Part shown: piece after piece, positions 1-64,000 of the stretch
Layout of the letters: each line of letters opens with the position of its first letter
Numbering within the stretch: the first letter of the stretch is position 1
DNA from: Syntrophales bacterium
GTDB lineage: Bacteria > Desulfobacterota > Syntrophia > Syntrophales > UBA2251
Assembly (NCBI GenBank): GCA_035358035.1
Contig: DAOPOS010000001.1
Span: 37,189 to 101,188 of the forward strand
Direction: 5' to 3'
Length of the DNA: 64,000 bases
Made by a program: the position numbers and the translations under genes
The notes under the pieces: model-generated
What the model saw: only the letters and a program-made list of their open reading frames with translations
The model's database searches: none
Told to the model about the DNA's origin: nothing

Positions 1-657
1 CCCGTCCTGAACATCCGGATCTTCCGCAGCAACCGCGCCTTCGCCTTTTCCAACCTCGCCGCGCTGATCAACTACAGCGCCACCTTCGCCGTCTCGTTCC
101 TGCTCAGCCTCTACCTGCAGTACATCCAGGGGTTCGCGCCGGTTCAGGCCGGTTTCATCCTCGTGGCCACCCCGGTCATCCAGGCGCTCCTCTCCCCGCT
201 GGCGGGGCGCCTCTCCGACCGGATCGCGCCCGGGATCCTCGCCTCGGGGGGCATGGCGGCCACGGTCGTCAGTCTCGTCATGTTCACGCGGCTCGACGCG
301 GCCACCGGGCTGCCGTATATCCTGACGGGACTCGTCATCCTGGGCGGCGGGTTTGCCTTCTTCTCCTCGCCGAACATGAACGCCATCATGAGCGCCGTCG
401 ACCGGAGGCAGTACGGCGTCGCCTCCGGCATCTCGGGCGCCATGCGCCTGATCGGGCAGATGATGAGCATGGGCATCGCGATGATCGCCTTCGCGATGAC
501 GATGGGGTGTACGCGCCTCTCCCCGGACTGCTACCCGCTCTTCCTGCGCGCGCTCACGATCATCTTCGCCATCCTGTCCGTCCTGTGCGTGGCCGGGATC
601 TTCGCCTCCCTCGCCCGCGGGCCGCGCGCCCGAACGGACGCGGCCGCGGGGCCATGA
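1..657 (+). CDS. MFS transporter, C-terminal part (5' end outside window)
   Basis: Frame 1 is open from base 1 and continuous with track ORF 163..657. The translation is a series of hydrophobic TM segments with an MFS-like loop (LSPLAGRLSDR). Confidence 0.8.
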   Translation, partial: PVLNIRIFRSNRAFAFSNLAALINYSATFAVSFLLSLYLQYIQGFAPVQAGFILVATPVIQALLSPLAGRLSDRIAPGILASGGMAATVVSLVMFTRLDAATGLPYILTGLVILGGGFAFFSSPNMNAIMSAVDRRQYGVASGISGAMRLIGQMMSMGIAMIAFAMTMGCTRLSPDCYPLFLRALTIIFAILSVLCVAGIFASLARGPRARTDAAAGP

Positions 658-684
658 TGCGGGCCGTGAACGGATCGCGGCCAT

Positions 685-715
685 AAAAAAGGGCGGAGTC
701 AATCAGACTCCGCCC
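685..715 (-). terminator. Intrinsic terminator for the minus-strand gene 742..1182 (possibly bidirectional)
   Basis: 10-bp perfect stem GGGCGGAGTC (691-700) / GACTCCGCCC (706-715) with a 5-nt loop. The A6 run at 685-690 reads as a T6 tail on the minus strand. It lies between two convergent genes. Confidence 0.7.
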
Positions 716-741
716 TTCCGACAGGCCTTGCCCCTTACGGT

Positions 742-1182
742 TCAGTCCCGTTTCCCCTTGCCGGGCCCCTTGGCTTTTCCGCCGCGCTGGCCCCGGTCGT
801 CGTCGCCCCGGTAACCGCCGTGCTTGCCGCCCTTGCGTCCGTGCCGCGCCTGGTATTCCGGCACATAGACGTTGTCGTACCACTGATTGCGCACGAAATA
901 GACGGGCCGATCACAGGCCTTGTAGTTGTGACAGTGCTTCTTCCAGTTTTTCTCCTGCCCGGGCGGAACATGCACATACACCGGGGGCGGCGGCGCCACA
1001 CCCACCGGAGCGGGAGCGATCACGACGGGCCTGGGGAAGATGATCTCAGGCGTGGGAAAGTTTCCCACATCGATACGGCCGTAAAAGCCCGGCTGGCCGA
1101 TGGTGACCGAGACGCCGACGTCGGCCGCCTGGGCCGAAATGGCAAAAAAGATCGTTACGATCACGAAGAGCATCTTTTTCAT
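742..1182 (-). CDS. Small secreted protein of unknown function (signal peptide, Pro-rich middle, Gly/Lys/Arg-rich tail)
   Basis: Track ORF 742..1215. The internal start MKKMLFVIVTIFFAISAQA is preceded by GGGAGGAAAAGGAAC and has a signal-peptide-like N-terminus. No family recognised. Confidence 0.65.
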   Translation of the reverse strand: MKKMLFVIVTIFFAISAQAADVGVSVTIGQPGFYGRIDVGNFPTPEIIFPRPVVIAPAPVGVAPPPPVYVHVPPGQEKNWKKHCHNYKACDRPVYFVRNQWYDNVYVPEYQARHGRKGGKHGGYRGDDDRGQRGGKAKGPGKGKRD

Positions 1183-1282
1183 GTTCCTTTTCCTCCCTTC
1201 CATTGTCTTACGCACAGGTCTCTCAGGCTTCGGCGAACGGCCGGTCAGCCGCCGCCGCCCGCTCCGCGGGCGCCCCTGCCCG

Positions 1283-1304
1283 ACACGATCCCGCGGGATC
1301 GTGT
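1283..1304. promoter_or_regulatory. Perfect 22-bp palindrome ACACGATCCCGCGGGATCGTGT in a divergent intergenic region
   Basis: Read directly: the sequence equals its own reverse complement. It lies between divergent starts at 1182 (-) and 1552 (+). Confidence 0.4.
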
Positions 1305-1378
1305 GTCAAGGGTTCTCTCATCCACCGCCCGATGTCAAGCGCGATTTCCGTCAAGGTGAGGAATATCACCCGGTATAG

Positions 1379-1392
1379 GTGACAACCGTCAC
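1379..1392. promoter_or_regulatory. Crp/Fnr-type inverted repeat GTGAC-AACC-GTCAC
   Basis: 5-bp arms with a 4-bp spacer, the same TGAC-N4-GTCA core as the box at 62314. It lies about 160 nt upstream of the 1552 start. Confidence 0.3.
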
Positions 1393-1551
1393 ACACGTTG
1401 AGATTTTCGCGGCGATGCGGGTCGAGCGGCTTTTCAGGCCGGGTCGCGTCCGCCACGAATCATTTGCATGCAACAGGCGGATTGGTATAAGGAAGGGCAG
1501 GTCCAGGTGTCGGCGGGAGCGACCCCGGAACCCCGGATGCGGAGACGGATC

Positions 1552-3234
1552 ATGACTGGATACGGAAAACGATGGCTGGGCCTGCTGATGGCGCTTTTCA
1601 TCCTCCTGCCCGGCGCGGCCCGAGCGGCCGACGACGCCCTCGACACGGCCGTGGCCCTGAACTACTGCCACATGTCGCTGTACCGGATCACGGCCTTCAA
1701 CGACCGGGTCGTCCTCGACGAGGAGTACGGCGAGATCATCAACAACATCAATCTCTCCAGGATCCGCGACGAGGAGATCATCAACCTGCTGAAGACCCTG
1801 ATGGACACCATTTCCGACTTCAAACTGAAGGAGGGGGACCGGGACTTCCTCGTTCAGGAGTACGAACACCAGGTCCGCCGGGCCCTCTACACGTCCTTCT
1901 CCGACGTGAAGGACGCCGTCGCGGGGTCGACCACCCCGTACATGGCGGCGGCCAAGGTCCTGATCAAGGTGGGCAGCCTCTACTCGAACTACCGCAACAA
2001 TATGGCCGCCTACCGGCGCACCCTCGACAAGTCCGTCTGGGAACTCGACAAGAAGGCGATCGTCCGGGTCAACGACGCCCGGAAGAATTTTCTCGCGGCC
2101 TACTGGCGGCTGATGAAGAAATACGACATTCCCGACGAATGGCGGCTGACGGAGCGGCAGATGGAGCAGCTCACCGAGGCCCTCAAGGACGAGGACGGGG
2201 CGCGGCGGCTGCGGAAGCTCGTGCGGATGGAGGCGGCCTTTGCCGCCTATCCGCCCTTCTGGTATTTTCTCGGGCAGGCCGCGCAGGCCGAAGGGCAGGC
2301 CGAGGCGGCGCGCCAGGCCTACGACCGGTTCATGCGGACGCAGAAGGGATTCTTCCGGGAGGACGGCTTCGCCTCTTCCGTCCTCATGCACCGGATCGAA
2401 CTGTTGGACCCCGACCGGGACGCCGGCGAAATCGCGGACAACCTCGCTGCCATGATCAAGGAAAGCCCCCAGGACGTCCGGAAAAACCTCTTCGCCGCCC
2501 TGTGGTATCTGAAACTCGGCCGTTACGACGAGGCCCGGGAGCGGCTGCTGGTCAACATCGACAACAACCGCAACCTGGCCATGAGCCGGGTTCTCCTGGC
2601 CGACGTCTACGCCCGCAAGCTCGACCGCGAGCGGCTCGTCTCACTCATCGACGAGATGCTGCGCCAGGACGCGGTCCGCAACCAGGATGTCATCGCCGTC
2701 ATCGGACGCCTGCCGGAGGCGCAGATGCTCGCCCGGATGAAGGACCCGATCGCCGGCATCTACGTCAGCTTCGCCGCCCGGCCCTTGAAGAAGGACACCC
2801 TGATCCTGACCGTGCCGGACCGGTGGGTCATCGACGATCCGGAGCATTTCCGGGTGGCCCTCGACTTCCGTGGACGGACGGTCGCCCCCGGCCGGGTCAC
2901 GTCGGACAGGGCGCGACGGCTGGTGAGCTATCACTTCGACGAGGCCGTCGATCTCGACGCCTTCATCAAGCAGGGGAAGCCGGAGACCGTGTCCTTCACG
3001 CTGGTCCATCCCTCCGGGCCCGTCACGCTGGTCGGCGAAATGGCCGTCGTCTCCGTCGCCCACGAGAAGGGGCTTCTGAAGAAAGGGCTCGATACGACCG
3101 CCGGCCTTCTCGGTCGGGGAACGGGCGGGACGACGGAACGGGAGGCGGCCGTCGGCTTCGGCAAGCGTCTGCTCAAGACCCAGACGCGCTGCTGGCGGAT
3201 CGTCGCGGACGACCGCTTCGAGCCCTGTCCCTGA
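1552..3234 (+). CDS. Secreted, mostly helical (TPR-like?) protein of unknown function
   Basis: Track ORF 1468..3234. The start at MTGYGKRWLGLLMALFILLPGAARA is preceded by GGAGA with a 6-nt spacer, and a signal peptide is present. No family recognised. Confidence 0.7.
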   Translation: MTGYGKRWLGLLMALFILLPGAARAADDALDTAVALNYCHMSLYRITAFNDRVVLDEEYGEIINNINLSRIRDEEIINLLKTLMDTISDFKLKEGDRDFLVQEYEHQVRRALYTSFSDVKDAVAGSTTPYMAAAKVLIKVGSLYSNYRNNMAAYRRTLDKSVWELDKKAIVRVNDARKNFLAAYWRLMKKYDIPDEWRLTERQMEQLTEALKDEDGARRLRKLVRMEAAFAAYPPFWYFLGQAAQAEGQAEAARQAYDRFMRTQKGFFREDGFASSVLMHRIELLDPDRDAGEIADNLAAMIKESPQDVRKNLFAALWYLKLGRYDEARERLLVNIDNNRNLAMSRVLLADVYARKLDRERLVSLIDEMLRQDAVRNQDVIAVIGRLPEAQMLARMKDPIAGIYVSFAARPLKKDTLILTVPDRWVIDDPEHFRVALDFRGRTVAPGRVTSDRARRLVSYHFDEAVDLDAFIKQGKPETVSFTLVHPSGPVTLVGEMAVVSVAHEKGLLKKGLDTTAGLLGRGTGGTTEREAAVGFGKRLLKTQTRCWRIVADDRFEPCP

Positions 3235-3254
3235 AACGGGAGGAAGCCCGCATC

Positions 3255-4736
3255 ATGGAAATACGGCTGGCCGGCTACAACCTGGATTGCGACATCATCG
3301 ATGCGTGCAAAAAGCGCTTTGGCGACCGGGAAGACTGGACGCCGGAGACGATCTCCGCCGCCTACGCGCGGATCAGCCGCAGCCCGAAGACGGTGACCGA
3401 GCTGCGCGCCGACGCGCGCGCGGAGGTGGCGAAGGCCCGGCGCTCGAACGAAAGCATCGTCTTTGCGATGGGACACAGTTCCGTCGCCGAGCACGCCGTC
3501 TTCAACCTCGACTGCCTCGGCGTCTCGCGGCTCCTGGTCGAGGAGATCGAACGCTTCCGCCTGTGCTCCTACACGGAGAAATCCCAGCGCTACGTCCTGT
3601 TCCGGGACGACTTCGTTCTCCCGGAGGAGGTCCGGCGGGCGGGCCTCGCGGATGCCTTCACGGAGACGATCCGGGCGCAGTACGCCTGTTACCACGCGCT
3701 CTACGAGAAGCTGCGGCCGCATGTTTTCGCGCAACACCCGGACCTCGCCGCCGGGCCGGCCAACCGCGCCCTGCTCGAAGGCTGGGCAAAGGAGGACGCC
3801 CGCTACATCATCGCCCTGGCCACCGAAACCCAGCTCGGCATGACGCTCAACGCCCGCAACCTGGAGCTGATGCTCCGCCGGCTCGCCGCCCATCCCCTGC
3901 TCGAGGCGCAGGCGTGCAGCCGCGCGATGTACGCGTCGACCCAGGCCGTCGCTCCGTCGCTCATCCGCTATACCGAACCCATGGCGTACGATACGCGGAC
4001 CGGAACGGCCCTGCGGGAGGCCTGCGCGGCCTGGCTGGCCGAACACGGGGAGCCGGACGCCCCGGCCGATCGGGAGGCCGGCGTCCCTCCGGTGCGCCTG
4101 GTCCACGTCACCCCGGAGGCCGACGACCGGATCGCCGCCGCGCTCGTGCATGGGGCCTCCGCCCTTTCCCTCGACGCCTGCCGGCGCGCCGTCGCCGCGA
4201 TGCCGCCCGCGGCCAGGGCCGATCTCTTCCGGGCCGCCTTCCGCCACCTGGCATCCCACGACGCCGTCCGGCGGGAATTCGAATACGCCGATCTGACGTA
4301 CGAGCTGACGATGAGCGCCTCCTGCTACGCGCAGTGGAAGCGCCACCGGATGGCCACGATCACCGTCCAGGGCTACGACCCGGACCTCGGCGTCACGGTC
4401 CCGCCGGCGATCCGCGCGGTCGGAATGGAGCAGGCCTTTCTCGACGTCGTCGGACGGACGGAGGAGACGTACGAAACGATCCGCCGGGCGGCGCCGGAGG
4501 CGGCGCCCTATCTCCTGACGAACGCCCACCGGCGGCGGGTCCTGACGAAACTCAACGTCCGCGAACTCTACCACGTGGCGCGCCTCCGGGCCGACCGCCA
4601 CGCCCAGTGGGACATCCGGACGCTGACGGAGGCCATGCTCGATCTCGCCCGGGAGGCGATGCCCCTCGCCCTGATGCTCGCCGCGGGCAAGGACCGCTTT
4701 GCCGAACGGAGGGCCGAGGCCTTCGGCGAGCGCTGA
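3255..4736 (+). CDS. thyX: FAD-dependent thymidylate synthase-like protein with two tandem ThyX domains
   Basis: This is the 3' part of track ORF 1572..4736, starting at MEIRLAGYNL after GGGAGGAAG. Domain 1 reads HSSVAEHAVF..ERFRLCSYTEKSQRY and domain 2 reads YAQWKRHRMATITVQGY; both are ThyX-like signatures. Confidence 0.75.
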   Translation: MEIRLAGYNLDCDIIDACKKRFGDREDWTPETISAAYARISRSPKTVTELRADARAEVAKARRSNESIVFAMGHSSVAEHAVFNLDCLGVSRLLVEEIERFRLCSYTEKSQRYVLFRDDFVLPEEVRRAGLADAFTETIRAQYACYHALYEKLRPHVFAQHPDLAAGPANRALLEGWAKEDARYIIALATETQLGMTLNARNLELMLRRLAAHPLLEAQACSRAMYASTQAVAPSLIRYTEPMAYDTRTGTALREACAAWLAEHGEPDAPADREAGVPPVRLVHVTPEADDRIAAALVHGASALSLDACRRAVAAMPPAARADLFRAAFRHLASHDAVRREFEYADLTYELTMSASCYAQWKRHRMATITVQGYDPDLGVTVPPAIRAVGMEQAFLDVVGRTEETYETIRRAAPEAAPYLLTNAHRRRVLTKLNVRELYHVARLRADRHAQWDIRTLTEAMLDLAREAMPLALMLAAGKDRFAERRAEAFGER

Positions 4737-4824
4737 AGGCGCCCGTCCGACAGGCCCGCCAGGAAAGAAAGGCCGGCTTCCGGCCCGGGCGAAGGCGCCC
4801 ACGTGGACGACAAGGAGGATGACG

Positions 4825-5997
4825 ATGCCGATCGAGATCACGCCCGTCACGGCGAAACCCGCGCGCGATGAGCTGGAGCGCCGGATGGATCGCGTCCGCA
4901 AGGCCATGGCGGCGCAGGCGCTGGATTGTTACATCTGCGCCAATACCGAGAACGTCTACTACCTCACGAATTTTGCCTACATCCCGTTCGAGCGGCCCTT
5001 CTTTCTCGTCATCCCGGCGGCGGGCCGGCCCGTCCTGGTCGCCCCCAAACTGGAGGTCAGCCACGCGGAGGACCGGGTGCTCGTCGATGTCGCCTATCGC
5101 ACCTACGACGAATTCCCCGCCCCGCCGGGCCGAACCTTCGTGGACGCCCTGAAGAAACTCGTCCCCGCCGACCGCGTCGTCGGGATCGAATCGTCCCTGA
5201 GCCTCGCCCTGAAGGAGGCCCTGCCGGGAAAGCTCCGGGTCCTGGACCTGGTCGACAACCTCCGCATGGTCAAGAGCGCCTATGAAATCGGCCGCATCGC
5301 CTACGCTGCCTCCGTGGTGGACTCCGGCCTGAAGACGACCCTCGATCTCGCCCGGCCCGGCGTCCAGCAGCTCACGATCTATACGGAAGGGACCCGGGCC
5401 ATGCTGGGACGCGTCCTCATTGAGATCCCGAACCCCAACCTCCTCGTCACGAAGGCGATCTGCGCCGTGTGGCCGAAGGCGCTCTCCGCCCAGCCGCATT
5501 CAACGCCGGGCCTGTTCGACGCCTTTACGGCCGGCGGTCCCAACGTGGTCATCGTGACGATCCAGGCGGACGGCTACTCGGCCGAGGTCGAGCGCACCTT
5601 CTTCATGGGGACGGTCCCCGACGCCGCCCGCGCCCCCTATGCGGCCATGATGGAGGCCCGGGCGCTGGCCTTCGCGCGGATCCGGCCGGGCGTTCGCGCC
5701 GACACGGTGGACGAGGCGGTCCTGGCCCTCATCCGGAAGCACGGCTACGGTGAAAACATCCTCCACCGGACGGGCCACGGCTTCGGCATCACCGGCCACG
5801 AGCCGCCGTGGGTCGCCCTGGGCAGCGACACCGTGTTCGAGCCGAACATGGTCGTCAGCGTCGAGCCGGGGATCTACCTCCCGGGATTGGGCGGGTTCCG
5901 GCACTCCGACACCGTCCTCGTAACGGAGGACGGGTGCGTCCCCCTGACCGCCTGGCCGGACCGGCTGGAGGACCTGATCCTGCCGGGGAAAACATAG
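4825..5997 (+). CDS. M24-family metallopeptidase (Xaa-Pro aminopeptidase/creatinase-like)
   Basis: Track ORF 4699..5997, with ATG 6 nt after AAGGAGG. A C-terminal pita-bread motif (HRTGHGFGITGHEPP .. VSVEPGIY) is present. Confidence 0.8.
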   Translation: MPIEITPVTAKPARDELERRMDRVRKAMAAQALDCYICANTENVYYLTNFAYIPFERPFFLVIPAAGRPVLVAPKLEVSHAEDRVLVDVAYRTYDEFPAPPGRTFVDALKKLVPADRVVGIESSLSLALKEALPGKLRVLDLVDNLRMVKSAYEIGRIAYAASVVDSGLKTTLDLARPGVQQLTIYTEGTRAMLGRVLIEIPNPNLLVTKAICAVWPKALSAQPHSTPGLFDAFTAGGPNVVIVTIQADGYSAEVERTFFMGTVPDAARAPYAAMMEARALAFARIRPGVRADTVDEAVLALIRKHGYGENILHRTGHGFGITGHEPPWVALGSDTVFEPNMVVSVEPGIYLPGLGGFRHSDTVLVTEDGCVPLTAWPDRLEDLILPGKT

Positions 5998-6047
5998 GGT
6001 ACGGCCCGCGCGGGAAAGGTTCTCTTGCAACAGAAAGGAAATGACGG

Positions 6048-6278
6048 ATGAAAAGAAAAAAAGACCGGGACATCGAGAAGGGCTATCCGACGGCCGCGTT
6101 CGTCGCCAAACTCCGCCGGCTGGCCGACGCCCTGGAGAAGGGCGAGCGATTCGCGATCCAGATCGCGGGGGAGCGCATCCTTGTGCCGACGGATGCCATG
6201 TACACGATCGAGCACGAGCGCGAGGGCGGCGCGGAAGAGGTCGAATTCCAGATCACCTGGACCCGCAAGGGCCGCTGA
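6048..6278 (+). CDS. Small amphi-Trp-domain-like protein
   Basis: 76 aa with LRRLADALEKGE..EVEFQITW, resembling amphi-Trp domain proteins from memory. Not verified. Confidence 0.45.
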   Translation: MKRKKDRDIEKGYPTAAFVAKLRRLADALEKGERFAIQIAGERILVPTDAMYTIEHEREGGAEEVEFQITWTRKGR

Positions 6279-6361
6279 ACAGGTTGTGCGGAAAGGGCCG
6301 CATCCGGGGAAACCCGGACGGGCCGATCCTCATCCATCCAGAACACGTTTGGAGGTGAAAC

Positions 6362-6880
6362 ATGGTCAAATTGTGGAGATGCGAAATCTGCGGCGATGCT
6401 TATATCGGCGAGACCCCCCCGACACACTGTCCGTTCTGCGGGGCCCATCAGGCGTTCATCAAAGAGGCCCGGGAGGCCGTCGTCACCTTCGAGGTTCCCC
6501 TCACGGAAAAAGACAGGGCCAACGCTGAACGCGCCCTTCAGGTCGAGGTGAGCAACGCGACGTTCTACGCCTGCGCGGCGGAAAAAACGGATGACGCGGA
6601 GGGTAAGCTGTTGTTCAAGGCCCTGGGGAAAATCGAGGCCGAGCATGCGGCCGTCTGGAGAAAAGTCCTGCGCCTTCCCAAGACGCCGGCGGGAAACGAA
6701 ACCTGCCATACGGAGAACGTCAAGAACCTCAACGAATCCCATGAGCGGGAAACCAGGGCCATCGCCTTCTATCAAAAGGCCGGCGACGAATCCGCTCACG
6801 AGAGGCTTCGACAGATCTTCGCGGCGCTGGTGGAAATCGAAACGGACCACCTGCATCTTTCGGAGGCGCGGCTGAAATAA
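6362..6880 (+). CDS. Reverse rubrerythrin (N-terminal rubredoxin-like Cys4 plus ferritin-like di-iron domain)
   Basis: WRCEICG..CPFCG at the N-terminus, followed by ExxH-type helices (EAEHAAVW, EIETDHL). Confidence 0.8.
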   Translation: MVKLWRCEICGDAYIGETPPTHCPFCGAHQAFIKEAREAVVTFEVPLTEKDRANAERALQVEVSNATFYACAAEKTDDAEGKLLFKALGKIEAEHAAVWRKVLRLPKTPAGNETCHTENVKNLNESHERETRAIAFYQKAGDESAHERLRQIFAALVEIETDHLHLSEARLK

Positions 6881-6960
6881 TCCCGGGGACGTGGCGCGCC
6901 TTGCATGCAAAAAGCCTCCGGCCTCCGCGCGCCTGACCGGCCGGACCCGTGGAGCGCTTG

Positions 6961-8160
6961 TCACGGCTCCCGCACAAACAGCAGGAGCCCCATCGCCGAC
7001 AGGCCGGCCAGGGCTGCGCCGAAGTAGAAGGGGGCGGCCGGGCCGACGGACTGCCAGAGCCAGCCGGCGATGAGGCTGGCCGGCAGGAGGGTCATGCCGA
7101 CAACGCCGTTATACACCCCAAAGGCCGTGCCGCGCTGTTCCTCGGGCACCAGGTCGCAGACCAGCGCCCGGTAGACGCCCTGCGTCATCCCGTAATAAAA
7201 CCCGTAGAAGGCAAAGAGCACCCAGATCATCCAGTCCCGGCCGGCGGCGGCGAAGCCGAGGTAGACCAGGGCATAGATGATCCAGCCCACGATGATGACC
7301 TTCTTCCTGCCCAGCCTGTCCGATAGGATCCCCGCCGGCATGGAGGACAGGGCATAGACCAGGTTGAACATGATCAGCATGATGCTGATGAGCAGCACGC
7401 TGTTGCCCAGGTTCTGCGCCCTGAGCACGATAAACGCATCGCTGGAATTGCCCAGCGTGAACAGGAACAGGAGGGCCACGAAGGCCATGAATCTTTTGTC
7501 GAGTCCCCTTTTCCCCGCGGACGACGGCGTCGCCTCGCAGGTTCCGCCCGGCTTCCGGGGAGGCTCCTTGATGAAGATAAAGAAGACGAGGGAGAGAAAG
7601 GCCGGAATGATGCCGACGACGATCATCCAGCGGTAGGTATCGAACTGCAGATTCACGACGTTCCGCTGCGTCAGGAAGACGATCCCCGCCGCCAGCATCA
7701 GTCCGAGAGCGGCGCCGGCGGTATCCATGGCCTTGTGAAATCCGTAGGCCTTGCCCCGGTTATCGTCATCCGCCGAGTCGCCGACGAGGGCGTCACGCGG
7801 CGCCGCACGGATGCCTTTGCCGACGCGCTCGGCAAACCGGATCGCCATGATGGGGCCCCAGGCGCCGGCGAAAAGCATAAAGGGTTTGGACAGGGTGGAC
7901 AGGGCGTAGCCGGCGAAGGCGAGGTGTTTCCGGTTGCCCAGTCTGTCGCTCAGCCAGCCGCTCAGAAGCTTGATTAGAGAGGCGGTGCTTTCCGCCACCC
8001 CCTCGATCAGGCCGATGACGACGGTGGCGGCGCCGACGACATTGGCCAAAAAAAGGGGCATGAGGGTGAAAATCAGCTCGCTGGAGACGTCGGTGAGGAA
8101 GCTGATGAGGCCGATCAGGATGATGTTGGGGGAGAGGCCGAGGCGTCTTTTGCCGTTCAT
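6961..8160 (-). CDS. MFS transporter
   Basis: 399 aa with roughly 12 hydrophobic segments and the MFS loop [11 protein letters not shown]. Confidence 0.85.
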
Positions 8161-8588
8161 TCAAATTCCCTTTCCCCGATGATCTTGACGAGCACCCGCT
8201 TGCGGCGGCGGCCGTCGAATTCGCCGTAAAAGATCTGCTCCCACGGGCCGAAATCGAGGCGTCCGTTCGTGACGGCGACGACGACCTCGCGGCCCATGAC
8301 CTGCCTTTTGAGGTGGGCGTCGCCGTTGTCCTCGCCCGTGCGGTTGTGGCGATAGCGGCTCACCGGCTCGTGCGGGGCGAGCCCCTCCAGCCACTGCTCG
8401 TAGTCCTGATGGAGCCCCGGCTCGTCGTCGTTGATGAAGACCGATGCCGTGATGTGCATTGCGTTGACGAGGCAGAGTCCTTCGACGATCCCGCTCTCCT
8501 TCAGGCACGCGTCCACCTCGGTCGTGATGTTCACGAACCCGCGCCTCGCGGGAAGCTGAAACCAGAGCTCCTTGCGGTACGACTTCAT
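8157..8588 (-). CDS. YjbQ/UPF0047 family protein (secondary thiamine-phosphate synthase-like)
   Basis: [25 protein letters not shown] .. [15 protein letters not shown] .. DAHLK is typical of YjbQ. Its stop overlaps the MFS start (ATGA at 8157-8160). Confidence 0.8.
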
Positions 8589-8783
8589 GATCGACACCTC
8601 CAAGACCTGAACAGGCCTGCTGCAACCCGACCCGCACGGGCAAATCGATCGACCGGGCCTCCGGGAACGGCGATTCCGGGCGCGGGCCGCCGGTCATCCC
8701 GCCGAACGCCACCCGTCTTCCCCCCGTGCGGACCCGGGATGTCCGCATCCGCCGGAATCACACGGGCCGCGGCTCCCCGCGCC

Positions 8784-9407
8784 TCAGGACAGGAGGAACC
8801 CGATCGGAACGAGGATGAGCCACCGGAAGAAGCGGATGAGCGGGTTCAGGGCCCCCACGAACAAGAGCCCGATGATGATGAAGAAGCCGTAGGGCTCCAG
8901 CCTTGCCAGGGCGTCGTGCCACCGGTCCGGCAGGAAGCCCATGAGGATCTTCGAGCCGTCGAGCGGCGGGATGGGGATCAGGTTGAAGGCGGCGAGGATG
9001 ATGTTGATCTGCGCCAGGTAGGAGAGGAAGATGCCGACCGAGCCCTGCGGCGCGGGCGCGAGCCACTTGAGCAGCAGAACGGCGAGAAAGGCGAAAATCA
9101 TGTTGGCGACGATGCCGGCCGACGAGACGAGCACGAGTCCCCGGCGGTAATCGCGGACGTAGCCCAGGTTGACCGGCACCGGGCGCGCCCAGCCGAACCC
9201 GACGATGAAGAGCATGATCGTGCCGATCGGGTCGAGATGGCTCAGGGGGTTCAGGGTCAGCCGCCCCGCGTTTTTGGCCGTCGGATCGCCCATACGCAGG
9301 GCGACCCAGCCGTGGGCCAGCTCGTGGATGATGATGGAGTACAGGAGCGGTATCGCCAAAAGGACGAATGTCAGCGGATCGTCGATGAGCAGTTTGAGCA
9401 GTCCCAC
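8784..9407 (-). CDS. Site-2 protease family (M50) membrane metalloprotease
   Basis: HELAHGW (HExxH) in TM1 and NLIPIPPLDG downstream. The apparent start is GTG. Confidence 0.85.
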   Translation of the reverse strand: MGLLKLLIDDPLTFVLLAIPLLYSIIIHELAHGWVALRMGDPTAKNAGRLTLNPLSHLDPIGTIMLFIVGFGWARPVPVNLGYVRDYRRGLVLVSSAGIVANMIFAFLAVLLLKWLAPAPQGSVGIFLSYLAQINIILAAFNLIPIPPLDGSKILMGFLPDRWHDALARLEPYGFFIIIGLLFVGALNPLIRFFRWLILVPIGFLLS

Positions 9408-9721
9408 GCCACGCCCCCGGATACGAAATGTTCACCCTCCCGTTGCGGAGGGCTGCACCTTATCACACAAAAGGCCCGCGATCCAGCGGCGTTCCCGCCT
9501 TTTTCATTCATTTGGGTTTGCCTTCTCCGGCAAAGGCGGGTATGCATGGTCCTCGTGATCGTTTTTTACCAACCGCCGGGCGCGCCCCGGACGGGAAGGC
9601 CGGGGGGGCATCCCGGCATTTCCGGCCGTCCCGGGGCCGATGCGCCGAATCCCGCCCGTTCCCGGAACACCGCCGGGACGGGGAACGTGTCGGCCGCGGG
9701 CGCCTGGATAAGGAGGAGCGG

Positions 9722-10324
9722 ATGTCACCAGAGGCGAAGCGAAGTGTGATCGAACGGGTAACCGGGCAGAACGTCGTCTGCCCCTGGTGGCTGTGCTACA
9801 CCTTCGACAACCCCCTGCGCCGGCTCATCCACCCTGCGGACCGCGTTCTGGGTCCCTACGTGCGCCCCGGGGACCGGGTGATCGACATCGGCCCGGGCAT
9901 GGGTTACTTCACGCTGCCCCTGGCCGAACGCGTCGGCCCGACGGGATGCGTCACGGCGATCGATATCCAGGAGAAGATGCTCTCGACGCTGATGGCGCGG
10001 GCGCGCAGGCAGGGCGTCCCGGACGTCATCCGGACCCATCTGGCGAGTCCGGCATCCCTGGGGAGCCATGAACCGGCGGATTTCATCCTGGCCTTCTGGA
10101 TGCTCCACGAGGTTCCCGATCAGGGGGCGTTTCTTTCCGGAATCCGGACGTTGATCAAACCGGAGGGGATGTTTCTGCTGGCCGAGCCGAAGCTCCACGT
10201 TCCCCGCAAAAGTTTCCTGCGGTCCCTGAAAACGGCGCAGGGAACCGGATGGGTCGTCCGCGAAGAGCCGCCCGTCCGGATGAGCCACAGCGCCCTGCTG
10301 GTCCCGCGAGAAAGCGGACGCTGA
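9722..10324 (+). CDS. Class I SAM-dependent methyltransferase
   Basis: The ATG follows AAGGAGGAG. SAM motif I is VIDIGPGMGYF. Confidence 0.8.
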   Translation: MSPEAKRSVIERVTGQNVVCPWWLCYTFDNPLRRLIHPADRVLGPYVRPGDRVIDIGPGMGYFTLPLAERVGPTGCVTAIDIQEKMLSTLMARARRQGVPDVIRTHLASPASLGSHEPADFILAFWMLHEVPDQGAFLSGIRTLIKPEGMFLLAEPKLHVPRKSFLRSLKTAQGTGWVVREEPPVRMSHSALLVPRESGR

Positions 10325-10345
10325 CCGGGACGGCCGGCCGGGGGC

Positions 10346-11392
10346 TCACTCAGTGCCTCCCGCGGTCTCCCGGGCTGGGGAGGCGGCGGGCTCGCCGGCG
10401 GGCGCCGGGTCGTGCGCGACGCGGGCGCGCCCTTCCCGCTTGGCCCGGTACATCAGGTTGTCCACCCGGGTCAGCAGGGCGTCGATGCCTTCGTGACCCT
10501 GGTACTGGGTAACGCCGAAACTGGCCGTCAACAACCCGATCCCGGGCAGGGGTTCGGATTTCAGCCGCTCCAGGAGATCCCCCGCGAGGGCCATCGCCTG
10601 AGGCAGGGTGGTGTTGCCGAGCAGGATCATGAATTCCTCGCCGCCCCACCGGGCCAGGAGATCCGAAGCGCGGATCCGTTGCTGGATCAGGTCCACCACT
10701 CCCTTGAGCGCCCGGTCCCCGATCTCGTGACCGAGGCGGTCGTTCACGGCCTTGAAGCGATCGATATCCAGCATGACGAGGGAAAACGGCGTTGCGTAAC
10801 GATCGCTGCGCATCATCTCCCGCCGCAATTCCCCCACGAAATGACGGCGGTTGAAGGCGCCGGTCAGCGGATCCGTGGTCGCCAGCGTCCGGAGTTCCTC
10901 GCGGAGGCGTCTCTGCTCCGAGACGTCCCGGCTGACGCCGAGGATGGCCGTCGCCCGTCCCTCCCCGTCCCGCAGGAAGGACAGGACGTTTTCGATCCAG
11001 ATCAGGGACCCGTCCTTGCGGTATTCCTCGATCTCGAGGGTCGCCGTGCGCCGGGGATCCGCCGTTCCGGCCGCTTCGAGCGCCATTTCATCCTCCAGGC
11101 GCCTTGTCACAATCTCCAGAGAGCGGGGCGGAAGCACTTCGTGCGCGCTCTGCGCCATCGTCTCTTCCGGGGTGGAGCCGTAGATCTTCGTGACGGACGG
11201 GCTGACGTAGGTAAAGCGGAGGGTCCCCAGGTCCATCGTCCAGAGACAGTCTCCGGAATGATCGGCAATCTGGCGGTATTTCCGTTCGCTTTCCCGCAGC
11301 GTCCTCTCGGCCTCCCGGAGGCCCGCCACCTCCCGTTCCAGCCCGGCCAACCGCCGCCATAACGCGTCCGCCTCCCGCTCCCGTCCGCTCAT
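10346..11392 (-). CDS. Coiled-coil/PAS-GGDEF diguanylate cyclase
   Basis: A PAS region is followed by TDPLTGAFNRRHF and RWGGEEF. An RASD I-site lies 5 residues before GGEEF. Confidence 0.9.
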   Translation of the reverse strand: MSGREREADALWRRLAGLEREVAGLREAERTLRESERKYRQIADHSGDCLWTMDLGTLRFTYVSPSVTKIYGSTPEETMAQSAHEVLPPRSLEIVTRRLEDEMALEAAGTADPRRTATLEIEEYRKDGSLIWIENVLSFLRDGEGRATAILGVSRDVSEQRRLREELRTLATTDPLTGAFNRRHFVGELRREMMRSDRYATPFSLVMLDIDRFKAVNDRLGHEIGDRALKGVVDLIQQRIRASDLLARWGGEEFMILLGNTTLPQAMALAGDLLERLKSEPLPGIGLLTASFGVTQYQGHEGIDALLTRVDNLMYRAKREGRARVAHDPAPAGEPAASPARETAGGTE

Positions 11393-11590
11393 CTGGATCG
11401 ACTCCTCTTTTGTCCGAATGCCTGTTGCCAGGCGAGGAACGTTCCCGCCGTCATGGACGTCCGGGCGGCACGGTCATCGCCCCCGTCCCTCCATCCGCGG
11501 CCGTCAGGACCCGCACGATGTCATTTGATCTCCTTCATGCCCTCCCCTTCAAAATCTTGCAAGGTGTTTTTCCGATTCTCCCGATTCCGC

Positions 11591-11620
11591 TTGACGTTTT
11601 TCGTTCAAGTCGCCTACAGT
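11591..11620 (+). promoter_or_regulatory. Sigma-70-like promoter candidate (TTGACG-N18-TACAGT)
   Basis: Hexamers read directly. It lies about 420 nt upstream of the TolC-family start, and its target is unclear. Confidence 0.3.
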
Positions 11621-11925
11621 AGCCCGCAATATCGTCAACGCCCCATCCGGCGTCATCCTCCTGGAGGCCTCCGGTCCCGCAACACGGCCGGCAGGGACAA
11701 GGGGTGGAAGGGGCGCTGGTGCGGATAGGAATGATCCAGCCGGATCCTTTGCCCGCCTGGTTATTATCCACCCCCCGCCGCGCGGGTGCGAATCGGGAGA
11801 TCGCGGGGATCCGTCTCAGACCGGCCGCCCTGTTGACGGATGTCCAAGAAAGCGCGGCGCCTTCGCCGGTTCTCCCCGGCTTCCGCGCCCGGATGACGAG
11901 GGCGTCGTGTCGCGGACGGACCGGA

Positions 11926-11941
11926 TGGCACGACGATTGCT
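11926..11941 (+). promoter_or_regulatory. Sigma-54 (-24/-12) promoter TGGCACG-N4-TTGCT
   Basis: The sequence TGGCACGACGATTGCT matches the extended RpoN consensus TGGCACG-N4-TTGCW at every specified position. It is intergenic, oriented toward the TolC-family gene about 100 nt downstream. Confidence 0.7.
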
Positions 11942-12041
11942 GTGAATCCCGGCGGAAAGGATCTGCAAAATGAATGAAGGCGGACGGGACAGGCGCCCCC
12001 GAGGTCCGGATCGAGCCCTCCCCCGGTCGCGGAGGATGCCG

Positions 12042-13328
12042 ATGGCCAGAACGGTCGCTTCTCTGCTCCTGATGCTGGTGTTGCTGCCCGCGGCGGCGGG
12101 CGCGGAAGAACCGATCCGGGCGGGGGAGACCCTGACCCTCGAACGCTGCCTCGCCATCGCCCTCAGCCGTCACCCGGATCTCCAGGCCGCCGCCCATACC
12201 GTCCGGGCGGGGGAATCCCGCATCGGCCAGGTCCGCGCGGACTACTACCCACAGGTGAGCGGCGCGGCCGGCTACAGCCGGACGGACCCCTCCGGGGCGG
12301 GGGGCGCCGCGGGGCGATCCAGCCGTCCGTCCGACAGCTATTCCTCCAGCCTCAGCCTGAGCCAGAACCTCTACGACTTCGGTAAAACCGCCTCCCGGGT
12401 CCGCATCCGGGAGCTGGACCGGGATTCGTCCCAGGCGGATTTCGAGCAGGTCCGCGCGCAGATTGTCCTCGGCGTGAAACAGGCCTACTGGGAACTCTTG
12501 AAATCCGAACGGGACCGGGAGGTCGCCCGGGAAACGGTGGGTCAGTTCCAGCAGCACCTGGACCGGGCCAGGGGGTTCTTCGACGTCGGCACGAAGCCGA
12601 AATTCGACGTCACCAAGGCGGAGGTGGATCTTTCCGGCGCGAAGCTCGCCCTCCTCAAGGCCGAAAACGCCTGGCGGCTGGCCCGGGTGTCGCTGAGCAA
12701 CGCCATCGGCCTGCCGGAGGCTCCGGAGTTCGCCATCGTCGATTCGCTCTCCGCGACGCGCGCGCCGGTTGCGCTGGACGAGGCCATCCGCCTGGCCTAT
12801 GACCGCCGGCCGAACCTCCGGGCGATTGCCATCCGGGTCCAGGCCCAGGCGGAAACGGTCAACCTTGCCAAAAAGGACCATTACCCCTTCCTGACGGGAA
12901 ACGCCCATTACGGGTGGGGCGGAGGCGACTTCCCCCTCGACGACGGCTGGAGCGTCGGCGCCCAGGTGAACGTTCCCCTGTTCAGCGGCTACGCCACGCA
13001 GTACCAGATCGAGGAGGCGCGGGCGACGCTGGATGCCCTGAACGCCAACCTGGCGGCGCTGCGGCAGACCGTCGCCCTGGAGGTGAAGCAGGCCTGGCTG
13101 AATCTCCGGGAGGCGTCGGACCGGATCGATGCGGCGGCCCTGTCCGTCCGTCAGGCGGAGGAAAATCTGGAGCTGGCCCAGGGCCGGTACGCGACGGGCG
13201 TCGGCAGCCCGATCGAGGTCACGGACGCCCTGGTGTCGGTCAGCAACGCGAAAACGGCGCACACCGCCGCGCTGTACGATTACCGGGTGGCGCAGGCGAG
13301 CCTGGAGAAGGCGACGGGAGAACGATGA
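12042..13328 (+). CDS. TolC-family outer-membrane efflux protein
   Basis: Track ORF 11970..13328, with ATG 6 nt after GGAGG. It has a signal peptide (MARTVASLLLMLVLLPAAAGA) and duplicated TolC-like repeats (LERCLAIAL..HPDL, YDRRPNL). Confidence 0.9.
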   Translation: MARTVASLLLMLVLLPAAAGAEEPIRAGETLTLERCLAIALSRHPDLQAAAHTVRAGESRIGQVRADYYPQVSGAAGYSRTDPSGAGGAAGRSSRPSDSYSSSLSLSQNLYDFGKTASRVRIRELDRDSSQADFEQVRAQIVLGVKQAYWELLKSERDREVARETVGQFQQHLDRARGFFDVGTKPKFDVTKAEVDLSGAKLALLKAENAWRLARVSLSNAIGLPEAPEFAIVDSLSATRAPVALDEAIRLAYDRRPNLRAIAIRVQAQAETVNLAKKDHYPFLTGNAHYGWGGGDFPLDDGWSVGAQVNVPLFSGYATQYQIEEARATLDALNANLAALRQTVALEVKQAWLNLREASDRIDAAALSVRQAEENLELAQGRYATGVGSPIEVTDALVSVSNAKTAHTAALYDYRVAQASLEKATGER

Positions 13329-14542
13329 AAAAGAAACTGCTGATCACGGGGGTTCTGGTCGCGGCGCTCGCGCTGGGCGGATATCTCCTCTTCAAGAAGA
13401 ACGGCGAGACCGTCCGCTACCGGACCGACCGGGTGACCCGGGGAGACGTGAGCGCGGCCGTCACGGCGACGGGCACGGTCAGCGCCGTCACCACCGTCAC
13501 CGTGGGCACGCAGGTGTCGGGCACGATCAGGCAGATCTTCGTGGACTACAACTCGCTCGTCCGGAAGGGGCAGCTCCTGGCCCAGATCGATCCCGCGCTG
13601 CCCCAGGCCAGGGTGGACCAGGCGCGCGCCAACCTGCAGTCCGCCGGCGCCGGCGTCGAGAAGGCCGAGGCGGCGCTCACCGACGCCCGGCGGACCCTGG
13701 AGCGGAACCAGACGCTCTACGCCCGGAACTACATCGCCCGCAGCGACCTGGACGCGGCGGAAACGGCCCACCGGTCGGCCCAGGCGCAGGTCAGCGTCGC
13801 CCGGGCCCAGGTCGCCCAGGCGCGGGCGACGCTGAACGCGGAGGAGACCAGCCTGCGCTATACCCGCATCCTGTCGCCGGTGGAGGGCACCGTCATTTCG
13901 CGCAACGTGGACGTCGGCCAGACCGTGGCGGCGAGTTTCCAGACGCCCACCCTCTTCAGCATCGCCCGGGATCTCACCGAGATGCAGATCGACACGAGCG
14001 TGGACGAGGCGGACATCGGCCGGATCCGGGTCGGCCAGGAGGTTCGGTTCACCGTGGACGCCTATCCCGATCTCAGCTTCACCGGGAAGGTTTCGGAGGT
14101 CCGCAACGCCCCGACGACGGTGTCGAACGTGGTCACCTACACCGTCATCATCAAGGTGGCCAATCCGGAACTCAAGCTGAAGCCGGGAATGACGGCCAAC
14201 GTCTCCATCATCACGGCGACCCGGAAGGGCGTCCTGACGATCCCGAACGCCGCCCTGCGCTTCAAGGGGCCGGAGAAAAAAACGACGGCCGGGGCCAGAG
14301 AAGCGGGCGCCCCCGCGGGGAGTTCCGCCGTGCGAACGCCTCCGGGGCAAACGATGCGGGACCTGTGGACGCTGTCCGACGGCAAACCCGTGCGCGTCCG
14401 CGCGGGGATCGGGATCAGCGACGGCAACCTGACCGAACTGACCGCCGGCCCCCTCAAGGAAGGCGACGTCGTCATCCTCGATGTCGCGGGCGCCGCGCAG
14501 CCGCAGGAGAACATTCCCCGGCCGCCGGGATTCTTCCGTTGA
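13325..14542 (+). CDS. macA: HlyD/MacA-type periplasmic adaptor (membrane fusion protein)
   Basis: ATGA overlap with the TolC-family stop. An N-terminal anchor is followed by coiled-coil and beta-barrel motifs (YTRILSPVEGTVISRNVDVGQTV). Confidence 0.85.
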   Translation: MKKKLLITGVLVAALALGGYLLFKKNGETVRYRTDRVTRGDVSAAVTATGTVSAVTTVTVGTQVSGTIRQIFVDYNSLVRKGQLLAQIDPALPQARVDQARANLQSAGAGVEKAEAALTDARRTLERNQTLYARNYIARSDLDAAETAHRSAQAQVSVARAQVAQARATLNAEETSLRYTRILSPVEGTVISRNVDVGQTVAASFQTPTLFSIARDLTEMQIDTSVDEADIGRIRVGQEVRFTVDAYPDLSFTGKVSEVRNAPTTVSNVVTYTVIIKVANPELKLKPGMTANVSIITATRKGVLTIPNAALRFKGPEKKTTAGAREAGAPAGSSAVRTPPGQTMRDLWTLSDGKPVRVRAGIGISDGNLTELTAGPLKEGDVVILDVAGAAQPQENIPRPPGFFR

Positions 14543-14658
14543 GCGCCGTCAGGACGGACCGGGCGCCGCGGATCGCGGTCGGGCGGCGATCGCCGTGTTC
14601 CGGTCTTTCCCGGAAGGCACATCCCGGCAAGGCCCCGGCAGGAAGGTGAAGAGGCGTC

Positions 14659-15348
14659 ATGGCGCTCATCGAAACAGACCGGCTGTCGAAGATCTACCCC
14701 GTGGGCGAGACGAGCGTCCGGGCGCTGGACGAGGTCTCGGTGACCGTGCAACCCGGGGAGTTCGTGGCCATCATGGGCCCGTCGGGCTCCGGCAAATCCA
14801 CCTTCATGAATGTCATCGGCTGCCTCGACGAACCGACGGGCGGGGGCTACCGCCTCGAGGGCGTCGATATCGGCCGGCGGGACCGCGACGCCCTGGCGGA
14901 GATCCGCAACCGGAAGATCGGCTTCGTCTTCCAGGGTTTCAACCTCCTGCCGCGCACCAGCGCCCTGGAGAACGTGGAGCTGCCGATGCTCTACAACGGA
15001 ATCGGGCCGAAGGAGCGCCGGAGGCAGGCCCGCGAGGCCTTGAAGATGCTGGGGCTCGAAGGCCGGGAGAAGCATCATCCGAACCAGCTCTCCGGAGGCC
15101 AGCAGCAGCGTGTCGCCATCGCCCGCGCCCTCGTCAACCAGGCCCCGCTGATCCTCGCCGACGAGCCCACGGGGAACCTGGACACGAAGACGTCCGTCGA
15201 GATCATGGAGCTGTTCGTCAAGCTCAACCGGGACGCGGGGCGGACGATCCTGCTCGTGACCCACGAACCGGACATCGCCGCCTTCAGCGGTCGGATCATC
15301 CGCTTCCTGGACGGCCGCGTGATCAGCGACGAGCCGGTAAGGCATTGA
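14659..15348 (+). CDS. MacB/LolD-type ABC transporter ATP-binding protein
   Basis: Walker A GPSGSGKST, signature LSGGQQQRVAIARAL, Walker B LILADEPT. Confidence 0.95.
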   Translation: MALIETDRLSKIYPVGETSVRALDEVSVTVQPGEFVAIMGPSGSGKSTFMNVIGCLDEPTGGGYRLEGVDIGRRDRDALAEIRNRKIGFVFQGFNLLPRTSALENVELPMLYNGIGPKERRRQAREALKMLGLEGREKHHPNQLSGGQQQRVAIARALVNQAPLILADEPTGNLDTKTSVEIMELFVKLNRDAGRTILLVTHEPDIAAFSGRIIRFLDGRVISDEPVRH

Positions 15349-15416
15349 CGCGAGGCGGACCCTGAGATGACCCGGATCGAAAATGCACTCAGAATGACGG
15401 CGGCGAGGAGGCGGAG

Positions 15417-16646
15417 ATGATCAACATCCCGGCAACGTTCCGCATCTCCCTCCGCGCGCTGCGCGCCAACAAGATGCGTTCGGGGCTCACCATGCTCGGC
15501 ATCATCATCGGCGTGGGCGCGGTGATCGTCATGCTGGCCGTGGGGTCCGGGGCCAGCCGGCGCATCTCGCAGCAGATCGCCAGCATGGGCAGCAACCTGA
15601 TCATCGTCATGCCGGGGAGCAGCACCGCCGGAGGCCTGCGGATGGGCGCCGGGACGCAGTCCACCCTGACCCTGGGCGACGCCGAGGCCGTCGCCCGGGA
15701 GTGCACGGCCGTCGCCGACGTGGCGCCGATGCACAACGGCGCGGCCCAGATCGTGTACGGCAACCAGAACTGGGCGACCGGGATCGAGGGCTCCGGGCCC
15801 GGTATCCTGAACGTCCGGGACTGGACGCTCGCCGCCGGCCGGCCTTTCACCGATCAGGACGTCCGGAGCGCGACCAAGGTCTGCCTTCTGGGCCGGACCG
15901 CGGCGGACAACCTCTTCGGCAGCGCCGACCCCCTGGGCCAGATCATCCGGATCAAGAAGATCCCGTTCGTCGTCATCGGCGTCCTGGCGCCCAAGGGGCA
16001 GTCGATGATGGGCCAGGACCAGGACGACACGGTCATCGTCCCGATCACGACGGCGCAGCGGAAGATCTTCGGCACGCGCCTGCCGGGAATGGTCCGGCAC
16101 ATCGTCGTGAAGGCGCGCAGCGCCGACGAGATGGCGGAGGCGGAGGCGCAGATCACGGAACTCCTGCGCGAACGCCACCGCCTGACGCCGCGCGAGGAGA
16201 ACGACTTCACCGTGAGGAACCTGACCCAGATCATGCAGGCGGCCGAGCAGTCCACCCGGATCATGGCCCTGCTCCTGGCGGCGATCGCCTCCGTCTCGCT
16301 CCTCGTGGGCGGCATCGGGATCATGAACATCATGCTCGTCTCCGTGACGGAGCGGACCCGGGAAATCGGCATCCGCATGGCCGTGGGGGCCAAGACCTGG
16401 GACATCCGGCTGCAGTTCATCATCGAGGCCCTGACCCTGTCGCTCATCGGCGGCGTGATCGGGATCGTCCTGGGCGTCACGGGCGCGAAGCTCCTGTCGG
16501 TCCTGGCCGGCTGGTCGACCGTCATCTCCGTCCTGTCCGTTCTGCTGGCCTTCGGCTTCTCCGGTCTCGTGGGCCTGTTCTTCGGCTTCTACCCCGCCTA
16601 CAAGGCCTCCCAGCTGAACCCCATCGACGCCCTGCACTACGAATAG
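15417..16646 (+). CDS. MacB/FtsX-type ABC transporter permease
   Basis: Has the MacB periplasmic-domain architecture. The C-terminal FtsX motif is TERTREIGIRMAVGA. Confidence 0.9.
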   Translation: MINIPATFRISLRALRANKMRSGLTMLGIIIGVGAVIVMLAVGSGASRRISQQIASMGSNLIIVMPGSSTAGGLRMGAGTQSTLTLGDAEAVARECTAVADVAPMHNGAAQIVYGNQNWATGIEGSGPGILNVRDWTLAAGRPFTDQDVRSATKVCLLGRTAADNLFGSADPLGQIIRIKKIPFVVIGVLAPKGQSMMGQDQDDTVIVPITTAQRKIFGTRLPGMVRHIVVKARSADEMAEAEAQITELLRERHRLTPREENDFTVRNLTQIMQAAEQSTRIMALLLAAIASVSLLVGGIGIMNIMLVSVTERTREIGIRMAVGAKTWDIRLQFIIEALTLSLIGGVIGIVLGVTGAKLLSVLAGWSTVISVLSVLLAFGFSGLVGLFFGFYPAYKASQLNPIDALHYE

Positions 16647-16662
16647 CCTTCCCAGGATTCTC

Positions 16663-16691
16663 TTGACACGCAGGGGTCGGTTCTGTATCTG
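16663..16691 (+). promoter_or_regulatory. Weak sigma-70-like promoter candidate (TTGACA-N17-TATCTG)
   Basis: Hexamers read directly in the 222-nt gap before the 28-codon ORF. The -10 element is poor. Confidence 0.25.
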
Positions 16692-16868
16692 TTTTTTTGC
16701 GTGCAAACTCAGGCGATGATCCGCCTCATTGATCCGTGCACGCCTTCACCCAAGAGACGCGCGACCCCGACCCGCAGGGGTTCGTGCGGCCGCTTGACCC
16801 CACGCGGGGCGCCGTGGATCCGGGCGACAGCTTCGCGGCCACCCCTAACCCGACAGGGAGGTCCCCCC

Positions 16869-16955
16869 ATGAGCGACAGGCCGATCAAGCGGCGCGACTT
16901 CGTCAAGTGGGAGCGGCAGGTCGCGGTGAAACCGCGCGGGTGGCAAAAGACGTAG
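16869..16955 (+). CDS. 28-aa basic Trp-containing peptide MSDRPIKRRDFVKWERQVAVKPRGWQKT (candidate RiPP precursor or coupling uORF)
   Basis: GGGAGG lies 7 nt upstream of the ATG. 26 of 28 codons end in G or C, versus clearly lower GC3 in the upstream in-frame extension. The stop is 3 nt before the radical-SAM ATG. Confidence 0.5.
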   Translation: MSDRPIKRRDFVKWERQVAVKPRGWQKT

Positions 16956-16958
16956 CCC

Positions 16959-18197
16959 ATGGCGGAGACGGCGCCCAGGTCCATCCTCGTCAAGCCCGCC
17001 GGTCCGGACTGCGGCATGGCGTGCGGCTACTGCTTCTATTCCGGCAAGGCGGGGCTCTACCCTGAGACCGCAACCCACCGGATGGACGAGGCCGTCCTCG
17101 ACGCCACCCTGCGCCAGTTCCTGGACCAGCCCGCCTCCGAGCTCTCCATCGGCTGGCAGGGGGGCGAGCCCACGCTGATGGGTCTCCCCTTCTTCGAGCG
17201 GGCCGTGGCGCTCGAAGAACGCTACGGCGACGGCAAGACGATCGGCAACGGTCTCCAGACGAACGGCCTTTTGCTCGATCGCCGCTGGGCACGGTTCTTC
17301 CGGCAGTACCGGTTCCTGATCGGTCTGTCGATCGACGGGCCGGCGGACGTCCACGACCGGTACCGGGTGCGGCGCGGCGGGGGCGGCACGTGGGCGCGGG
17401 TCCGCGACGCGGCGCGGATGCTCCTGGACGAGGGGGTGCCGGTCAATGCGCTCACGGTGGTCAACGACGTCACCGCGCGCTTTCCGGACGAGATCTACGA
17501 TCATCACCGCGCGCTCGGCCTCGATTACATGCAGTTCATCCCCTGCGTGGAGACCGATCCGTCCGATCCGCGCCGCGCCGCGCCCTTCTCCGTCACGGCG
17601 GAGGCGTACGGCGCGTTCCTCTGCCGGATCTTCGACCGGTGGCGCGCCGATTTCCGCGATGGCAAGCCCCAGGCCTCGGTGCGCTTCTTCGAGTCGCTGC
17701 TGTTCGGCTATGCGGGCCTCGCGCCGCCGGACTGCACCCTGTGCGAGACCTGCGGCGACTACCTCGTCGTGGAGCACAACGGCGACGTGTATCCCTGCGA
17801 TTTCTTCGTGGAGCCTGCGGAGCGGCTGGGCAACCTGATGCGGGAGCCGCTGGCCGGGCTGTACGCGTCGGACCGGCAGCGGGACTTCGGCCGCCGCAAG
17901 GCCGCGCTGCCCGGGGCGTGCGTCGTCTGTCCCTGGCTTGCCCGCTGCCGGGGCGGGTGCCCCAAGGACCGGCGGCGCGACCCGCGCGATCTCGGCGTCA
18001 GCCACTTCTGTGCTGCCTACCAAAGGTTCTTCGCGCACGCGGACGGCGAGTTCGAGCGGCTGGTCGCCGCCTGGCGCCGCCGGACCGCGGCCGGGGAAGC
18101 GCCCCGGGAGCGGGCGGCGGCGGGCTCCCGCACGGGCCGGAACGCGCCCTGCCCCTGCGGGAGCGGTCTCAAGTTCAAGCGCTGCTGCGGCCGGTGA
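16959..18197 (+). CDS. Radical-SAM/SPASM enzyme, anSME-like architecture, with a C-terminal SEC-C motif
   Basis: CGMACGYC (Cx3Cx2C) at residues 18-25. SPASM Cys motifs are CTLCETCG..YPCDFF..CVVCPWLARCRGGCP. The tail is PCPCGSGLKFKRCC. Confidence 0.85.
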   Translation: MAETAPRSILVKPAGPDCGMACGYCFYSGKAGLYPETATHRMDEAVLDATLRQFLDQPASELSIGWQGGEPTLMGLPFFERAVALEERYGDGKTIGNGLQTNGLLLDRRWARFFRQYRFLIGLSIDGPADVHDRYRVRRGGGGTWARVRDAARMLLDEGVPVNALTVVNDVTARFPDEIYDHHRALGLDYMQFIPCVETDPSDPRRAAPFSVTAEAYGAFLCRIFDRWRADFRDGKPQASVRFFESLLFGYAGLAPPDCTLCETCGDYLVVEHNGDVYPCDFFVEPAERLGNLMREPLAGLYASDRQRDFGRRKAALPGACVVCPWLARCRGGCPKDRRRDPRDLGVSHFCAAYQRFFAHADGEFERLVAAWRRRTAAGEAPRERAAAGSRTGRNAPCPCGSGLKFKRCCGR

Positions 18198-18369
18198 CGC
18201 ACCCCCCCGCGGTCGACGCCCGGGGGATGAATCTGGCGCCGGAGGCGTTGCCGCGGATTGACATTCCGGGCCCATCCGGGGTATGGGTTCGGAACGCCGC
18301 GTTCGGGATGCGGCCGTTTCGGGGGAAAGAAAGGAACGTTACATTCCGGACAAAGGGGGGAATCGACCC

Positions 18370-19101
18370 ATGATGGACCGCGTGATCGGAATCCTGTTTC
18401 TCGTCTTCATCGCCGTCACGAGCGTGTTCTTCTTCGCGATCGCGCTCACGATCTGGCTCCTGACGGTCCTCTTCGACCGTCGCCTGATCCTCCTCCACTA
18501 CTACAGCTCCTTCTGGGCCTCCTTCTACCTCTGGGTGATGCCGGCCTGGTCGGTCTCCATCGAGGGCCGGGAGCGCATCGGCCGGAAGACCTACGTCGCC
18601 GTCTCCAATCACCAGTCGCTCCTGGACATCCTGGTCGTCTTCCGCATCTTCTTCCCCTTCAAATGGGTGTCGAAGGCGGAGGTCTTCAAGATTCCCCTGA
18701 TCGGCTGGAACATGCGGCTGAACCGCTATATCCTGCTGGTCCGCGGCGACAAGGACAGCATCCGGCAGATGCTCGAGGACTGCAACCGGGCGCTGGCCAC
18801 GGGGAGTTCGATCTTCATGTTCCCGGAAGGGACCCGCTCGGAGACGGGCCTCCTCCGGCCGTTCAAGACCGGGGCATTCAGCCTGGCCCTGGACAACCAT
18901 CTGCCCATCCTGCCCGTCGCCATCTCCGGCACGCGGGATGCGCTGCCGAAATACAGCTTCAAGTTCCACGGCGTCAAGAAGATCCGGGTACGGATCCTGG
19001 AGGAGATCCCCTACGAGGCCTTTGCCGCGAAGAGCGTCGAGGAGACGGCGGCGATGGTCCGGGAGCGGATCGCCGCCCACGTCGACCCACCCACACCGTG
19101 A
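18370..19101 (+). CDS. plsC: 1-acyl-sn-glycerol-3-phosphate acyltransferase family
   Basis: NHQSLLD (HX4D) and FPEGTRS motifs, with an N-terminal TM segment. Confidence 0.85.
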   Translation: MMDRVIGILFLVFIAVTSVFFFAIALTIWLLTVLFDRRLILLHYYSSFWASFYLWVMPAWSVSIEGRERIGRKTYVAVSNHQSLLDILVVFRIFFPFKWVSKAEVFKIPLIGWNMRLNRYILLVRGDKDSIRQMLEDCNRALATGSSIFMFPEGTRSETGLLRPFKTGAFSLALDNHLPILPVAISGTRDALPKYSFKFHGVKKIRVRILEEIPYEAFAAKSVEETAAMVRERIAAHVDPPTP

Positions 19102-19144
19102 CCCCCGACCCGAAACGGCACCTGCGACCGTCTCCCGCCAAACG

Positions 19145-20578
19145 TCAGGCGAGGCCGCACAACGCCTTGACGTTCAGGATCTTTTGGGAAAGGTCGTAAT
19201 TCCGGAACACCTCGACCCGGTTCGTTTCCGGCGTCCCCCCCGCGCAGATGGCGCTGGCCGTCAGGTAGCCACCGAAGCGCGAGGCCGTTAGATCCTGAAT
19301 GAAATAGAGAAGTTTCAGACGATCCTCGGTGGGGACGCCGTCGACGCCCTTGAGGTATTTGTCGATGTACGCCCGCGAGGCCTCGTTCAGGCATTCCGTC
19401 TCGGCCGGCATGGTCGTGACGATGCCGCCAGCGATCTCCTGGAGGGCGCCGAGAAACCCGATGAAGCGACGGCGGCAGTGGTAGAGGCCCGCGTTTGCGA
19501 CGGACGAGTCGGGAATGGGGATGCCGCTCGGATGCATGACCGACTTCGCGACGGAGGCAAGGGCGCACCCCCATCCGATCTCCGAGGCGATCATCATGTC
19601 CGTCAGCTTGCTCCGGATGTGGCTTGCCCGGGCCGTCCCGTTGTATTGGGAGATGAGCGCCGCGGCCCCGATCAGGATGTCCGTCCGGGCCGAGGTGCAG
19701 GTCCCCTTGCACATCCGGACGTACGGCGAGAAGTACTGGATCAGGTTCTTCGTGAACTCCCATTCCCCGCACATGAAGACGCGCTCCCAGGGAACGAAGA
19801 CATGATCGAAGACGGTCAGGCACTCGACGAATCCGATGTGGCCGCTCACCGGGTTCTCCAGCGTCCGGGGCGTCAGGGGACCCGGCGCCGGTCGCGTGAT
19901 GTACGTGATCCCCGGCGTGTCCACCGGGACGGCAAAAGAGACGGCGTAGTCCCGGTCCGCCTCCGTCAGAACGCCCGAGGGGCAGGTAAAGACGTAATGG
20001 GTGACGGGCGCGTTGGACGTGTGGAGCTTGGCCCCGTTGACGACGATGCCGTCCGTCCTCCGCTCGACCACCCGCAGATAGAGGTCCGGGTCCGCCTGCG
20101 CGGAGGGGGCGAGGGACCGGTCTCCCTTCGGATCCATGACGCCCATGCAGTAGCGGAAATCGTTCGTCTGGAGTTCCCGGAAGAACGCCCTGAGCCGCTC
20201 GTGGTAGCACGTGCCTCGCGCCCGGTCGATGTCGTACGTCACCGCCCAGAGGACGTTGAGCCCCGTGATCATGCACATGGAACAGAAATGGCGGGCGTTC
20301 TGCGCCTTCATCGCCTCGATCATCCGGCGGACGTCCTCGGGGGTCTCGCGAAGGTGCGTCCAGAAGCTGACCGGCGCGTCGATGAGATGCGACCGGAACG
20401 TGAAATCCGCGGCGGTTCGCTCATCGTTCGCCCAATCGTAGAACTTGCACATCTCTTCCAGGGAGATCCTGAAATACGGGCTGTGGACGACGTCGTGAAT
20501 CTTTTCGCCCCCGATGTAGACCACGGGTTTCTGCTTCGCCAGGCTCGCCAGGTACGCTTCGCTCGTCTTGATTCCCAT
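19145..20578 (-). CDS. 4-hydroxybutyryl-CoA dehydratase/vinylacetyl-CoA isomerase family protein (divergent)
   Basis: DPKGDRSLAPSAQADPDLYLRVVERRTDGIVVNGAKLHTS and EADRDYAVSFAVP closely resemble AbfD from memory. AAAGGAG lies 7 nt before the ATG. Confidence 0.8.
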   Translation of the reverse strand: MGIKTSEAYLASLAKQKPVVYIGGEKIHDVVHSPYFRISLEEMCKFYDWANDERTAADFTFRSHLIDAPVSFWTHLRETPEDVRRMIEAMKAQNARHFCSMCMITGLNVLWAVTYDIDRARGTCYHERLRAFFRELQTNDFRYCMGVMDPKGDRSLAPSAQADPDLYLRVVERRTDGIVVNGAKLHTSNAPVTHYVFTCPSGVLTEADRDYAVSFAVPVDTPGITYITRPAPGPLTPRTLENPVSGHIGFVECLTVFDHVFVPWERVFMCGEWEFTKNLIQYFSPYVRMCKGTCTSARTDILIGAAALISQYNGTARASHIRSKLTDMMIASEIGWGCALASVAKSVMHPSGIPIPDSSVANAGLYHCRRRFIGFLGALQEIAGGIVTTMPAETECLNEASRAYIDKYLKGVDGVPTEDRLKLLYFIQDLTASRFGGYLTASAICAGGTPETNRVEVFRNYDLSQKILNVKALCGLA

Positions 20579-20690
20579 GCCATGACTCCTTTCTGTCCCG
20601 CGCCGAAGCGGCGCCTCCCCAACCTTCAGACCGGCCGCCGGACGGGAGGATCCCCCCGAATCCCCCCGGCGCGAACGGACGGCACAATCG

Positions 20691-21818
20691 TTATCCGAAC
20701 ATCTTCTTGAGCGCTGAAGGGTTCGCCTTCAGGCTCTGGAACGTGGCGTTGAGCATCTCCGCGTTCCGGGCGACCAGGGCCATCTGCTGCAGCGCATCGA
20801 GACGGGGCTTCATCTTCTCCCGCCAGCGCGCCTCGTAGACCGACAGGAACGCCTCGGAAAAGTCGCCCTTTTCGAGCGCCTCGAGGGCCGTCTGCGCGGC
20901 GAAGCCGCCGCTCCGGACGCTGTTGGCGATGCCCTCGAGGATGAAGGGATCGACGAAACTGCCGGCATCGCCGATGAGCATGGCGCCGGCCGCGTAGGTC
21001 TTGCCGATCTGTCCGGCGCTCGGCACGCGCCACCCCATCCAGTCGCTGACCTTCCGGGCCTTGCGCAGCTTCTCTCCGAAGGGGCTCGTCTCGATGAATT
21101 TCCGGGTCAGCGCCTCGACGTCCTCCAGGGCCTGAACGTACGGCGTCATCTGGTAGCCGATGCCCACGTTGACGACGTCGCCGTAGCCCGGGTGGGGGCT
21201 CAGGCAGACGAAGCCCGGGAAGAAGTAGGGGTCGTAGTGCACCTCCATCGTCCTCAGCGGCGGATCGCAGTCCGCGTAGTAGGCCCGGCCGGCCAGGAAC
21301 ACCTCGTCGTAGTTGTCCGAAAACAGGCCCAGGCGCTTCGCCACCCAGCTGTGGCTGCCGTCCGCGCCGATGACGATCCGGGCCGGGTATTCGACGAACC
21401 TGCCCTCGTACTTGGCCTTGATCCCGACCACCTGCCCGCGGTCCATCATCAGGTCGTTCACCCAGAACGCCTCCAGCACCTTGGCGCCCTGCCGCGCGGC
21501 GGCCTCCTTGAGGATGTTGTCCCCCACGCGCCGAGGGCAGGTGACGCTCAGAACGTTCGGGCCTTTGAGCGCCGTGTAGTCCGGAGAGGTGAGCATCAGC
21601 TCCGGAAAGAGGAATCCCTTCTCCAGCAGTTCGTCGTAGGCGCCGATCTCCCTGTAGGCATCGACGCCGTAGCGTCCGTAGATGTCCGAACAGGGCTTTT
21701 CCCGGGGAAACCGCTCCTTGTCGACCAGAAGCACGTCGCACCCCGCCATGGCGAGCCGGGCCGCGGTCGTGCTCCCGCCCGGCCCCGCTCCGACAACGAT
21801 GACATCCCAGGTTTTCAT
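20691..21818 (-). CDS. FAD-dependent oxidoreductase, geranylgeranyl-reductase family
   Basis: MKTWDVIVVGAGPGGSTTA (GxGxxG) and GDAGSFVDP motifs. AAGGAGG lies 7 nt upstream. ATGA overlap with the upstream gene. Confidence 0.85.
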   Translation of the reverse strand: MKTWDVIVVGAGPGGSTTAARLAMAGCDVLLVDKERFPREKPCSDIYGRYGVDAYREIGAYDELLEKGFLFPELMLTSPDYTALKGPNVLSVTCPRRVGDNILKEAAARQGAKVLEAFWVNDLMMDRGQVVGIKAKYEGRFVEYPARIVIGADGSHSWVAKRLGLFSDNYDEVFLAGRAYYADCDPPLRTMEVHYDPYFFPGFVCLSPHPGYGDVVNVGIGYQMTPYVQALEDVEALTRKFIETSPFGEKLRKARKVSDWMGWRVPSAGQIGKTYAAGAMLIGDAGSFVDPFILEGIANSVRSGGFAAQTALEALEKGDFSEAFLSVYEARWREKMKPRLDALQQMALVARNAEMLNATFQSLKANPSALKKMFG

Positions 21819-23605
21819 GACCGCACCTCCTTGGTCGGCGCCGTGTTTTCCTGCGCGCGCGGCCGATCCATGCGGATGACGTCTCCCTGCGGGCATGCCG
21901 CGGCACACGTGCCGCACCCGATGCACAGGTCATGATGGACATCGACGTAACCGCACTTCATGCAGCGGCGGGCATCCTCGACCGCTTGGGCGACGTCCAT
22001 CGCGCCCTCCACCTCGTCGAAGCCCGTCACGGCGTCCTCCGGCCGCAGGGCCGGGATACCGGCCACGTTGAGCTTTTCCAGCCGCACGGGGAAGATCTTC
22101 TCGTCGACCGGCGCCCCGACCGGCGCCTTTTCCTTGGGCGCCGGAGCGGTCCGGCCCCTCAGGTAGGCGTCGATGGCCGTGGCGGCCCGGCGCGCCGACG
22201 CCACCGCCTCGACCACGGATCCCCTGGCCTCGACGAGGTCGCCCGCGACGAATACCCCCGCGAGGGTCGTCATCTGGGTGGCCGGGTCGATCCGGACCCG
22301 CCCCCGCGCGTCCATTTCGATTCCCGCCGTTTTCGCGAAGACGCCGGGGTCCGGCTTCTGGCCGACGGCGAAGACGACCGTATCGGCCTCCACGCGGAAC
22401 CGGCCCGTGCTGTCCGTGTCGCACTCGATCCCGCACTCGCCCAGGGCAAAGCGCGTGACGGGGTCCATATCCACCCACCGGACCTTCTGCCAGTCCCCGC
22501 CGATGGCGACCGGAGCGGCGGAACGGATGAAGCGGACGCCTTCGTCCTCGGCCTCCTGAAGCTCCCAGCTGAAGGCCGGCATGTCGCATTCCCCCTCGAC
22601 GCAGGCAACGGCGACGTCGAAGGCCCCCAGCCTGAGCAGCGTCCGGGCGACGTCGGTGGCGACGCTGCCGCCGCCGATGACGAGCGCCTTTTCCCCGACC
22701 TTGAGCGGGAAGCCCGCCTTGACGGAGGTCATGAACTCGACGGCGTTGAAAACGCCCATGAAATCGGCGCCGGGAATGGGGAGCTTGACCCCCTTCGGGG
22801 CGCCCGCGGCCACGAGGACGGCGTCGCACTCGCGGGCGAGCAGATCGGCGATGGAGGGGTTCCGGCCGATCTCGACGTTCGGCCGGAAGGTCACGCCCCG
22901 GGAGAGAATCGCCTTGAAATCCCGTTCGAGGGCCTGGGCCGGCAGACGGAACGACGGCACCGACTTCGCGAGCATCCCGCCGAAGGACGGCGACGCGTCG
23001 TAAATCACGCATTCATAGCCGCGCGTCGACAGGTCGTGGGCGGCGGCAACACCCGCCGGCCCGGCGCCGACGATCGCCACGCGCTCGGCGTACTTGCGCG
23101 GGTAGCGCCCCGCTTCAACCCAGCCCTTTTCGTAGGCCATGTCGGCGACGAACCGCTTCATGGCGCGGATGGGCAGGGGGGCGTCGATGAGCTTGCCCCG
23201 CTTGCAGGCGTCCTCGCAGGGGCGGGAGCAGATCCGCCCCAGCACGGAGGGGAGGGGGTTGACGGCGATGATCCGCTCCCACGCCTTATCGAAGGCGCCC
23301 TCCGCCACCTGGTTGACGTAGCCCTCCGGAAAATGGCCGATCGGGCAGGCGCCGGCGCAGGACTGAGCCGTCAGCGCCTCCATGTCCCGCGGGAACAGGA
23401 TGGGGCTGTCGGCGCAGTCCGGACAGAGGCGGCAGATCTGCCGCTGGAGCTCATAGATCGCCCCGGTGGGACACGCCCGAAGGCACGTGCCGCAGTTGAT
23501 GCAGGCCTCCGTCTTCATGACGGGCGATGCGACCTTTTTCAGGCCGACGGGAGTTCCGCCCCCCTGGGTGAGGCGAATCTCGATAGGATTGACCATATCC
23601 CTCAT
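21815..23605 (-). CDS. GltD/NfnB-like NAD(P)H-dependent Fe-S flavoprotein with extra ferredoxin domains
   Basis: CINCGTCLRACP at the N-terminus, a GltD-like core (RICSRPCEDAC, VAIVGAGPAGVAAA, VIGGGSVA), and a C-terminal CIGCGTCAAACP. The start at MRDMVNP follows AGGAGG by 7 nt. Confidence 0.85.
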   Translation of the reverse strand: MRDMVNPIEIRLTQGGGTPVGLKKVASPVMKTEACINCGTCLRACPTGAIYELQRQICRLCPDCADSPILFPRDMEALTAQSCAGACPIGHFPEGYVNQVAEGAFDKAWERIIAVNPLPSVLGRICSRPCEDACKRGKLIDAPLPIRAMKRFVADMAYEKGWVEAGRYPRKYAERVAIVGAGPAGVAAAHDLSTRGYECVIYDASPSFGGMLAKSVPSFRLPAQALERDFKAILSRGVTFRPNVEIGRNPSIADLLARECDAVLVAAGAPKGVKLPIPGADFMGVFNAVEFMTSVKAGFPLKVGEKALVIGGGSVATDVARTLLRLGAFDVAVACVEGECDMPAFSWELQEAEDEGVRFIRSAAPVAIGGDWQKVRWVDMDPVTRFALGECGIECDTDSTGRFRVEADTVVFAVGQKPDPGVFAKTAGIEMDARGRVRIDPATQMTTLAGVFVAGDLVEARGSVVEAVASARRAATAIDAYLRGRTAPAPKEKAPVGAPVDEKIFPVRLEKLNVAGIPALRPEDAVTGFDEVEGAMDVAQAVEDARRCMKCGYVDVHHDLCIGCGTCAAACPQGDVIRMDRPRAQENTAPTKEVRS

Positions 23606-23716
23606 GAAAAAACCTCCTGACTGTAGTGACCTCCTCGACATACGGTCCACCCGGGCGCAAACCATAAGCTCCGCCATGGGGGTTCTCTGATACACCCTGC
23701 ATGGACCGCGGGCGAG

Positions 23717-23745
23717 ACCATAGTCAAAAGGGCACACCCCGTCAA
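23717..23745 (-). promoter_or_regulatory. Sigma-70-like promoter candidate for the redox operon (TTGACG-N17-TATGGT on the minus strand)
   Basis: Hexamers read on the reverse complement, about 110 nt upstream of the 23605 start. Confidence 0.35.
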
Positions 23746-23818
23746 GACAATAATTCCTGCCGGCTTCCCGCGCCATGGAAGACAAATGTTCGAAAACACT
23801 GATGAAACAGGAGAGATA

Positions 23819-24061
23819 TCAAAAGCACCGTAAAAACCGCGCCTGGCAGGACCTCCTCCCCGAAGACAGGTGCGTCACGCCGCATCGGGGCACCGGTCGC
23901 CCGGGCGTTCGTGCGAGGCGGTCCGCGGCGATGAAGGCGACCGTCTGTTCATCCAGGACATGCGGGCGTCCGTAGATCGCGGCATTGACGCGGCCCTCGG
24001 CGTCGGCCGTGGACAACACGCCGATCCCCGTGTGCGTCTCGAAATAGGTGTCGAGCTTCAT
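23819..24061 (-). pseudogene. PNPOx-like (pyridoxamine 5'-phosphate oxidase family) N-terminal fragment, probably truncated or frameshifted
   Basis: The first ~49 aa (MKLDTYFETHTGIGVLSTADAEGRVNAAIYGRPHVLDEQTVAFIAADRL) look like the family. The remaining 31 aa are Arg/Pro/Cys-rich with no resemblance, and the ORF is ~50 aa shorter than remembered family members. Confidence 0.35.
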
Positions 24062-24516
24062 GTCTCCTCCTGATCGATTTTTCCCGCGGTTAAGAGGACG
24101 ACGGGACGTTCCGGCCTTTCCCCGCGGAGGGATTCAAGGTAGGCGGCGATCACCGGCCGGTCGGCCTCGGCCCAGTCGAGGATGGGCAGTTCCCCTGGCG
24201 GCAGCCAGACGACGGCCCGGTGCGCGTTCAGCACGGGCTCGCCCACGGTGATCGTGCACACGAAGGGGTACAGGGTCACGGCGAACGACGGGTAGCGGTG
24301 CGGTGCGGGGTCGAGCGGGCGCTTCACGTCGACGCGCAGGGCCATCTCCTCCATCAGTTCCCGGTGGAGGCAGGCCTCCGGGCTCTCCCCCGGCCGGATC
24401 TTGCCGCCGGGGAACTCCCATTTGAAGGCCATGCTCCCGCCTCCGCCGCGCTGCGCCGCCAGGACCCGTCCGTCGCGTTCGATGATGGCGCAGGTGACAT
24501 GGAGGTGTCGGGTCAT
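24058..24516 (-). CDS. NUDIX hydrolase (MutT-like)
   Basis: Nudix box GGKIRPGESPEACLHRELMEEMAL. ATGA overlap with the downstream fragment. Confidence 0.85.
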   Translation of the reverse strand: MTRHLHVTCAIIERDGRVLAAQRGGGGSMAFKWEFPGGKIRPGESPEACLHRELMEEMALRVDVKRPLDPAPHRYPSFAVTLYPFVCTITVGEPVLNAHRAVVWLPPGELPILDWAEADRPVIAAYLESLRGERPERPVVLLTAGKIDQEET

Positions 24517-24652
24517 GGCTTACGGCCGATCGTGCGGATGGAATGGGCCATCCTGCCCCCAAAACCACCCTTTTGTCAATGAAGAAGGCCGGGGATAACC
24601 GGCGCGCGCGACGCGGACGCCCTGTGGTCCCGGGACGCGCCCGGATAAGCCT

Positions 24653-24681
24653 TTGACAAGGCCGGTGAATCACGTTAAAAG
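24653..24681 (+). promoter_or_regulatory. Sigma-70-like promoter candidate upstream of feoAB (TTGACA-N17-TAAAAG)
   Basis: Hexamers read directly, about 90 nt upstream of the ATG at 24773. Confidence 0.35.
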
Positions 24682-24772
24682 GGGTTCGCCGCGCGGGAAC
24701 GGGACCGGCGGCGCTGCGGGAAAGCCGCGCCGTCGTTCGCGCCGGGCGCGGGCAGCCCGGGATGAGGATGCG

Positions 24773-27019
24773 ATGCAGGACGAGAGGATCGCCATAACCG
24801 CCTTCCGTGAAGGGGAGGAGGGCGTGATTCACGCCGTCAGCGGGGGCCGCGGCCTGACGAGCCGGCTCGCCGGAATGGGGGTCGCCCCGGGCGCCCGCGT
24901 GCGCGTGACGCACAACAGCGGGGGCTGGGTGATCCTCCAGGTGTCCGATACCCGCGTGGCCCTCGGCCGCGGCGAGGCGGCCAAGATCCTCGCCGCCAAG
25001 CTGCGGGAGGCGCCGGAGGCGCCCGCGACCCGGCACGCCAGCCGGGGCTTGACCGTGGCGCTCGCCGGCCAGCCCAACGTGGGGAAATCCACCCTGTTCA
25101 ACATCCTGACGGGCCTCTCTCAGCACGTCGGCAACTGGCCGGGCAAGACCGTCGAAAAGAAGGAGGGCACCCACGCGACGGAGGCGTTCGAGATGCGGAT
25201 CGTCGACCTCCCCGGCACCTACAGCCTGACCGCCTTCTCGGAGGAGGAGCGGGTGGCCCGCGATTTCGTCATCGACGTCCACCCCGACGTCATCATCCTG
25301 ATCGTCAGCGCGGCCGCCCTGGAGCGCGGCCTCTATCTCCTCGCGGAGATCCTGCTTTTGGAATCGCCGGTCATCGTCGCCGTGAACATGCTGGACGTCG
25401 CGGAGGCCCAGGGCATCGAGGTCGATCCCCAGGCGCTGGAACGGGCGGTAGGGGTGCCCGTGGTCCCGATGGTGGCCACGAAAAACAGCGGCATCCGGGA
25501 ACTGGTGGCCCGCCTCACGGCCCTGGCCGAAGGGAAGGAGCAGGGCCATCCCCGCATCCCCGCGATTCATCCGGACCACGCGGAGATCTACCGGAAGATC
25601 GCCGCCGCGATCGACCCCTATGTCGAGCACCCCTACACGGTGCGCTGGACGGCCACGAAACTGATGGAGGGCGACCCGGAAGTGACGAAGATCATGGAGG
25701 GCGTCATCCCGGAGGCGGTCTGGAACCCCATCCAGGCCCTCCTCGTCCGGCATGAGGATTCGTTGCATGCCGTGGTGGCCGGACGGTACGAGTGGATCGA
25801 GTCCGTCACCCGGGCGGCGGTATCGCGCCACCGGCTGGGCGAGGTTCTGATGACCGATCGGATCGATCACGTCCTGACGCGTCCCCTGTTCGGCATTCCC
25901 ATCCTGTTCGCCATCCTGGCGCTCGTCTTTGCCTTCACCTACCGGGTCGGATTCCCCCTGCAGGCCTGGCTGGAGCGCCTCATCGGCGCTGCGGCCGGCG
26001 TGCTGCGCCCCGTCCTGGCCCCGCTGCCGGACTGGCTGGGCGGCGTTCTGATCGACGGCGTGGTCGGCGGCGTCGGTTCGGTGCTGACCTTCCTGCCGAT
26101 CCTCATCATTTTTTTTGCCGTCATGGCGTTTCTGGAAGACGTGGGCTACATGGCGCGGGCATCCTTTGTCATGGACCGCTTCATGCACCTGATCGGTCTG
26201 CACGGGAAAAGCTTCCTGCCCCTGTGCCTGGGCTTCGGATGCAACGTGCCGTCCGTCATGGGGGCCCGCATCGTGGAGGCGAAGAAGGAGCGGCTGCTGA
26301 CGATCTTTCTCGCCCCCTTCATCCCCTGCACGGCGCGCCTCGCGGTGATCACCCTCGTTACCGGGGCGATGTTCGGGCCGCAGGCGATGTTCTGGGCCAC
26401 GGGACTGCTGGCCCTCAACCTGTTGCTTTTGGGGATCACGGGCATGGGGATCAGCCGGTTCCTGCTGAAGGCCGAGGCAACCCCCTTCATCATGGAGCTT
26501 CCCCTGTACCACCGTCCGGACCTCCGGACGATCGGTACGGCGGTCTGGATGCGTACCGCGGCCTTCGTCCGCAAGGCGGGAACCGTCATCCTCGCCGTGT
26601 CGGTCGCCGTCTGGCTCTTCTCGTACCTGCCGTACGGCCAGGTGGAAACGAGCCTGCTCGCAGGCTTCGGGCGTCTTCTGGAGCCGCTGGGGCGGCCGCT
26701 GGGACTCGACTGGAAGATGGTGACGGCCCTGCTCACCAGTATCGTCGCCAAGGAAAACGCCGTGGCCACGCTGGGGGTCCTGTATGCCGTCGGAGATCAG
26801 GGACTGGTCGCGATGCTGCCCCGAATCATCAGCCCTGCCTCGGCAGCGGCCTTTCTCGTCGTCCTGATGCTCTTTATCCCCTGCGCGGCCACGGTGGCCG
26901 TGATGCGCCGGGAACTGGCCGACAACAGGTGGTTTGCCGCGTCCCTCGCGTTCATGTTCGCCCTGTCCTACGCGGGCGGCGTGATCGCCTACCGTCTGGT
27001 CCTCCTGGCCGGCGTCTGA
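24773..27019 (+). CDS. feoB: Ferrous iron transporter FeoB with fused N-terminal FeoA domain
   Basis: The N-terminal ~85 aa are FeoA-like (LTSRLAGMGVAPGARVRV). The G-domain GQPNVGKSTLFN follows, then the polytopic FeoB membrane domain. Confidence 0.9.
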   Translation: MQDERIAITAFREGEEGVIHAVSGGRGLTSRLAGMGVAPGARVRVTHNSGGWVILQVSDTRVALGRGEAAKILAAKLREAPEAPATRHASRGLTVALAGQPNVGKSTLFNILTGLSQHVGNWPGKTVEKKEGTHATEAFEMRIVDLPGTYSLTAFSEEERVARDFVIDVHPDVIILIVSAAALERGLYLLAEILLLESPVIVAVNMLDVAEAQGIEVDPQALERAVGVPVVPMVATKNSGIRELVARLTALAEGKEQGHPRIPAIHPDHAEIYRKIAAAIDPYVEHPYTVRWTATKLMEGDPEVTKIMEGVIPEAVWNPIQALLVRHEDSLHAVVAGRYEWIESVTRAAVSRHRLGEVLMTDRIDHVLTRPLFGIPILFAILALVFAFTYRVGFPLQAWLERLIGAAAGVLRPVLAPLPDWLGGVLIDGVVGGVGSVLTFLPILIIFFAVMAFLEDVGYMARASFVMDRFMHLIGLHGKSFLPLCLGFGCNVPSVMGARIVEAKKERLLTIFLAPFIPCTARLAVITLVTGAMFGPQAMFWATGLLALNLLLLGITGMGISRFLLKAEATPFIMELPLYHRPDLRTIGTAVWMRTAAFVRKAGTVILAVSVAVWLFSYLPYGQVETSLLAGFGRLLEPLGRPLGLDWKMVTALLTSIVAKENAVATLGVLYAVGDQGLVAMLPRIISPASAAAFLVVLMLFIPCAATVAVMRRELADNRWFAASLAFMFALSYAGGVIAYRLVLLAGV

Positions 27020-27163
27020 GAGAGCGAAAATGCGCCCCGCAGGGTTGATTTCTCCGCCGGAGTGGTTAGATTACTCCCTGCCGGACGGATGACGACCAGG
27101 CGCCTTTCCATCGTCCCGCCGCGCGCCGGACCTGTTTCGAATACGTCAAGAGGGTTGAGGAAC

Positions 27164-27655
27164 ATGCCGATCTACGAGTTCTACTGCGCGAAGTGCAACA
27201 CGATCTACAACTTCTTCTCCCGGACCGCCAATACGGACAAGATCCCGACCTGTCCGAGGTGCAAGCGCGTCCGCCTCAAGCGGCAGATGTCCGTCTTCGC
27301 CAAGCTCTCCGGCGGCAAGGACGAGCCGCCCGCGGACGATATGCCGCCCATCGACGAGGCGAAGATGGAAAAGGCGATGGCGATGCTGGCGGGCGAAGCG
27401 GACAGGATCAACGAGGACGATCCCCGGCAGGCGGCGGCCCTCATGCGAAAGCTGAGCGACGCCACGGGGCTCAGGCTCGGGGCGGGGATGGAGGAGGCCC
27501 TGAGCCGGATGGAGCGCGGCGAGGACCCGGAAAGGATCGAGGCGGAGATGGGCGATCTGCTCGAGGGGGAAGAGCCGTTCCTGCTGGAGGCGAAGGGCAG
27601 AAAACCCGGCCGCAAATCCAGGCCCGCCGTGGACGACACCCTCTACGACCTGTAG
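27164..27655 (+). CDS. FmdB-family zinc-ribbon protein with acidic C-terminal extension
   Basis: MPIYEFYCAKCN..CPRCK is the typical FmdB/CxxC-CxxC N-terminus. Confidence 0.75.
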   Translation: MPIYEFYCAKCNTIYNFFSRTANTDKIPTCPRCKRVRLKRQMSVFAKLSGGKDEPPADDMPPIDEAKMEKAMAMLAGEADRINEDDPRQAAALMRKLSDATGLRLGAGMEEALSRMERGEDPERIEAEMGDLLEGEEPFLLEAKGRKPGRKSRPAVDDTLYDL

Positions 27656-27746
27656 AAACCGCGGCCGGCCCGATCATGCGCCCTGCGGCAGCGCCCCTTC
27701 CGGCCCCGTCGGGTTTCCGGCGAGAGGTCCGGCGACCGGGAAACGG

Positions 27747-29768
27747 CTATTCCGCGGCCATCCCGACGACCTTGTAGTTGAATTCATAATTGAGCGCGCC
27801 GCTCCACTCCTTCGCGAAAATGCTTTTATAGCGGGTCCCGTAAACGGGTCCGACGGGTTTGCCGTACGTGTAAAACCAGTTGACGACCGGCTTCCCCGAA
27901 AAACCGAGGGCGATCCAGTAATTCCCCGCCGCCAGGACCGGCCGCTCCCGATCCGGGAAGGGGAAGGTCTCCCAGCGATAACCGGGCCGGCCGGAAATTT
28001 CCTCCAGGGCGACCATCTGCGTCGTGCACAGGATTTCGCCGGGCTGACCGTCCCGATCCTTGAACACATCCACCCAGAGATGTCCGTCTCCCCCGAAGTT
28101 GTGCAGTGCCAGCGCGATCTCATGGAGGGTCGCCGGTTTCGCCAGTTCGACCACCTGGGCGTACTGCGTCGCGCCGTGGGTGACGAACTCCGCCGTTTCC
28201 ACCAGAAAATTGCGTGACATTTCAAAGGAATCACCGCCTTTGGCCTGGGTCTCACGGGGAAACGCAAAGTTGACGCCCTCCGGAAATTCCAGATTGCCGT
28301 AAACAAAGGGCTTGTCATAGCGCAACGGCTTGGGGGGCACGGGCGCCGGCGCGGGCGGCACGGGAGCCGGGGGAGCGGGCGGCGGTTCCGGGGCGGGCTC
28401 AGGCGCCGGCACGGGCGGCGCGGGAACGGGTCCCGGGGCGGGCGGCACGGGAACAGGGGGCGCGGGCGCCGGTTCCGGGGCGGGAGCGGGTTCCGGTACG
28501 GGTGGCATGGGAACAGGGGGAGCAGGCGCCGGTTCCGGGGCGGGTTCGGGCGCCGCCACGGGAGGCGCGGGAACCGGTTCCGGGGCGGGCGGCATGGGAA
28601 CAGGGGGAGCGGGCGCCGGTTCCGGGGCGGGTTCGGGCGCCGCCACGGGAGGAGTGGGAACAGGTTCCGGCTCGGGCGGCGCGGGAGCCGGCTGAACGGC
28701 GGCCTCCTCCAATCTGGCCAGGACATTGGGACCCAAAAGCAGATTCTTGGGGCCGTAATTCTGCTGCTTGGCCGAAACCTGCGTCGAATCGGCCAGGAAG
28801 TTCCCACCGATGGTTTCCTGCAGCGTCGGCTTGGTGCGGGCCCCGGAACTCTGCGCCCAGCGCACCAGACCGTCATTTTTGGTCTCGTTGTTGTCCACGC
28901 CGACCTCGATGCGGACGAACCGGTTGGAAATGAAAAACTGCATGTTCTGCGGATCGTAGGGAACCCAACCCAGGTCGGGGAACCAGACTTCCACCCAGGA
29001 ATGCCGGCCCTGCCCCATCTTGAAGGTCAGCGTGCCCCTCTCCCAGGACACGTCGAACGGCTGATTCATCGTGACGCCGTTGACAATCCGCACCGGCACC
29101 CCCACGCTGCGCAACAGCGCGGCCGTCAGGTGCGAGTAGTTCTGGCAGTTGCCCTTGCCGGTCCGCAAGGAATAAAGCGCGTCATACTGCGCCGGGGGAT
29201 TGACGTACCGGACATGATCCACGACCCAGCTGACGACCTTCTGCACGGCATCGAACTGCGTTTTGACGCCCCCGGTCAGTTCGAGCGCCAGCGCCCGAAT
29301 GGCCGGATCCCCGGTTTGCACCAGTTTGGAGGCCTGCAGATAATCCTTCAGATCTTCGGGGGTGGACACGGCCGGGAAAGGCGCGGTGGATTGAATGGGG
29401 TTCAAGCCGGTCGTGGTTTGCGCGTCAAAGGCGATCGTGGCGTCAACCACCCGGGGAACGGTGTACCAGGTCGCCTGGATGATCTTGTTGCCGCGGGCGT
29501 TGGTCGAGGTGGTTTCGTCCTCGGCCTGGGGCGAAAACCGGACGTTGAAACGGGTGATCTTCTGTTTGTACGTCGGAGAGTCGAAGCTTTCGGGCACGAC
29601 GAAGCTCAGCATCAATTTTCTCATGGAATCGCCGGCCACGATCTGATGCTTGAGCTCGTAGTGGATGGTGGAGGCCATGTCGCCCTGAACCGTGAAATTC
29701 TCGGCCACCGCGGGGACGGCCGTCAGCATCATCAGGGCCGTGAAAACGGCCGCAACGGTTTTTTTCAT
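27747..29768 (-). CDS. Secreted transglutaminase-like protein with a long Pro-rich repeat linker and an unknown C-terminal domain
   Basis: Signal peptide MKKTVAAVFTALMMLTAVPAVA. Transglutaminase core GKGNCQNYSHL .. HSWVEVWF .. YDPQN. An (A/E/V)P-rich stretch of ~125 aa follows. Confidence 0.85.
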   Translation of the reverse strand: MKKTVAAVFTALMMLTAVPAVAENFTVQGDMASTIHYELKHQIVAGDSMRKLMLSFVVPESFDSPTYKQKITRFNVRFSPQAEDETTSTNARGNKIIQATWYTVPRVVDATIAFDAQTTTGLNPIQSTAPFPAVSTPEDLKDYLQASKLVQTGDPAIRALALELTGGVKTQFDAVQKVVSWVVDHVRYVNPPAQYDALYSLRTGKGNCQNYSHLTAALLRSVGVPVRIVNGVTMNQPFDVSWERGTLTFKMGQGRHSWVEVWFPDLGWVPYDPQNMQFFISNRFVRIEVGVDNNETKNDGLVRWAQSSGARTKPTLQETIGGNFLADSTQVSAKQQNYGPKNLLLGPNVLARLEEAAVQPAPAPPEPEPVPTPPVAAPEPAPEPAPAPPVPMPPAPEPVPAPPVAAPEPAPEPAPAPPVPMPPVPEPAPAPEPAPAPPVPVPPAPGPVPAPPVPAPEPAPEPPPAPPAPVPPAPAPVPPKPLRYDKPFVYGNLEFPEGVNFAFPRETQAKGGDSFEMSRNFLVETAEFVTHGATQYAQVVELAKPATLHEIALALHNFGGDGHLWVDVFKDRDGQPGEILCTTQMVALEEISGRPGYRWETFPFPDRERPVLAAGNYWIALGFSGKPVVNWFYTYGKPVGPVYGTRYKSIFAKEWSGALNYEFNYKVVGMAAE
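28330..28690. repeat. In-frame GC-rich tandem repeat encoding the Pro-rich linker, including a near-perfect 87-bp duplication
   Basis: The string ggcatgggaacagggggagc.ggcgccggttccggggcgggttcgggcgccgccacgggagg occurs at 28504 and again at 28591 with one mismatch. The 87-nt period equals 29 codons. Confidence 0.85.
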
Positions 29769-29825
29769 CGAGGGTCTCCTTCGCAGAAGATTTGGGGCAA
29801 AAAATCCGTCGCGCGTGCGCACCGC

Positions 29826-30716
29826 TCAACGGAGCGTCATCAGCACGAGCCGCGAGCCGGCAAGGGTCAGCCTTGTGAACTTGACATCGAAAATCTTCGA
29901 CCGGTCTTGCACATCGAGAAATTCGACAAAGACCTCCTGGGACGGCCCCATCCAGGCCTGCCGGAACTCCCGGGAGAAGTCCTCCCGGTACTCATCCTTG
30001 ATCAGGTCCCGCACCGGGTGTCCGATCAGCCCGTCCCGCGACCGGCCCAGATGCTCCATGACCTTTTCCGACAGGCCTTCGATCAGGCCGCCGTTATTCA
30101 GCAGAATCCCCATTTCTTCCTGGAACAACTGCTGCTTCAGCTGGTCCTTTCTCTCCCGCATCCAGGCATAGGCCAGACCCAGGGACCGGTTGGCCTCTTC
30201 GAGCTGTTTGTTCGCGGTCTTCAAGGCCTCCTCCGCGGCCCTGCGCCGGGTCACGTCCCTGGACACCCCGTAGAGTCGCTTCAGAACGCCCCGATCGTCC
30301 CGGATCCCGCTGATGATCGTCTCCAGCCAGCGGGTCGAGCCGTCCCGGTGATAGAATTCCAGGGTGAGGGTCACGCTCCTGTCGGGGTCGGCATCCCCCC
30401 GTTTTTCAAAGGCGAGCTCCCCGGACAGGGTCTCCATCGCCGTCGAGAGTGAGTCCAGCGTCAACTGCTCGTCGACGTTCTGGCGCAGGCGCTCTTCCGG
30501 GGTGAATCCCAGGACGGTCTCGATGGAGGGGGTGACATAGACCGTCCGCAGGTCCAGGTCCATGATCCACAGGATGTCGTTGATTCTGTCAGCCAGGAAC
30601 CTGTATCTTCGTTCACTTTCCCGCAGCGCCTCTTCCGCCCGCCGGCGTTTGGCGGATTCTTCCTCGAGGGCCCGGATTCTTTGCCTCAGGTCTTCATCGC
30701 TGGGTTTTCTGACCAA
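29826..30716 (-). CDS. Coiled-coil/tandem PAS sensor protein without an output domain
   Basis: The N-terminal module is LRESERRYRFLADRINDILWIMDL..GVSRDVTRRR. It is paralogous to the PAS of the GGDEF protein at 10346..11392. The apparent start is TTG. Confidence 0.75.
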   Translation of the reverse strand: MVRKPSDEDLRQRIRALEEESAKRRRAEEALRESERRYRFLADRINDILWIMDLDLRTVYVTPSIETVLGFTPEERLRQNVDEQLTLDSLSTAMETLSGELAFEKRGDADPDRSVTLTLEFYHRDGSTRWLETIISGIRDDRGVLKRLYGVSRDVTRRRAAEEALKTANKQLEEANRSLGLAYAWMRERKDQLKQQLFQEEMGILLNNGGLIEGLSEKVMEHLGRSRDGLIGHPVRDLIKDEYREDFSREFRQAWMGPSQEVFVEFLDVQDRSKIFDVKFTRLTLAGSRLVLMTLR

Positions 30717-30744
30717 AGGAGGATCTCCCGTTGCTCCACCTGCC

Positions 30745-31308
30745 TTAGATGACCCTGACGATCTCCGGGGCGTGCCGCTCGGACGCCGGCGGAACGGCGG
30801 TCGGATAGCCGAGAATGAGCGGGGCCACGATGCGGCAGCCTTCAGGAACGCCCAGCTCCGCGAGAACCTTCGGGTCCTTCAGGTGCGCCCCCAGGCCGAT
30901 CCAGCAGGTCCCCAGGCCCCGGGCCGTCGCCGCGAACATGAAGTAGGCCGCCGTCAATCCGCAATCGACGTCCAGGGACCGTACGTCGTCCGGGCCGAGA
31001 ATGAACACGAGGCAGGGGGCGTTGTAGAAGACGTTGACCTGCTCGTCCCGCAGGTAGGTCTCGTACGCCTTCAGGGGCGAGTCGGGATTCCGGTCGAGAT
31101 CGGCCAGCAGCGTCCGCCGGCTCACGTCCGAGAGCCTCCGCATCCGTTCCCGGTCGCGCACGACGATGAACTTGCAGGGCTGGCGGTTGCTGGCCGTCGG
31201 GGCGAGGCAGGTTTCCCGCAGGATCTCCTCCACCACGGACAGGGGCACCTCCCGGTCCTGGAAGTCCCGGATGGCCCGTCGCTGTTTCAGAAGCGTCTCA
31301 TAATCCAT
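30745..31308 (-). CDS. Nitroreductase family protein
   Basis: MDYETLLKQRRAIRDF..APTASNRQP is the typical nitroreductase N-terminus. Confidence 0.85.
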   Translation of the reverse strand: MDYETLLKQRRAIRDFQDREVPLSVVEEILRETCLAPTASNRQPCKFIVVRDRERMRRLSDVSRRTLLADLDRNPDSPLKAYETYLRDEQVNVFYNAPCLVFILGPDDVRSLDVDCGLTAAYFMFAATARGLGTCWIGLGAHLKDPKVLAELGVPEGCRIVAPLILGYPTAVPPASERHAPEIVRVI

Positions 31309-31346
31309 GGCTGACTCCCTCCCGAAGTGAATCGTCCCCGATCTCG

Positions 31347-31565
31347 TCAACCGTCGCCCGGAGTGCCGCCCCCCGGGGATGCCGGCTGCTTCGGAATGAT
31401 GAGCCACATCCCGAGATAGGCGAGCAGACCGAACCCGAAGGAGAAGATGACGAGCAGCAGGAACAGGACCCGGATCAGGGTCGGATCGCGATCGACGTAC
31501 GCGGCAATGCCGCCGCATACCCCGCCGATCTTCCGGTCGTCCGTTGCGAGATACAACCGTTTCAT
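31347..31565 (-). CDS. PspC-domain membrane protein
   Basis: RKIGGVCGGIAAYVDRDPTLIRVLF is the PspC signature, followed by one TM segment. Confidence 0.85.
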   Translation of the reverse strand: MKRLYLATDDRKIGGVCGGIAAYVDRDPTLIRVLFLLLVIFSFGFGLLAYLGMWLIIPKQPASPGGGTPGDG

Positions 31566-31593
31566 GACTGATGGCCCTCCCCCGGCGGCGGCC

Positions 31594-32208
31594 TCACAGG
31601 CCGAGCAGTTCCTCCGGCCGGTCGAACAGATGGTCGGGCCCGGCGGCGGCCAGCTTTTCCCGGCCGTGCCAGCCCCAGGCGACGGCGACGGTCTTCACGC
31701 CGGCCTCCCGCGCCTCGAGGACGTCGCCGACGGTGTCCCCGATGTAGAAGGTCCGGTCCGCCGCCACCCCGAACGCCTCCAGGGCGTGGTTGATCTTGTC
31801 CACCTTGCTGAAGAGGAAGTCGGACCCGAAGATGTCCTGAAAATAGCCGTCGTATTGAAATCGCTTGAGCATCGCCCGGATCGTCGGGGTCCCGTTCGAG
31901 GAGATCACGGCGAGGAGGTGGTCCCGGTGGAGCGCCGCCAGGACGGGCGCGATGCCGGGGAAGGGGGCGAGGGTATCGTAATTGAAGCGGGGGAGAATCT
32001 CGTGAGCCGCCCGGGCGAAGGCCAACAGGTCGACGCCCCGTTCGGCCATCGCCTCGTAGAAATTCCCCTCGAACAGGGCGAGGTAGTCCTCCCGGGTCCG
32101 GACGATCGGCGTCCCGATCTCCCTCAGGCACGCCCCCACGGCCTGAACGTAAAAGTCCAGCGAATCCACCAGCACCCCGTCGAAATCGAAGAGAAACAGT
32201 TTTTTCAT
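31594..32208 (-). CDS. HAD-family hydrolase (phosphoglycolate phosphatase-like)
   Basis: DFDGVLVDS motif I and GDTVGD motif IV. Confidence 0.85.
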   Translation of the reverse strand: MKKLFLFDFDGVLVDSLDFYVQAVGACLREIGTPIVRTREDYLALFEGNFYEAMAERGVDLLAFARAAHEILPRFNYDTLAPFPGIAPVLAALHRDHLLAVISSNGTPTIRAMLKRFQYDGYFQDIFGSDFLFSKVDKINHALEAFGVAADRTFYIGDTVGDVLEAREAGVKTVAVAWGWHGREKLAAAGPDHLFDRPEELLGL

Positions 32209-32278
32209 GAGATCTCCATTACACCAAAAACCGGCCCGCGGGCAAGGACCGAATCGGCGGTCGGCGCGGCGGGCGCGC

Positions 32279-33289
32279 TCACATGCCGGCGCCGGCGAGC
32301 CGGAAGGCCCGGCGGGTCAGGTCGGCCGGGAGCAGCTCCTGCTTCATCTGCTCCGTCAGGGCCCCGACGCCCAGATACTGGCCGGAGGCCGCCGCCACCG
32401 GTTCGAGGCCGCCGTCGGAACGAACCGCCGCCGCGCCGCCGGAGGCCCAGAAGAGCTGCCGGGAGCGGGCGTTGCCCCGGACCTTCTCCCCCCTTCCGAA
32501 AACCAGGAGCGGTTCTCCGACCGCGATGTCGCGATAGAACGTATAGCTCGCCCTCACGGTCACGCCGCCGCTCGCGGCCAGGAGAAAGCCGCCCCAGCCG
32601 ATGATCTCATCCAGCAGGGCGACCAGGGGAAGGGGATGAAGGCGCCCGTGGCGCTGAAACCGCCAGAAGGCCGCCCCGTCGTCGCCCAGGCATCCGATCG
32701 GGCAGACGACTGTCGCCGGGCTGTCCGGCACGTCCGGAACGTAGAAGCGACGGCCGAGACCGGGCTGCCGGCGGGCGATCCCGCAAACGAAACAGTCCCG
32801 GTAGGACGGCAGGTCCAGCAGCCGGCGGGCCCAAGCGTCGATCCGGGCGGGCAGACCGGCCGGCACGCCTTGCGCGGCGGCCGGGGCCTCGCCCCCGAAG
32901 CGGACCGCCGCTGACAGGTAGGGGGGCGATCCGGGGTCTTTGACGATCGAACCCCGGGCGCCGTTCTCCGTGGCGGTCACCTCGACCGCGAGTACATCTC
33001 CCAGCCGGGCGCTTGCGCCGCCCATGCGGTAGTCGATGGCCCAGGGATAGGGGCCGAACGGGCCCGGACGATCCCCCGTCAGGGCCATGGCGAGGTCGGC
33101 CACGGCGCCCATCGCAATGCCCCCGTGCGGGATCCCCACCCACCCCTGTTTTTTGTCGTCCATTACGATGACGGAGCGGAGCGTTCGCCCGTCACGCCGG
33201 ATGCCGGCGGATCCGAACAGGAACGTCCGGACGAAATCGCCCGCCTCGCCCCCCGTCACCGCTTCACGGATCCCAGACGCCTGCGCCAC
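32279..33289 (-). CDS. Double hotdog-fold (PaaI-like thioesterase) protein
   Basis: GIPHGGIAMG in the first half and LLDEIIGWGG in the second. The track start is GTG and is uncertain. Confidence 0.55.
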   Translation of the reverse strand: MAQASGIREAVTGGEAGDFVRTFLFGSAGIRRDGRTLRSVIVMDDKKQGWVGIPHGGIAMGAVADLAMALTGDRPGPFGPYPWAIDYRMGGASARLGDVLAVEVTATENGARGSIVKDPGSPPYLSAAVRFGGEAPAAAQGVPAGLPARIDAWARRLLDLPSYRDCFVCGIARRQPGLGRRFYVPDVPDSPATVVCPIGCLGDDGAAFWRFQRHGRLHPLPLVALLDEIIGWGGFLLAASGGVTVRASYTFYRDIAVGEPLLVFGRGEKVRGNARSRQLFWASGGAAAVRSDGGLEPVAAASGQYLGVGALTEQMKQELLPADLTRRAFRLAGAGM

Positions 33290-33361
33290 CGGAACCTCTC
33301 GCGCGTTGTCGTTTCCTCCCGGCCGGACGGGTTCCTCGGCCCGCTTCGATTCGCCGCCCGG

Positions 33362-34474
33362 CTATGGCCCGTCCCGGTCGTCCGGCCGCCGCAGGGGCGG
33401 CGTCAAAACGCCGTCCTCCGTGATGATGGCCGTGATGTAGCGGTGGGGCGTCACGTCGAACGCGGGGTTGTAGACGGCGATCCCCTCCGGGGCGGTGGCG
33501 ACGCCTGCGAAGCGCGCCACCTCCGCCGGATCCCGCTCCTCGATGGGGATTCCCGTGCCGTCCGCCAGCGAGAAATCGACCGTGGACCACGGCGCGGCCA
33601 CGTAGAACGGAAGCCCATGCGCGTGCGCTAGGACGGCGAGCGCATAGGTTCCGATCTTGTTGGCCGTGTCGCCGTTGGCCGCGATCCGGTCCGCCCCGAC
33701 GATCACGAGGTCGATTTTCCCCTGCTGCATGAGGAAGCCGGCCATGTTGTCCGTGATGAGCGTACAGGGGATCCGCTCCCGCGTCAGCTCCCAGGCCGTC
33801 AGCCTCGCCCCCTGGAGGACGGGGCGCGTTTCGTCGACATAGACGTGGAACGCCTTGCCGGCCTCCCGGGCCGCCCGGATCACCCCCAGGGCCGTCCCGT
33901 AACCGGCCGTGGCGAGGGCCCCGGCGTTGCAGTGCGTGAGGATCCGGGCGCCGTTTCCGATGAGGACTCCGCCGTGCCGTCCGAGCCGGCGGTTGATGGC
34001 GAGGTCCTCTTCCCCGATCCGGATCGCCTCGGCGACGAGGGCGTCGCAGACCGCCCGCAGGCGGTCCCGTTCCCCCCGCTCCCGCGGGCCGGACCCTGAG
34101 CCTGACGGGGCGGCGGATCCTGCCGTCTCCGCCAGCGCCGCGTCGCAGCGGCGCTGCATCCGCTCGATCGCCCAGAACAGGTTCCGGGCCGTGGGACGGG
34201 CGGCGGCGAAGTCCCCGCAGAGGCTCCGGAAGACCTCCCGAAACGCGTCGGCGGAGGCGGCGTCGAGACGGCGGGCGCCCAGGGCGATCCCCAGGGCGGC
34301 AGCGACGCCGATGGCCGGCGCGCCCCGGACGGTGAGATCGCGGATCGCTGCGATGACCTCGCGGTAATCGGTGCAGGTCACATAGCGCTCCGCGCGGGGA
34401 AGCGCCTTCTGGTCGAGCAGGACCACGGCGTCATCCTGCCAGAAAAGGGTGCGGATCGCGTCTTCCATGTCCAT
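33362..34474 (-). CDS. mtnA: S-methyl-5-thioribose-1-phosphate isomerase (eIF-2B alpha/beta/delta family)
   Basis: LDQKALP.., [22 protein letters not shown] and [19 protein letters not shown] motifs. Confidence 0.9.
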
Positions 34475-34540
34475 CCATCAGCCCGGCGCGGGCGGGGCGG
34501 GAACGAAGGGGGTCGCGCGGACGCCGCCCCCCGCGCGCCG

Positions 34541-35977
34541 CTACCGGTCGGCCGCAAGCCTCTTTTGCAGGAGATCGTTGATCAGCTGGGGATTGGCCTT
34601 CCCCTGCGTCGCCTTCATGACCTGGCCCACGAAGAAGCCGAAGAGCTTGTCCTTGCCGGCGCGGTACTGTTCGAGCTGACCGGGATGCCTGGCCAGGATC
34701 TCGTCGATGACCGGGACCAGGGCGCCTTCGTCGGTGATCTGGACCATCCCCTTTTCCCGGACGATGTCCTCCGGGGGCCTGCCCGTCCGGTACATCTCCT
34801 CGACGACGTCCTTGGCCATCTTGCCGCTGATCGTCCCGTCCTTGATCAGCGCGATCATGGCCGCCAGGGCCTCGGGCCGGATGGGGCAGTCCCGGATATC
34901 CCGCTTTTCCTCATTCAAAAACCTAAGGACGTCCCCCATGACCCAGTTGCTCGCCGTCTTCGGCTCGCCGGAGAGGCGGACGACGGCCTCGTAGTAGTCC
35001 GCGAGCGCCCGGCTGGACGTGAGCACGCCGGCGTCGTAGGCGGGGATGCCGTAGTCTTCGAGGAAGCGCTCCCGCTTCTCCGGGGGCAGCTCGGGCAGGC
35101 CGCTGCGGACGGTCGCGATCCAGGTTTCGTCGACCTCGACCCGGACCAGGTCGGGATCCGGAAAGTAACGGTAGTCGTGGGCCTCCTCCTTGCCGCGCAT
35201 CGAGTGGGTCACCCCCGCGGTGTCGTCCCACAGCCGCGTCTCCTGCACGACCTCGCCGCCCCCCTCGAGGACGTACTGCTGGCGCTTGATCTCGTAGTCC
35301 AGGGCGCGCTGGACGTTCCGGAAGGAATTCATGTTCTTGAGTTCCGTCCGCGTGCCGAAGGCCTCCGTCCCTTTCGGGCGGAGCGAGATGTTGGCGTCGC
35401 ACCGGAAGGAGCCCTCCTCCATGTTCCCGTCGCAGATCTCGAGGTAGACGAGGGTTTCGTGGAGGCGCTTCAGATAGGCCACGGCCTCCTCGGCGCTCCC
35501 AATGTCCGGTTCGCTCACGATCTCGATGAGCGGCACGCCGGTGCGGTTCAGATCGACGTAGCTCCAGGGGTTGTACTCGTCGTGGATGAGCTTCCCGGCG
35601 TCCTCCTCCATGTGGATCCGGGTGATCCCGATCCGTTTCTTCCCCCCGTTCGAGTCGATGTCCACGTGGCCGAATTCGGCGAGCGGCTCGGCGAACTGGG
35701 AGATCTGGTACCCCTTGGGAAGATCGGGATAGAAATAGTTTTTCCGGGCGTAGCCGCACGCCGGATTGATCCGGCAGTCCGTCGCCAGGGCCATCTTCAT
35801 CGCGAACTCCACGACCTTGCGGTTGAGGACGGGCAGGACACCCGGCATGCCCAGGCAAACCGGGCAGGTGTGGGTGTTGGGGGCGGCCCCGAACTGGGTG
35901 GTGCAGCCGCAGAAGATCTTCGTATCCGTCAGGAGCTGGGCGTGGACCTCCAGCCCGATTACCGGTTCGTATTCCAT
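34541..35977 (-). CDS. gatB: Asp/Glu-tRNA(Asn/Gln) amidotransferase subunit B
   Basis: [21 protein letters not shown].. is the canonical GatB N-terminus. Its ATG shares one base with the gatA stop (TGATG). Confidence 0.95.
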
Positions 35978-37434
35978 CAGAGCTTCGGTCTCCTTTTGGT
36001 GAAATTCGCGTGCTTCTCGTAGGCGGCGGCGATCTGGAGGAGCTTGCCCTCCGCGAAATGCGCCGTCTGGAACTGGACGCCGACGGGCAGTCCGGCGGCG
36101 GTATAGCCGCAGGGCACGGAGATGCCGGGGATGCCGGCCAGATTCGTCGAGATCGTCAGGATGTCCGAGAGGTACATCTGCAACGGGTCGTCCGTCTTCT
36201 CGCCGATCCGGAAGGCGGGCGTCGGCGTCGTGGGCGTCACGAGGGCATCGCAGGTCCGGAAGGCCGCGTCGAAATCGTTCTTGATCAGCGCGCGGACCTG
36301 GGAGGCCTTCTTGTAGTAGGCATCGTAATAGCCCGAGGACAGGGCGTAGGTCCCGAGCATAATCCGTCGCTTCACCTCTGCGCCGAAGCCGGCGGAGCGG
36401 GACTTCTTGAACATCTCCATCAGATCCCGGCCGTCCGGCGACCGGTAGCCGTACCGGACGCCGTCGTAGCGGGCCAGATTCGACGACGCCTCCGCCGGGG
36501 CGACGATGTAGTACACCGCCAGGCAGTGTTCCGTGTGGGGGAGGGACACCTCGATGCATCGCGCCCCCAGGCCCTCGATCACGCCGATCGCGTCGCGGAC
36601 GGCCCGCTCCACCTCCGGATCGAGCCCGGCCACGAAGTACTCCTTCGGGATCCCGACGGTCCAGCCGTCGATGCCGCGGCCGAGAAACGCCCGGTAATCG
36701 GGTACGTCCTCCGGAACGGACGTGGATTCGCGCGGGTCGTAGCCGGCGATGACGTTCATCAGGATGGCCGCGTCTTCGACGTCCTTCGTGAACGGGCCGA
36801 TCTGGTCGAGCGACGAGGCGAAGGCGACCAGTCCGTAACGGGAGACGCGCCCGTAGGTCGGCTTCAGGCCGACAACGCCGCACAGGGCCGCCGGCTGGCG
36901 GATCGAACCGCCCGTATCGGACCCCAGGGCCGCGATGCACGCGTCGGCCGCCACCGCCGCCGCCGAACCGCCGCTCGAACCGCCGGGGATCCGGTCGAGG
37001 TCCCAGGGATTCCGCGTCAGCCCGAAATACGATGTCTCCGTGGAGGAGCCCATGGCGAACTCGTCCATGTTCGTCTTACCCGTGAAGACGGCCCCGGCCG
37101 CGGCGAGTTTTTCCACGACCGTGGCGTCGTAGGGCGGGACGAAGTTTTCGAGGATGCGCGACCCGCACGTCGTCCGGAAGCCCCGGGTGCAGAAGATGTC
37201 CTTGAGGGCGATGGGGATCCCGGTCAGCGCCCGGAGGTCCCCGTCCCGGATCGCCCGGTCGGCCCGGTCGGCCTGGGCGAGGGCCGGCTCCTCCAGCAGG
37301 GTGATGTAGGCGTGGACCTCGGGCTCCACGGCCCGGATGCGGTCGAAGACGGCGCGGGCGAGCGCCCCCGCGGTGACCTCTCCGGCCTTGAGTCTGTCCT
37401 GCAGTTCATGAATCGTCAACGCGTAAAGTTCCAT
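35977..37434 (-). CDS. gatA: Asp/Glu-tRNA(Asn/Gln) amidotransferase subunit A
   Basis: Amidase signature [12 protein letters not shown], with the start at [12 protein letters not shown] after GAGGAGGA. Confidence 0.95.
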
Positions 37435-37507
37435 ATCCTCCTCGATGTTCGCCGGGACGCCGTCCGGCGCCCCGATCGGGGGCGTCCGTCCGGTGCGGGC
37501 GACCCGC

Positions 37508-37795
37508 TTATTCGATGACCTTGGGGACCCGGAAGAACTCGCCGCGCGGGTCCGGGGCATTGGCGAGGGCCTGCTCGCGGGGGAGCGATTCCCGGACGAG
37601 GTCCTCCCGGAAGGCGTTGGTCCGGGCGATCGCGTGGGTCATGGGCGCGACGTCCCGGGTTTCGACCTGGTTGAGCTTGTCCATGTACAGCAGGATGTCG
37701 TTCAACTGGGACGTGAATTTCTCCGTCTCCGCCTCGCCGAACTCGAGCCTGGCCAGGTGGGCGACGTGTTCCACTTCCGCTCGGGTAATCTTCAT
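37508..37795 (-). CDS. gatC: Asp/Glu-tRNA(Asn/Gln) amidotransferase subunit C
   Basis: 95 aa, [19 protein letters not shown].. is the typical GatC sequence. Confidence 0.95.
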
Positions 37796-37946
37796 GAAAA
37801 ATCTCCTTCAAAAAAGGCTGCCGCTTGCCTCTGCATATACACGATGCGTGCCAACGGGTCGTGGTTATGAGAAATTTACTTCAAAAACATGGCCGGGGGC
37901 AGCGGACGACCGGGGCGAAGGGACCCGGTCCCCCTGCCCCCGGCCT

Positions 37947-39002
37947 TCAATACGCCTTCCAGAACGGGTTCACCTGGTTCATGACCGCCCGGATGACGTC
38001 GTCCTGGCGGGTGTCGGCGGACTCTTCCAGCTCCCGGAGTTCGTCCTCCGTCGCGTGCGTGGCCTCGCTCAGCTCCTTGATGACCGCCGTGACGGACATC
38101 GTGAGGCCCTCGACGTTGTAGCCCCCTTCGAGGCTGAGAACGATGCGCCCGTTCGCGCAGGCGTCGGCCACGTCCATCAGGATCCGGGTCAGGTACGCGA
38201 AGCCGCGGGGCGTCACCTTCATCCCGCCGAGCGGGTCCCCGCTGTAGATGTCGAAGCCCGCCGAGACCAGGATCAGGTCGGGCCGGAACGTCATCGCGAC
38301 CGGGGCGATGAGGCGGCGGAAGACCTTCACGTAGTGGGCGGTCCCCGCCCCCGCCTTCAGGGGGATGTTGATCGTATACCCCAACCCCTTCCCCTGTCCG
38401 ATCTCCTCGAGGGCGCCCGTCCCGGGATAGCCGGGCGATTCGTGGGTGGAGCAGTACAGCACCCGGCGGTCGGCGTAGAAGGCGTTCTGGGTGCCGTTGC
38501 CGTGGTGCAGGTCCCAGTCCACGATCAGGACCCGCTTGAGCCCGTGCTTCTGCAGGGCGTACTTCGCCGCGATGGCCACGTTGTTGAAGATGCAGAAGCC
38601 CGCCGCCTCGTCCGCCTCGGCGTGGTGGCCGGGCGGCCGGATCAGGGCGAAGGCGTTCTCCACCTCCCCGGCCACGACGGCGTCGACGGCCCGGCAGAGA
38701 CCGCCCACGGCCAGGCGCGCCACGTCATAGGTTTCGGCGGTCGTGATCGTGTCCGGATCGAGGGAGCACAGCTCCTTCCCGGCCGTGTCGGCCACGAAGT
38801 CGATGTAGGACCGTTCATGGATCATCTCCAGTTCCGCGTATGTGGCGTGACGGGGCTCGATCTCGGTAAACTTCCCCATCATGTTGGGGGCCTCGAGAAT
38901 TTCATAGAGCGCCTGCAACCGCTTGTAGGATTCGGGGTGGGCGACATCCCGGCCATGATCCAGATATCGCCTGTCCTTGACCACCCCCGTCTTGCGAAAC
39001 AT
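37947..39002 (-). CDS. Histone deacetylase-family (acetoin utilisation/acetylpolyamine amidohydrolase-like) enzyme
   Basis: [18 protein letters not shown] and SAGFD motifs. Confidence 0.9.
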
Positions 39003-39109
39003 CGCCGTCTCCCGACCCGACAAATAGGTTTTTTAAAAGGGGTTTTTCCTATCACACCCCCCGTGAAAATGCAACGGGTTTCGGGCCCCGACCCGGGGCG
39101 GGAAATCGT

Positions 39110-39139
39110 TTGACAACCTCTTGGCATAAAAGCTATATT
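39110..39139 (+). promoter_or_regulatory. Sigma-70-like promoter (TTGACA-N18-TATATT) upstream of tatA
   Basis: Hexamers read directly. The -10 element ends about 34 nt before the tatA ATG. Confidence 0.5.
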
Positions 39140-39172
39140 CTCGTGCATCTTGAACGGAAAAGAGAAGACCCC

Positions 39173-39475
39173 ATGTTCGGCATCGGCACTCCCGAGCTCA
39201 TTGTGATCCTGATTGTGGCCCTGCTGGTGATCGGGCCCAAGCGCCTCCCCGACCTGGCCAAATCCATCGGGAAGGGCCTGCAGGAATTCAGGCGGGCCAC
39301 CGACGGCGTCACCGATACCCTCAAGGACACCCTGCGGGAGGACGAGGAGAAGCCGGAGGAGAAGGACGCCGGCCTGAAGGATTCCCTCCTGTACGGAAAA
39401 TCCGACCCCGAACCCGCCGATGAAAAAGCCGGAACCGTTCCGCCGGACGACGCCACGGCCGACCCCAAGACCTGA
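39173..39475 (+). CDS. tatA: Twin-arginine translocase TatA/TatE-family subunit
   Basis: [28 protein letters not shown] is the canonical sequence. Confidence 0.9.
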
Positions 39476-39531
39476 CCCGCCGGTCATCCCCAATTCATCG
39501 CCCGAAGGAGCGCCGCCCGTCGATTTCATCC

Positions 39532-40305
39532 ATGGAAAAACCCGCCGAAGACAAGATGCCCCTGACCTCCCATCTGGACGAACTCCGCATCCGGCTCATC
39601 CGGATTCTGATCGCCGTGGGCGTGGGGTTCGGCCTCAGCTACGTCTTCAAGGACTGGCTGTTTAAGGTCATCACTCGCCCGCTCGTCGCCGTCCTGCCGA
39701 AAAGCAGCTACATGGTGTTCACCGGCCTGCCCGAGGCCTTCTTCATCTACATGAAGATCGCCTTTTTCGCCTCCCTCGTCCTCACCAGCCCCTACACGCT
39801 CTATCAGGTGTGGAAGTTCGTCGCCCCCGGTCTCTATCGTGATGAGCGGCGCTACGGCTTGGCCTTCATTCTCTCCTCGACGGTCCTCTTCACGGGGGGC
39901 GTCCTCTTCGGGTACTTCGTCGCCCTGCCTCCGGCCTTCGCCTTCTTCGTCAGCTTCACGACGGAGACGCTCAGACCGATGATCTCGTTCCGGGAATACC
40001 TCTCCCTGGCCCTGAAGTTCCTGCTCGCGTTCGGGCTCGCCTTCGAACTGCCGGTCTTCATCTACTTCCTCACCAAGGTCGGCGTGGTGAATGTCCGGAT
40101 GCTCCGCAAACAGCGTCGCTATGCGATCCTGATGATCTTCATCGCCGCTGCCGTCCTGACGCCGTCGCCGGACGCCGTCAGCCAGATCATCATGGCCCTG
40201 CCGCTCATGGTCCTCTACGAGTTGGGCATCCTGGTCGCGAAGGTCGCCGAGCGGAAAAAGGCCGCGAAGTCCGAAAGCGAAAACGGGGAGGAATCGCCGT
40301 CATGA
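39532..40305 (+). CDS. tatC: Twin-arginine translocase subunit TatC
   Basis: PLTSHLDELRIRLI.. with six TM segments, as in the TatC family. Confidence 0.95.
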   Translation: MEKPAEDKMPLTSHLDELRIRLIRILIAVGVGFGLSYVFKDWLFKVITRPLVAVLPKSSYMVFTGLPEAFFIYMKIAFFASLVLTSPYTLYQVWKFVAPGLYRDERRYGLAFILSSTVLFTGGVLFGYFVALPPAFAFFVSFTTETLRPMISFREYLSLALKFLLAFGLAFELPVFIYFLTKVGVVNVRMLRKQRRYAILMIFIAAAVLTPSPDAVSQIIMALPLMVLYELGILVAKVAERKKAAKSESENGEESPS

Positions 40306-42332
40306 CCGGCGGACGCGCCGCGAAGACCCAGCGGGGACCCGCCGCCGCCGGCCAGCGGGGATACGCCTCCCTCCTGATCATCCTGGGGGCGCTCGGAGTC
40401 GTCCTTCTGGGGACCAGCCTCGTCTTCTACCTCCTGCTCATGGAACTCCCCAGCATCGCCGCGCTGAAGGATTTCCGGCCGAGCATCGCCACCCGGGTCT
40501 ATGACGACAACAACGAACTCATCGACGAGTTCTTCCTCGAGGACCGGAAGGTCATCAAGCTTTCCGAGTGTCCCCGGTACGTCATCCAGGCCTTCGTCGC
40601 CGCGGAGGATACGCGTTTCTTCGAGCACCGGGGCCTGGATTACCAGAGCATCACCCGGGCCTTCTTCAAGAACCTGGCCGCCGGCCACATCGTCCAGGGT
40701 GGGAGCACGATCACCCAGCAGGTGGCCAAATCCCTCTACCTTTCCCCGGAGCGCAGCTACCGGCGCAAGATCAAGGAGGCGCTCCTGGCCTACAAGATCG
40801 ACCGCTACCTGACCAAGGAAGAGATCCTCAACCTCTATCTGAACTACATCTATCTGGGTCACGGCACCTACGGGATCGAAGCCGCCTCCCAGGGGTATTT
40901 CGGCAAAAGCGCCCGCGAACTCACCCTGTCCGAAGTCGCCCTCCTGGCCGGTCTCCCGAAGGCCCCGAACAACTTTTCGCCGTTCCTCCACCCCGACCGG
41001 GCCCTGCAGCGGCAGGCCTACGTCCTGCAGCGCATGCTGGAGGACGGCTACATCACGGCCGCGGAAAAGGAGCGGGCCCTGGCCACGCCGCTCCGCCTCC
41101 GATCCGTGCGGCCCAAGGACAAGGTGGCCGCCTACTTCATCGAGCATGTCCGCCGCTACATCATGGAGAAGTACGGCTCGGACGTCCTGTACAAGGAGGG
41201 CCTCGAGGTCTATACGACGCTCAACCTGCCCATGCAAAAGGCCGCCCGGGATGCCGTGGAACGGGGCCTTCAGGAGCTGGAGGGGCGCCAGGGCTATGCG
41301 AAGGGACTGGTCCAGGGGGCCCTGTTGTGCATGGACGCGCGGACCGGCGCCATCCGGGCCATGGTCGGCGGGCGCGATTTCTCCCGCAGCGAATTCAACC
41401 GGGCGACCCAGTCACGGCGCCAGCCCGGATCGGCATTCAAACCCTTCATCTACACGGCGGCCTTCGACAAGGGGATGACGCCCTCCACGATCATGGTGGA
41501 TTCCCCGATCTCCTTCGCGGCGCCTTCCGAACCCAACGGCGTGTGGCAGCCGAAAAACTTCGACGGAAAGTTCTGGGGACCGATGACCCTCCGCCACGCC
41601 CTCGTCCATTCCCGGAACATCGTCACGATCAAGATCCTGAAGGAGATCGGCGTGGACTACGCCGCGGGGTACGCCGCCAACATGGGCATCGTCTCGCCCC
41701 TCGCGCGCAACCTGACCCTCGCCCTTGGCAGCTCCGGGGTGACGCTCCTGGAAATGGTCCGGGCCTACGGCGTGCTGGCCAATCAGGGGCAGCGGGCCAC
41801 GCCCCTGTTCATCAAGAAGATCGTGGACCGCACCGGCCAGGTTTTCGAGGAGAACCAGCCCGTACTCGAACAGGTCATCGACCCCCGGATTGCCTTCATG
41901 TCCGCCTATGTCATGCAGGACGTCGTGGAGCAGGGGACGGGCACGCGGGTGCGGAGCATCGGTCGCCCCGTCGCCGCCAAGACCGGCACGACGAACGATA
42001 TGCGCGACGCCTGGTTCCTGGGGTTCACGCCTTCCTTCGTCACGGGAGTCTGGGTGGGGTTCGATCAGGAGCGCTCCCTGGGAAGGCAGGAGGTGGGCGG
42101 CCGGGCGGCGGCGCCCATCTGGCTTTACTTCATGGAAAAGGCCGTGCAGGGAACGCCGGTGGAGATCTTCCCCGTCCCCGAAGGCATTTCGTTCGTCAAG
42201 GTGGATCCGAAGACCGGGGCCTCCCTCCCGGCCGGGGCCCAAGGAGGTCTGTACGAGAGCTTCCTGGAGGGAACGACGCCCGAGGGCGTACCGACCTACG
42301 GTCCGGCCGACGAGCAGGAAGGTTTCTTTTAA
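40302..42332 (+). CDS. Class A penicillin-binding protein (PBP1A family, glycosyltransferase plus transpeptidase)
   Basis: GT51 motifs EDTRFFEHRGLD and GGSTITQQ. Transpeptidase motifs SAFKPF, SRN and KTGTTN. ATGA overlap with tatC. Confidence 0.95.
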   Translation: MTGGRAAKTQRGPAAAGQRGYASLLIILGALGVVLLGTSLVFYLLLMELPSIAALKDFRPSIATRVYDDNNELIDEFFLEDRKVIKLSECPRYVIQAFVAAEDTRFFEHRGLDYQSITRAFFKNLAAGHIVQGGSTITQQVAKSLYLSPERSYRRKIKEALLAYKIDRYLTKEEILNLYLNYIYLGHGTYGIEAASQGYFGKSARELTLSEVALLAGLPKAPNNFSPFLHPDRALQRQAYVLQRMLEDGYITAAEKERALATPLRLRSVRPKDKVAAYFIEHVRRYIMEKYGSDVLYKEGLEVYTTLNLPMQKAARDAVERGLQELEGRQGYAKGLVQGALLCMDARTGAIRAMVGGRDFSRSEFNRATQSRRQPGSAFKPFIYTAAFDKGMTPSTIMVDSPISFAAPSEPNGVWQPKNFDGKFWGPMTLRHALVHSRNIVTIKILKEIGVDYAAGYAANMGIVSPLARNLTLALGSSGVTLLEMVRAYGVLANQGQRATPLFIKKIVDRTGQVFEENQPVLEQVIDPRIAFMSAYVMQDVVEQGTGTRVRSIGRPVAAKTGTTNDMRDAWFLGFTPSFVTGVWVGFDQERSLGRQEVGGRAAAPIWLYFMEKAVQGTPVEIFPVPEGISFVKVDPKTGASLPAGAQGGLYESFLEGTTPEGVPTYGPADEQEGFF

Positions 42333-42339
42333 AAAACGC

Positions 42340-42366
42340 TTGACAATTTTTCGGTCCGGGTATAAT
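42340..42366 (+). promoter_or_regulatory. Sigma-70-like promoter TTGACA-N15-TATAAT in front of the ilv leader
   Basis: Both hexamers are consensus. The spacer counted by hand is only 15 nt. An A-rich tract lies upstream. Confidence 0.55.
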
Positions 42367-42401
42367 TCGCCTCCATCATTCGAGAGGTCAAGGCAGAACT
42401 G

Positions 42402-42494
42402 ATGTCCGTCAACATGAAACCCCTCCAGGTCGTATCGAGCCGCGTCGCTGTAGTCGTCGTAGAGACGGGGACCGTCGCTCGTTCGTGCGTCTGA
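42402..42494 (+). CDS. Val-rich leader peptide MSVNMKPLQVVSSRVAVVVVETGTVARSCV (ilv attenuator)
   Basis: 10 Val in 30 codons, including a VAVVVV run. It lies between a promoter and two intrinsic terminators, directly upstream of ilvB. It resembles E. coli IvbL in design. Confidence 0.6.
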   Translation: MSVNMKPLQVVSSRVAVVVVETGTVARSCV

Positions 42495-42513
42495 AGATGC
42501 CGTAACCGATCCG

Positions 42514-42546
42514 AGCCGCGGGCCCTTCAACCCGCGGCTTTTTTTA
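42514..42546 (+). terminator. Intrinsic terminator 1 of the ilv leader
   Basis: Stem AGCCGCGGG (42514-22) / CCCGCGGCT (42531-39), 8-nt loop, T7 tail. Confidence 0.75.
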
Positions 42547-42552
42547 TGTCCG

Positions 42553-42590
42553 AAAAGCCGCAATCGCCAGCGAATGCGGCTTTTTTATTT
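42553..42590 (+). terminator. Intrinsic terminator 2 (tandem) of the ilv leader
   Basis: Stem GCCGCA (42557-62) / TGCGGC (42575-80) with inner pairing, flanked by A4 upstream and T6 downstream. Confidence 0.65.
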
Positions 42591-42655
42591 TCGATCCCCC
42601 GTTGCCGGACGCGCTCCGCCGACGAGCCCTACACACGGAAAGGAGTTTCAACCCG

Positions 42656-44329
42656 ATGAGTCCCCGGATTGGTGCAGACATCCTGCTCGACATCCTCCGC
42701 CAGGAAAAGGTGGAGGCGATTTTCGGCTATCCCGGCGCCAACACGCTGCCCGTTCACGACCGCATCCAGGCGACGGCGATCCGCCACTACCTGATGCGCC
42801 ACGAGCAGGCCGCCGCCCACGCCGCCGACGGCTACGCCCGGGCCTCCGGCAAGGTGGGCGTCTGCCTCGCCACGTCCGGACCGGGGGCGACCAACCTCGT
42901 CACCGGCATCGCCACGGCCTTCATGGATTCGATCCCCCTGGTCGCCCTGACGGCCCAGGTGAACACGAACCTGCTGGGCCGGGACGCCTTCCAGGAGACC
43001 GACATCATCGGCATCACGCTCCCGATCACCAAGCACAGCTTCCAGGTGCGGGACGTGCAGCGCATGGCCGACACCCTGCGGGAGGCGTTCGACCTCGCCC
43101 GCGGCGGCCGCCCCGGCCCGGTCCTGGTCGACCTGCCCCGGGACATCCTCGCCGCACCCGCCGGGGGCGACGCGGCGCCCTGCCGTCCGGAAACCCGTCC
43201 TGCCCCGCCGGCGCCGGACGCGTCGTCCCTGGAAACGGTCGCCCGGCTGCTCAACCGCAGCGAACGGCCCGTGATCCTGATCGGCGGCGGCGCCAAGCTG
43301 AGCGGCGCCTGTGAGGAGCTGGAGGCGCTCGTGGCCAAGGCCCGCATCCCCTTCGCCACGACCATGATGGGACTGGGGGCCGTTGCTTCGGGCAACGGAT
43401 ACAACCTCGGATTCATCGGCACGCACGGTCACGAACTGGCCAACCGGATCATTCATCAGGCGGATTTCATCCTCGCCGTCGGCGCCCGGTTCTCCGACCG
43501 GAGCACCTCGAAAACCGAGGAGTTCGCGCCGCTCGCGACCATCGCCCAGATCGACATCGACCCCACCTCGATCGGGAAGAACCTGAAGGCCGACTGCTCC
43601 ATCCTCGGGGACATCCGGGACGTCCTCCGCGGCCTCCTGCCGCGGGTCGAACGCGGGGAGGCCTCGGGCTGGATGGAGCGGATCGAGGCGGAACGGGCGG
43701 CCCTCCGGCAGGGCCGGAAGGACCCGGGCGACGGCCCCGCCGGGGCGTTCATCCGCCAGGTGCAGTCCGCCCTGCCCCCGCAGGCCATTGCCGTCGCCGA
43801 CGTCGGCCTGAACCAGATCTGGACGCTCCGCAACTGGCAGCCCCGGACGCCCCGCAGCATCCTGACGAGCGGCGGCATGGGGACCATGGGGTTCAGCCTC
43901 CCCGCGGCCGTCGGGGCGCAGATCGCCCGTCCGGACCACGCCGTCGTCGCCATCACCGGCGACGGGGGATGCTACATGAACATCCAGGAACTGGCGACAA
44001 TCGGCTATTACCGGCTCCCCGTCAAGATCGTCGTCATCAACAACGGCCATCTGGGCATGATCCGCCAGCTCCAGGACCTGCTCTTCGACGGGCGGCTGAA
44101 CACCATCGCCCTGGGCGGCCATGTCGATTTGACGGCCGTGGCCCGGGGCTTCGGCATCCCGTCCGCCCGGACGGACCTGGAGGGCGACACGGCGGAGGGC
44201 CTCGACCGGCTCCGCCGGTCCGAAGGCCCCTTTCTCCTGGAGGCGGTCATCGACCCGGAACGCTACGTCTACCCACTGATCCCTCCGGGCCGCTCCAACA
44301 TGGAGATGATTTACGACAGAACGGCCTGA
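42656..44329 (+). CDS. ilvB: Acetolactate synthase large subunit
   Basis: ThDP enzyme with IFGYPGANTLPVHD and GGMGTMGFSLPAAVGA motifs. GAAAGGAG RBS upstream. Confidence 0.95.
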   Translation: MSPRIGADILLDILRQEKVEAIFGYPGANTLPVHDRIQATAIRHYLMRHEQAAAHAADGYARASGKVGVCLATSGPGATNLVTGIATAFMDSIPLVALTAQVNTNLLGRDAFQETDIIGITLPITKHSFQVRDVQRMADTLREAFDLARGGRPGPVLVDLPRDILAAPAGGDAAPCRPETRPAPPAPDASSLETVARLLNRSERPVILIGGGAKLSGACEELEALVAKARIPFATTMMGLGAVASGNGYNLGFIGTHGHELANRIIHQADFILAVGARFSDRSTSKTEEFAPLATIAQIDIDPTSIGKNLKADCSILGDIRDVLRGLLPRVERGEASGWMERIEAERAALRQGRKDPGDGPAGAFIRQVQSALPPQAIAVADVGLNQIWTLRNWQPRTPRSILTSGGMGTMGFSLPAAVGAQIARPDHAVVAITGDGGCYMNIQELATIGYYRLPVKIVVINNGHLGMIRQLQDLLFDGRLNTIALGGHVDLTAVARGFGIPSARTDLEGDTAEGLDRLRRSEGPFLLEAVIDPERYVYPLIPPGRSNMEMIYDRTA

Positions 44330-44415
44330 AACCGCGCCAGGGAAAGGCGGCGCGACGATGGCCACAGACGGAGGCCGGACACGCGGCCGGAACACAACGG
44401 AAGGAGACCCCGAAC

Positions 44416-44919
44416 ATGGAGACCCCCCCTGAAATTCACGAGGAACAGATCCTCTCGATCCTGGTGCGGAACCGGCCCGGCGTCCTGTCGCGGGTGGCCG
44501 GGATCCTGGGGCGCCTGGGCTACAACATCGCCAGTCTCTGCGTGGCGGAGACGGCTGACCCCGCCGTCTCCCGGATCACCCTGACCAGCCGGGCCGACCG
44601 GGATTTTACGGACAAGATCCGGAAGCATCTGGACAAGCTCGTCGATTGCATCGAGGTCGCCGACTACACCGGGACGTCCTTTCTGCGCCGGGAGCTGATG
44701 CTCCTCCACGTGACGTTCCGCGAGGAGGAGCGCGCGGAGATCCTGCGGGCGATCGAGCTGTGCCAGGGGCGGATCCTGCTCCTGACGGAGGGAATCTGCC
44801 TGATCGAGGCGGCCGGCGATCCGGAGCACCTGGGCGGCATCCTGGCGTGCTTCCGCCCGTTCGGAATCCGGGCGGTAAACCGGACCGGGACGATCGCCCT
44901 GCCCCGGCGGCCGTCCTGA
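44416..44919 (+). CDS. ilvN: Acetolactate synthase small (regulatory, ACT-domain) subunit
   Basis: ILSILVRNRPGVLSRVAGILGRLGYNIASL is the typical IlvN/IlvH ACT domain. Confidence 0.9.
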   Translation: METPPEIHEEQILSILVRNRPGVLSRVAGILGRLGYNIASLCVAETADPAVSRITLTSRADRDFTDKIRKHLDKLVDCIEVADYTGTSFLRRELMLLHVTFREEERAEILRAIELCQGRILLLTEGICLIEAAGDPEHLGGILACFRPFGIRAVNRTGTIALPRRPS

Positions 44920-45113
44920 CGCCGGACTCCTGCCGTCCGCCCGGGCCGGGTGCGGGCGGGGGGTGCCGGTTCGGAAGACGACCCGGCCGTTCCGGACCGG
45001 TCGCAGGGTGGGGTCGCGGGACGGGACTCCCGGCGGGGTTCGTCATGCCCCGCAGGACGGGAACGGGGGAATCGCGGATCAAGAAAACAACAACGGACAA
45101 CGAGGAGGACGAT

Positions 45114-46178
45114 ATGGCAAGGATCAATTTCGGCGGCACCTGGGAAGAGGTGACCACTGCGGAGGAATTCACTCTGGAGAAGGCCCGGCGGGCCCTCGCG
45201 GACGAGACGGTGGCCGTCATCGGCTACGGGGTGCAGGGGCCCGGACAGGCCCTGAACCTGCGGGACAACGGCATCCGCGTCATCGTCGGCCAGCGGGAGG
45301 GGACCGGGTCCTGGGTCAAGGCCGTGGCCGACGGCTTCGACCCCGGCGAGACCCTGTTTCCCATCGCGGAGGCCGCCCGGCGGGGCACCGTCATCCAGTA
45401 TCTCCTGTCCGACGCGGGTCAGAAGGCCCTGTGGCCGACCCTCACCCCCCACCTGACACCGGGCAAGGCCCTGTATTTTTCCCACGGCTTCTCCATCGCT
45501 TACCGGGACCGGACGGGGGTCGTTCCGCCGGCGGACATCGACGTGATCCTCGTCGCCCCCAAAGGCTCCGGGCGGACCGTCCGGACCAACTTCCTCGAAG
45601 GCAGCGGCATCAACGCGAGCTACGCGGTCTTCCAGGACGCCACCGGCCGGGCCGTGGAGCGGACCCTGGCCCTGGGGATCGCCATCGGGTCCGGCTACCT
45701 CTTCCGGACCACCTTCGAGCGGGAGGTGTACAGCGACCTCGTCGGGGAGCGGGGCGTCCTGATGGGCTGCCTTGCGGGGGTCATGGAGGCCCAGTACGAC
45801 CTCCTGCGCCGCCACGGCCACTCCCCCAGCGAGGCGTTCAACGAAACGGTGGAGGAGCTCACCCAGAGCCTGATCCGCCTCGTGGCGGAAAACGGCATGG
45901 ACTGGATGTACGGCAACTGCAGCACGACGGCCCAGCGCGGCGCCCTGGACTGGAAGGGGCGGTTCCGGGAGGCGGTGGCGCCCGTGTTCGACGCGCTGTA
46001 CGCGCGCGTCGTCTCGGGGGAGGAAACGGCCGTCGTCCTCGACGCCAACAGCGCGCCCGATTATCGCGAGCGTCTGGAGAAGGAACTCGCCGCGATCCGG
46101 GATTCCGAGATGTGGCGGGCCGGCGCCGCCGTCCGCGCGCTGCGGCCGGAGAAACGCCTCCGGCCGGCCGCATCATGA
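45114..46178 (+). CDS. ilvC: Ketol-acid reductoisomerase
   Basis: VAVIGYGVQGPGQALNLRDNG, SHGF and the class I KARI C-terminal domain. GAGGAGG RBS upstream. Confidence 0.95.
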   Translation: MARINFGGTWEEVTTAEEFTLEKARRALADETVAVIGYGVQGPGQALNLRDNGIRVIVGQREGTGSWVKAVADGFDPGETLFPIAEAARRGTVIQYLLSDAGQKALWPTLTPHLTPGKALYFSHGFSIAYRDRTGVVPPADIDVILVAPKGSGRTVRTNFLEGSGINASYAVFQDATGRAVERTLALGIAIGSGYLFRTTFEREVYSDLVGERGVLMGCLAGVMEAQYDLLRRHGHSPSEAFNETVEELTQSLIRLVAENGMDWMYGNCSTTAQRGALDWKGRFREAVAPVFDALYARVVSGEETAVVLDANSAPDYRERLEKELAAIRDSEMWRAGAAVRALRPEKRLRPAAS

Positions 46179-46265
46179 GATCGGGGAAAGGTTCCCGGAC
46201 AAACCGCGCGGGACAATTTGAATGAAAAAAACGGGGGACCCCCGCCAACGAAAGGACGAGACGCG

Positions 46266-47924
46266 ATGCGATCCGATCTGATGAAAAAAGGCCCGGAGCG
46301 CGCCCCCCATCGGGCGCTCCTGAAGGCGATGGGCTACACCGACGCGGAAATCCGCCGGCCGCTCATCGGCGTGGTGAACGCCGCGAGCGATGTGGTCCCC
46401 GGCCACGTCCATCTGGACGTCCTCGCCGCCGACGTCAAGGCGGGCATCCGTTCCGCCGGGGGAACGCCCATGGCCTTTCCCGTCATCGGCGTCTGCGACG
46501 GTATCGCCATGGGGCATACGGGGATGAAATACTCCCTCGCCAGCCGGGAACTCATCGCCGACGCCATCGAGGTCATGGCGATGGCGCACCCCTTCGACGG
46601 CCTCGTTTTCCTCCCCAACTGCGACAAGACCGTCCCGGGGATGCTCATGGCCGCGCTGCGCCTGGACCTGCCCTGCCTGTTCGTCAGCGGCGGACCGATG
46701 CTGGCCGGCCATGCCGGCGGACGGACGGCGGACCTGATCAGCGTCTTCGAGGGGGTCGGCGCCCTCCGGAGCGGCCGGATCCGGGCAGGCGACCTGAAGG
46801 CCCTGGAAGACGCCGCCTGCCCGGGGTGCGGCTCCTGCGCCGGGATGTTCACCGCCAACTCCATGAACTGCCTGACCGAGGCCATCGGACTCGCCCTGCC
46901 GGGAAACGGCACGATTCCCGCCGTCCACGCCGCCCGGCGCCGCCTGGCCAAGACGGCGGGGGCCGGGGTGATGGCGCTCGTGAAGCGGGGCCTCCGCCCT
47001 CGCCGGATCGCCGGGATGGAGGCCTTCCGCAACGCCATGACGATCGACATGGCCCTCGGCTGCTCCACCAATACGGTCCTCCACCTGCCGGCGATCGCGC
47101 ACGAGGCGGGGCTGACGCTCGATCTCGACCGCTTCAATGCCGTCAGCGGGCAGACGCCGAACCTCTGCCGCCTGAGTCCGGCCGGCCCCCACCACCTGGA
47201 GGACCTGGACCGGGCCGGCGGGGTGTCCGGCGTCATGAAGACCCTGGCGCCCGCGGGGCTCCTGGATTTAAAGGCGCTGACGGTGACGGGAAGGACCCTG
47301 GGCGAGACGCTTCGCCGGGCCCGGGTGACGGACCGTCAGGTCATCCGCCCCCTGGAGAGGCCGTTCTCCACGACGGGGGGAATCGCCATCCTGAAGGGGA
47401 ACCTGGCCCCGGAGGGGGCCGTGGTCAAGGCCTCCGGCGTCGCGGCCGAAATGCTCGTCAACGAGGGCCGCGCCCGCGTGTTCGACGGCGAGGAGGCGGC
47501 CATGGCCGCCATCCTGGGCGGGGCGATCCGGCCGGGCGACATCGTCGTCATCCGCTACGAGGGGCCGCGCGGCGGCCCGGGGATGCGCGAGATGCTCGGA
47601 CCGACCGCGGCCATCGCCGGCATGGGGCTGGACAAGACCGTCGCGCTGCTCACGGACGGACGCTTCAGCGGCGGCACCCGCGGGGCGGCCATCGGCCACA
47701 TCGCCCCCGAGGCGGCGGCGGGCGGCCCCATCGCCCTGATCGAGGCGGGCGACCGCATCCGCATCGACATCCCCGGGCACACCCTGAGCCTCCAGGTCCC
47801 CGCGGAAACGCTGGCCCGGCGGCAGAAGGGGCTCCGTTCCCGGCCGCCGGCCGCCCTGACGGGTTATCTGGCCCGCTATGCGCGGCAGGTGGCCTCAGCC
47901 GGACAGGGCGCGATCGTTCTCTAA
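46266..47924 (+). CDS. ilvD: Dihydroxy-acid dehydratase
   Basis: [23 protein letters not shown].., [11 protein letters not shown] and TDGRFSGGT motifs. Confidence 0.95.
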
Positions 47925-50329
47925 CCGGGGGAGAGACGCGACGGATCTTCGGAAGGCGCCCGGCCGGGGCTCCAGGCCGCGAGCGTCTCCAGGAGGGTCT
48001 TCTTTTTGATGGGCTTGGTCAGGTGGGTATCGCAGCCGGCCTCGAGGCTCTTCTGCTCGTCCTCCTTGAGGGCGAAGGCCGTCAGGGCGATGATCGGCGT
48101 CGGCTTTCTCCCCTCCCGCGCCTCCCACTGCCGGATTGCCCTCGTCGCCGTGTACCCGTCCATCACCGGCATGTTCATGTCCATGAGCACCAGATCATAC
48201 GGGCCCCGCCGCTGGAACGCCTCGATGGCGATCTGTCCGTTCTCCGCCGTGTCCAGCCGATGGGGCGTCTGCTTGAGATAGGTCTCGATCAGCAGGCGAT
48301 TGTCCTCGGAATCCTCGGCGAGGAGAATGCGCAGCCCCCGCCCGTCCCCGCCGGCATCGGGCCCTCCGTCGGGGGTGGCGGCCGCGGCCCCGGACGAACG
48401 CGGCGCGGGGATCCGTTCCGTCTCGTCCGGAAGGCGCAGGCGGACCGTGAAATGAAACGTGCTGCCCCGGTCCGGTTCGGATTCCACCCAGATCCGCCCC
48501 TCCATCAGTTCGACCAGGCGTTTCGAGATGCTCAGCCCCAGGCCCGTCCCCCCGTAGCGCCGGGTCACGGAGGAGTCCGCCTGGGTAAAGTTCTCGAAGA
48601 TGACGTCCCGTTTTTCCGGGGCGATGCCGATGCCCGTATCCGAGATGGCGAACCGGAGCGCGACGACGCCCGGCGGCGGATCCGGAACCTCCCCGGGCTC
48701 CGGGGCGACCTCGACGTGCACCGCCCCCTTCTCCGTGAACTTGACGGCGTTGGCCAGCAGATTGACCAGGATCTGCCGCAGGCGCCCCGGGTCGCCGCTC
48801 AACAGCAGGGGCGTGCCGGGCCGGATCCGGTGCGTCAGATTCAGGCCTTTTTCCTGCGCCCGGAAGGCCAGAACGGCGACGGTCGTCTCCAGCAGCTCGT
48901 CCAGACGGAACGGAATCGTCTCCAGCGCCAGGCGCCCCGCCTCGACCTTGGACAGATCCAGGATATCGTTGATCACGGTGAGCAGGTTTTCTCCGGCGGA
49001 GCGGAATACCTTCACGTATCGCTTCTGCTCCTGGGACAGGGGCGTTTCCGCCAGGACGTCGGCCATGCCGATGATGGCGTTCATGGGCGTGCGGATTTCG
49101 TGACTCATGCCGGCCAGGAATTCGCTTTTTGCCCGGCTCGCCGCCTCGGCGTCCTCCTTCGCCAGTTGCAGCTCCTCCAGGGATTGCCGCAGGCGCTCCT
49201 CCACCCGCCTCTTTTCCGCGAGGCTCTCCAGGTAGGCGTTGAACCAGGAGATCAGCTGGCCGATTTCGTCCTGGGTCTTGACCGGCAGGCGCATCTTCGG
49301 ATCGACCGCCCCCTCCCGGAGCTCCCGGAAGAGGAGGGTCATCCGCTGGATCGGACGGACCAGGGTGCGCGAAATCATCAGGGCCGCGAGCATGACGAGC
49401 AGCAGGCAGATGGCCAGGATGATCAGGGAATCGTTGCGGATCGCGCTGATTTTGGCCTCGATGGCGCTCACCGGAATAAAACTGATCAGAAGCCAGTTCC
49501 CGTCGCCCGACCGGTCGTGGATGACATAGAAGGGCCGGCCTTTGATCCGGGTCGTGAAGCCGCCGGTCGGCGACTTGGTCTTCCGGACGATGTCCGCGGG
49601 GGCCTTCGATCCGATCAGGGCCCGATCGGGGTGATAGACGATCTCCCCGTCCCGGTCCACGATCATGTAGAACTGCTCCGCATGGCTGGCATAATGGAAG
49701 AAATTGTAGAAGACCTCGACATCGTAGCTCACGAGGAGCAGCCCCAGGAATTTTTCCTTCATGCTGCCCGTGTCGTACGTTTTGATGACCTTCGCGGCCG
49801 TGATCACCTTCCGGTAGCGGGAGTTCTGATTCGCGTTGTCCTCGATGCCGAACCAGACGACCGGCTGGTCGGATTCCCACGCCCGGGCCAGGAGCCGCGC
49901 GACCTGCTGCCGGTTGATCTCCTCGACGTTCAGCGTTTCGCCCACATGGTAGTGGTCCCCGAATCCCGAAAAGATGTCGATCGAAACCAGACCGGAGAGA
50001 TTGCTGTAGTTGCTCAGGATATAGCCGATCTTGGCGTGCGTCGCCAGGCGGTCGTATTCGTTCGTGGCCTTCACCGCCAGGACGCCCTTGATCTCGTCCA
50101 GGCCGGTGATGTTGTTGATCAGGCTTTCCTCCTGCTTCACGAGGAGCTCGATATTGTGCTTCTGGAGGGACATCAGGTCGAGCGTGAAGGCCCTGACCTC
50201 CTCGACCAGGACGGCCTTGGAGATCATGTAGCTCGTGAAGCTCAGAATGAGCACCGGCGCCACCGCCACGAGGAGCAGGAAGACGATCAGCTTGTAGGTG
50301 ATGCTCAGACTGGAAAAGTTCTTCTGCAT
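47921..50329 (-). CDS. Hybrid sensor histidine kinase (periplasmic Cache-like domain, HAMP, HisKA, HATPase, C-terminal receiver)
   Basis: Two TM segments flank a ~270-aa sensor domain. H-box [12 protein letters not shown]-box [11 protein letters not shown] domain [17 protein letters not shown]. Confidence 0.9.
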
Positions 50330-50372
50330 GGTTCGGCGGCCCGGGTCGGAAAACGGACAGTCAACGCGTGTA

Positions 50373-51338
50373 TCACTTCCGTTCCCGGTAAAGCGGCAGC
50401 GCCTCCACCCGGGTCAGGGCCGCAGGCCGTTGACCCGCCAGCATGTCCACCGCGGTCCGGACGCCCAGGTAGCCCTGCCGGGCCGCCTGCTGATCGACGG
50501 TGACCTGGAGCGACCCCTCCCGCAGGGCCTTTTTGGCCTCGTCGAGGGCGTCGAAACCCGCCACCAGGACACCCGCCTTTTTTGCCTGCTTCAGATAGTG
50601 GATCGCGCCCAGGGCCATCATGTCATTGGCACAGAAGAGGGCGCCGATGTCCGGGTCCTTCTGGAAGAGCCGCGCCGTCACCTCGTAGGCCTCGTCGATC
50701 TTCCAGTTGGCCGTCGCCATGGCCACCACCCGGGCGTTCGGGTTCTCGCGGAAGGCCTTCAAGGCCCCGGCCTTGCGCTGCCCGGCGTTCCTCGCGGTCC
50801 GGATTCCCTCCAGGATGGCGACCTTGGTCGGTTTCCGGATCTGGTCGCTGATGAACTTCGCCGACAGGTAGGCGCCCTTTTCGTTGTCCACGCTGATGAA
50901 CGGCACGTCGTCAAGCCCCATCCTGCGGGAGACGTCGGGATCCAGCTGGTTGTCGATGTTGACGATGACGATCTTCGCCTCCCGGGCCTTGCGGAGCATC
51001 GGGATAATCTCCACGGAACTGGCGGGGGCGATCACGATGGCATCCACCCGGTTGCGGATCAGCTCATCCACGATGGCGATCTGCTGCTCGATGGACGTTT
51101 CCTTGGCGCCGGTCTTCACGATCAGGTTGACGTCCAATTCCCGCTCCGCCTGCCGCGCCCCCTTTTCCATCTCCACGAAGAAGGGGTTCGTCAGGGTCTT
51201 CATCACCAGGGCCACCTGCCTTTTGGGCGGGGCGGCTTTCGTGGCCGTCTCCCCCTGGTCGCGGGGCTCGGAACCGCAGCCTAAAACGAGGCCCAGGATC
51301 AAAACCAGGCCGATCGCCAGCCAGAACCGTCGTTTCAT
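50373..51338 (-). CDS. Periplasmic sugar-binding lipoprotein (RbsB/type-I PBP family), no transporter genes adjacent
   Basis: Lipobox [23 protein letters not shown] and [10 protein letters not shown] are typical of ribose-type SBPs. AAGGAGGG RBS upstream. Confidence 0.85.
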
Positions 51339-51376
51339 CCTCGCACCCTCCTTTTCGGGAATGAAAAACCTCGAAA

Positions 51377-51405
51377 ACATTAAGGCATGCGGCCGGGTGT
51401 GTCAA
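51377..51405 (-). promoter_or_regulatory. Sigma-70-like promoter for the SBP/kinase operon (TTGACA-N17-TAATGT on the minus strand)
   Basis: Hexamers read on the reverse complement. The -10 element is about 39 nt upstream of the SBP ATG. Confidence 0.5.
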
Positions 51406-51544
51406 TCCTTAATTCCCGCGCGGGACGGAACGCGATCGTTCTCTGAACGCGTTGAACCGCTGAAGGGCGGCCCCGAAAATTATTCCTTCAGACGCGGCCG
51501 TGCCGGTCCCGGATCCCCGCACGGGACGGCACGCGCGGCGTCTC

Positions 51545-51568
51545 CGCTTCGCCCCCGGGGGCGAAGCG
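51545..51568. promoter_or_regulatory. Perfect 24-bp palindrome CGCTTCGCCCCCGGGGGCGAAGCG
   Basis: The sequence equals its own reverse complement. It lies about 100 nt upstream of the leu leader ORF and has no T-tract on either side. Confidence 0.35.
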
Positions 51569-51670
51569 AAAGTTCGGCCTTGACTTTTGCCGGCATCTGT
51601 TTTAGGGAGGGGCCCAGCGAAGAAACGCGAGGGATCGAACGTGCGTCACGGGACGGACAGGGAACAGGTC

Positions 51671-51766
51671 ATGTTGAACAGCATTCTCATTCTCGGACTG
51701 CTGGGCCTGGCGCTGCTTTGCCTGCCTGCCATCCCCGGACGCCCGTCGCTTTCAGGAGAATCGTAA
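51671..51766 (+). CDS. Leu-rich leader peptide [31 protein letters not shown] (leu attenuator)
   Basis: 10 Leu plus 3 Ile in 31 codons. A strong terminator follows 24 nt later, and leuA starts about 100 nt beyond that. Confidence 0.5.
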
Positions 51767-51789
51767 CCCCCGCGAATCGAAACATCCCG

Positions 51790-51826
51790 AAGGCCATGGG
51801 CGAAAAAGCCCATGGCCTTTTTTTTT
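51790..51826 (+). terminator. Intrinsic terminator of the leu leader
   Basis: 11-bp perfect stem AGGCCATGGGC (51791-801) / GCCCATGGCCT (51808-18), 6-nt loop, T9 tail. Confidence 0.85.
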
Positions 51827-51924
51827 GCATCCAAAAGCCTCCCGCGCGCGGCGCCGTTCCGCGGGCCGGGAGGGGAAGGGTTGCCCGGACGAACCGCCGG
51901 GATCCCGAGAAAGGAACAGCAGCG

Positions 51925-53472
51925 ATGGAACAGACCGACACCCCGAGGATCTACATCTTCGACACTACCTTGCGCGACGGCGAACAGTCGCCCGGGGCCA
52001 GCATGAAGCCGGGCGAAAAACTCCTGATCGCCCGGCAGCTCGAACGCCTGGGCGTGGACATCATCGAGGCGGGGTTCCCCGTCGCCTCGGAGGGCGACTT
52101 CGCTTCCGTCCGCCGGATCGCCGACGAGATCCGGGGCGTCCAGATCGCCGCCCTGGCCCGCGCCAACGCGGCCGACATCGACCGGGCCTGGGAGGCCGTC
52201 GCGGGGGCGGCCCGTCCGCGGATCCACACCTTCATCTCCTCCTCGGACCTCCACCTGAAATACCAGCTTAAGAAATCCCGCGCCGAGGTCCTCGCCGCGG
52301 CCATCGCCGCCGTCGCCCGGGCCCGGTCCCACACCCCCAACGTGGAATTCTCGCCGATGGACGCCACGCGCACCGACCGGGATTACCTGTGCGAAATGGT
52401 GGAGGCGGTCATCGCCGCCGGCGCAACGACGGTCAACATCCCCGACACGGTGGGCTACGCCGTCCCGGAGGAGTTCGGCGACCTGATCGCGACGCTCTTC
52501 GACCGCGTCCCGAACATCGGGCAGGCGATCGTTTCCGTCCACTGCCACAACGACCTGGGCCTCGCCGTGGCCAACTCCCTGGCGGCGATCCGCAGCGGCG
52601 CCCGCCAGGTGGAGTGCACGATCAACGGCATCGGCGAGCGGGCCGGCAACACGGCCATGGAGGAGCTCGTCATGGCCCTGGCGACCCGCCGGGACCGCTT
52701 CGCGCTCGCCACGGGCATCCGGACGGAGCAGATCGTCCCGGCCTCCCGGCTCCTGACGAAGATCACGGGCATCCCCGTCCAGCCGAACAAGGCGATTGTC
52801 GGCGCCAACGCCTTCGCGCACGAGTCGGGGATCCACCAGGACGGCCTGATCAAGGAAAGGCGGACCTACGAGATCATGACCCCCCAGTCGGTGGGCATCG
52901 CGGAGGCCCGGATCGTCCTGGGCAAGCACTCCGGGCGCCACGCCGTGGCGGAACACCTCCGTGCGATGGGGTACGCCCTGACGGAGGAGGAGGTAAACCG
53001 GGTCTTCGTGCGGTTCAAGGAACTGGCGGACATCAAGAAAGACGTTTACGACGAGGACCTGGAGGCCATCCTTTACGAGGCCGTCTTCCGGGTCGAGGAC
53101 CACTATAAGCTCGTCTATCTGCACGTGACGAGCGGCACCGCCGCCGTCCCGGCCGCGACGATGCAGATGGAGGTGGACGGCCGGCTCGTCCAGGACGGCG
53201 GGTTCGGCGTCGGCCCCGTGGACGCGACCTTCGCCGCCATCCGGAAGATCACGCAAACGAACCATCCCCTGGAGCAGTACCTCGTCCACGCCGTCACCGG
53301 CGGGACGGACGCCCAGGGCGAGGTCACGGTCCAGCTCAGGTACAACGGCCGCTCCGCCGTGGGCCACAGCGCCCATCCGGACGTCCTGGTCGCCTCGGCG
53401 AAGGCCTACATCAACGCGCTCAACCGCATCGAGTTCCTGAAGGCCAACGTCCGGAAGGTTGACGTTGAATAA
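51925..53472 (+). CDS. leuA: 2-isopropylmalate synthase
   Basis: [30 protein letters not shown] and a C-terminal LeuA dimerisation/regulatory domain. Confidence 0.95.
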
Positions 53473-53516
53473 ATCGGAGCGATCGGATAAGGAAAACACG
53501 GAAAGGGCACGACCCC

Positions 53517-54779
53517 ATGGGAATGACGCTCACCGAAAAGATCCTCTGCCGACACACGCACCTCGACCGTGTCCACCCCGGCGAACTCATCAGCGCCCGG
53601 GTGGACCTCGCCCTGGCGAACGACATCACCGCCCCCATTGCCATCGCCGAATTCCGCCGGGCGGGGGGGACGCAGGTCTTCGACCGGAACAAGATCGCCC
53701 TGGTCTGCGACCATTTCACCCCGAACAAGGACATCGATTCGGCCGGACAGTGCCGGACCGTCCGCGCGTTCGCCCGCGAACAGGCGATCGTCCATTTCTA
53801 CGAAGGCGGAAACTGCGGGGTCGAGCACGCCCTCCTGCCGGAACAGGGCGTCGTCCTGCCGGGGGAGGTCGTCATCGGCGCCGACAGCCACACGTGCACC
53901 TACGGCGCGCTGGGGGCCTTCGCCACGGGCGTGGGCAGCACCGACCTGGCGGCGGCTATGCTGACCGGCGAGGCCTGGTTCAAGGTCCCGGAGTCGATGA
54001 AGTTCGTCCTGACCGGCGCGCTCAAACCCTGGGTGTCGGGAAAGGACCTGATCCTCCACATCATCGGGCGGATCGGCGTGGACGGCGCCCGCTACCGGGC
54101 GATGGAGTTCTCGGGCGAGACCTTGGGCGCGCTCACGATGGCCGACCGCCTCACCATGGCCAACATGGCCATCGAGGCCGGGGCGAAAAACGGGATCTTC
54201 CCCGTGGACGACACCACCCGGGCTTACGTGGCGGCGCGGAGCGACCGGCGCTATGTCGCCGACACCTCAGACCCCGACGCCGCCTACCGCGACGTCCTGG
54301 AGATCGACTGCAGCGCCATCGAGCCCCAGGTCGCCTTTCCCCACCTGCCCTCGAACGTCCGCGGCATCGGCGAGGTCGGAGACGTGCGCATCGACCAGGC
54401 GGTGATCGGCTCGTGCACGAACGGGCGGATCGAGGACCTCCGGGTCGGCGCCCGCGTTCTGCGGGGGCGGAAGGCCGCCCGCGACGTGCGCCTCCTCGTT
54501 CTGCCCGCGACGCCGTCCGTCTACCGGGCGGCCCTCGAGGAGGGGCTGATCGCCGTGTTTCTCGACGCCGGGGCCGTCATCGGACCGCCCACGTGCGGCC
54601 CCTGCCTGGGCGGGCACATGGGCATCCTCGCCGCCGGCGAGCGGGCCGTCGCCACGACGAACCGCAACTTCGTCGGCCGGATGGGCCACCGCGAGAGCGA
54701 GGTCTATCTGGCAAACCCGGCCGTCGCCGCCGCCTCGGCCGTCCTGGGCCGGCTCGCCGGACCGGACGACCTGCCGTGA
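53517..54779 (+). CDS. leuC: 3-isopropylmalate dehydratase large subunit
   Basis: Aconitase-family motifs [13 protein letters not shown] and GSCTNGR. Confidence 0.95.
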
Positions 54780-54855
54780 GACCCAGCCCCCGCCGGCCCC
54801 GCGGCGCCCCGGGGCGCGGCCGGACGCGGCAGGCAGATTTCAGGAGATGAACCCC

Positions 54856-55374
54856 ATGAAGACCCTCCAAGGCCGGATCTGGACATTCGGCGACAATATC
54901 GATACGGACGCCATCATCCCGGCGCGCTACCTCAACACCTCAGACCCGGCCAGCCTCGCGGCGCACTGCATGGAGGACGCCGATCCGGACTTCATGAAAA
55001 AAATGAAACCGGGAGACATCCTCGTGGCGGGGGAAAATTTCGGCTGCGGCTCCTCCCGGGAGCACGCCCCCATCGCGCTCAAGGCGGCGGGCATCGCCTG
55101 CGTCGTCGCGAAGAGTTTTGCACGCATTTTCTACCGGAACGCCTTCAACATGGGCCTGCCGATCTTCGAATCGGGCGAACTGCACGACCGGGTGACCGAC
55201 GGGGACGAGATCGAGGTGGACGCGGACGCGGGCCGCATCCGGACCGTCCGGGGCGGCGGCGTCCTGGCGATCGAGCCGATCCCGCCCTTCATGCAGCAGC
55301 TCCTCACGGACGGGGGCCTGATGGGCCATCTCGCCCGGAAGGCGGCGGGGCGGGCGGAGAGGAGTCCCGCATGA
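54856..55374 (+). CDS. leuD: 3-isopropylmalate dehydratase small subunit
   Basis: [15 protein letters not shown] and [14 protein letters not shown] motifs. The ATG at 54856 lies 9 nt after AGGAG; the track start at 54847 abuts the SD. Confidence 0.9.
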
Positions 55375-56519
55375 CGGACCGACGCTTTCGCATCGCCGTT
55401 TTTCCCGGCGACGGCATCGGACCGGAGGTGATCCGGCAGGCCGTCCGCGTGCTGGAGATCGTCGCCCGCCGCACGGGCACGGCCCTGGACCTGACCGAGG
55501 GTCCGATCGGCGGCGCGGCGTATGACCGCTGCGGCACGCCGCTCCCCCCGGAGAGCCTCGAACAGGCGCTGGCGAGTGACGCCGTGCTCCTGGGCGCCGT
55601 GGGCGGGCCGTCCTGGGAGGCCCTTCCCTACGACGTCCGTCCGGAGCGGGCCCTCCTCGGCCTAAGGGAGCGGCTGGGACTCTTCGCGAACCTGCGTCCG
55701 GTTGTCGCCTTCGACGACCTGATCGACGCCTCGCCCCTGAAACCCGGGATCGTGCGCGGGACCGACATCCTGATCCTCCGGGAACTGACCGGCGACGTCT
55801 ACTTCGGACGGCCGCGGGGCATCCGGGTCGAGGACGGCCGGCGCGTCGGCGTCAACACGATGATCTATGCGGAGGAGGAGATCCGGCGCATTGCGCTGAA
55901 GGCCTTCGAGACCGCCCGCGGACGGCGGAAGGACGTGGTCTCGGTGGACAAGGCCAACGTCCTGGAGTCGACGGAACTCTGGCGGGACGTCGTCACGGAG
56001 GTCGGCCGGGGCTACCCGGACGTCGCCCTCCGGCACCTGTACGTCGACAACTGCGCGATGCAGCTCATCCTGAACCCCGCCCAGTTCGACGTGATCGTCA
56101 CGACGAACCTCTTCGGAGACATCCTGAGCGACGAGGCCGCCATGCTGACCGGTTCCATCGGCCTGCTCCCCTCGGCGAGCCTGGGGGACAGGCATGCCCT
56201 CTACGAACCGATCCACGGTTCGGCGCCCGACATCGCTGGGCAGGACCTGGCCAATCCCCTGGCCGCGATCCTCTCCGTCGCGATGATGCTGAAGCATTCC
56301 CTCGCGATGCCGGCGGAGGCCCGGCTTGTCGAAGCCGCGGTCGGTGAAGTTCTCCACCGGGGCTGGCGCACCCGCGACATCCATCGGGACGGCGCCACCC
56401 GGGTCGGCACGGCCGGGATGGGCGAGGAGGTCTGCCGGACCCTGGAAGGGCTGCTCACGGCCGTGAATGGACCCGAAGGGCGGGATGACGCGGGGAGGGG
56501 CGATTCGAGACCGTCATGA
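55371..56519 (+). CDS. leuB: 3-isopropylmalate dehydrogenase
   Basis: [13 protein letters not shown] and [26 protein letters not shown] motifs. ATGA overlap with leuD. Confidence 0.95.
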
Positions 56520-57082
56520 CGCCCCCCCTCCCGGACAGGATCCCCACGCGGGAAGAGTGCGACGCGCTCATGGCGCGGTATGCCATGCTGCCGAACATCG
56601 CAGCGCACTCCCGCCAGGTCATGCGCGTTTCCCTGGCGATCGCGGACCACCTGCAAAACGGCGTGTCCGTGAACCGGGACCTCGTGGTGGCGGCCGCCCT
56701 CCTGCACGACATCACGAAGACCCGGTCGCTCGAAACCCATGAGCGCCACGATGCCTCCGGCGGCGCGCTGCTGCGGGAGCTGGGATTTGCCCGCACGGCG
56801 GAGATCGTGGAACAGCATGTCCTCCTCCGGGATGTGGATCTGGACGGCGGGCTGGAGGAGCGGGAGATCGTGTGCTACGCCGACAAACGGGTGCGGCACG
56901 ACACCGTCGTGACCCTCGAGGAACGGATTCAGGACCTGATCGCGCGCTACGGCGACTCGGAGGAGATCCGCCGGCTGATCCGCGTCAACAGCAGCCAGGT
57001 CTTCGCCCTCGAGCGCAAGATCGCCGGCTTCATGACGGTCGGAATCGAGGAGGCCATCCGCAGCCAGGAGGACGCCGGCTAG
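56516..57082 (+). CDS. HD/HDIG-domain phosphohydrolase, translationally coupled to leuB
   Basis: AHSRQV..LLHDITK (H..HD) motif. ATGA overlap with the leuB stop. Confidence 0.75.
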
Positions 57083-57121
57083 GGATGCGGACCCTCGCAC
57101 CGGGCGCCGCGACCGAAAAAA

Positions 57122-57157
57122 TTGATTTTTTTCGAGGATGGACTATACTGCCTCGAA
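57122..57157 (+). promoter_or_regulatory. Sigma-70-like promoter TTGATT-N16-TATACT overlapped by the inverted repeat TTCGAGG-N13-CCTCGAA
   Basis: Hexamers at 57122-27 and 57144-49, with an upstream A6 tract. The IR arms at 57131-37 and 57151-57 bracket the -10 element. Confidence 0.5.
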
Positions 57158-57263
57158 GAGAAATGCAAACAGGCGGGGACGCGCACCCGCCGGGTGCTCC
57201 CGCCGGGATGCCGCCGCACCCCCGAACCTGCAAGCCAGCCCTCATCGTCTCAAGGAGGCCGTC

Positions 57264-58856
57264 ATGTCTTTAGCGGATCGCAACAATCCCTACAATTTCG
57301 ATGCATTTTTGGCCTGGCGTCAGGCGGTGGACTACTACGCCGCCGACGCCTTTATCCAGAAGGTCGTCCGCCATTTTACGGGAAGCGAAGCGGACAAGGT
57401 CGACGCGACAGCCCGCGCGGTCTCGCGGAAGGCCTCCTACCGCTGGCGGGACCTGGCCGAGCGGATTGCCCTGCCGGAGAACCGCCCGTTCATGATGCAC
57501 TACGACGGCCACCACCGCCGGATCGACCGCATCTGCCGCCCCGGGGAGACCGAGACCCTGGAGCGGGAGGTCTTCGCGGAGGCCTTCTTCTCGGACAAGA
57601 CCTCGCCTTGGGAGAAGCTCGTCAAGATGTACCTGATCTACCAGAACGGCGAGGCCTGCGTCGCCTGCCCGATCACCTGCACGGAAGGCCTCGTCATGCT
57701 CCTCGAGAAGTTCGCCGACACCCCCGAAACGAAGACCATCCTCGCGCACTGCAAGGAGGGCGATGCGGACGGCTGCGCCATCGGCGCGCAGTACCTGTCA
57801 GAGATCCAGGGCGGCTCGGACGTTCCGTCCAATCTCCTCGAGGCCGTCGAGGAGGACGGCGTCTGGCGGCTGTACGGGACGAAGTTCTTCTGCTCCGCCA
57901 CCCACGCCGACTACGCCGTCGTCACCGCCAAGCCGAAAGGCTCGGAGAAGGTCGGCCTGTTCGTCATCCCCTCCTGGCTGCCGGGGAACAAGGCGAAGGA
58001 GATCCGCAACGGCTACACCATCGACCGGATCAAGTGGAAGATCGGGACGAGCGAGCTGACCACGGGCGAGCTGACTTTCGACGGCGCCGTGGCCTATCCC
58101 GTGGGGCCGCTGGACAAGGGGGTCGCGAACGTCGTCGGGATCGTCCTGACCTATTCGCGCCTCACCGTGGGGCTCTCCGCGGCCGCCTTCATGACCCGGG
58201 CAGTCCGCGAGGCCAAGCAGTACGCGGAGTTCCGCGACGCCTTCGGGGTCACGATCGGCCGCTTCCCGATGGTGGCCGGCCAGCTCGCCGCCATCGACCA
58301 TGCGGCAAAGCGGACGACGGCCGGGGCCTTCAAGCTCTACCGGGACTTCCTCACGCTCGAGGGGGGCCTGAAGGGCGGACTCGACACCGGCGAGACGGAG
58401 GCGGCCTGGCGGAAGCGCTTCGTCATCCGGGAACTCATCATGCTCCAGAAGCTGGCCGCGTCGTGGGACTGCACGGACGTGATCCGCGCGGCCATGTCCA
58501 TCTTCGGCGGCCACGGCGTCATGGAGGACTTCTCCTGCCTCCCCCGCCTCTACCGGGATTCGGCCGTCAACGAGCTCTGGGAGGGGCCGCGCAACGTCCT
58601 GCTCACCCAGATCTTTCGGGACCTCCAGCGGGTGAAGGACCGGTACGCGCCGGCGGCCTTCGTCCGGGACCTCCTGGCCGGGCTGGAGGAGGCCGTCGTC
58701 GCGCCGCTCGCCGCGGAGGCCGGGGCGCTCCTCGCGCATCCGCACCTGTTCGGGATGGACACGGCCACCCTGGACGTCTGCCGACGCTGGGACGCCTTCT
58801 GCCACACCCTGACCCACGCCTACCAGGACCTCGCGTTCAAGGACGTGGAGGGATAG
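57264..58856 (+). CDS. AidB-like acyl-CoA dehydrogenase family protein
   Basis: ~530 aa with QYLSEIQGGSDV, FFCSA and IFGGHGVMEDFSCLPRLYRDSAVNELWEG motifs, as in AidB-type ACADs. AAGGAGG RBS upstream. Confidence 0.8.
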   Translation: MSLADRNNPYNFDAFLAWRQAVDYYAADAFIQKVVRHFTGSEADKVDATARAVSRKASYRWRDLAERIALPENRPFMMHYDGHHRRIDRICRPGETETLEREVFAEAFFSDKTSPWEKLVKMYLIYQNGEACVACPITCTEGLVMLLEKFADTPETKTILAHCKEGDADGCAIGAQYLSEIQGGSDVPSNLLEAVEEDGVWRLYGTKFFCSATHADYAVVTAKPKGSEKVGLFVIPSWLPGNKAKEIRNGYTIDRIKWKIGTSELTTGELTFDGAVAYPVGPLDKGVANVVGIVLTYSRLTVGLSAAAFMTRAVREAKQYAEFRDAFGVTIGRFPMVAGQLAAIDHAAKRTTAGAFKLYRDFLTLEGGLKGGLDTGETEAAWRKRFVIRELIMLQKLAASWDCTDVIRAAMSIFGGHGVMEDFSCLPRLYRDSAVNELWEGPRNVLLTQIFRDLQRVKDRYAPAAFVRDLLAGLEEAVVAPLAAEAGALLAHPHLFGMDTATLDVCRRWDAFCHTLTHAYQDLAFKDVEG

Positions 58857-58867
58857 GAACCGGCCCG

Positions 58868-59536
58868 ATGGCCCCCGTGACCGTTTTCCCGAGGATCGCG
58901 ATCGCGCCGCCCCGGACGGCGATCTACCGGCGCCTCGGCTTCCGGTCGGCCTCCACCCGGCTGTCGGAGGGGCAGCGCCGGGAGACGGAGGCGGCGATCG
59001 ACGCGGCCGCCGACCTGATCCGCCTCGCGGGGGCGTCGCGCCGCCTGGCCGTGGTCGAACGGGGGCCCGACCGGATCGTGCTGGACGGCGGGGCGGTGCT
59101 GGCGAGCCGCCGGCTGGCCGACTTCCTGGGCGCAAGCCGGGAGGTCCTGCTGATGGGGGCGACGGCCGGGGAGGCGATCATGGCGGCGATCCGCGCGGAC
59201 ATGGCCGAGGGGCGCGCCACCCGCGGCGTCGTCCTGGACGCGACGGCGAGCGAAATGACGGACGCCGCCCTGGACTGGATCGCGGCCGTCGAAAACCGCG
59301 CCCTGCGCCGGGAGGGACGCGCCCTCCTGACGGCGCGGTATTCGGCCGGCTACGGCGACCTCGACCTCGAACACCAGACGGTCTTTCACCGCCTCCTCGA
59401 ACTGGACCGGCTGGGGGTCTCCCTCACACCGAGCCGGATCCTCCTCCCCGAGAAATCCGTCACGGCGATCACCGGCCTGCGGGAGATCGCCGTCGAAACG
59501 CCCCGCGACGCGGCAACCCGAAACGAGCCGGTTTGA
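58868..59536 (+). CDS. Stand-alone protein resembling the methionine synthase (MetH) activation domain
   Basis: RYSAGYGDLDLEHQTVFHRLLELDRLGVSLTPSRILLPEKSVTAITG resembles the SPGYG..L..Q..LF motif block of the B12-dependent MetH activation domain, from memory. Confidence 0.55.
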   Translation: MAPVTVFPRIAIAPPRTAIYRRLGFRSASTRLSEGQRRETEAAIDAAADLIRLAGASRRLAVVERGPDRIVLDGGAVLASRRLADFLGASREVLLMGATAGEAIMAAIRADMAEGRATRGVVLDATASEMTDAALDWIAAVENRALRREGRALLTARYSAGYGDLDLEHQTVFHRLLELDRLGVSLTPSRILLPEKSVTAITGLREIAVETPRDAATRNEPV

Positions 59537-59789
59537 GGGGTATGGGCCGATCCGCGTCGGATCATAGGGAGACAACGATCCTGTGAATCGTGTTTGAACG
59601 TTTCTTCCCATCATCTCGCTTTTTGCTATTTTCATCAGAATGCACTCTTTTTAACAGCATTCATGAGAGGCGATATCTATCTGTCAGACAAATTTCATAG
59701 GTTATGCCAACTTGGCTCAAGCGGCACATTTCCACAAAATCCCAGTAGTGTCAAAAGCGAATTTAGCCTGATATTTAAACACGTTATTC

Positions 59790-59818
59790 TTTGCATTCTA
59801 TTCAATTAAGCGTAATAT
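59790..59818 (+). promoter_or_regulatory. Sigma-70-like promoter candidate TTTGCA-N17-TAATAT for the islet genes
   Basis: Hexamers read directly in an AT-rich region, about 60 nt upstream of the ATG at 59879. Confidence 0.4.
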
Positions 59819-59878
59819 GATCGCCGAAAATCGAAAATACCACGCAGGCATATTCATTGTTGGGCCACACAGACGGAA

Positions 59879-60178
59879 ATGACCCAGATCATCCGCGACT
59901 ATAGACTGTTACTGGAACAGGCCATTTTAGAGGCCAGGAATGCTGGGCTTGGTGAAGAAGCCGAGCAGTTGCAGAGCGCCGTATCGGCCGCGTTCACCAC
60001 GTCTTCAGAGCTTATTTCTGAACAGGGTGAAGCCATCCTGCGCTTTGTCAAAGCCACGCGCGGACGATTACCGGTCGGGGTAAAAGTCAAGCTTGGTGCG
60101 TGCCTGGCAGAGATCGGCAGGACGTGGTCCCCATATCGCCGATTCCTGGTCTGGGTGTACAGGAAATGGGTCTTATAA
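59879..60178 (+). CDS. Orphan 99-aa helical protein with a Trp/Arg-rich C-terminus
   Basis: Track ORF. Its stop lies inside the AAGGGAGG SD of the next ORF. The tail is RTWSPYRRFLVWVYRKWVL. No family recognised. Confidence 0.55.
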   Translation: MTQIIRDYRLLLEQAILEARNAGLGEEAEQLQSAVSAAFTTSSELISEQGEAILRFVKATRGRLPVGVKVKLGACLAEIGRTWSPYRRFLVWVYRKWVL

Positions 60179-60190
60179 GGGAGGATGTTG

Positions 60191-60436
60191 ATGTCCATGC
60201 TTAACGCGTCAATCTCATGCCCAAAATGCCGGAACACGTTGTCGATCCCCCTGGCTCAAATGGCACCCGGAAATCGCTATCCTTGTAAAAATTGCGGCGA
60301 GGTTATGACGTTCGCCGGGCAGGACGCCAGCAAGATCGAGGAGATTGTCAACCAGTTGGGCACCCAATTTTCAGGCGTCTCGGTGAAGGTGAAAATAGAG
60401 AAGAAGCGGCCGTGGTGGAAATTCTGGAGGGCATAA
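60191..60436 (+). CDS. Orphan small zinc-ribbon protein with a Trp/Lys-rich C-terminus
   Basis: CPKC-x19-CKNC zinc ribbon. The tail is KKRPWWKFWRA. The ATG at 60191 lies 6 nt after AAGGGAGG; the track start is 60185. Confidence 0.6.
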   Translation: MSMLNASISCPKCRNTLSIPLAQMAPGNRYPCKNCGEVMTFAGQDASKIEEIVNQLGTQFSGVSVKVKIEKKRPWWKFWRA

Positions 60437-60609
60437 GGGCCTGACCGGGTCATGCACCAGATCGCCGCAACAGCTCGGCTCCTGGCGATGCCGGGCTTTA
60501 CAAGCTTTCAATCCGTAATATTTTGCCAAAATGGCGTGTCGTCCTTCACCCTGTGAAGGTGTAGCAAGTCAAAATCATTGGGGGTTCAGCCGCCATATCC
60601 ATTCAAAGA

Positions 60610-61506
60610 ATGAGGCACCTTCAAGTTGTCACCGGGAAGGACCTTTGCCCAATGCCATATCGTCATGCCAGCAATACAGCCTACGGAACATTATTCATGC
60701 GGGGGGTGCATCAGCTGCTGGACGATAAGCCTTTGATTCTGGATGATCCCGTTGCCCTTACACTGCTGGGAGAGGACACCGTCCGTCAGATCAAAAACAC
60801 CCGTGATCATCATCAGGCATTGGAAGCACGCGCATTGCGCACGCACGTTGTTGTACGTTCGCGTTTTACCGAAGACCGCCTGGCGGAAGCGGTCGGCCGG
60901 GGGATCAGGCAATATGTGATCCTGGGAGCGGGATTCGACACCTTCGCTTATAGACAACCCGTCTGGGCAAAAGAGCTAAAAATATTTGAAGTCGATCAGC
61001 CGGAAACCCAGGCTCTAAAAAGGTTGCAGTTGAAGCGGGCAGGCATTTCACCCCCGCCAAATCTTAGCTTTGTCAGTATCGACTTTGAGCATGAATCCTT
61101 AGGCGAGGGACTCCAGCGCAATCGCGTATCGTTTGCGGAACCGTCTTTCTTTTCCTGGCTGGGCGTTACCATGTATCTTAAAGAAAATGCCATTGATGCC
61201 GTGCTGCGAACCATCGCTCAATTTCCGAAAGAAAGCGAAGTCGTATTCACTTTCGCCAAGCCGCCGGATACCTTATCCGCCCATGAAAGAAGCATTCATG
61301 CCTCTTTATCCAAGATTGTCACCGGTGCTGGAGAACCATTTGTCAGTTTTTTTACCCACGCAACAATCGAAATAAAACTGCGCCAGGCAGGTTATAAGCA
61401 CATTGCGTTTCTCTCCAAGGAAGAAGCAGAAGAACGATACTTCTGTCAACGTTCATCGGATCTGTACATCCCCAGGCGTTCTACCATTGCCTGTGCATCG
61501 CTTTGA
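60610..61506 (+). CDS. Class I SAM-dependent O-methyltransferase (LCMT/TIGR00027-like family)
   Basis: VILGAGFDTFAYR, FEVDQPETQALK and FFSWLGVTMYL motifs. An alternative start exists at 60652. Confidence 0.8.
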   Translation: MRHLQVVTGKDLCPMPYRHASNTAYGTLFMRGVHQLLDDKPLILDDPVALTLLGEDTVRQIKNTRDHHQALEARALRTHVVVRSRFTEDRLAEAVGRGIRQYVILGAGFDTFAYRQPVWAKELKIFEVDQPETQALKRLQLKRAGISPPPNLSFVSIDFEHESLGEGLQRNRVSFAEPSFFSWLGVTMYLKENAIDAVLRTIAQFPKESEVVFTFAKPPDTLSAHERSIHASLSKIVTGAGEPFVSFFTHATIEIKLRQAGYKHIAFLSKEEAEERYFCQRSSDLYIPRRSTIACASL

Positions 61507-61587
61507 TAATATCGTCAAGGCGTTTCAAAATCAGGGGCGGGCGACGCCATCCTCGTCGGAGGGGCGCACCCATCGCGCCCGGCGATC

Positions 61588-62277
61588 TTACCCTGCGTCC
61601 TTTCCCTGCTCGGCGAGTGCCTCCAGACGGTCGCGGTCGAGCAGCCGGAGACGGGGGCCGTCCTCCTCCACCAGTCCCTTGCGCTTCAGGGTTCCCAACG
61701 CGCGGGACAGCGATTCCGGCCCCGTGCCCAGGAGGTTGGCGAGCCGCGCCTTGGAGAGGTTCAGCGCAACGACGTCCCGGTCCCCCTGCTCCCGGGAAAG
61801 GTGAAGCAGGTGGGCGGCCAGACGCCCCGGGATTTCCCGGAGCGACAGGTTCTCGACCTGGAGGGTGAACTCCCGGAGACGCATCGCGAGCAGGGCCAGC
61901 AGGTTCATCGTCAAGGACGGTTTGCCGGTGATCATCCGGACAAACCGTTGCCGTTCGAAGAACAGCAGGTGGCTCCGGGCGATCGCCCGGGCGTTGGCCG
62001 GGAACGATTTTCCGGAAAAGACGGGAACGGCGCCTAAGGTCTCGCCCTCCTTCACGATATGGAGGATCTGCTCTTTCCCGTCGGGGGAGAGCTTGTACAC
62101 GTTGACACTTCCCGAGGCGACGAGGTAAAATCCTATTCCCTCGTCTCCGTCGGCAAAGATGACCTCCCCCTGCTCGTAACGCCTGTCGACCGCGATCTTC
62201 TCGACCTCGGCGAGGTGCTCCTCGGGCAGCCCCCCGAACAGTTGGCTCTTCGTCAGGATGTCGCGTGTGTTTCGCAT
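61588..62277 (-). CDS. hcpR: Crp/Fnr-family transcription regulator, HcpR-like by context
   Basis: cNMP-binding fold plus a C-terminal HTH (SKARLANLLGTGPESLSRALGTLKRKG). It is divergent from hcp, with a TTGAC-N4-GTCAA box in between. Confidence 0.75.
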   Translation of the reverse strand: MRNTRDILTKSQLFGGLPEEHLAEVEKIAVDRRYEQGEVIFADGDEGIGFYLVASGSVNVYKLSPDGKEQILHIVKEGETLGAVPVFSGKSFPANARAIARSHLLFFERQRFVRMITGKPSLTMNLLALLAMRLREFTLQVENLSLREIPGRLAAHLLHLSREQGDRDVVALNLSKARLANLLGTGPESLSRALGTLKRKGLVEEDGPRLRLLDRDRLEALAEQGKDAG

Positions 62278-62313
62278 GGATGACGCCCTTTGAGGCGGAA
62301 CTATATCGGCTTC

Positions 62314-62327
62314 TTGACATAAGTCAA
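62314..62327. promoter_or_regulatory. Perfect Fnr/HcpR-type palindrome TTGACATAAGTCAA
   Basis: Read directly. Its centre lies about 73 nt upstream of the hcp ATG, and the box begins 37 nt upstream of the hcpR ATG. Confidence 0.7.
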
Positions 62328-62393
62328 GGACGCGCGTGGACGGTTCAAGTTATATGAACGCAAAAACATCGATTCGGAGAAAGGGGGTTTCAC

Positions 62394-64000
62394 ATGTTCT
62401 GCTTTCAGTGTCAGGAAACCGTGAAGAATGAAGGCTGCGGCGTCCGGGGGGTGTGCGGGAAGACGGAGGAAACCGCGAATCTGCAGGATTTGCTGATCCA
62501 TGTCCTGAAAGGGATCGCCCTCTATGCCGAGAAGGCCGGACAGAAGGGTTTGCTGGACCGCCGCTACGGGCGCTTTGTCACGGAGGCGCTATTCGCGACG
62601 ATCACCAACGTGAACTTCGACAACGACCGGATCACGGCGCTCATCCGCGAGGCGCTCGCCGTGCGGGACGCGCTGAAGGAGAGCTGCCGGGCGGACGCGC
62701 AGGACGTCCGGCACGATGCGGCCGTGTGGTTTTCCGACGATGCCGGTGAATTCGCGAAGAAGGCCGCCGAGGTCGGCATCCTGTCCATGGACGATGCGGA
62801 CGTCCGTTCGCTCAGCATGCTTCTGATCTACGGCCTCAAGGGCATCTCCGCCTACGCGGAGCACGCCGCCGTGCTGGGCTTCGAGGACGAAACGATTGAC
62901 CGCTTTCTCATGGAGGCGCTGGCGTCGACGACCCGGGATCTTAGCGTCGAGGACCGGGTCGCCCTGGTCATGCGCGCCGGGGAATGCGCCGTCCGCGTCA
63001 TGGCGCTTCTGGACAAGGCGAACACGACCACCTACGGGAACCCCGAGATGTCCCGGGTCCGGATCGGTGTCCGGGGCAACCCGGGCATCCTGATTTCCGG
63101 CCACGACCTGAAGGACCTGGAGGAGCTCCTGAAACAGACGGAGGGGACCGGCGTGGACGTCTACACGCACGGCGAGATGCTGCCGGCGAACAGCTATCCG
63201 GCGTTCAAAACCTACGCCCACTTCGCGGGCAATTACGGTAACGCCTGGTGGCGGCAGGCGGAGGAATTCGCGTCCTTCAACGGCCCGATCCTGATGACGA
63301 CCAACTGCCTCATCCCGGTCAAGGAGGCCTACCAGAACCGGATCTTCACCACGGGCGTCGTGGGCTACCCCGGGCTGAAACACATCTCCGACCGGCCCCG
63401 GGGCGGGAGGAAGGATTTCTCGGAAATCATCGCGCTGGCCAAGACGTGCGCGCCGCCGACGGAGATCGAGACCGGCGAACTGGTGACGGGCTTCGGCCAT
63501 CATCAGGTGCTGGCCCTGGCCGACCGGGTGGTGGACGCGGTGAAGTCGGGCGCCATCAAGCGCTTCATCGTCATGGCCGGCTGCGACGGCCGCCACAAGA
63601 CGCGCGGCTACTACACCGACGTCGCCCGCGCGCTTCCCCCGGACACGGTCATCCTGACGGCGGGCTGCGCCAAGTACCGCTACAACAAGCTGGCCCTGGG
63701 CGACATCGGCGGAATCCCCCGGGTGCTGGACGCCGGGCAGTGCAACGATTGCTACTCGCTGGCCGTGATCGCGCTGAAATTGAAGGAGGCCTTCGGGCTG
63801 AACGACATCAACGAACTGCCGATCTCCTTCGACATCGCCTGGTACGAGCAGAAGGCGGTGGCGGTGCTGCTGGCGCTGCTTCATCTGGGCGTGAAGGGCA
63901 TCCGCCTCGGCCCGACGCTGCCGGCGTTCGTATCGCCGAACGTCCTCAAGGTCCTGGTGGAAAATTTCAACATCCGGCCGATCACGGACGTGGGGACGGA
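62394..64000 (+). CDS. hcp: Hybrid cluster protein / hydroxylamine reductase (3' end outside window)
   Basis: It is not in the track because no stop falls in the window. The translation from 62394 is [23 protein letters not shown].., the canonical Hcp N-terminal Cys motif. The frame stays open to 64000. Confidence 0.9.

Follow-up and report, generated by a model that had tools for sequence, protein, structure and literature searches.

The 28-codon open reading frame (mini-ORF) situated immediately upstream of a radical-SAM gene in the Syntrophales DNA analyzed here, a stretch of 64,000 nucleotides referred to as the window, is almost certainly, judging by comparison with related loci (L numbers below), the remnant of a 521-codon sulfatase gene and not a new small gene. 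When aligned with the intact gene it reads as sulfatase Δ(14-506), in which codons 1-13 are fused to codons 507-521. It very probably represents a gene-remnant stub with a functionless peptide, and its translation may still feed the start of the adjacent maturase gene by termination-reinitiation. The locus is an ordinary operon of a sulfatase and an anaerobic sulfatase-maturating enzyme (anSME) from which a clean in-frame deletion has removed the sulfatase. We regard it as a new instance of known features, namely a gene remnant and, as we infer, termination-reinitiation coupling, and not as a new kind of element. The features of the locus are as follows:

16647-16868, + strand: former sulfatase upstream region (promoter/5′UTR), which today separates the MacB permease stop codon (TAG, 16644-46) from the mini-ORF
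16663-16691, + strand: promoter-like TTGACA-17 nt-TATCTG, predicted from the sequence and identical in L084 and L176
16856-16861, + strand: Shine-Dalgarno (SD) GGGAGG, taken over by the mini-ORF from the sulfatase; pairing -12.1 kcal/mol
16869-16955, + strand: mini-ORF of 28 sense codons, product MSDRPIKRRDFVKWERQVAVKPRGWQKT followed by the stop
16869-16907, + strand: mini-ORF codons 1-13 (MSDRPIKRRDFVK), corresponding to sulfatase codons 1-13, with the Tat n-region and twin-arginine motif and with the h-region missing
16888-16893 and 16912-16917, + strand: direct repeat AGCGGC, copies 24 nt apart, bounding the additional loss in L088/L177
16907-16908, + strand: deletion junction AAG/TGG, marking the loss of 1,479 nt (493 codons) from the sulfatase coding sequence
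16908-16955, + strand: mini-ORF codons 14-28 and stop (WERQVAVKPRGWQKT followed by the stop), corresponding to the last 15 codons of the sulfatase
16953-16961, + strand: stop-start junction TAG-CCC-ATG, the presumed termination-reinitiation site
16959-18197, + strand: anaerobic sulfatase-maturating enzyme with Radical_SAM and SPASM domains (Pfam) and a C-terminal SEC-C motif at 18138-18194

The initial annotation had drawn attention to this ORF on the basis of its composition and translation signals, and the individual sequence features that it described were borne out. The GGGAGG element is separated from the ATG at 16869 by a spacer of 7 nt (TCCCCCC), and 26 of the 28 codons end in G or C, as had been described for real genes here, giving a GC3 of 0.93 (GC1/GC2/GC3 of 0.57/0.46/0.93) against 0.87-0.97 in the neighboring genes. 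The in-frame extension from the GTG at 16701, said to have a lower GC3, indeed shows a value of 0.71 (GC1/GC2/GC3 of 0.63/0.77/0.71) and has a non-coding look, and the TAG stop at 16953-55 is followed by CCC and then by the maturase ATG at 16959, confirming the 3-nt gap. When the 1,630 ATGs of the window are ranked by predicted anti-SD pairing, the mini-ORF (-12.1 kcal/mol) falls in the top 0.9% and the maturase start (-6.0 kcal/mol) in the top 22%; at the latter, the pairing segment, GGTGG, lies too far upstream, in keeping with the earlier remark that this start has no good SD. Taken alone, composition and SD features are suggestive of coding and not decisive, since such features are not rare among the short ORFs of the window: in this DNA of 68% GC, a GC3 of at least 0.9 was found in 55 of 197 short ATG ORFs (20-60 codons), and a GC3 of at least 0.9 together with an SD of -10 or lower was found in 3 of the 197. 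The 28-amino acid peptide matched no NCBIfam or Pfam family. As we read them, it is the comparative data that settle the identity of the mini-ORF.

A tblastn search with the peptide against 80 loci having orthologous maturases returned matches to KWEKQVAANPRGW and KWERGVASNPRGW, which are the C-terminal tails of full-length sulfatases encoded directly upstream of the maturase in L001 and L004. In the reciprocal search, the first 13 residues of the peptide matched the Tat-signal N-termini of those same sulfatases. The agreement of both ends was quantified against the sulfatase of L086, whose N-terminus reads MSDNRITRRTFVK/MSAVTAATAAG..., using 200,000 shuffles per half in a fixed register. The N-terminal half of the peptide was identical to MSDNRITRRTFVK at 9 of 13 positions (p = 5e-6), and residues 13-28, with the junction Lys included, were identical at 12 of 16 positions to the L086 tail KWERQVAANPRGWVKK, which precedes the stop (p < 5e-6).

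The most direct comparison was provided by L176, which at the equivalent position carries an intact 521-amino acid, Tat-signal, Cys-type (CTPSR) sulfatase (N-terminus MSDRQITRRDFVK; C-terminus WERRVAANPRGWLKT, then the stop; gene end ...TGGCTGAAGACGTAGCCCATGGCG), and whose maturase is 93.2% identical to that of the window, with the downstream acyltransferase and HpaB genes also shared. Positions 201-424 of L176 (224 nt) are colinear with window positions 16647-16868 at 91% identity, and excision of L176 positions 464-1942 (1,479 nt) renders this locus colinear with window positions 16647-16995. After this correction the identity is 91% upstream and 90% in the ORF, and the remaining length differences amount to 1-2 bases in a C-run. 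The L176 sequence at the breakpoints (slashes) is cgcgacttcgtcaag/ATGGGC...GGAAGCG/tgggagcg, with a microhomology of 1 nt (G); a TGGG...TGGG microhomology at the junction was considered and rejected, as it would yield a different, out-of-frame junction. The junction takes the form GACTTCGTCAAG/NGGGAGCG or ACGCGG/CAGGTCGCG.

The translation signals have the same source. The GGGAGG SD also precedes the intact sulfatases of L176 and L085/L086, and a 3-nt gap separates the intact sulfatase from the maturase in L176, L085/L086, L167, and L171, being TAG-CCC-ATG in L176. The SD, ATG, stop, and 3-nt junction of the mini-ORF are inherited from the deleted sulfatase gene. The ancestor carried a gene of 521-523 codons for a Tat-exported CTPSR sulfatase, with its stop 3 nt before the anSME start and probably translationally coupled to it; an internal, in-frame deletion of 1,479 nt then fused codon 13 to codon 507, leaving behind the upstream region, the SD, the ATG, the first 13 and last 15 codons, the stop, and the TAG-CCC-ATG arrangement. 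That the ORF arose by chance in intergenic DNA rich in GC, beside a fortuitous SD, is refuted: the frequency of short high-GC3 ORFs in the window might speak for it, but both halves are homologous to sulfatase termini (p ≤ 5e-6) and the region can be aligned colinearly with the intact allele of L176. The product of the mini-ORF is a sulfatase remnant and not a member of the family: it contains neither PF00884 nor a C-x-P-x-R motif, and codons 14-506 of L176, including CTPSR, are absent from it. Nor does its N-terminal half amount to a Tat signal, in that KRRDFVK is present while the h-region (MGAATAATAAAGLLGC in L176) is deleted, and the mini-ORFs of L088 and L177 are additionally without the second Arg and the DFVK segment.

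Sulfatase-anSME systems, in which a formylglycine-dependent type I sulfatase is paired with a radical-SAM maturase, are exemplified by Klebsiella atsBA and Bacteroides chuR. The product of the gene downstream of the mini-ORF scored 380 bits against the equivalog model TIGR03942 (cut-off 349.45; profile positions 2-360 of 363) and matched the Clostridium perfringens anSME structures PDB 4K36-4K39 over residues 6-368 (E = 2.9e-67), including the GDVYPCDFF segment. Its radical-SAM cysteines C18/C22/C25, located in DCGMACGYCFY, are invariant in the maturase alignment, and omega among the deletion carriers is 0.20-0.27; the protein is 100% identical to HOD27614.1 (Syntrophales MAG). On this evidence we take it to be a bona fide anSME under purifying selection, with formylglycine-forming activity predicted. 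As in the sulfatase-anSME operon of C. perfringens (anSMEcpe, PDB 4K36), equivalog score and full-length similarity identify the downstream gene as an anSME, and the relatives L176, L085/L086, and L171 show the canonical order of a CTPSR sulfatase followed directly by the maturase. The window differs in that its sulfatase is cut to 28 codons and that none was found in the 64 kb (tblastn with four sulfatases), a point that speaks against the reading proposed here. CTPSR sulfatases are present in the orthologous loci L176, L085/L086, L171, L167, L168, L004, and L001. The maturase would be retained under selection presumably for sulfatases encoded elsewhere in the genome.

The maturase clade differs from characterized anSME in having an extra C-terminal SEC-C motif (PF02810), which in the window protein spans residues 394-412 (18138-18194; CPCGSGLKFKRCCGR). 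This motif is present in the maturase and in all of its best 120 homologs, from many anaerobic phyla, and is missing from the 370-amino acid C. perfringens anSME; a literature search returned nothing combining a SEC-C motif with radical SAM and sulfatase, and nothing on anSME together with translational coupling. Two further arrangements were noted among the relatives. In L167 (positions 2425-3997; a 75% relative), the sulfatase is split into ORFs of 405 and 105 amino acids that still end 3 nt before the maturase ATG, and the split could reflect a pseudogene created by a frameshift or an error in long-read assembly. In L089 (1114-1767), L169 (2751-3986), and L172 (1751-2986), maturase homologs of 72-74% identity follow a class-III aminotransferase at a distance of 14 nt and have no sulfatase next to them, so that this enzyme clade also occurs in another conserved context.

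The deletion was examined in five lineages, i.e., the window, L081-83, L084, L088, and L177. Maturase identity to the window is approximately 99% for L081-83, 90% for L084, and 86% for L088, while the L177 maturase is 92% identical to that of L088. In all five carriers the SD (AGGAGG in L088 and L177) and the ATG are kept, the frame is open, and the stop is followed by 3 nt and the maturase ATG. The mini-ORFs of L088 and L177 are 20 codons long (MADRHITRQVAAKPRRWLKT and MGDRHITRQVAANPCGWRKT, respectively, each followed by the stop), having lost a further 24 nt (8 codons), in frame, between AGCGGC/GCGGC direct repeats. The stub has persisted through approximately 10-20% nucleotide divergence (maturase dS 0.21-0.35) and a second in-frame loss. 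The initial annotation had named a lack of reading-frame conservation in relatives as refuting its interpretation; the frame is conserved in all carriers examined. The dN/dS test that it also suggested went the other way: omega of the mini-ORF is 0.89 (window-L084), 0.82 (L084-L088), 0.81 (L088-L177), and 0.44 (window-L088), and dN is 0.11-0.18 versus 0.04-0.09 in the maturase (0.12-0.13 versus 0.04-0.06 in the three pairs with an omega above 0.8), revealing no constraint on the peptide. Between the window and the L176 termini there are six replacements (Q5P, T7K, R17Q, A20V, N21K, and L26Q), and R15C is also found among the peptide changes. Several replacements affect residues conserved in intact sulfatases (W14R, N21K, G24R, and A20V), of which W14R in L084 and G24R in L088 strike residues that stay conserved in intact sulfatases down to approximately 55% identity. 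The peptide sequence evolves near-neutrally and unconstrained, presumably with no function of its own, and the notion of an unannotated small gene with its own role gives way to that of the joined ends of a deleted sulfatase gene. A role acquired by the peptide itself, e.g., titrating the maturase or the Tat machinery, is very hard to credit.

By maturase dS (L176-L084, 0.138; L176-window, 0.188; window-L084, 0.249), the intact L176 allele was observed to nest among the carriers, although the junction is identical in the window and L084. On these distances, the nesting would imply that alleles were exchanged through homologous recombination or that the intact gene was acquired anew. The deletion allele may be young and/or spread by recombination, leaving less time for decay.

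The setting of the mini-ORF superficially resembles the darobactin (DarA/DarE), dynobactin, and triceptide clusters, which combine a small ORF, a radical-SAM/SPASM enzyme, and ABC/TolC export. A RiPP precursor or micropeptide of a darobactin- or dynobactin-like kind would make the Trp-containing peptide the substrate of the radical-SAM/SPASM enzyme, with export through a MacAB-TolC-type system. The small ORF does lie directly upstream of such an enzyme gene, genes for TolC, an HlyD-type protein, an ABC ATPase, and an FtsX permease are found upstream, and the DynA, DarE, and DarW models appear as secondary matches to the enzyme. However, the enzyme passes the anSME equivalog cut-off, while its scores against peptide-maturase models remain far below theirs (bits/cut-off: DynA 172/450, DarW 147/650, DarE 112/650, YhhB 105/445, and XyeB 69/450). 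Orthologous enzymes are preceded by sulfatases of 521-526 amino acids or by the aminotransferase, and not by peptides, and the upstream neighbor varies, with AT-rich DNA in place of the MacB gene in L176. In addition, the peptide is unconserved (W14R, N21K, G24R, R15C, and the 8-codon loss; omega of 0.8-0.9 in three carrier pairs and of 0.44 in the remaining one). A RiPP precursor was thus rejected on enzyme family, synteny, and peptide non-conservation, and we consider it highly improbable; in contrast to the clusters named above, the window has an anSME ortholog, an unconserved peptide, and a sulfatase-derived ORF. A tempting RiPP lead is thereby removed, leaving a pseudogene stub beside a housekeeping sulfatase maturase. 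For small-ORF and RiPP mining, the case is a caution that a deleted gene can leave behind high GC3, a strong SD, and tight coupling, and because coding-like signals can arise in this way, both ends of a micro-ORF should be compared with the termini of the neighboring gene in relatives.

A classic example of translational coupling is trpE-trpD. In the mechanism proposed for the sulfatase stub, ribosomes would start at the strong SD/ATG inherited from the sulfatase, read through the 28 codons, stop 3 nt short of the maturase ATG, and reinitiate at that ATG, such that the stub would serve as a short leader ORF sustaining maturase synthesis; this role is proposed because the maturase start is without a good SD of its own. 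The mini-ORF is probably translated, and its translation and coupling to the maturase are plausible on account of its coding ancestry, its genuine SD and start, the stop-start geometry, and the signals kept in five lineages. We rate a functional coupling of the stub to the maturase at an even chance or somewhat better. The arrangement shows what is expected of coupled ORFs, i.e., a gap of 3 nt, an upstream ORF with its own ribosome binding site, stronger pairing at the upstream than at the downstream start (-12.1 vs. -6.0 kcal/mol), and the same geometry in carriers and in intact operons. Termination-reinitiation needs overlaps or very short gaps; with a +2-nt gap 30-95% of reinitiation is kept, with a 38-nt gap 80-100% is lost, and coupling in E. 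coli requires no more of the upstream gene than its final 15 nt or so (PMC10666635). The window is like the systems described by Huber et al. (2023; PMC10666635) in its 3-nt gap, strong upstream SD, and weak, misplaced downstream pairing, and differs from them in that its upstream cistron is a gene stub and its coupling, in an uncultured Syntrophales MAG, is deduced from the DNA. The weak SD-like pairing at the maturase start (-6.0 kcal/mol) might allow some independent initiation.

The persistence of the frame raises the further possibility, to which we assign even odds, that selection maintains the stub as a leader ORF acting in cis, with only in-frame, junction-preserving deletions tolerated, and this twice (1,479 nt and 24 nt). 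Under this proposal only deletions preserving the SD-ATG...stop+3 nt+ATG arrangement would be tolerated, because the maturase would depend on reinitiation from the sulfatase cistron. The two length changes are each divisible by 3. Out of frame, reading in +1 in the window would meet a stop 29 nt short of the maturase ATG, and reading in +2 would run past this ATG to a stop at 17063-65 (105 nt beyond). Among single substitutions, 10.7% would destroy the mini-ORF, and in a neutral simulation at the observed substitution loads of three comparisons the probability of ORF survival was 0.31, 0.40, and 0.40. When survival is multiplied by 1/3 for each length change (n = 2), the joint neutral chance comes to approximately 0.005, a post hoc figure from few lineages and from a substitution model that is uniform and takes no account of GC bias, by which the creation of stops is slowed.

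A neutral relic, i.e., a decaying fragment not yet disabled, beside a maturase translated independently or from another signal and with the frame kept by chance, is possible and in our estimation distinctly less probable. It accords with a peptide omega close to 1, with single-lineage survival probabilities of 0.3-0.4 each, with a deletion that may be recent or recombining, and with the equal divergence of ORF and non-coding DNA in the window-L084 pair (11.5% in the ORF vs. 11.3% in the upstream non-coding sequence), because of which no extra nucleotide-level constraint is seen in that pair. It accords poorly with the retention of SD, ATG, open frame, and exact stop+3 nt+ATG in five of five carriers, with the second length change being in frame as well, with the joint neutral probability of approximately 0.005, and with the lack of a well-placed SD at the maturase ATG. 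It also has to contend with L088 and L177, where the spacer is unrecognizable against that of the window and yet the SD and ORF persist. If frame retention is indeed selected, the locus would be a clean natural example of coupling constraining pseudogenization. Engineered non-polar in-frame deletions keep the first and last few codons of a gene and so spare downstream expression. The stub in the window has the same design but arose naturally; should the leader ORF reading be true, it would be a natural 'non-polar deletion', with coupling shaping gene death in operons.

The 222-nt spacer upstream of the mini-ORF is 89% identical to that of L084. The promoter-like element in it fails a strict sigma-70 scan, the last base of the -10 hexamer being G, and in the region between MacB and the mini-ORF neither a sigma-70 promoter (strict scan) nor an intrinsic terminator was detected. 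In L088 and L177, a promoter-like TTGACT-17 nt-CATCTT lies in an otherwise unalignable spacer (alignment score with the window spacer of 19, against 16.7 ± 2.4 for shuffles), and both spacer versions contain TTGAC(A/T)-17 nt-(T/C)ATCT(G/T). No similarity could be detected between the L088 spacer (196-323), which measures 128 nt from the MacB stop to the SD, and the 222-nt spacer that the window shares with L084 and L176; the L088 flanks (MacB 3′ end, mini-ORF, and maturase) are clearly homologous. The L177 contig begins inside the spacer (1-133), and its mini-ORF/maturase flank is homologous. An RNA element or riboswitch was rejected, as there was neither an Rfam match at E ≤ 1 (16400-17200) nor an unusual fold (z = +0.5, not better than shuffles), and a repeat or mobile-element origin of the 222-nt spacer was rejected because no second copy was found in the window or the loci. 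A perfect 9-nt inverted repeat (16807-16815 and 16968-16976; GGGCGCCGT and ACGGCGCCC) brackets the mini-ORF and the maturase ATG; it was dropped as an element and is probably fortuitous, its 3′ arm being broken in L084 without compensation. In L176, AT-rich DNA (positions 1-200) takes the place of the MacB permease gene, and the homology to the window begins precisely past the point at which the MacB stop codon would lie; MEKELKELEEERRKLYRRLSATGDFRRGMISV... is encoded on the reverse strand of this segment, which may be the edge of a mobile element. In the window, the upstream efflux operon has the order TolC, HlyD-type protein, MacB-ATPase, and MacB-permease and ends at 16646. The long ORF at 13129-14649 (506 amino acids) in this region matched no family, and the HlyD-type membrane-fusion protein is encoded by the ORF in the overlapping frame, 12914-14542 (HlyD_D23, 6e-23).

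Follow-up and report, generated by a model that had tools for sequence, protein, structure and literature searches.

A low-GC islet in a high-GC Syntrophaceae genome, probably composed of unrelated accessory units

The low-GC islet described here, found in a high-GC Syntrophaceae genome close to UBA2251, is in our view likely to be an ordinary composite of horizontally acquired accessory DNA, built from at least two unrelated units, rather than a coherent defence or toxin cassette. It appears to sit in a variable junction between the gene p222 and an hcpR-hcp-fdx-metH block. According to our proposal, the first unit would be the gene pair orf1-orf2, representing the split form of an uncatalogued module in which a helical domain of ~90 aa is followed by a zinc ribbon and which in other organisms may be fused to transmembrane segments. 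The second unit would be a stand-alone TIGR00027/LCM-fold methyltransferase that belongs to a common family and presumably brought along a 70-nt leader of its own. At the left edge, a third slot seems to be exchangeable: in the sister lineage it harbours a DJ-1/PfpI gene, here a putatively non-coding filler of 228 nt. In its present state, the islet would represent neither a mobile element nor a recognisable defence system. Positions refer to the window, i.e. the whole 64,000-nt stretch of DNA that was analysed; the features are as follows:

58868-59536, plus strand: p222, the left flank gene (222 aa, host-type GC3 of 0.92), weakly resembling a MetH activation domain
59537-59634, plus strand: conserved left junction (98 nt, GC 0.49), ending in ...GCTATTTTCA
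59635-59862, no strand assigned: AT-rich filler (228 nt, GC 0.38), lineage-specific, without a convincing gene
59879-60178, plus strand: orf1 (99 aa), all-helical, with the motif (A/F)TTSSEL..EQG..I
60191-60436, plus strand: orf2 (81 aa), with a zinc ribbon (CxxC...CxxC) at the N-terminus, followed by a helix and a conserved tail (KRPWWKFW)
60579-60651, plus strand: 5' leader of the methyltransferase, conserved and including a GGAAGGA ribosome-binding site
60652-61506, plus strand: class I SAM-dependent methyltransferase of the LCM fold (PF04072, TIGR00027; 284 aa, GC 0.50, GC3 0.51)
61511-61577, no strand assigned: right junction, lineage-specific (from BLAST breakpoints and alignment)
61588-62277, minus strand: right flank gene, an HcpR-like regulator of the Crp/Fnr family (PF00027 and PF13545) with a host-type GC3 of 0.83

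Composition and origin

The mean GC content is 0.502 in the islet (59537-61510) versus 0.668 in the remaining window. With its length of about 2 kb, the islet is the sole dip of this kind in 64 kb; all other 1-kb bins have a GC content of at least 0.60. An initial annotation had reported an abrupt fall in GC after the stop codon of the left flank gene at 59536 and a recovery just past the methyltransferase stop codon at 61506. Both stop positions are correct, and a 300-nt profile confirms both transitions (0.70-0.79 up to 59549, 0.40-0.55 across 59550-61499 and 0.68 again from 61500). Codon usage, proposed as a check together with sliding-window GC, deviates as well: GC3 amounts to 0.63 in orf1, 0.70 in orf2 and 0.51 in the methyltransferase (islet range 0.51-0.71), compared with 0.83-0.93 in six flanking genes, and the breaks in GC and GC3 coincide exactly with gene boundaries. 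ORF calls and Pfam/NCBIfam searches recovered all three genes that had been annotated, namely two small ORFs and an LCMT/TIGR00027-type methyltransferase, closely spaced and co-directional on the plus strand. The AT-rich leader of ~340 nt exists as described (342 nt, 59537-59878, GC 0.42). Its supposed own promoter is unconfirmed because a consensus scan matched no sigma-70-like site within the leader; the only such match in intergenic DNA of the islet is located in the spacer between orf2 and the methyltransferase (60497-60524).

The proposed horizontal acquisition is well supported by the deviant composition, by methyltransferase homologs located on contigs of low GC content (0.41-0.47) and by the direct adjacency of p222 and metH, which many distant relatives show. 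Homologs of the methyltransferase with identities of 86%, 81%, 76%, 75% and 70% are encoded on contigs whose flanks have a GC content of 0.41-0.51. Among core proteins, identity to other Syntrophales is only 45-55% for p222 and 50-66% for MetH. In addition, the GC content of the methyltransferase gene is nearly constant among its hosts (0.47-0.53), whatever the GC content of the host. The donor of this gene was probably a low-GC relative within the Syntrophales. One might argue that the region is native and old, with genes ancestral to the lineage and a GC content lowered by weak selection or low expression, since all close relatives found have the islet at this site, with unchanged composition, and it carries no mobility genes. 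We nevertheless consider this very improbable: the GC3 values lie far beyond the spread of neighbouring genes, the methyltransferase is much nearer to homologs from low-GC genomes than the core proteins are, its GC content is independent of the host, and p222 stands directly beside metH in many distant relatives.

The islet occurs at this site in the sister lineage too, whose flanks are 94-96% identical at the nucleotide level. Between the two lineages, dS amounts to 0.099 (methyltransferase) and 0.142 (orf1) within the islet and to 0.077-0.176 in flank genes. As islet and flank dS match, the acquisition would predate the split of the two lineages (dS ~0.1), followed presumably by vertical inheritance and piecemeal remodelling.

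The insertion site

The left flank gene p222 yields weak matches to PF02965/TIGR02082. It is directly followed by metH (gap of ~90 nt) in about 35 of 65 related genomes, and in 13 others of the 65 the gap between p222 and metH is filled with unrelated genes. Because p222 abuts metH in many distant relatives, we regard the islet site as a variable junction. The comparison with relatives that had been recommended for this site thus finds the islet in the sister lineage and the uninterrupted gene pair in more distant genomes. The description of the islet as inserted between core genes has to be qualified on its right side, where hcpR-hcp-fdx also falls within the p222-metH adjacency of many genomes. 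The right junction measures ~67 nt here versus ~186 AT-rich nt in the sister lineage.

The HcpR-like gene is divergent from hcp, with Prismane and ferredoxin genes adjoining. The only good HcpR-type box, TTGACATAAGTCAA, is found at 62314-62327 between hcpR and hcp. Upstream of the islet genes no such box was found, and their membership in an HcpR regulon was rejected on the grounds of this location of the sole good box.

orf1 and orf2

Remote-homology searches and structure predictions, as suggested for the two small proteins, resulted in a five-helix AF2 model for orf1 (pLDDT 74) without a fold match in the PDB, and in a zinc ribbon for orf2, modelled with strands at residues 5-40 and a helix at 43-59 (AF2, pLDDT 60). 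The orf1 family comprises 6 homolog clusters according to a word-index search, and 136 clusters at E<=1e-3 when full HMMER searches are used. orf1 falls into none of the families of Pfam, NCBIfam, PADLOC and PHROGs; 51 family members compared with Pfam gave no match besides fused zinc ribbons, a profile search of the family against PDB sequences retrieved nothing, and nothing was found in plasmid, phage and viral-contig searches. For orf2, which starts 12 nt after orf1 and has a GGGAGG ribosome-binding site 7 nt upstream, we obtained weak zinc-ribbon matches (Pfam, NCBIfam) and 4 homolog clusters. In the sister lineage orf1 is intact (dN/dS 0.51), and orf2 is frameshifted by a 2-nt insertion in at least six independent assemblies, with a dN/dS of 1.1 downstream of the frameshift.

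Judging from the sequences, orf1 and orf2 are probably one unit, because zinc ribbons and membrane segments are fused to, or encoded next to, some members of the orf1 family. In one locus (L088) an orf1 homolog is followed by a protein with a zinc ribbon and a transmembrane region, the ribbon of which aligns to orf2 (hhalign probability 92.7%). The orf1 domain is fused to zinc ribbons in two proteins (P0157, P0260) and to multi-pass membrane regions in two others (P0149, P0156). Among the 136 clusters, the link to zinc ribbons is confined to the adjacency in L088 and the fusions in P0157 and P0260; most members of the family appear solitary. Outside the genus, L088 is the single case with an orf2-like partner among 16 orf1-homolog contexts. 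Other neighbours of orf1 homologs are unrelated genes, among them transposase, PIN, MazF-like, GNAT, YdjM and alpha/beta hydrolase genes. As a guess, the pair might act as a small membrane-proximal adaptor or sensor.

Some membrane-anchored regulators, such as zinc-binding anti-sigma factors, combine a cytoplasmic helical domain with a zinc-binding element. The order of helical domain, zinc ribbon and transmembrane region in some orf1-family members is reminiscent of these factors, a likeness that concerns architecture only. In contrast to them, the orf1 family matches no known family in sequence or fold, its helical domain shows no HxxxCxxC motif in the alignment, and no sigma-factor gene is evident beside the members inspected by eye. 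As a by-product, the analysis delimits a small family absent from Pfam, whose fusions tie it to zinc ribbons and membrane regions.

The left edge and the search for mobility marks

The left junction is common to three lineages and aligns with the sister lineage (L007/L008) and with UBA2251 (L013) at 85-88%. From one breakpoint after ...ATTTTCA, the three lineages continue with three different sequences: the filler in the window, the DJ-1/PfpI gene of the sister lineage and, in UBA2251 (L013), a sequence unrelated to either. The filler is also present in strain L083 (97.8% identical to the window). Window and sister sequences rejoin at one common point, 16 nt before orf1. A 71-aa ORF starting with TTG in the filler has no Pfam or PHROG match, and the filler itself has none in Rfam, plasmids or viral contigs. 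For the whole 342-nt leader, which includes the filler, the fold z-score is +0.59. Simple decay does not account for an identical left breakpoint in three lineages, and this counts against the composite that we favour.

No tRNA was detected in the whole 64-kb window and no integrase either, every gene in 55371-64000 being assigned to other families. The only repeat placed at the boundaries comprises 12 nt (11/12 match, at 59550 and 61549). It was rejected as a target duplication and is read as a chance near-repeat, because the segment holding its right copy is specific to the window and missing from the sister lineage. Apart from this, the earlier observation that integrase, tRNA and flanking direct repeats are missing holds true. 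An Rfam scan (E<=1) revealed no riboswitch or sRNA in the islet, and the two long spacers (59537-59878 and 60437-60651), when folded, show no unusual stability. Core pairs of attC sites (R''/R', RYYYAAC ... GTTRRRY, 50-160 nt apart) are absent from both strands of 59400-61700, with a mean of 0.35 in shuffled sequences. PADLOC-DB 2.0 gave no match at E<=0.1 for any of the three islet proteins or for the DJ-1 protein of the sister lineage; likewise, no meaningful match was returned by a PHROGs scan of the islet proteins. A defence or phage origin was rejected on the basis of these two scans. With classical genomic islands the islet shares the abrupt compositional break, the accessory genes and the restriction to a narrow lineage. 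It differs from them in its size of only 2 kb, in the absence of integrase, tRNA, direct repeats and other mobility genes, and in being fixed and vertically inherited in the sampled lineages.

One cassette or several units

The initial annotation had suggested that the three genes might form a defence, toxin or modification module. Accessory systems often combine an enzyme with an adjoining pair of small proteins, and the genes are co-directional, closely spaced, of foreign composition and retained together in two lineages. That they constitute one functional cassette, in which the small proteins would target or regulate the methyltransferase, for example in accessory defence, nonetheless appears improbable. 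Co-occurrence elsewhere had been named beforehand as the test that could refute such a module: neither orf1 nor orf2 was present in any of the five contexts of methyltransferase homologs (70-86% identical), and the methyltransferase in none of the 16 orf1 contexts outside the genus, although a looser linkage could escape so small a sample, which includes many short contigs, several ending within 200 nt of the gene. Furthermore, orf2 is frameshifted in the sister lineage while the methyltransferase is still under purifying selection (dN/dS 0.29 versus the sister), and it is for this reason, together with the lack of co-occurrence, that the single-module reading fails. A spacer of 215 nt (60437-60651) separates the methyltransferase, with its own conserved leader and ribosome-binding site, from orf2; GC3 is unequal among the three genes, and the PADLOC search was negative for all of them as well as for the DJ-1 protein. 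Considering that the genes are co-directional, tightly spaced and kept together in both lineages of the genus, a locally evolved functional coupling is possible. Similarly, we see little probability that orf1-orf2 is a pair of the type II toxin-antitoxin kind that hitch-hiked into a variable region with the methyltransferase as a bystander. Two small genes 12 nt apart would fit, as would the sporadic and rare occurrence of the orf1 family and the fact that homologs in variable regions have PIN, MazF-like and transposase genes nearby. On the other hand, neither protein has a known toxin or antitoxin domain (Pfam, NCBIfam, PADLOC, PHROGs), 15 of the 16 orf1 contexts are devoid of an orf2-like partner, the sister lineage has lost orf2 and kept an intact orf1, and fusions to zinc ribbons or multi-pass membrane regions are more in line with a single multi-domain protein.

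The precise exchange in the left slot would find an explanation if the islet had been left behind by an array of integron-type cassettes or by some other site-specific element. In favour of this are the three sequences starting at one breakpoint, the common rejoining point of window and sister, and the short, co-directional and apparently promoter-poor genes. Given the absence of attC core pairs from 59400-61700, of integrase, tRNA or terminal inverted repeats, and of unusual secondary structure in the spacers, we attach hardly any probability to it. Somewhat less remote, but still unlikely, is a joint reading in which orf1-orf2 would be an unrecognised sporadic module with its own function and the left edge a genuine site-specific exchange point. 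Such a module, made up of a TTSSEL-motif helical domain and a zinc ribbon, would be encoded by a pair of small genes or by a single gene for a membrane-anchored fusion protein, and might serve for instance as a membrane-proximal sensor or adaptor moving through variable regions; the slot would have received three inserts at one breakpoint without a known recombination signal. On the composite reading that we prefer, the islet matters little beyond annotation; the case shows that an islet defined by its composition may turn out to be a mosaic of independent acquisitions, and that neighbourhood comparison quickly separates a mosaic from a cassette.

The methyltransferase

The methyltransferase matches Pfam PF04072 with 166.2 bits (cutoff 22.3, E 9.7e-49) and NCBIfam TIGR00027 with 164.7 bits (cutoff 93.55, E 2.7e-48), the latter over profile positions 2-257 of 259, and has more than 6000 homologs at E<=1e-20. 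An alternative start at ATG 60610 was rejected, as it is not conserved in homologs, unlike ATG 60652 and the ribosome-binding site. The leader accompanies the gene in other hosts, being 84% and 76% identical to the upstream regions in L081 and L078, respectively. It (60579-60651) corresponds to no known RNA family, and the whole 215-nt spacer has no unusual fold. An apparent degradation of the gene in L006 was set aside, the contig coverage being ~1x.

OPCMT_like enzymes of the LCM fold (PF04072, IPR007213, TIGR00027) are small-molecule carboxyl methyltransferases of ~300 aa (Lin et al., PNAS 2023, PMC10193983). The islet enzyme is of similar length and belongs to the same Pfam and NCBIfam families as ML2640c, Rv0731c and MnMT2-6 (PMC10193983). 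The nearest solved structures are those of ML2640 and Rv0731c, with ~32% identity over 136 aligned residues. Tyr/Phe194 (ML2640c numbering) is the landmark that fixes the substrate carboxylate (PMC10193983); Tyr175 of the window protein aligns with this tyrosine of ML2640 ('...EGLLMYL') and is invariant in 34 clade members. Equivalents of the SAM-contacting Arg90, the glycine-rich GAG loop (Ala113/Gly115), Asp135 (EVDQP) and Asp164 (IDF) align as well. Unlike in ML2640c, the position of the SAM-contacting Glu189 is a gap or Leu170, within the invariant FFSWLGVTMYL (SWLG) motif of the Syntrophales clade. As to the landmark Thr20, the HMMER alignments to ML2640 begin at residue 53, with the N-terminal helical domain outside them. 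A near-invariant Thr9 lies 8 residues before an invariant Arg17, equalling the distance between Thr20 and Arg28 (PMC10193983), a correspondence in spacing alone. From its family membership, the enzyme most likely methyl-esterifies a small carboxylic acid, as characterised OPCMT_like enzymes do. As a further difference from the OPCMT_like enzymes named above, the recurrent neighbours of the Syntrophales clade are ABC-2 transporter genes (three of the five contexts of methyltransferase homologs) and not steroid-catabolism genes. We hypothesise that a Syntrophales OPCMT-like clade beside ABC-2 genes may hint at a methyl-esterification coupled to export in syntrophs that degrade fatty acids and aromatic acids.

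Base composition and gene content

The window contains a single dip in base composition: GC content is 0.502 from 59537 to 61510 compared with 0.668 across the remainder, and 1-kb bins elsewhere in the 64 kb never fall below 0.60. In 300-nt windows, GC lies between 0.70 and 0.79 until the stop codon of the left flank gene, p222, at 59536, drops to 0.40-0.55 as far as 61499 and is 0.68 again from 61500. GC at third codon positions (GC3) is 0.63 in orf1, 0.70 in orf2 and 0.51 in the methyltransferase gene, as against 0.83-0.93 in six neighbours (leuB, an HD-domain gene, an acyl-CoA dehydrogenase gene, p222, hcpR and hcp). The sharp break in the 300-nt profile and the GC3 gap to the flanks confirm the abrupt low-GC islet described in the initial annotation, and its proposed horizontal origin is well supported. 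Two very long spurious reading frames (804 and 445 aa) run across the acyl-CoA dehydrogenase gene and p222 (57122-59536, and 57798-59135 on the reverse strand); they are the usual artefact of coding sequence with 90% GC3 and no real genes.

The two small ORFs and the LCM/TIGR00027-type methyltransferase gene were all found as initially described:

Genes of the islet
orf1, 59879-60178, 99 aa; no match in Pfam or NCBIfam
orf2, best start at 60191 with a GGGAGG site ahead, 81 aa; CxxC...CxxC zinc ribbon, weak matches
methyltransferase gene, 60652-61506, 284 aa; PF04072 (LCM) 9.7e-49, TIGR00027 2.7e-48

For the methyltransferase, seven homologs conserve the ATG at 60652 as the start, and an alternative ATG at 60610 was rejected for this reason. 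As had been noted before, tRNAs are absent, here across the whole window, and so is an integrase among the neighbouring genes. A promoter candidate had been assigned to the 342-nt leader, where a consensus scan revealed no sigma-70-like promoter, so the candidate is unconfirmed. The islet has no attC-like core pairs and no Rfam families at E<=1, the predicted folding of leader and spacer is not unusually stable, and orf1 is absent from plasmid and phage collections.

A variable junction with remodelled edges

The product of p222 (222 aa) weakly resembles the activation domain of MetH. A protein of the MAG 'Syntrophaceae bacterium UBA2251' shares 97% identity with it, and the next relatives, from Smithella, Syntrophus and other Syntrophales, share only 45-55%. 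Of the 65 related genomes recovered, about 35 have the metH core gene within ~90 nt after p222, and 13 others have a p222-metH gap of 1-8 kb with unrelated genes, e.g. for response-regulator/PAS proteins. In the window organism metH follows p222 at a distance of 5.4 kb, a stretch taken up by the islet, hcpR (reverse strand), hcp and a ferredoxin gene. Since the content of this gap differs among genomes, the islet occupies a junction that is variable across the order. The earlier statement that it was inserted between core genes thus holds in part: the right-hand neighbours are host-like in composition, yet they too lie inside the variable p222-metH junction. In the about 35 of 65 Syntrophales and other genomes (among loci L014-L077) where a metH core gene directly follows p222 (58868-59536 in the window), this metH has no activation domain, which suggests a split methionine synthase with p222 as the stand-alone part.

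Six independent assemblies (L007-L012) and a seventh of low coverage (L006) represent a sister lineage; its flanks are 94-96% identical to those of the window, and its islet occupies the same site with 93.5% identity. Synonymous divergence (dS) between the two is 0.099 for the methyltransferase gene and 0.142 for orf1, similar to the flank genes (p222 0.077, acyl-CoA dehydrogenase 0.114, hcpR 0.176); the islet was therefore already in place before the two lineages split and has been passed on vertically from then on. The genes differ in selection, with dN/dS ratios of 0.29 for the methyltransferase gene and 0.51 for orf1. In the sister orf2, a 2-nt insertion breaks the frame just after the first CxxC, and dN/dS is 1.11 downstream of it.

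The conserved left junction comprises 98 nt and ends in ...GCTATTTTCA. What follows differs: 228 nt with 38% GC and no convincing gene in the window and in L083, a 97.8%-identical strain; a complete DJ-1/PfpI gene including its ribosome-binding site in the sister lineage; and a third unrelated AT-rich sequence, within which the contig ends, in UBA2251 (L013). The breakpoint after ...ATTTTCA that these three closely related lineages share lies at 59634/59635 in the window, 2856/2857 in L007 and about 10768 in L013, and no recombination signal was found. This coincidence of three different inserts at one breakpoint is one of two residual curiosities. The right junction measures ~67 nt in the window and ~186 nt in the sister lineage.

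The methyltransferase

More than 6000 homologs were found at E<=1e-20, with identity declining smoothly from 86%; named sources include Smithella, Syntrophaceae and Desulfomonilia MAGs, and on large plasmids the family reaches at most 50% identity. Among solved structures, ML2640 of M. leprae (E 4e-11) and Rv0731c of M. tuberculosis come closest; both are 'OPCMT_like' small-molecule carboxyl methyltransferases with a broad carboxylic-acid scope and the named landmarks Thr20 and Tyr/Phe194 (Lin et al., PNAS 2023, PMC10193983). In the window protein, residues equivalent to Arg90, the glycine-rich loop, Asp135, Asp164 and Tyr194 align. Its Thr9 and Arg17 are spaced like Thr20 and Arg28, but the N-terminal region did not align. 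Where characterised OPCMT_like enzymes have the SAM-contacting Glu189, it has Leu or a gap, within the motif FFSWLGVTMYL (residues 166-175) that is invariant in the Syntrophales clade. Its most likely activity would be the SAM-dependent conversion of a small carboxylic acid to its methyl ester.

Five homolog contexts were read (86, 81, 76, 75 and 70% identity). Flank GC is 0.41-0.51 there and that of the gene itself 0.47-0.53. ABC-2 transporter genes adjoin the homolog in three of the five and a DUF4442 gene lies upstream in two; the window gene has neither neighbour. The loci concerned (75-86% identity) are:

Methyltransferase homolog loci with ABC-2/DUF4442 neighbours
L078, 6001-8448
L079, 5461-9287
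L081, 303-2269

The recurrent ABC-2 neighbours suggest a possible link of the methyltransferase to export. A 5' leader of ~70 nt including the ribosome-binding site is common to the window and two homolog loci, so the gene moves together with its own upstream region.

One cassette or a patchwork?

orf1 encodes a real protein: its family comprises 136 clusters at E<=1e-3 and 54 at E<=1e-10 among 1.84 billion representative proteins, with a length of ~85-100 aa and a near-invariant TTSSE motif. The AlphaFold model is a five-helix bundle (pLDDT 74) that matches no PDB fold significantly (best E 0.6), and the family profile matched neither PDB sequences nor Pfam. In the structure predicted for orf2, residues 5-40 form a zinc ribbon, after which come a helix and a tail of low confidence with a conserved terminal KRPWWKFW. 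At locus L088, an orf1 homolog (44% identity) precedes a 301-aa protein that begins with a zinc ribbon, matched to orf2 by hhalign (probability 92.7%, 42% identity, 36 columns), and goes on with transmembrane segments. Fused proteins of the orf1 family combine the orf1 domain with a zinc ribbon and a membrane region (P0157), an orf1-like domain with two zinc ribbons (P0260), or the orf1 domain directly with multi-pass membrane regions (P0149, P0156). This uncatalogued family with its zinc-ribbon and membrane fusions is the other residual curiosity. The L088 pair and these fusions suggest that orf1-orf2 is a split version of a module, often membrane-acting, in which a helical domain is combined with a zinc ribbon; the link is moderate at best because most family members appear solitary. 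A toxin-antitoxin pair is a possible reading of the two adjacent genes, but nothing was found that positively supports it.

The initial annotation had read the trio as one cassette, possibly a defence, toxin or modification module. Neither gene calls nor tblastn detected orf1, orf2 or the DJ-1 gene in any of the five methyltransferase contexts, and in 16 contexts of orf1 homologs outside this genus the methyltransferase never occurred. The neighbours there include YdjM, a GNAT protein, REP-type and IS3 transposases, a PIN protein, a MazF-like protein and an alpha/beta hydrolase, some of them named by eye from translations without a family scan. PADLOC and PHROGs returned nothing for any of the proteins. 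By the refuting criterion given in the initial annotation, a lack of co-occurrence elsewhere, the three-gene cassette is refuted within the sample available. Rather than a three-gene defence, toxin or modification cassette, the islet is best seen as a composite patch, small and fixed, whose accessory genes were acquired; it lies in a variable junction, is now undergoing piecemeal remodelling and is a further instance of a familiar type of feature.

The hcpR-hcp region

Between the divergent hcpR and hcp genes, a perfect palindrome, TTGACATAAGTCAA, is located at 62314-62327. It is the only exact TTGA-N6-TCAA (HcpR-type) sequence in the 64 kb, with none upstream of the islet genes, and is probably the operator of the Crp/Fnr-family regulator. 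The hybrid-cluster protein gene hcp is intact in the window; that of the sister lineage has a 1-nt deletion (GTCCTG to GT-CTG; L007 6205-6360 versus window 62394-62520) that truncates the reading frame after 37 codons. This change was checked in L007, L010 and L006, and L008, L009 and L012 give the same split gene call.
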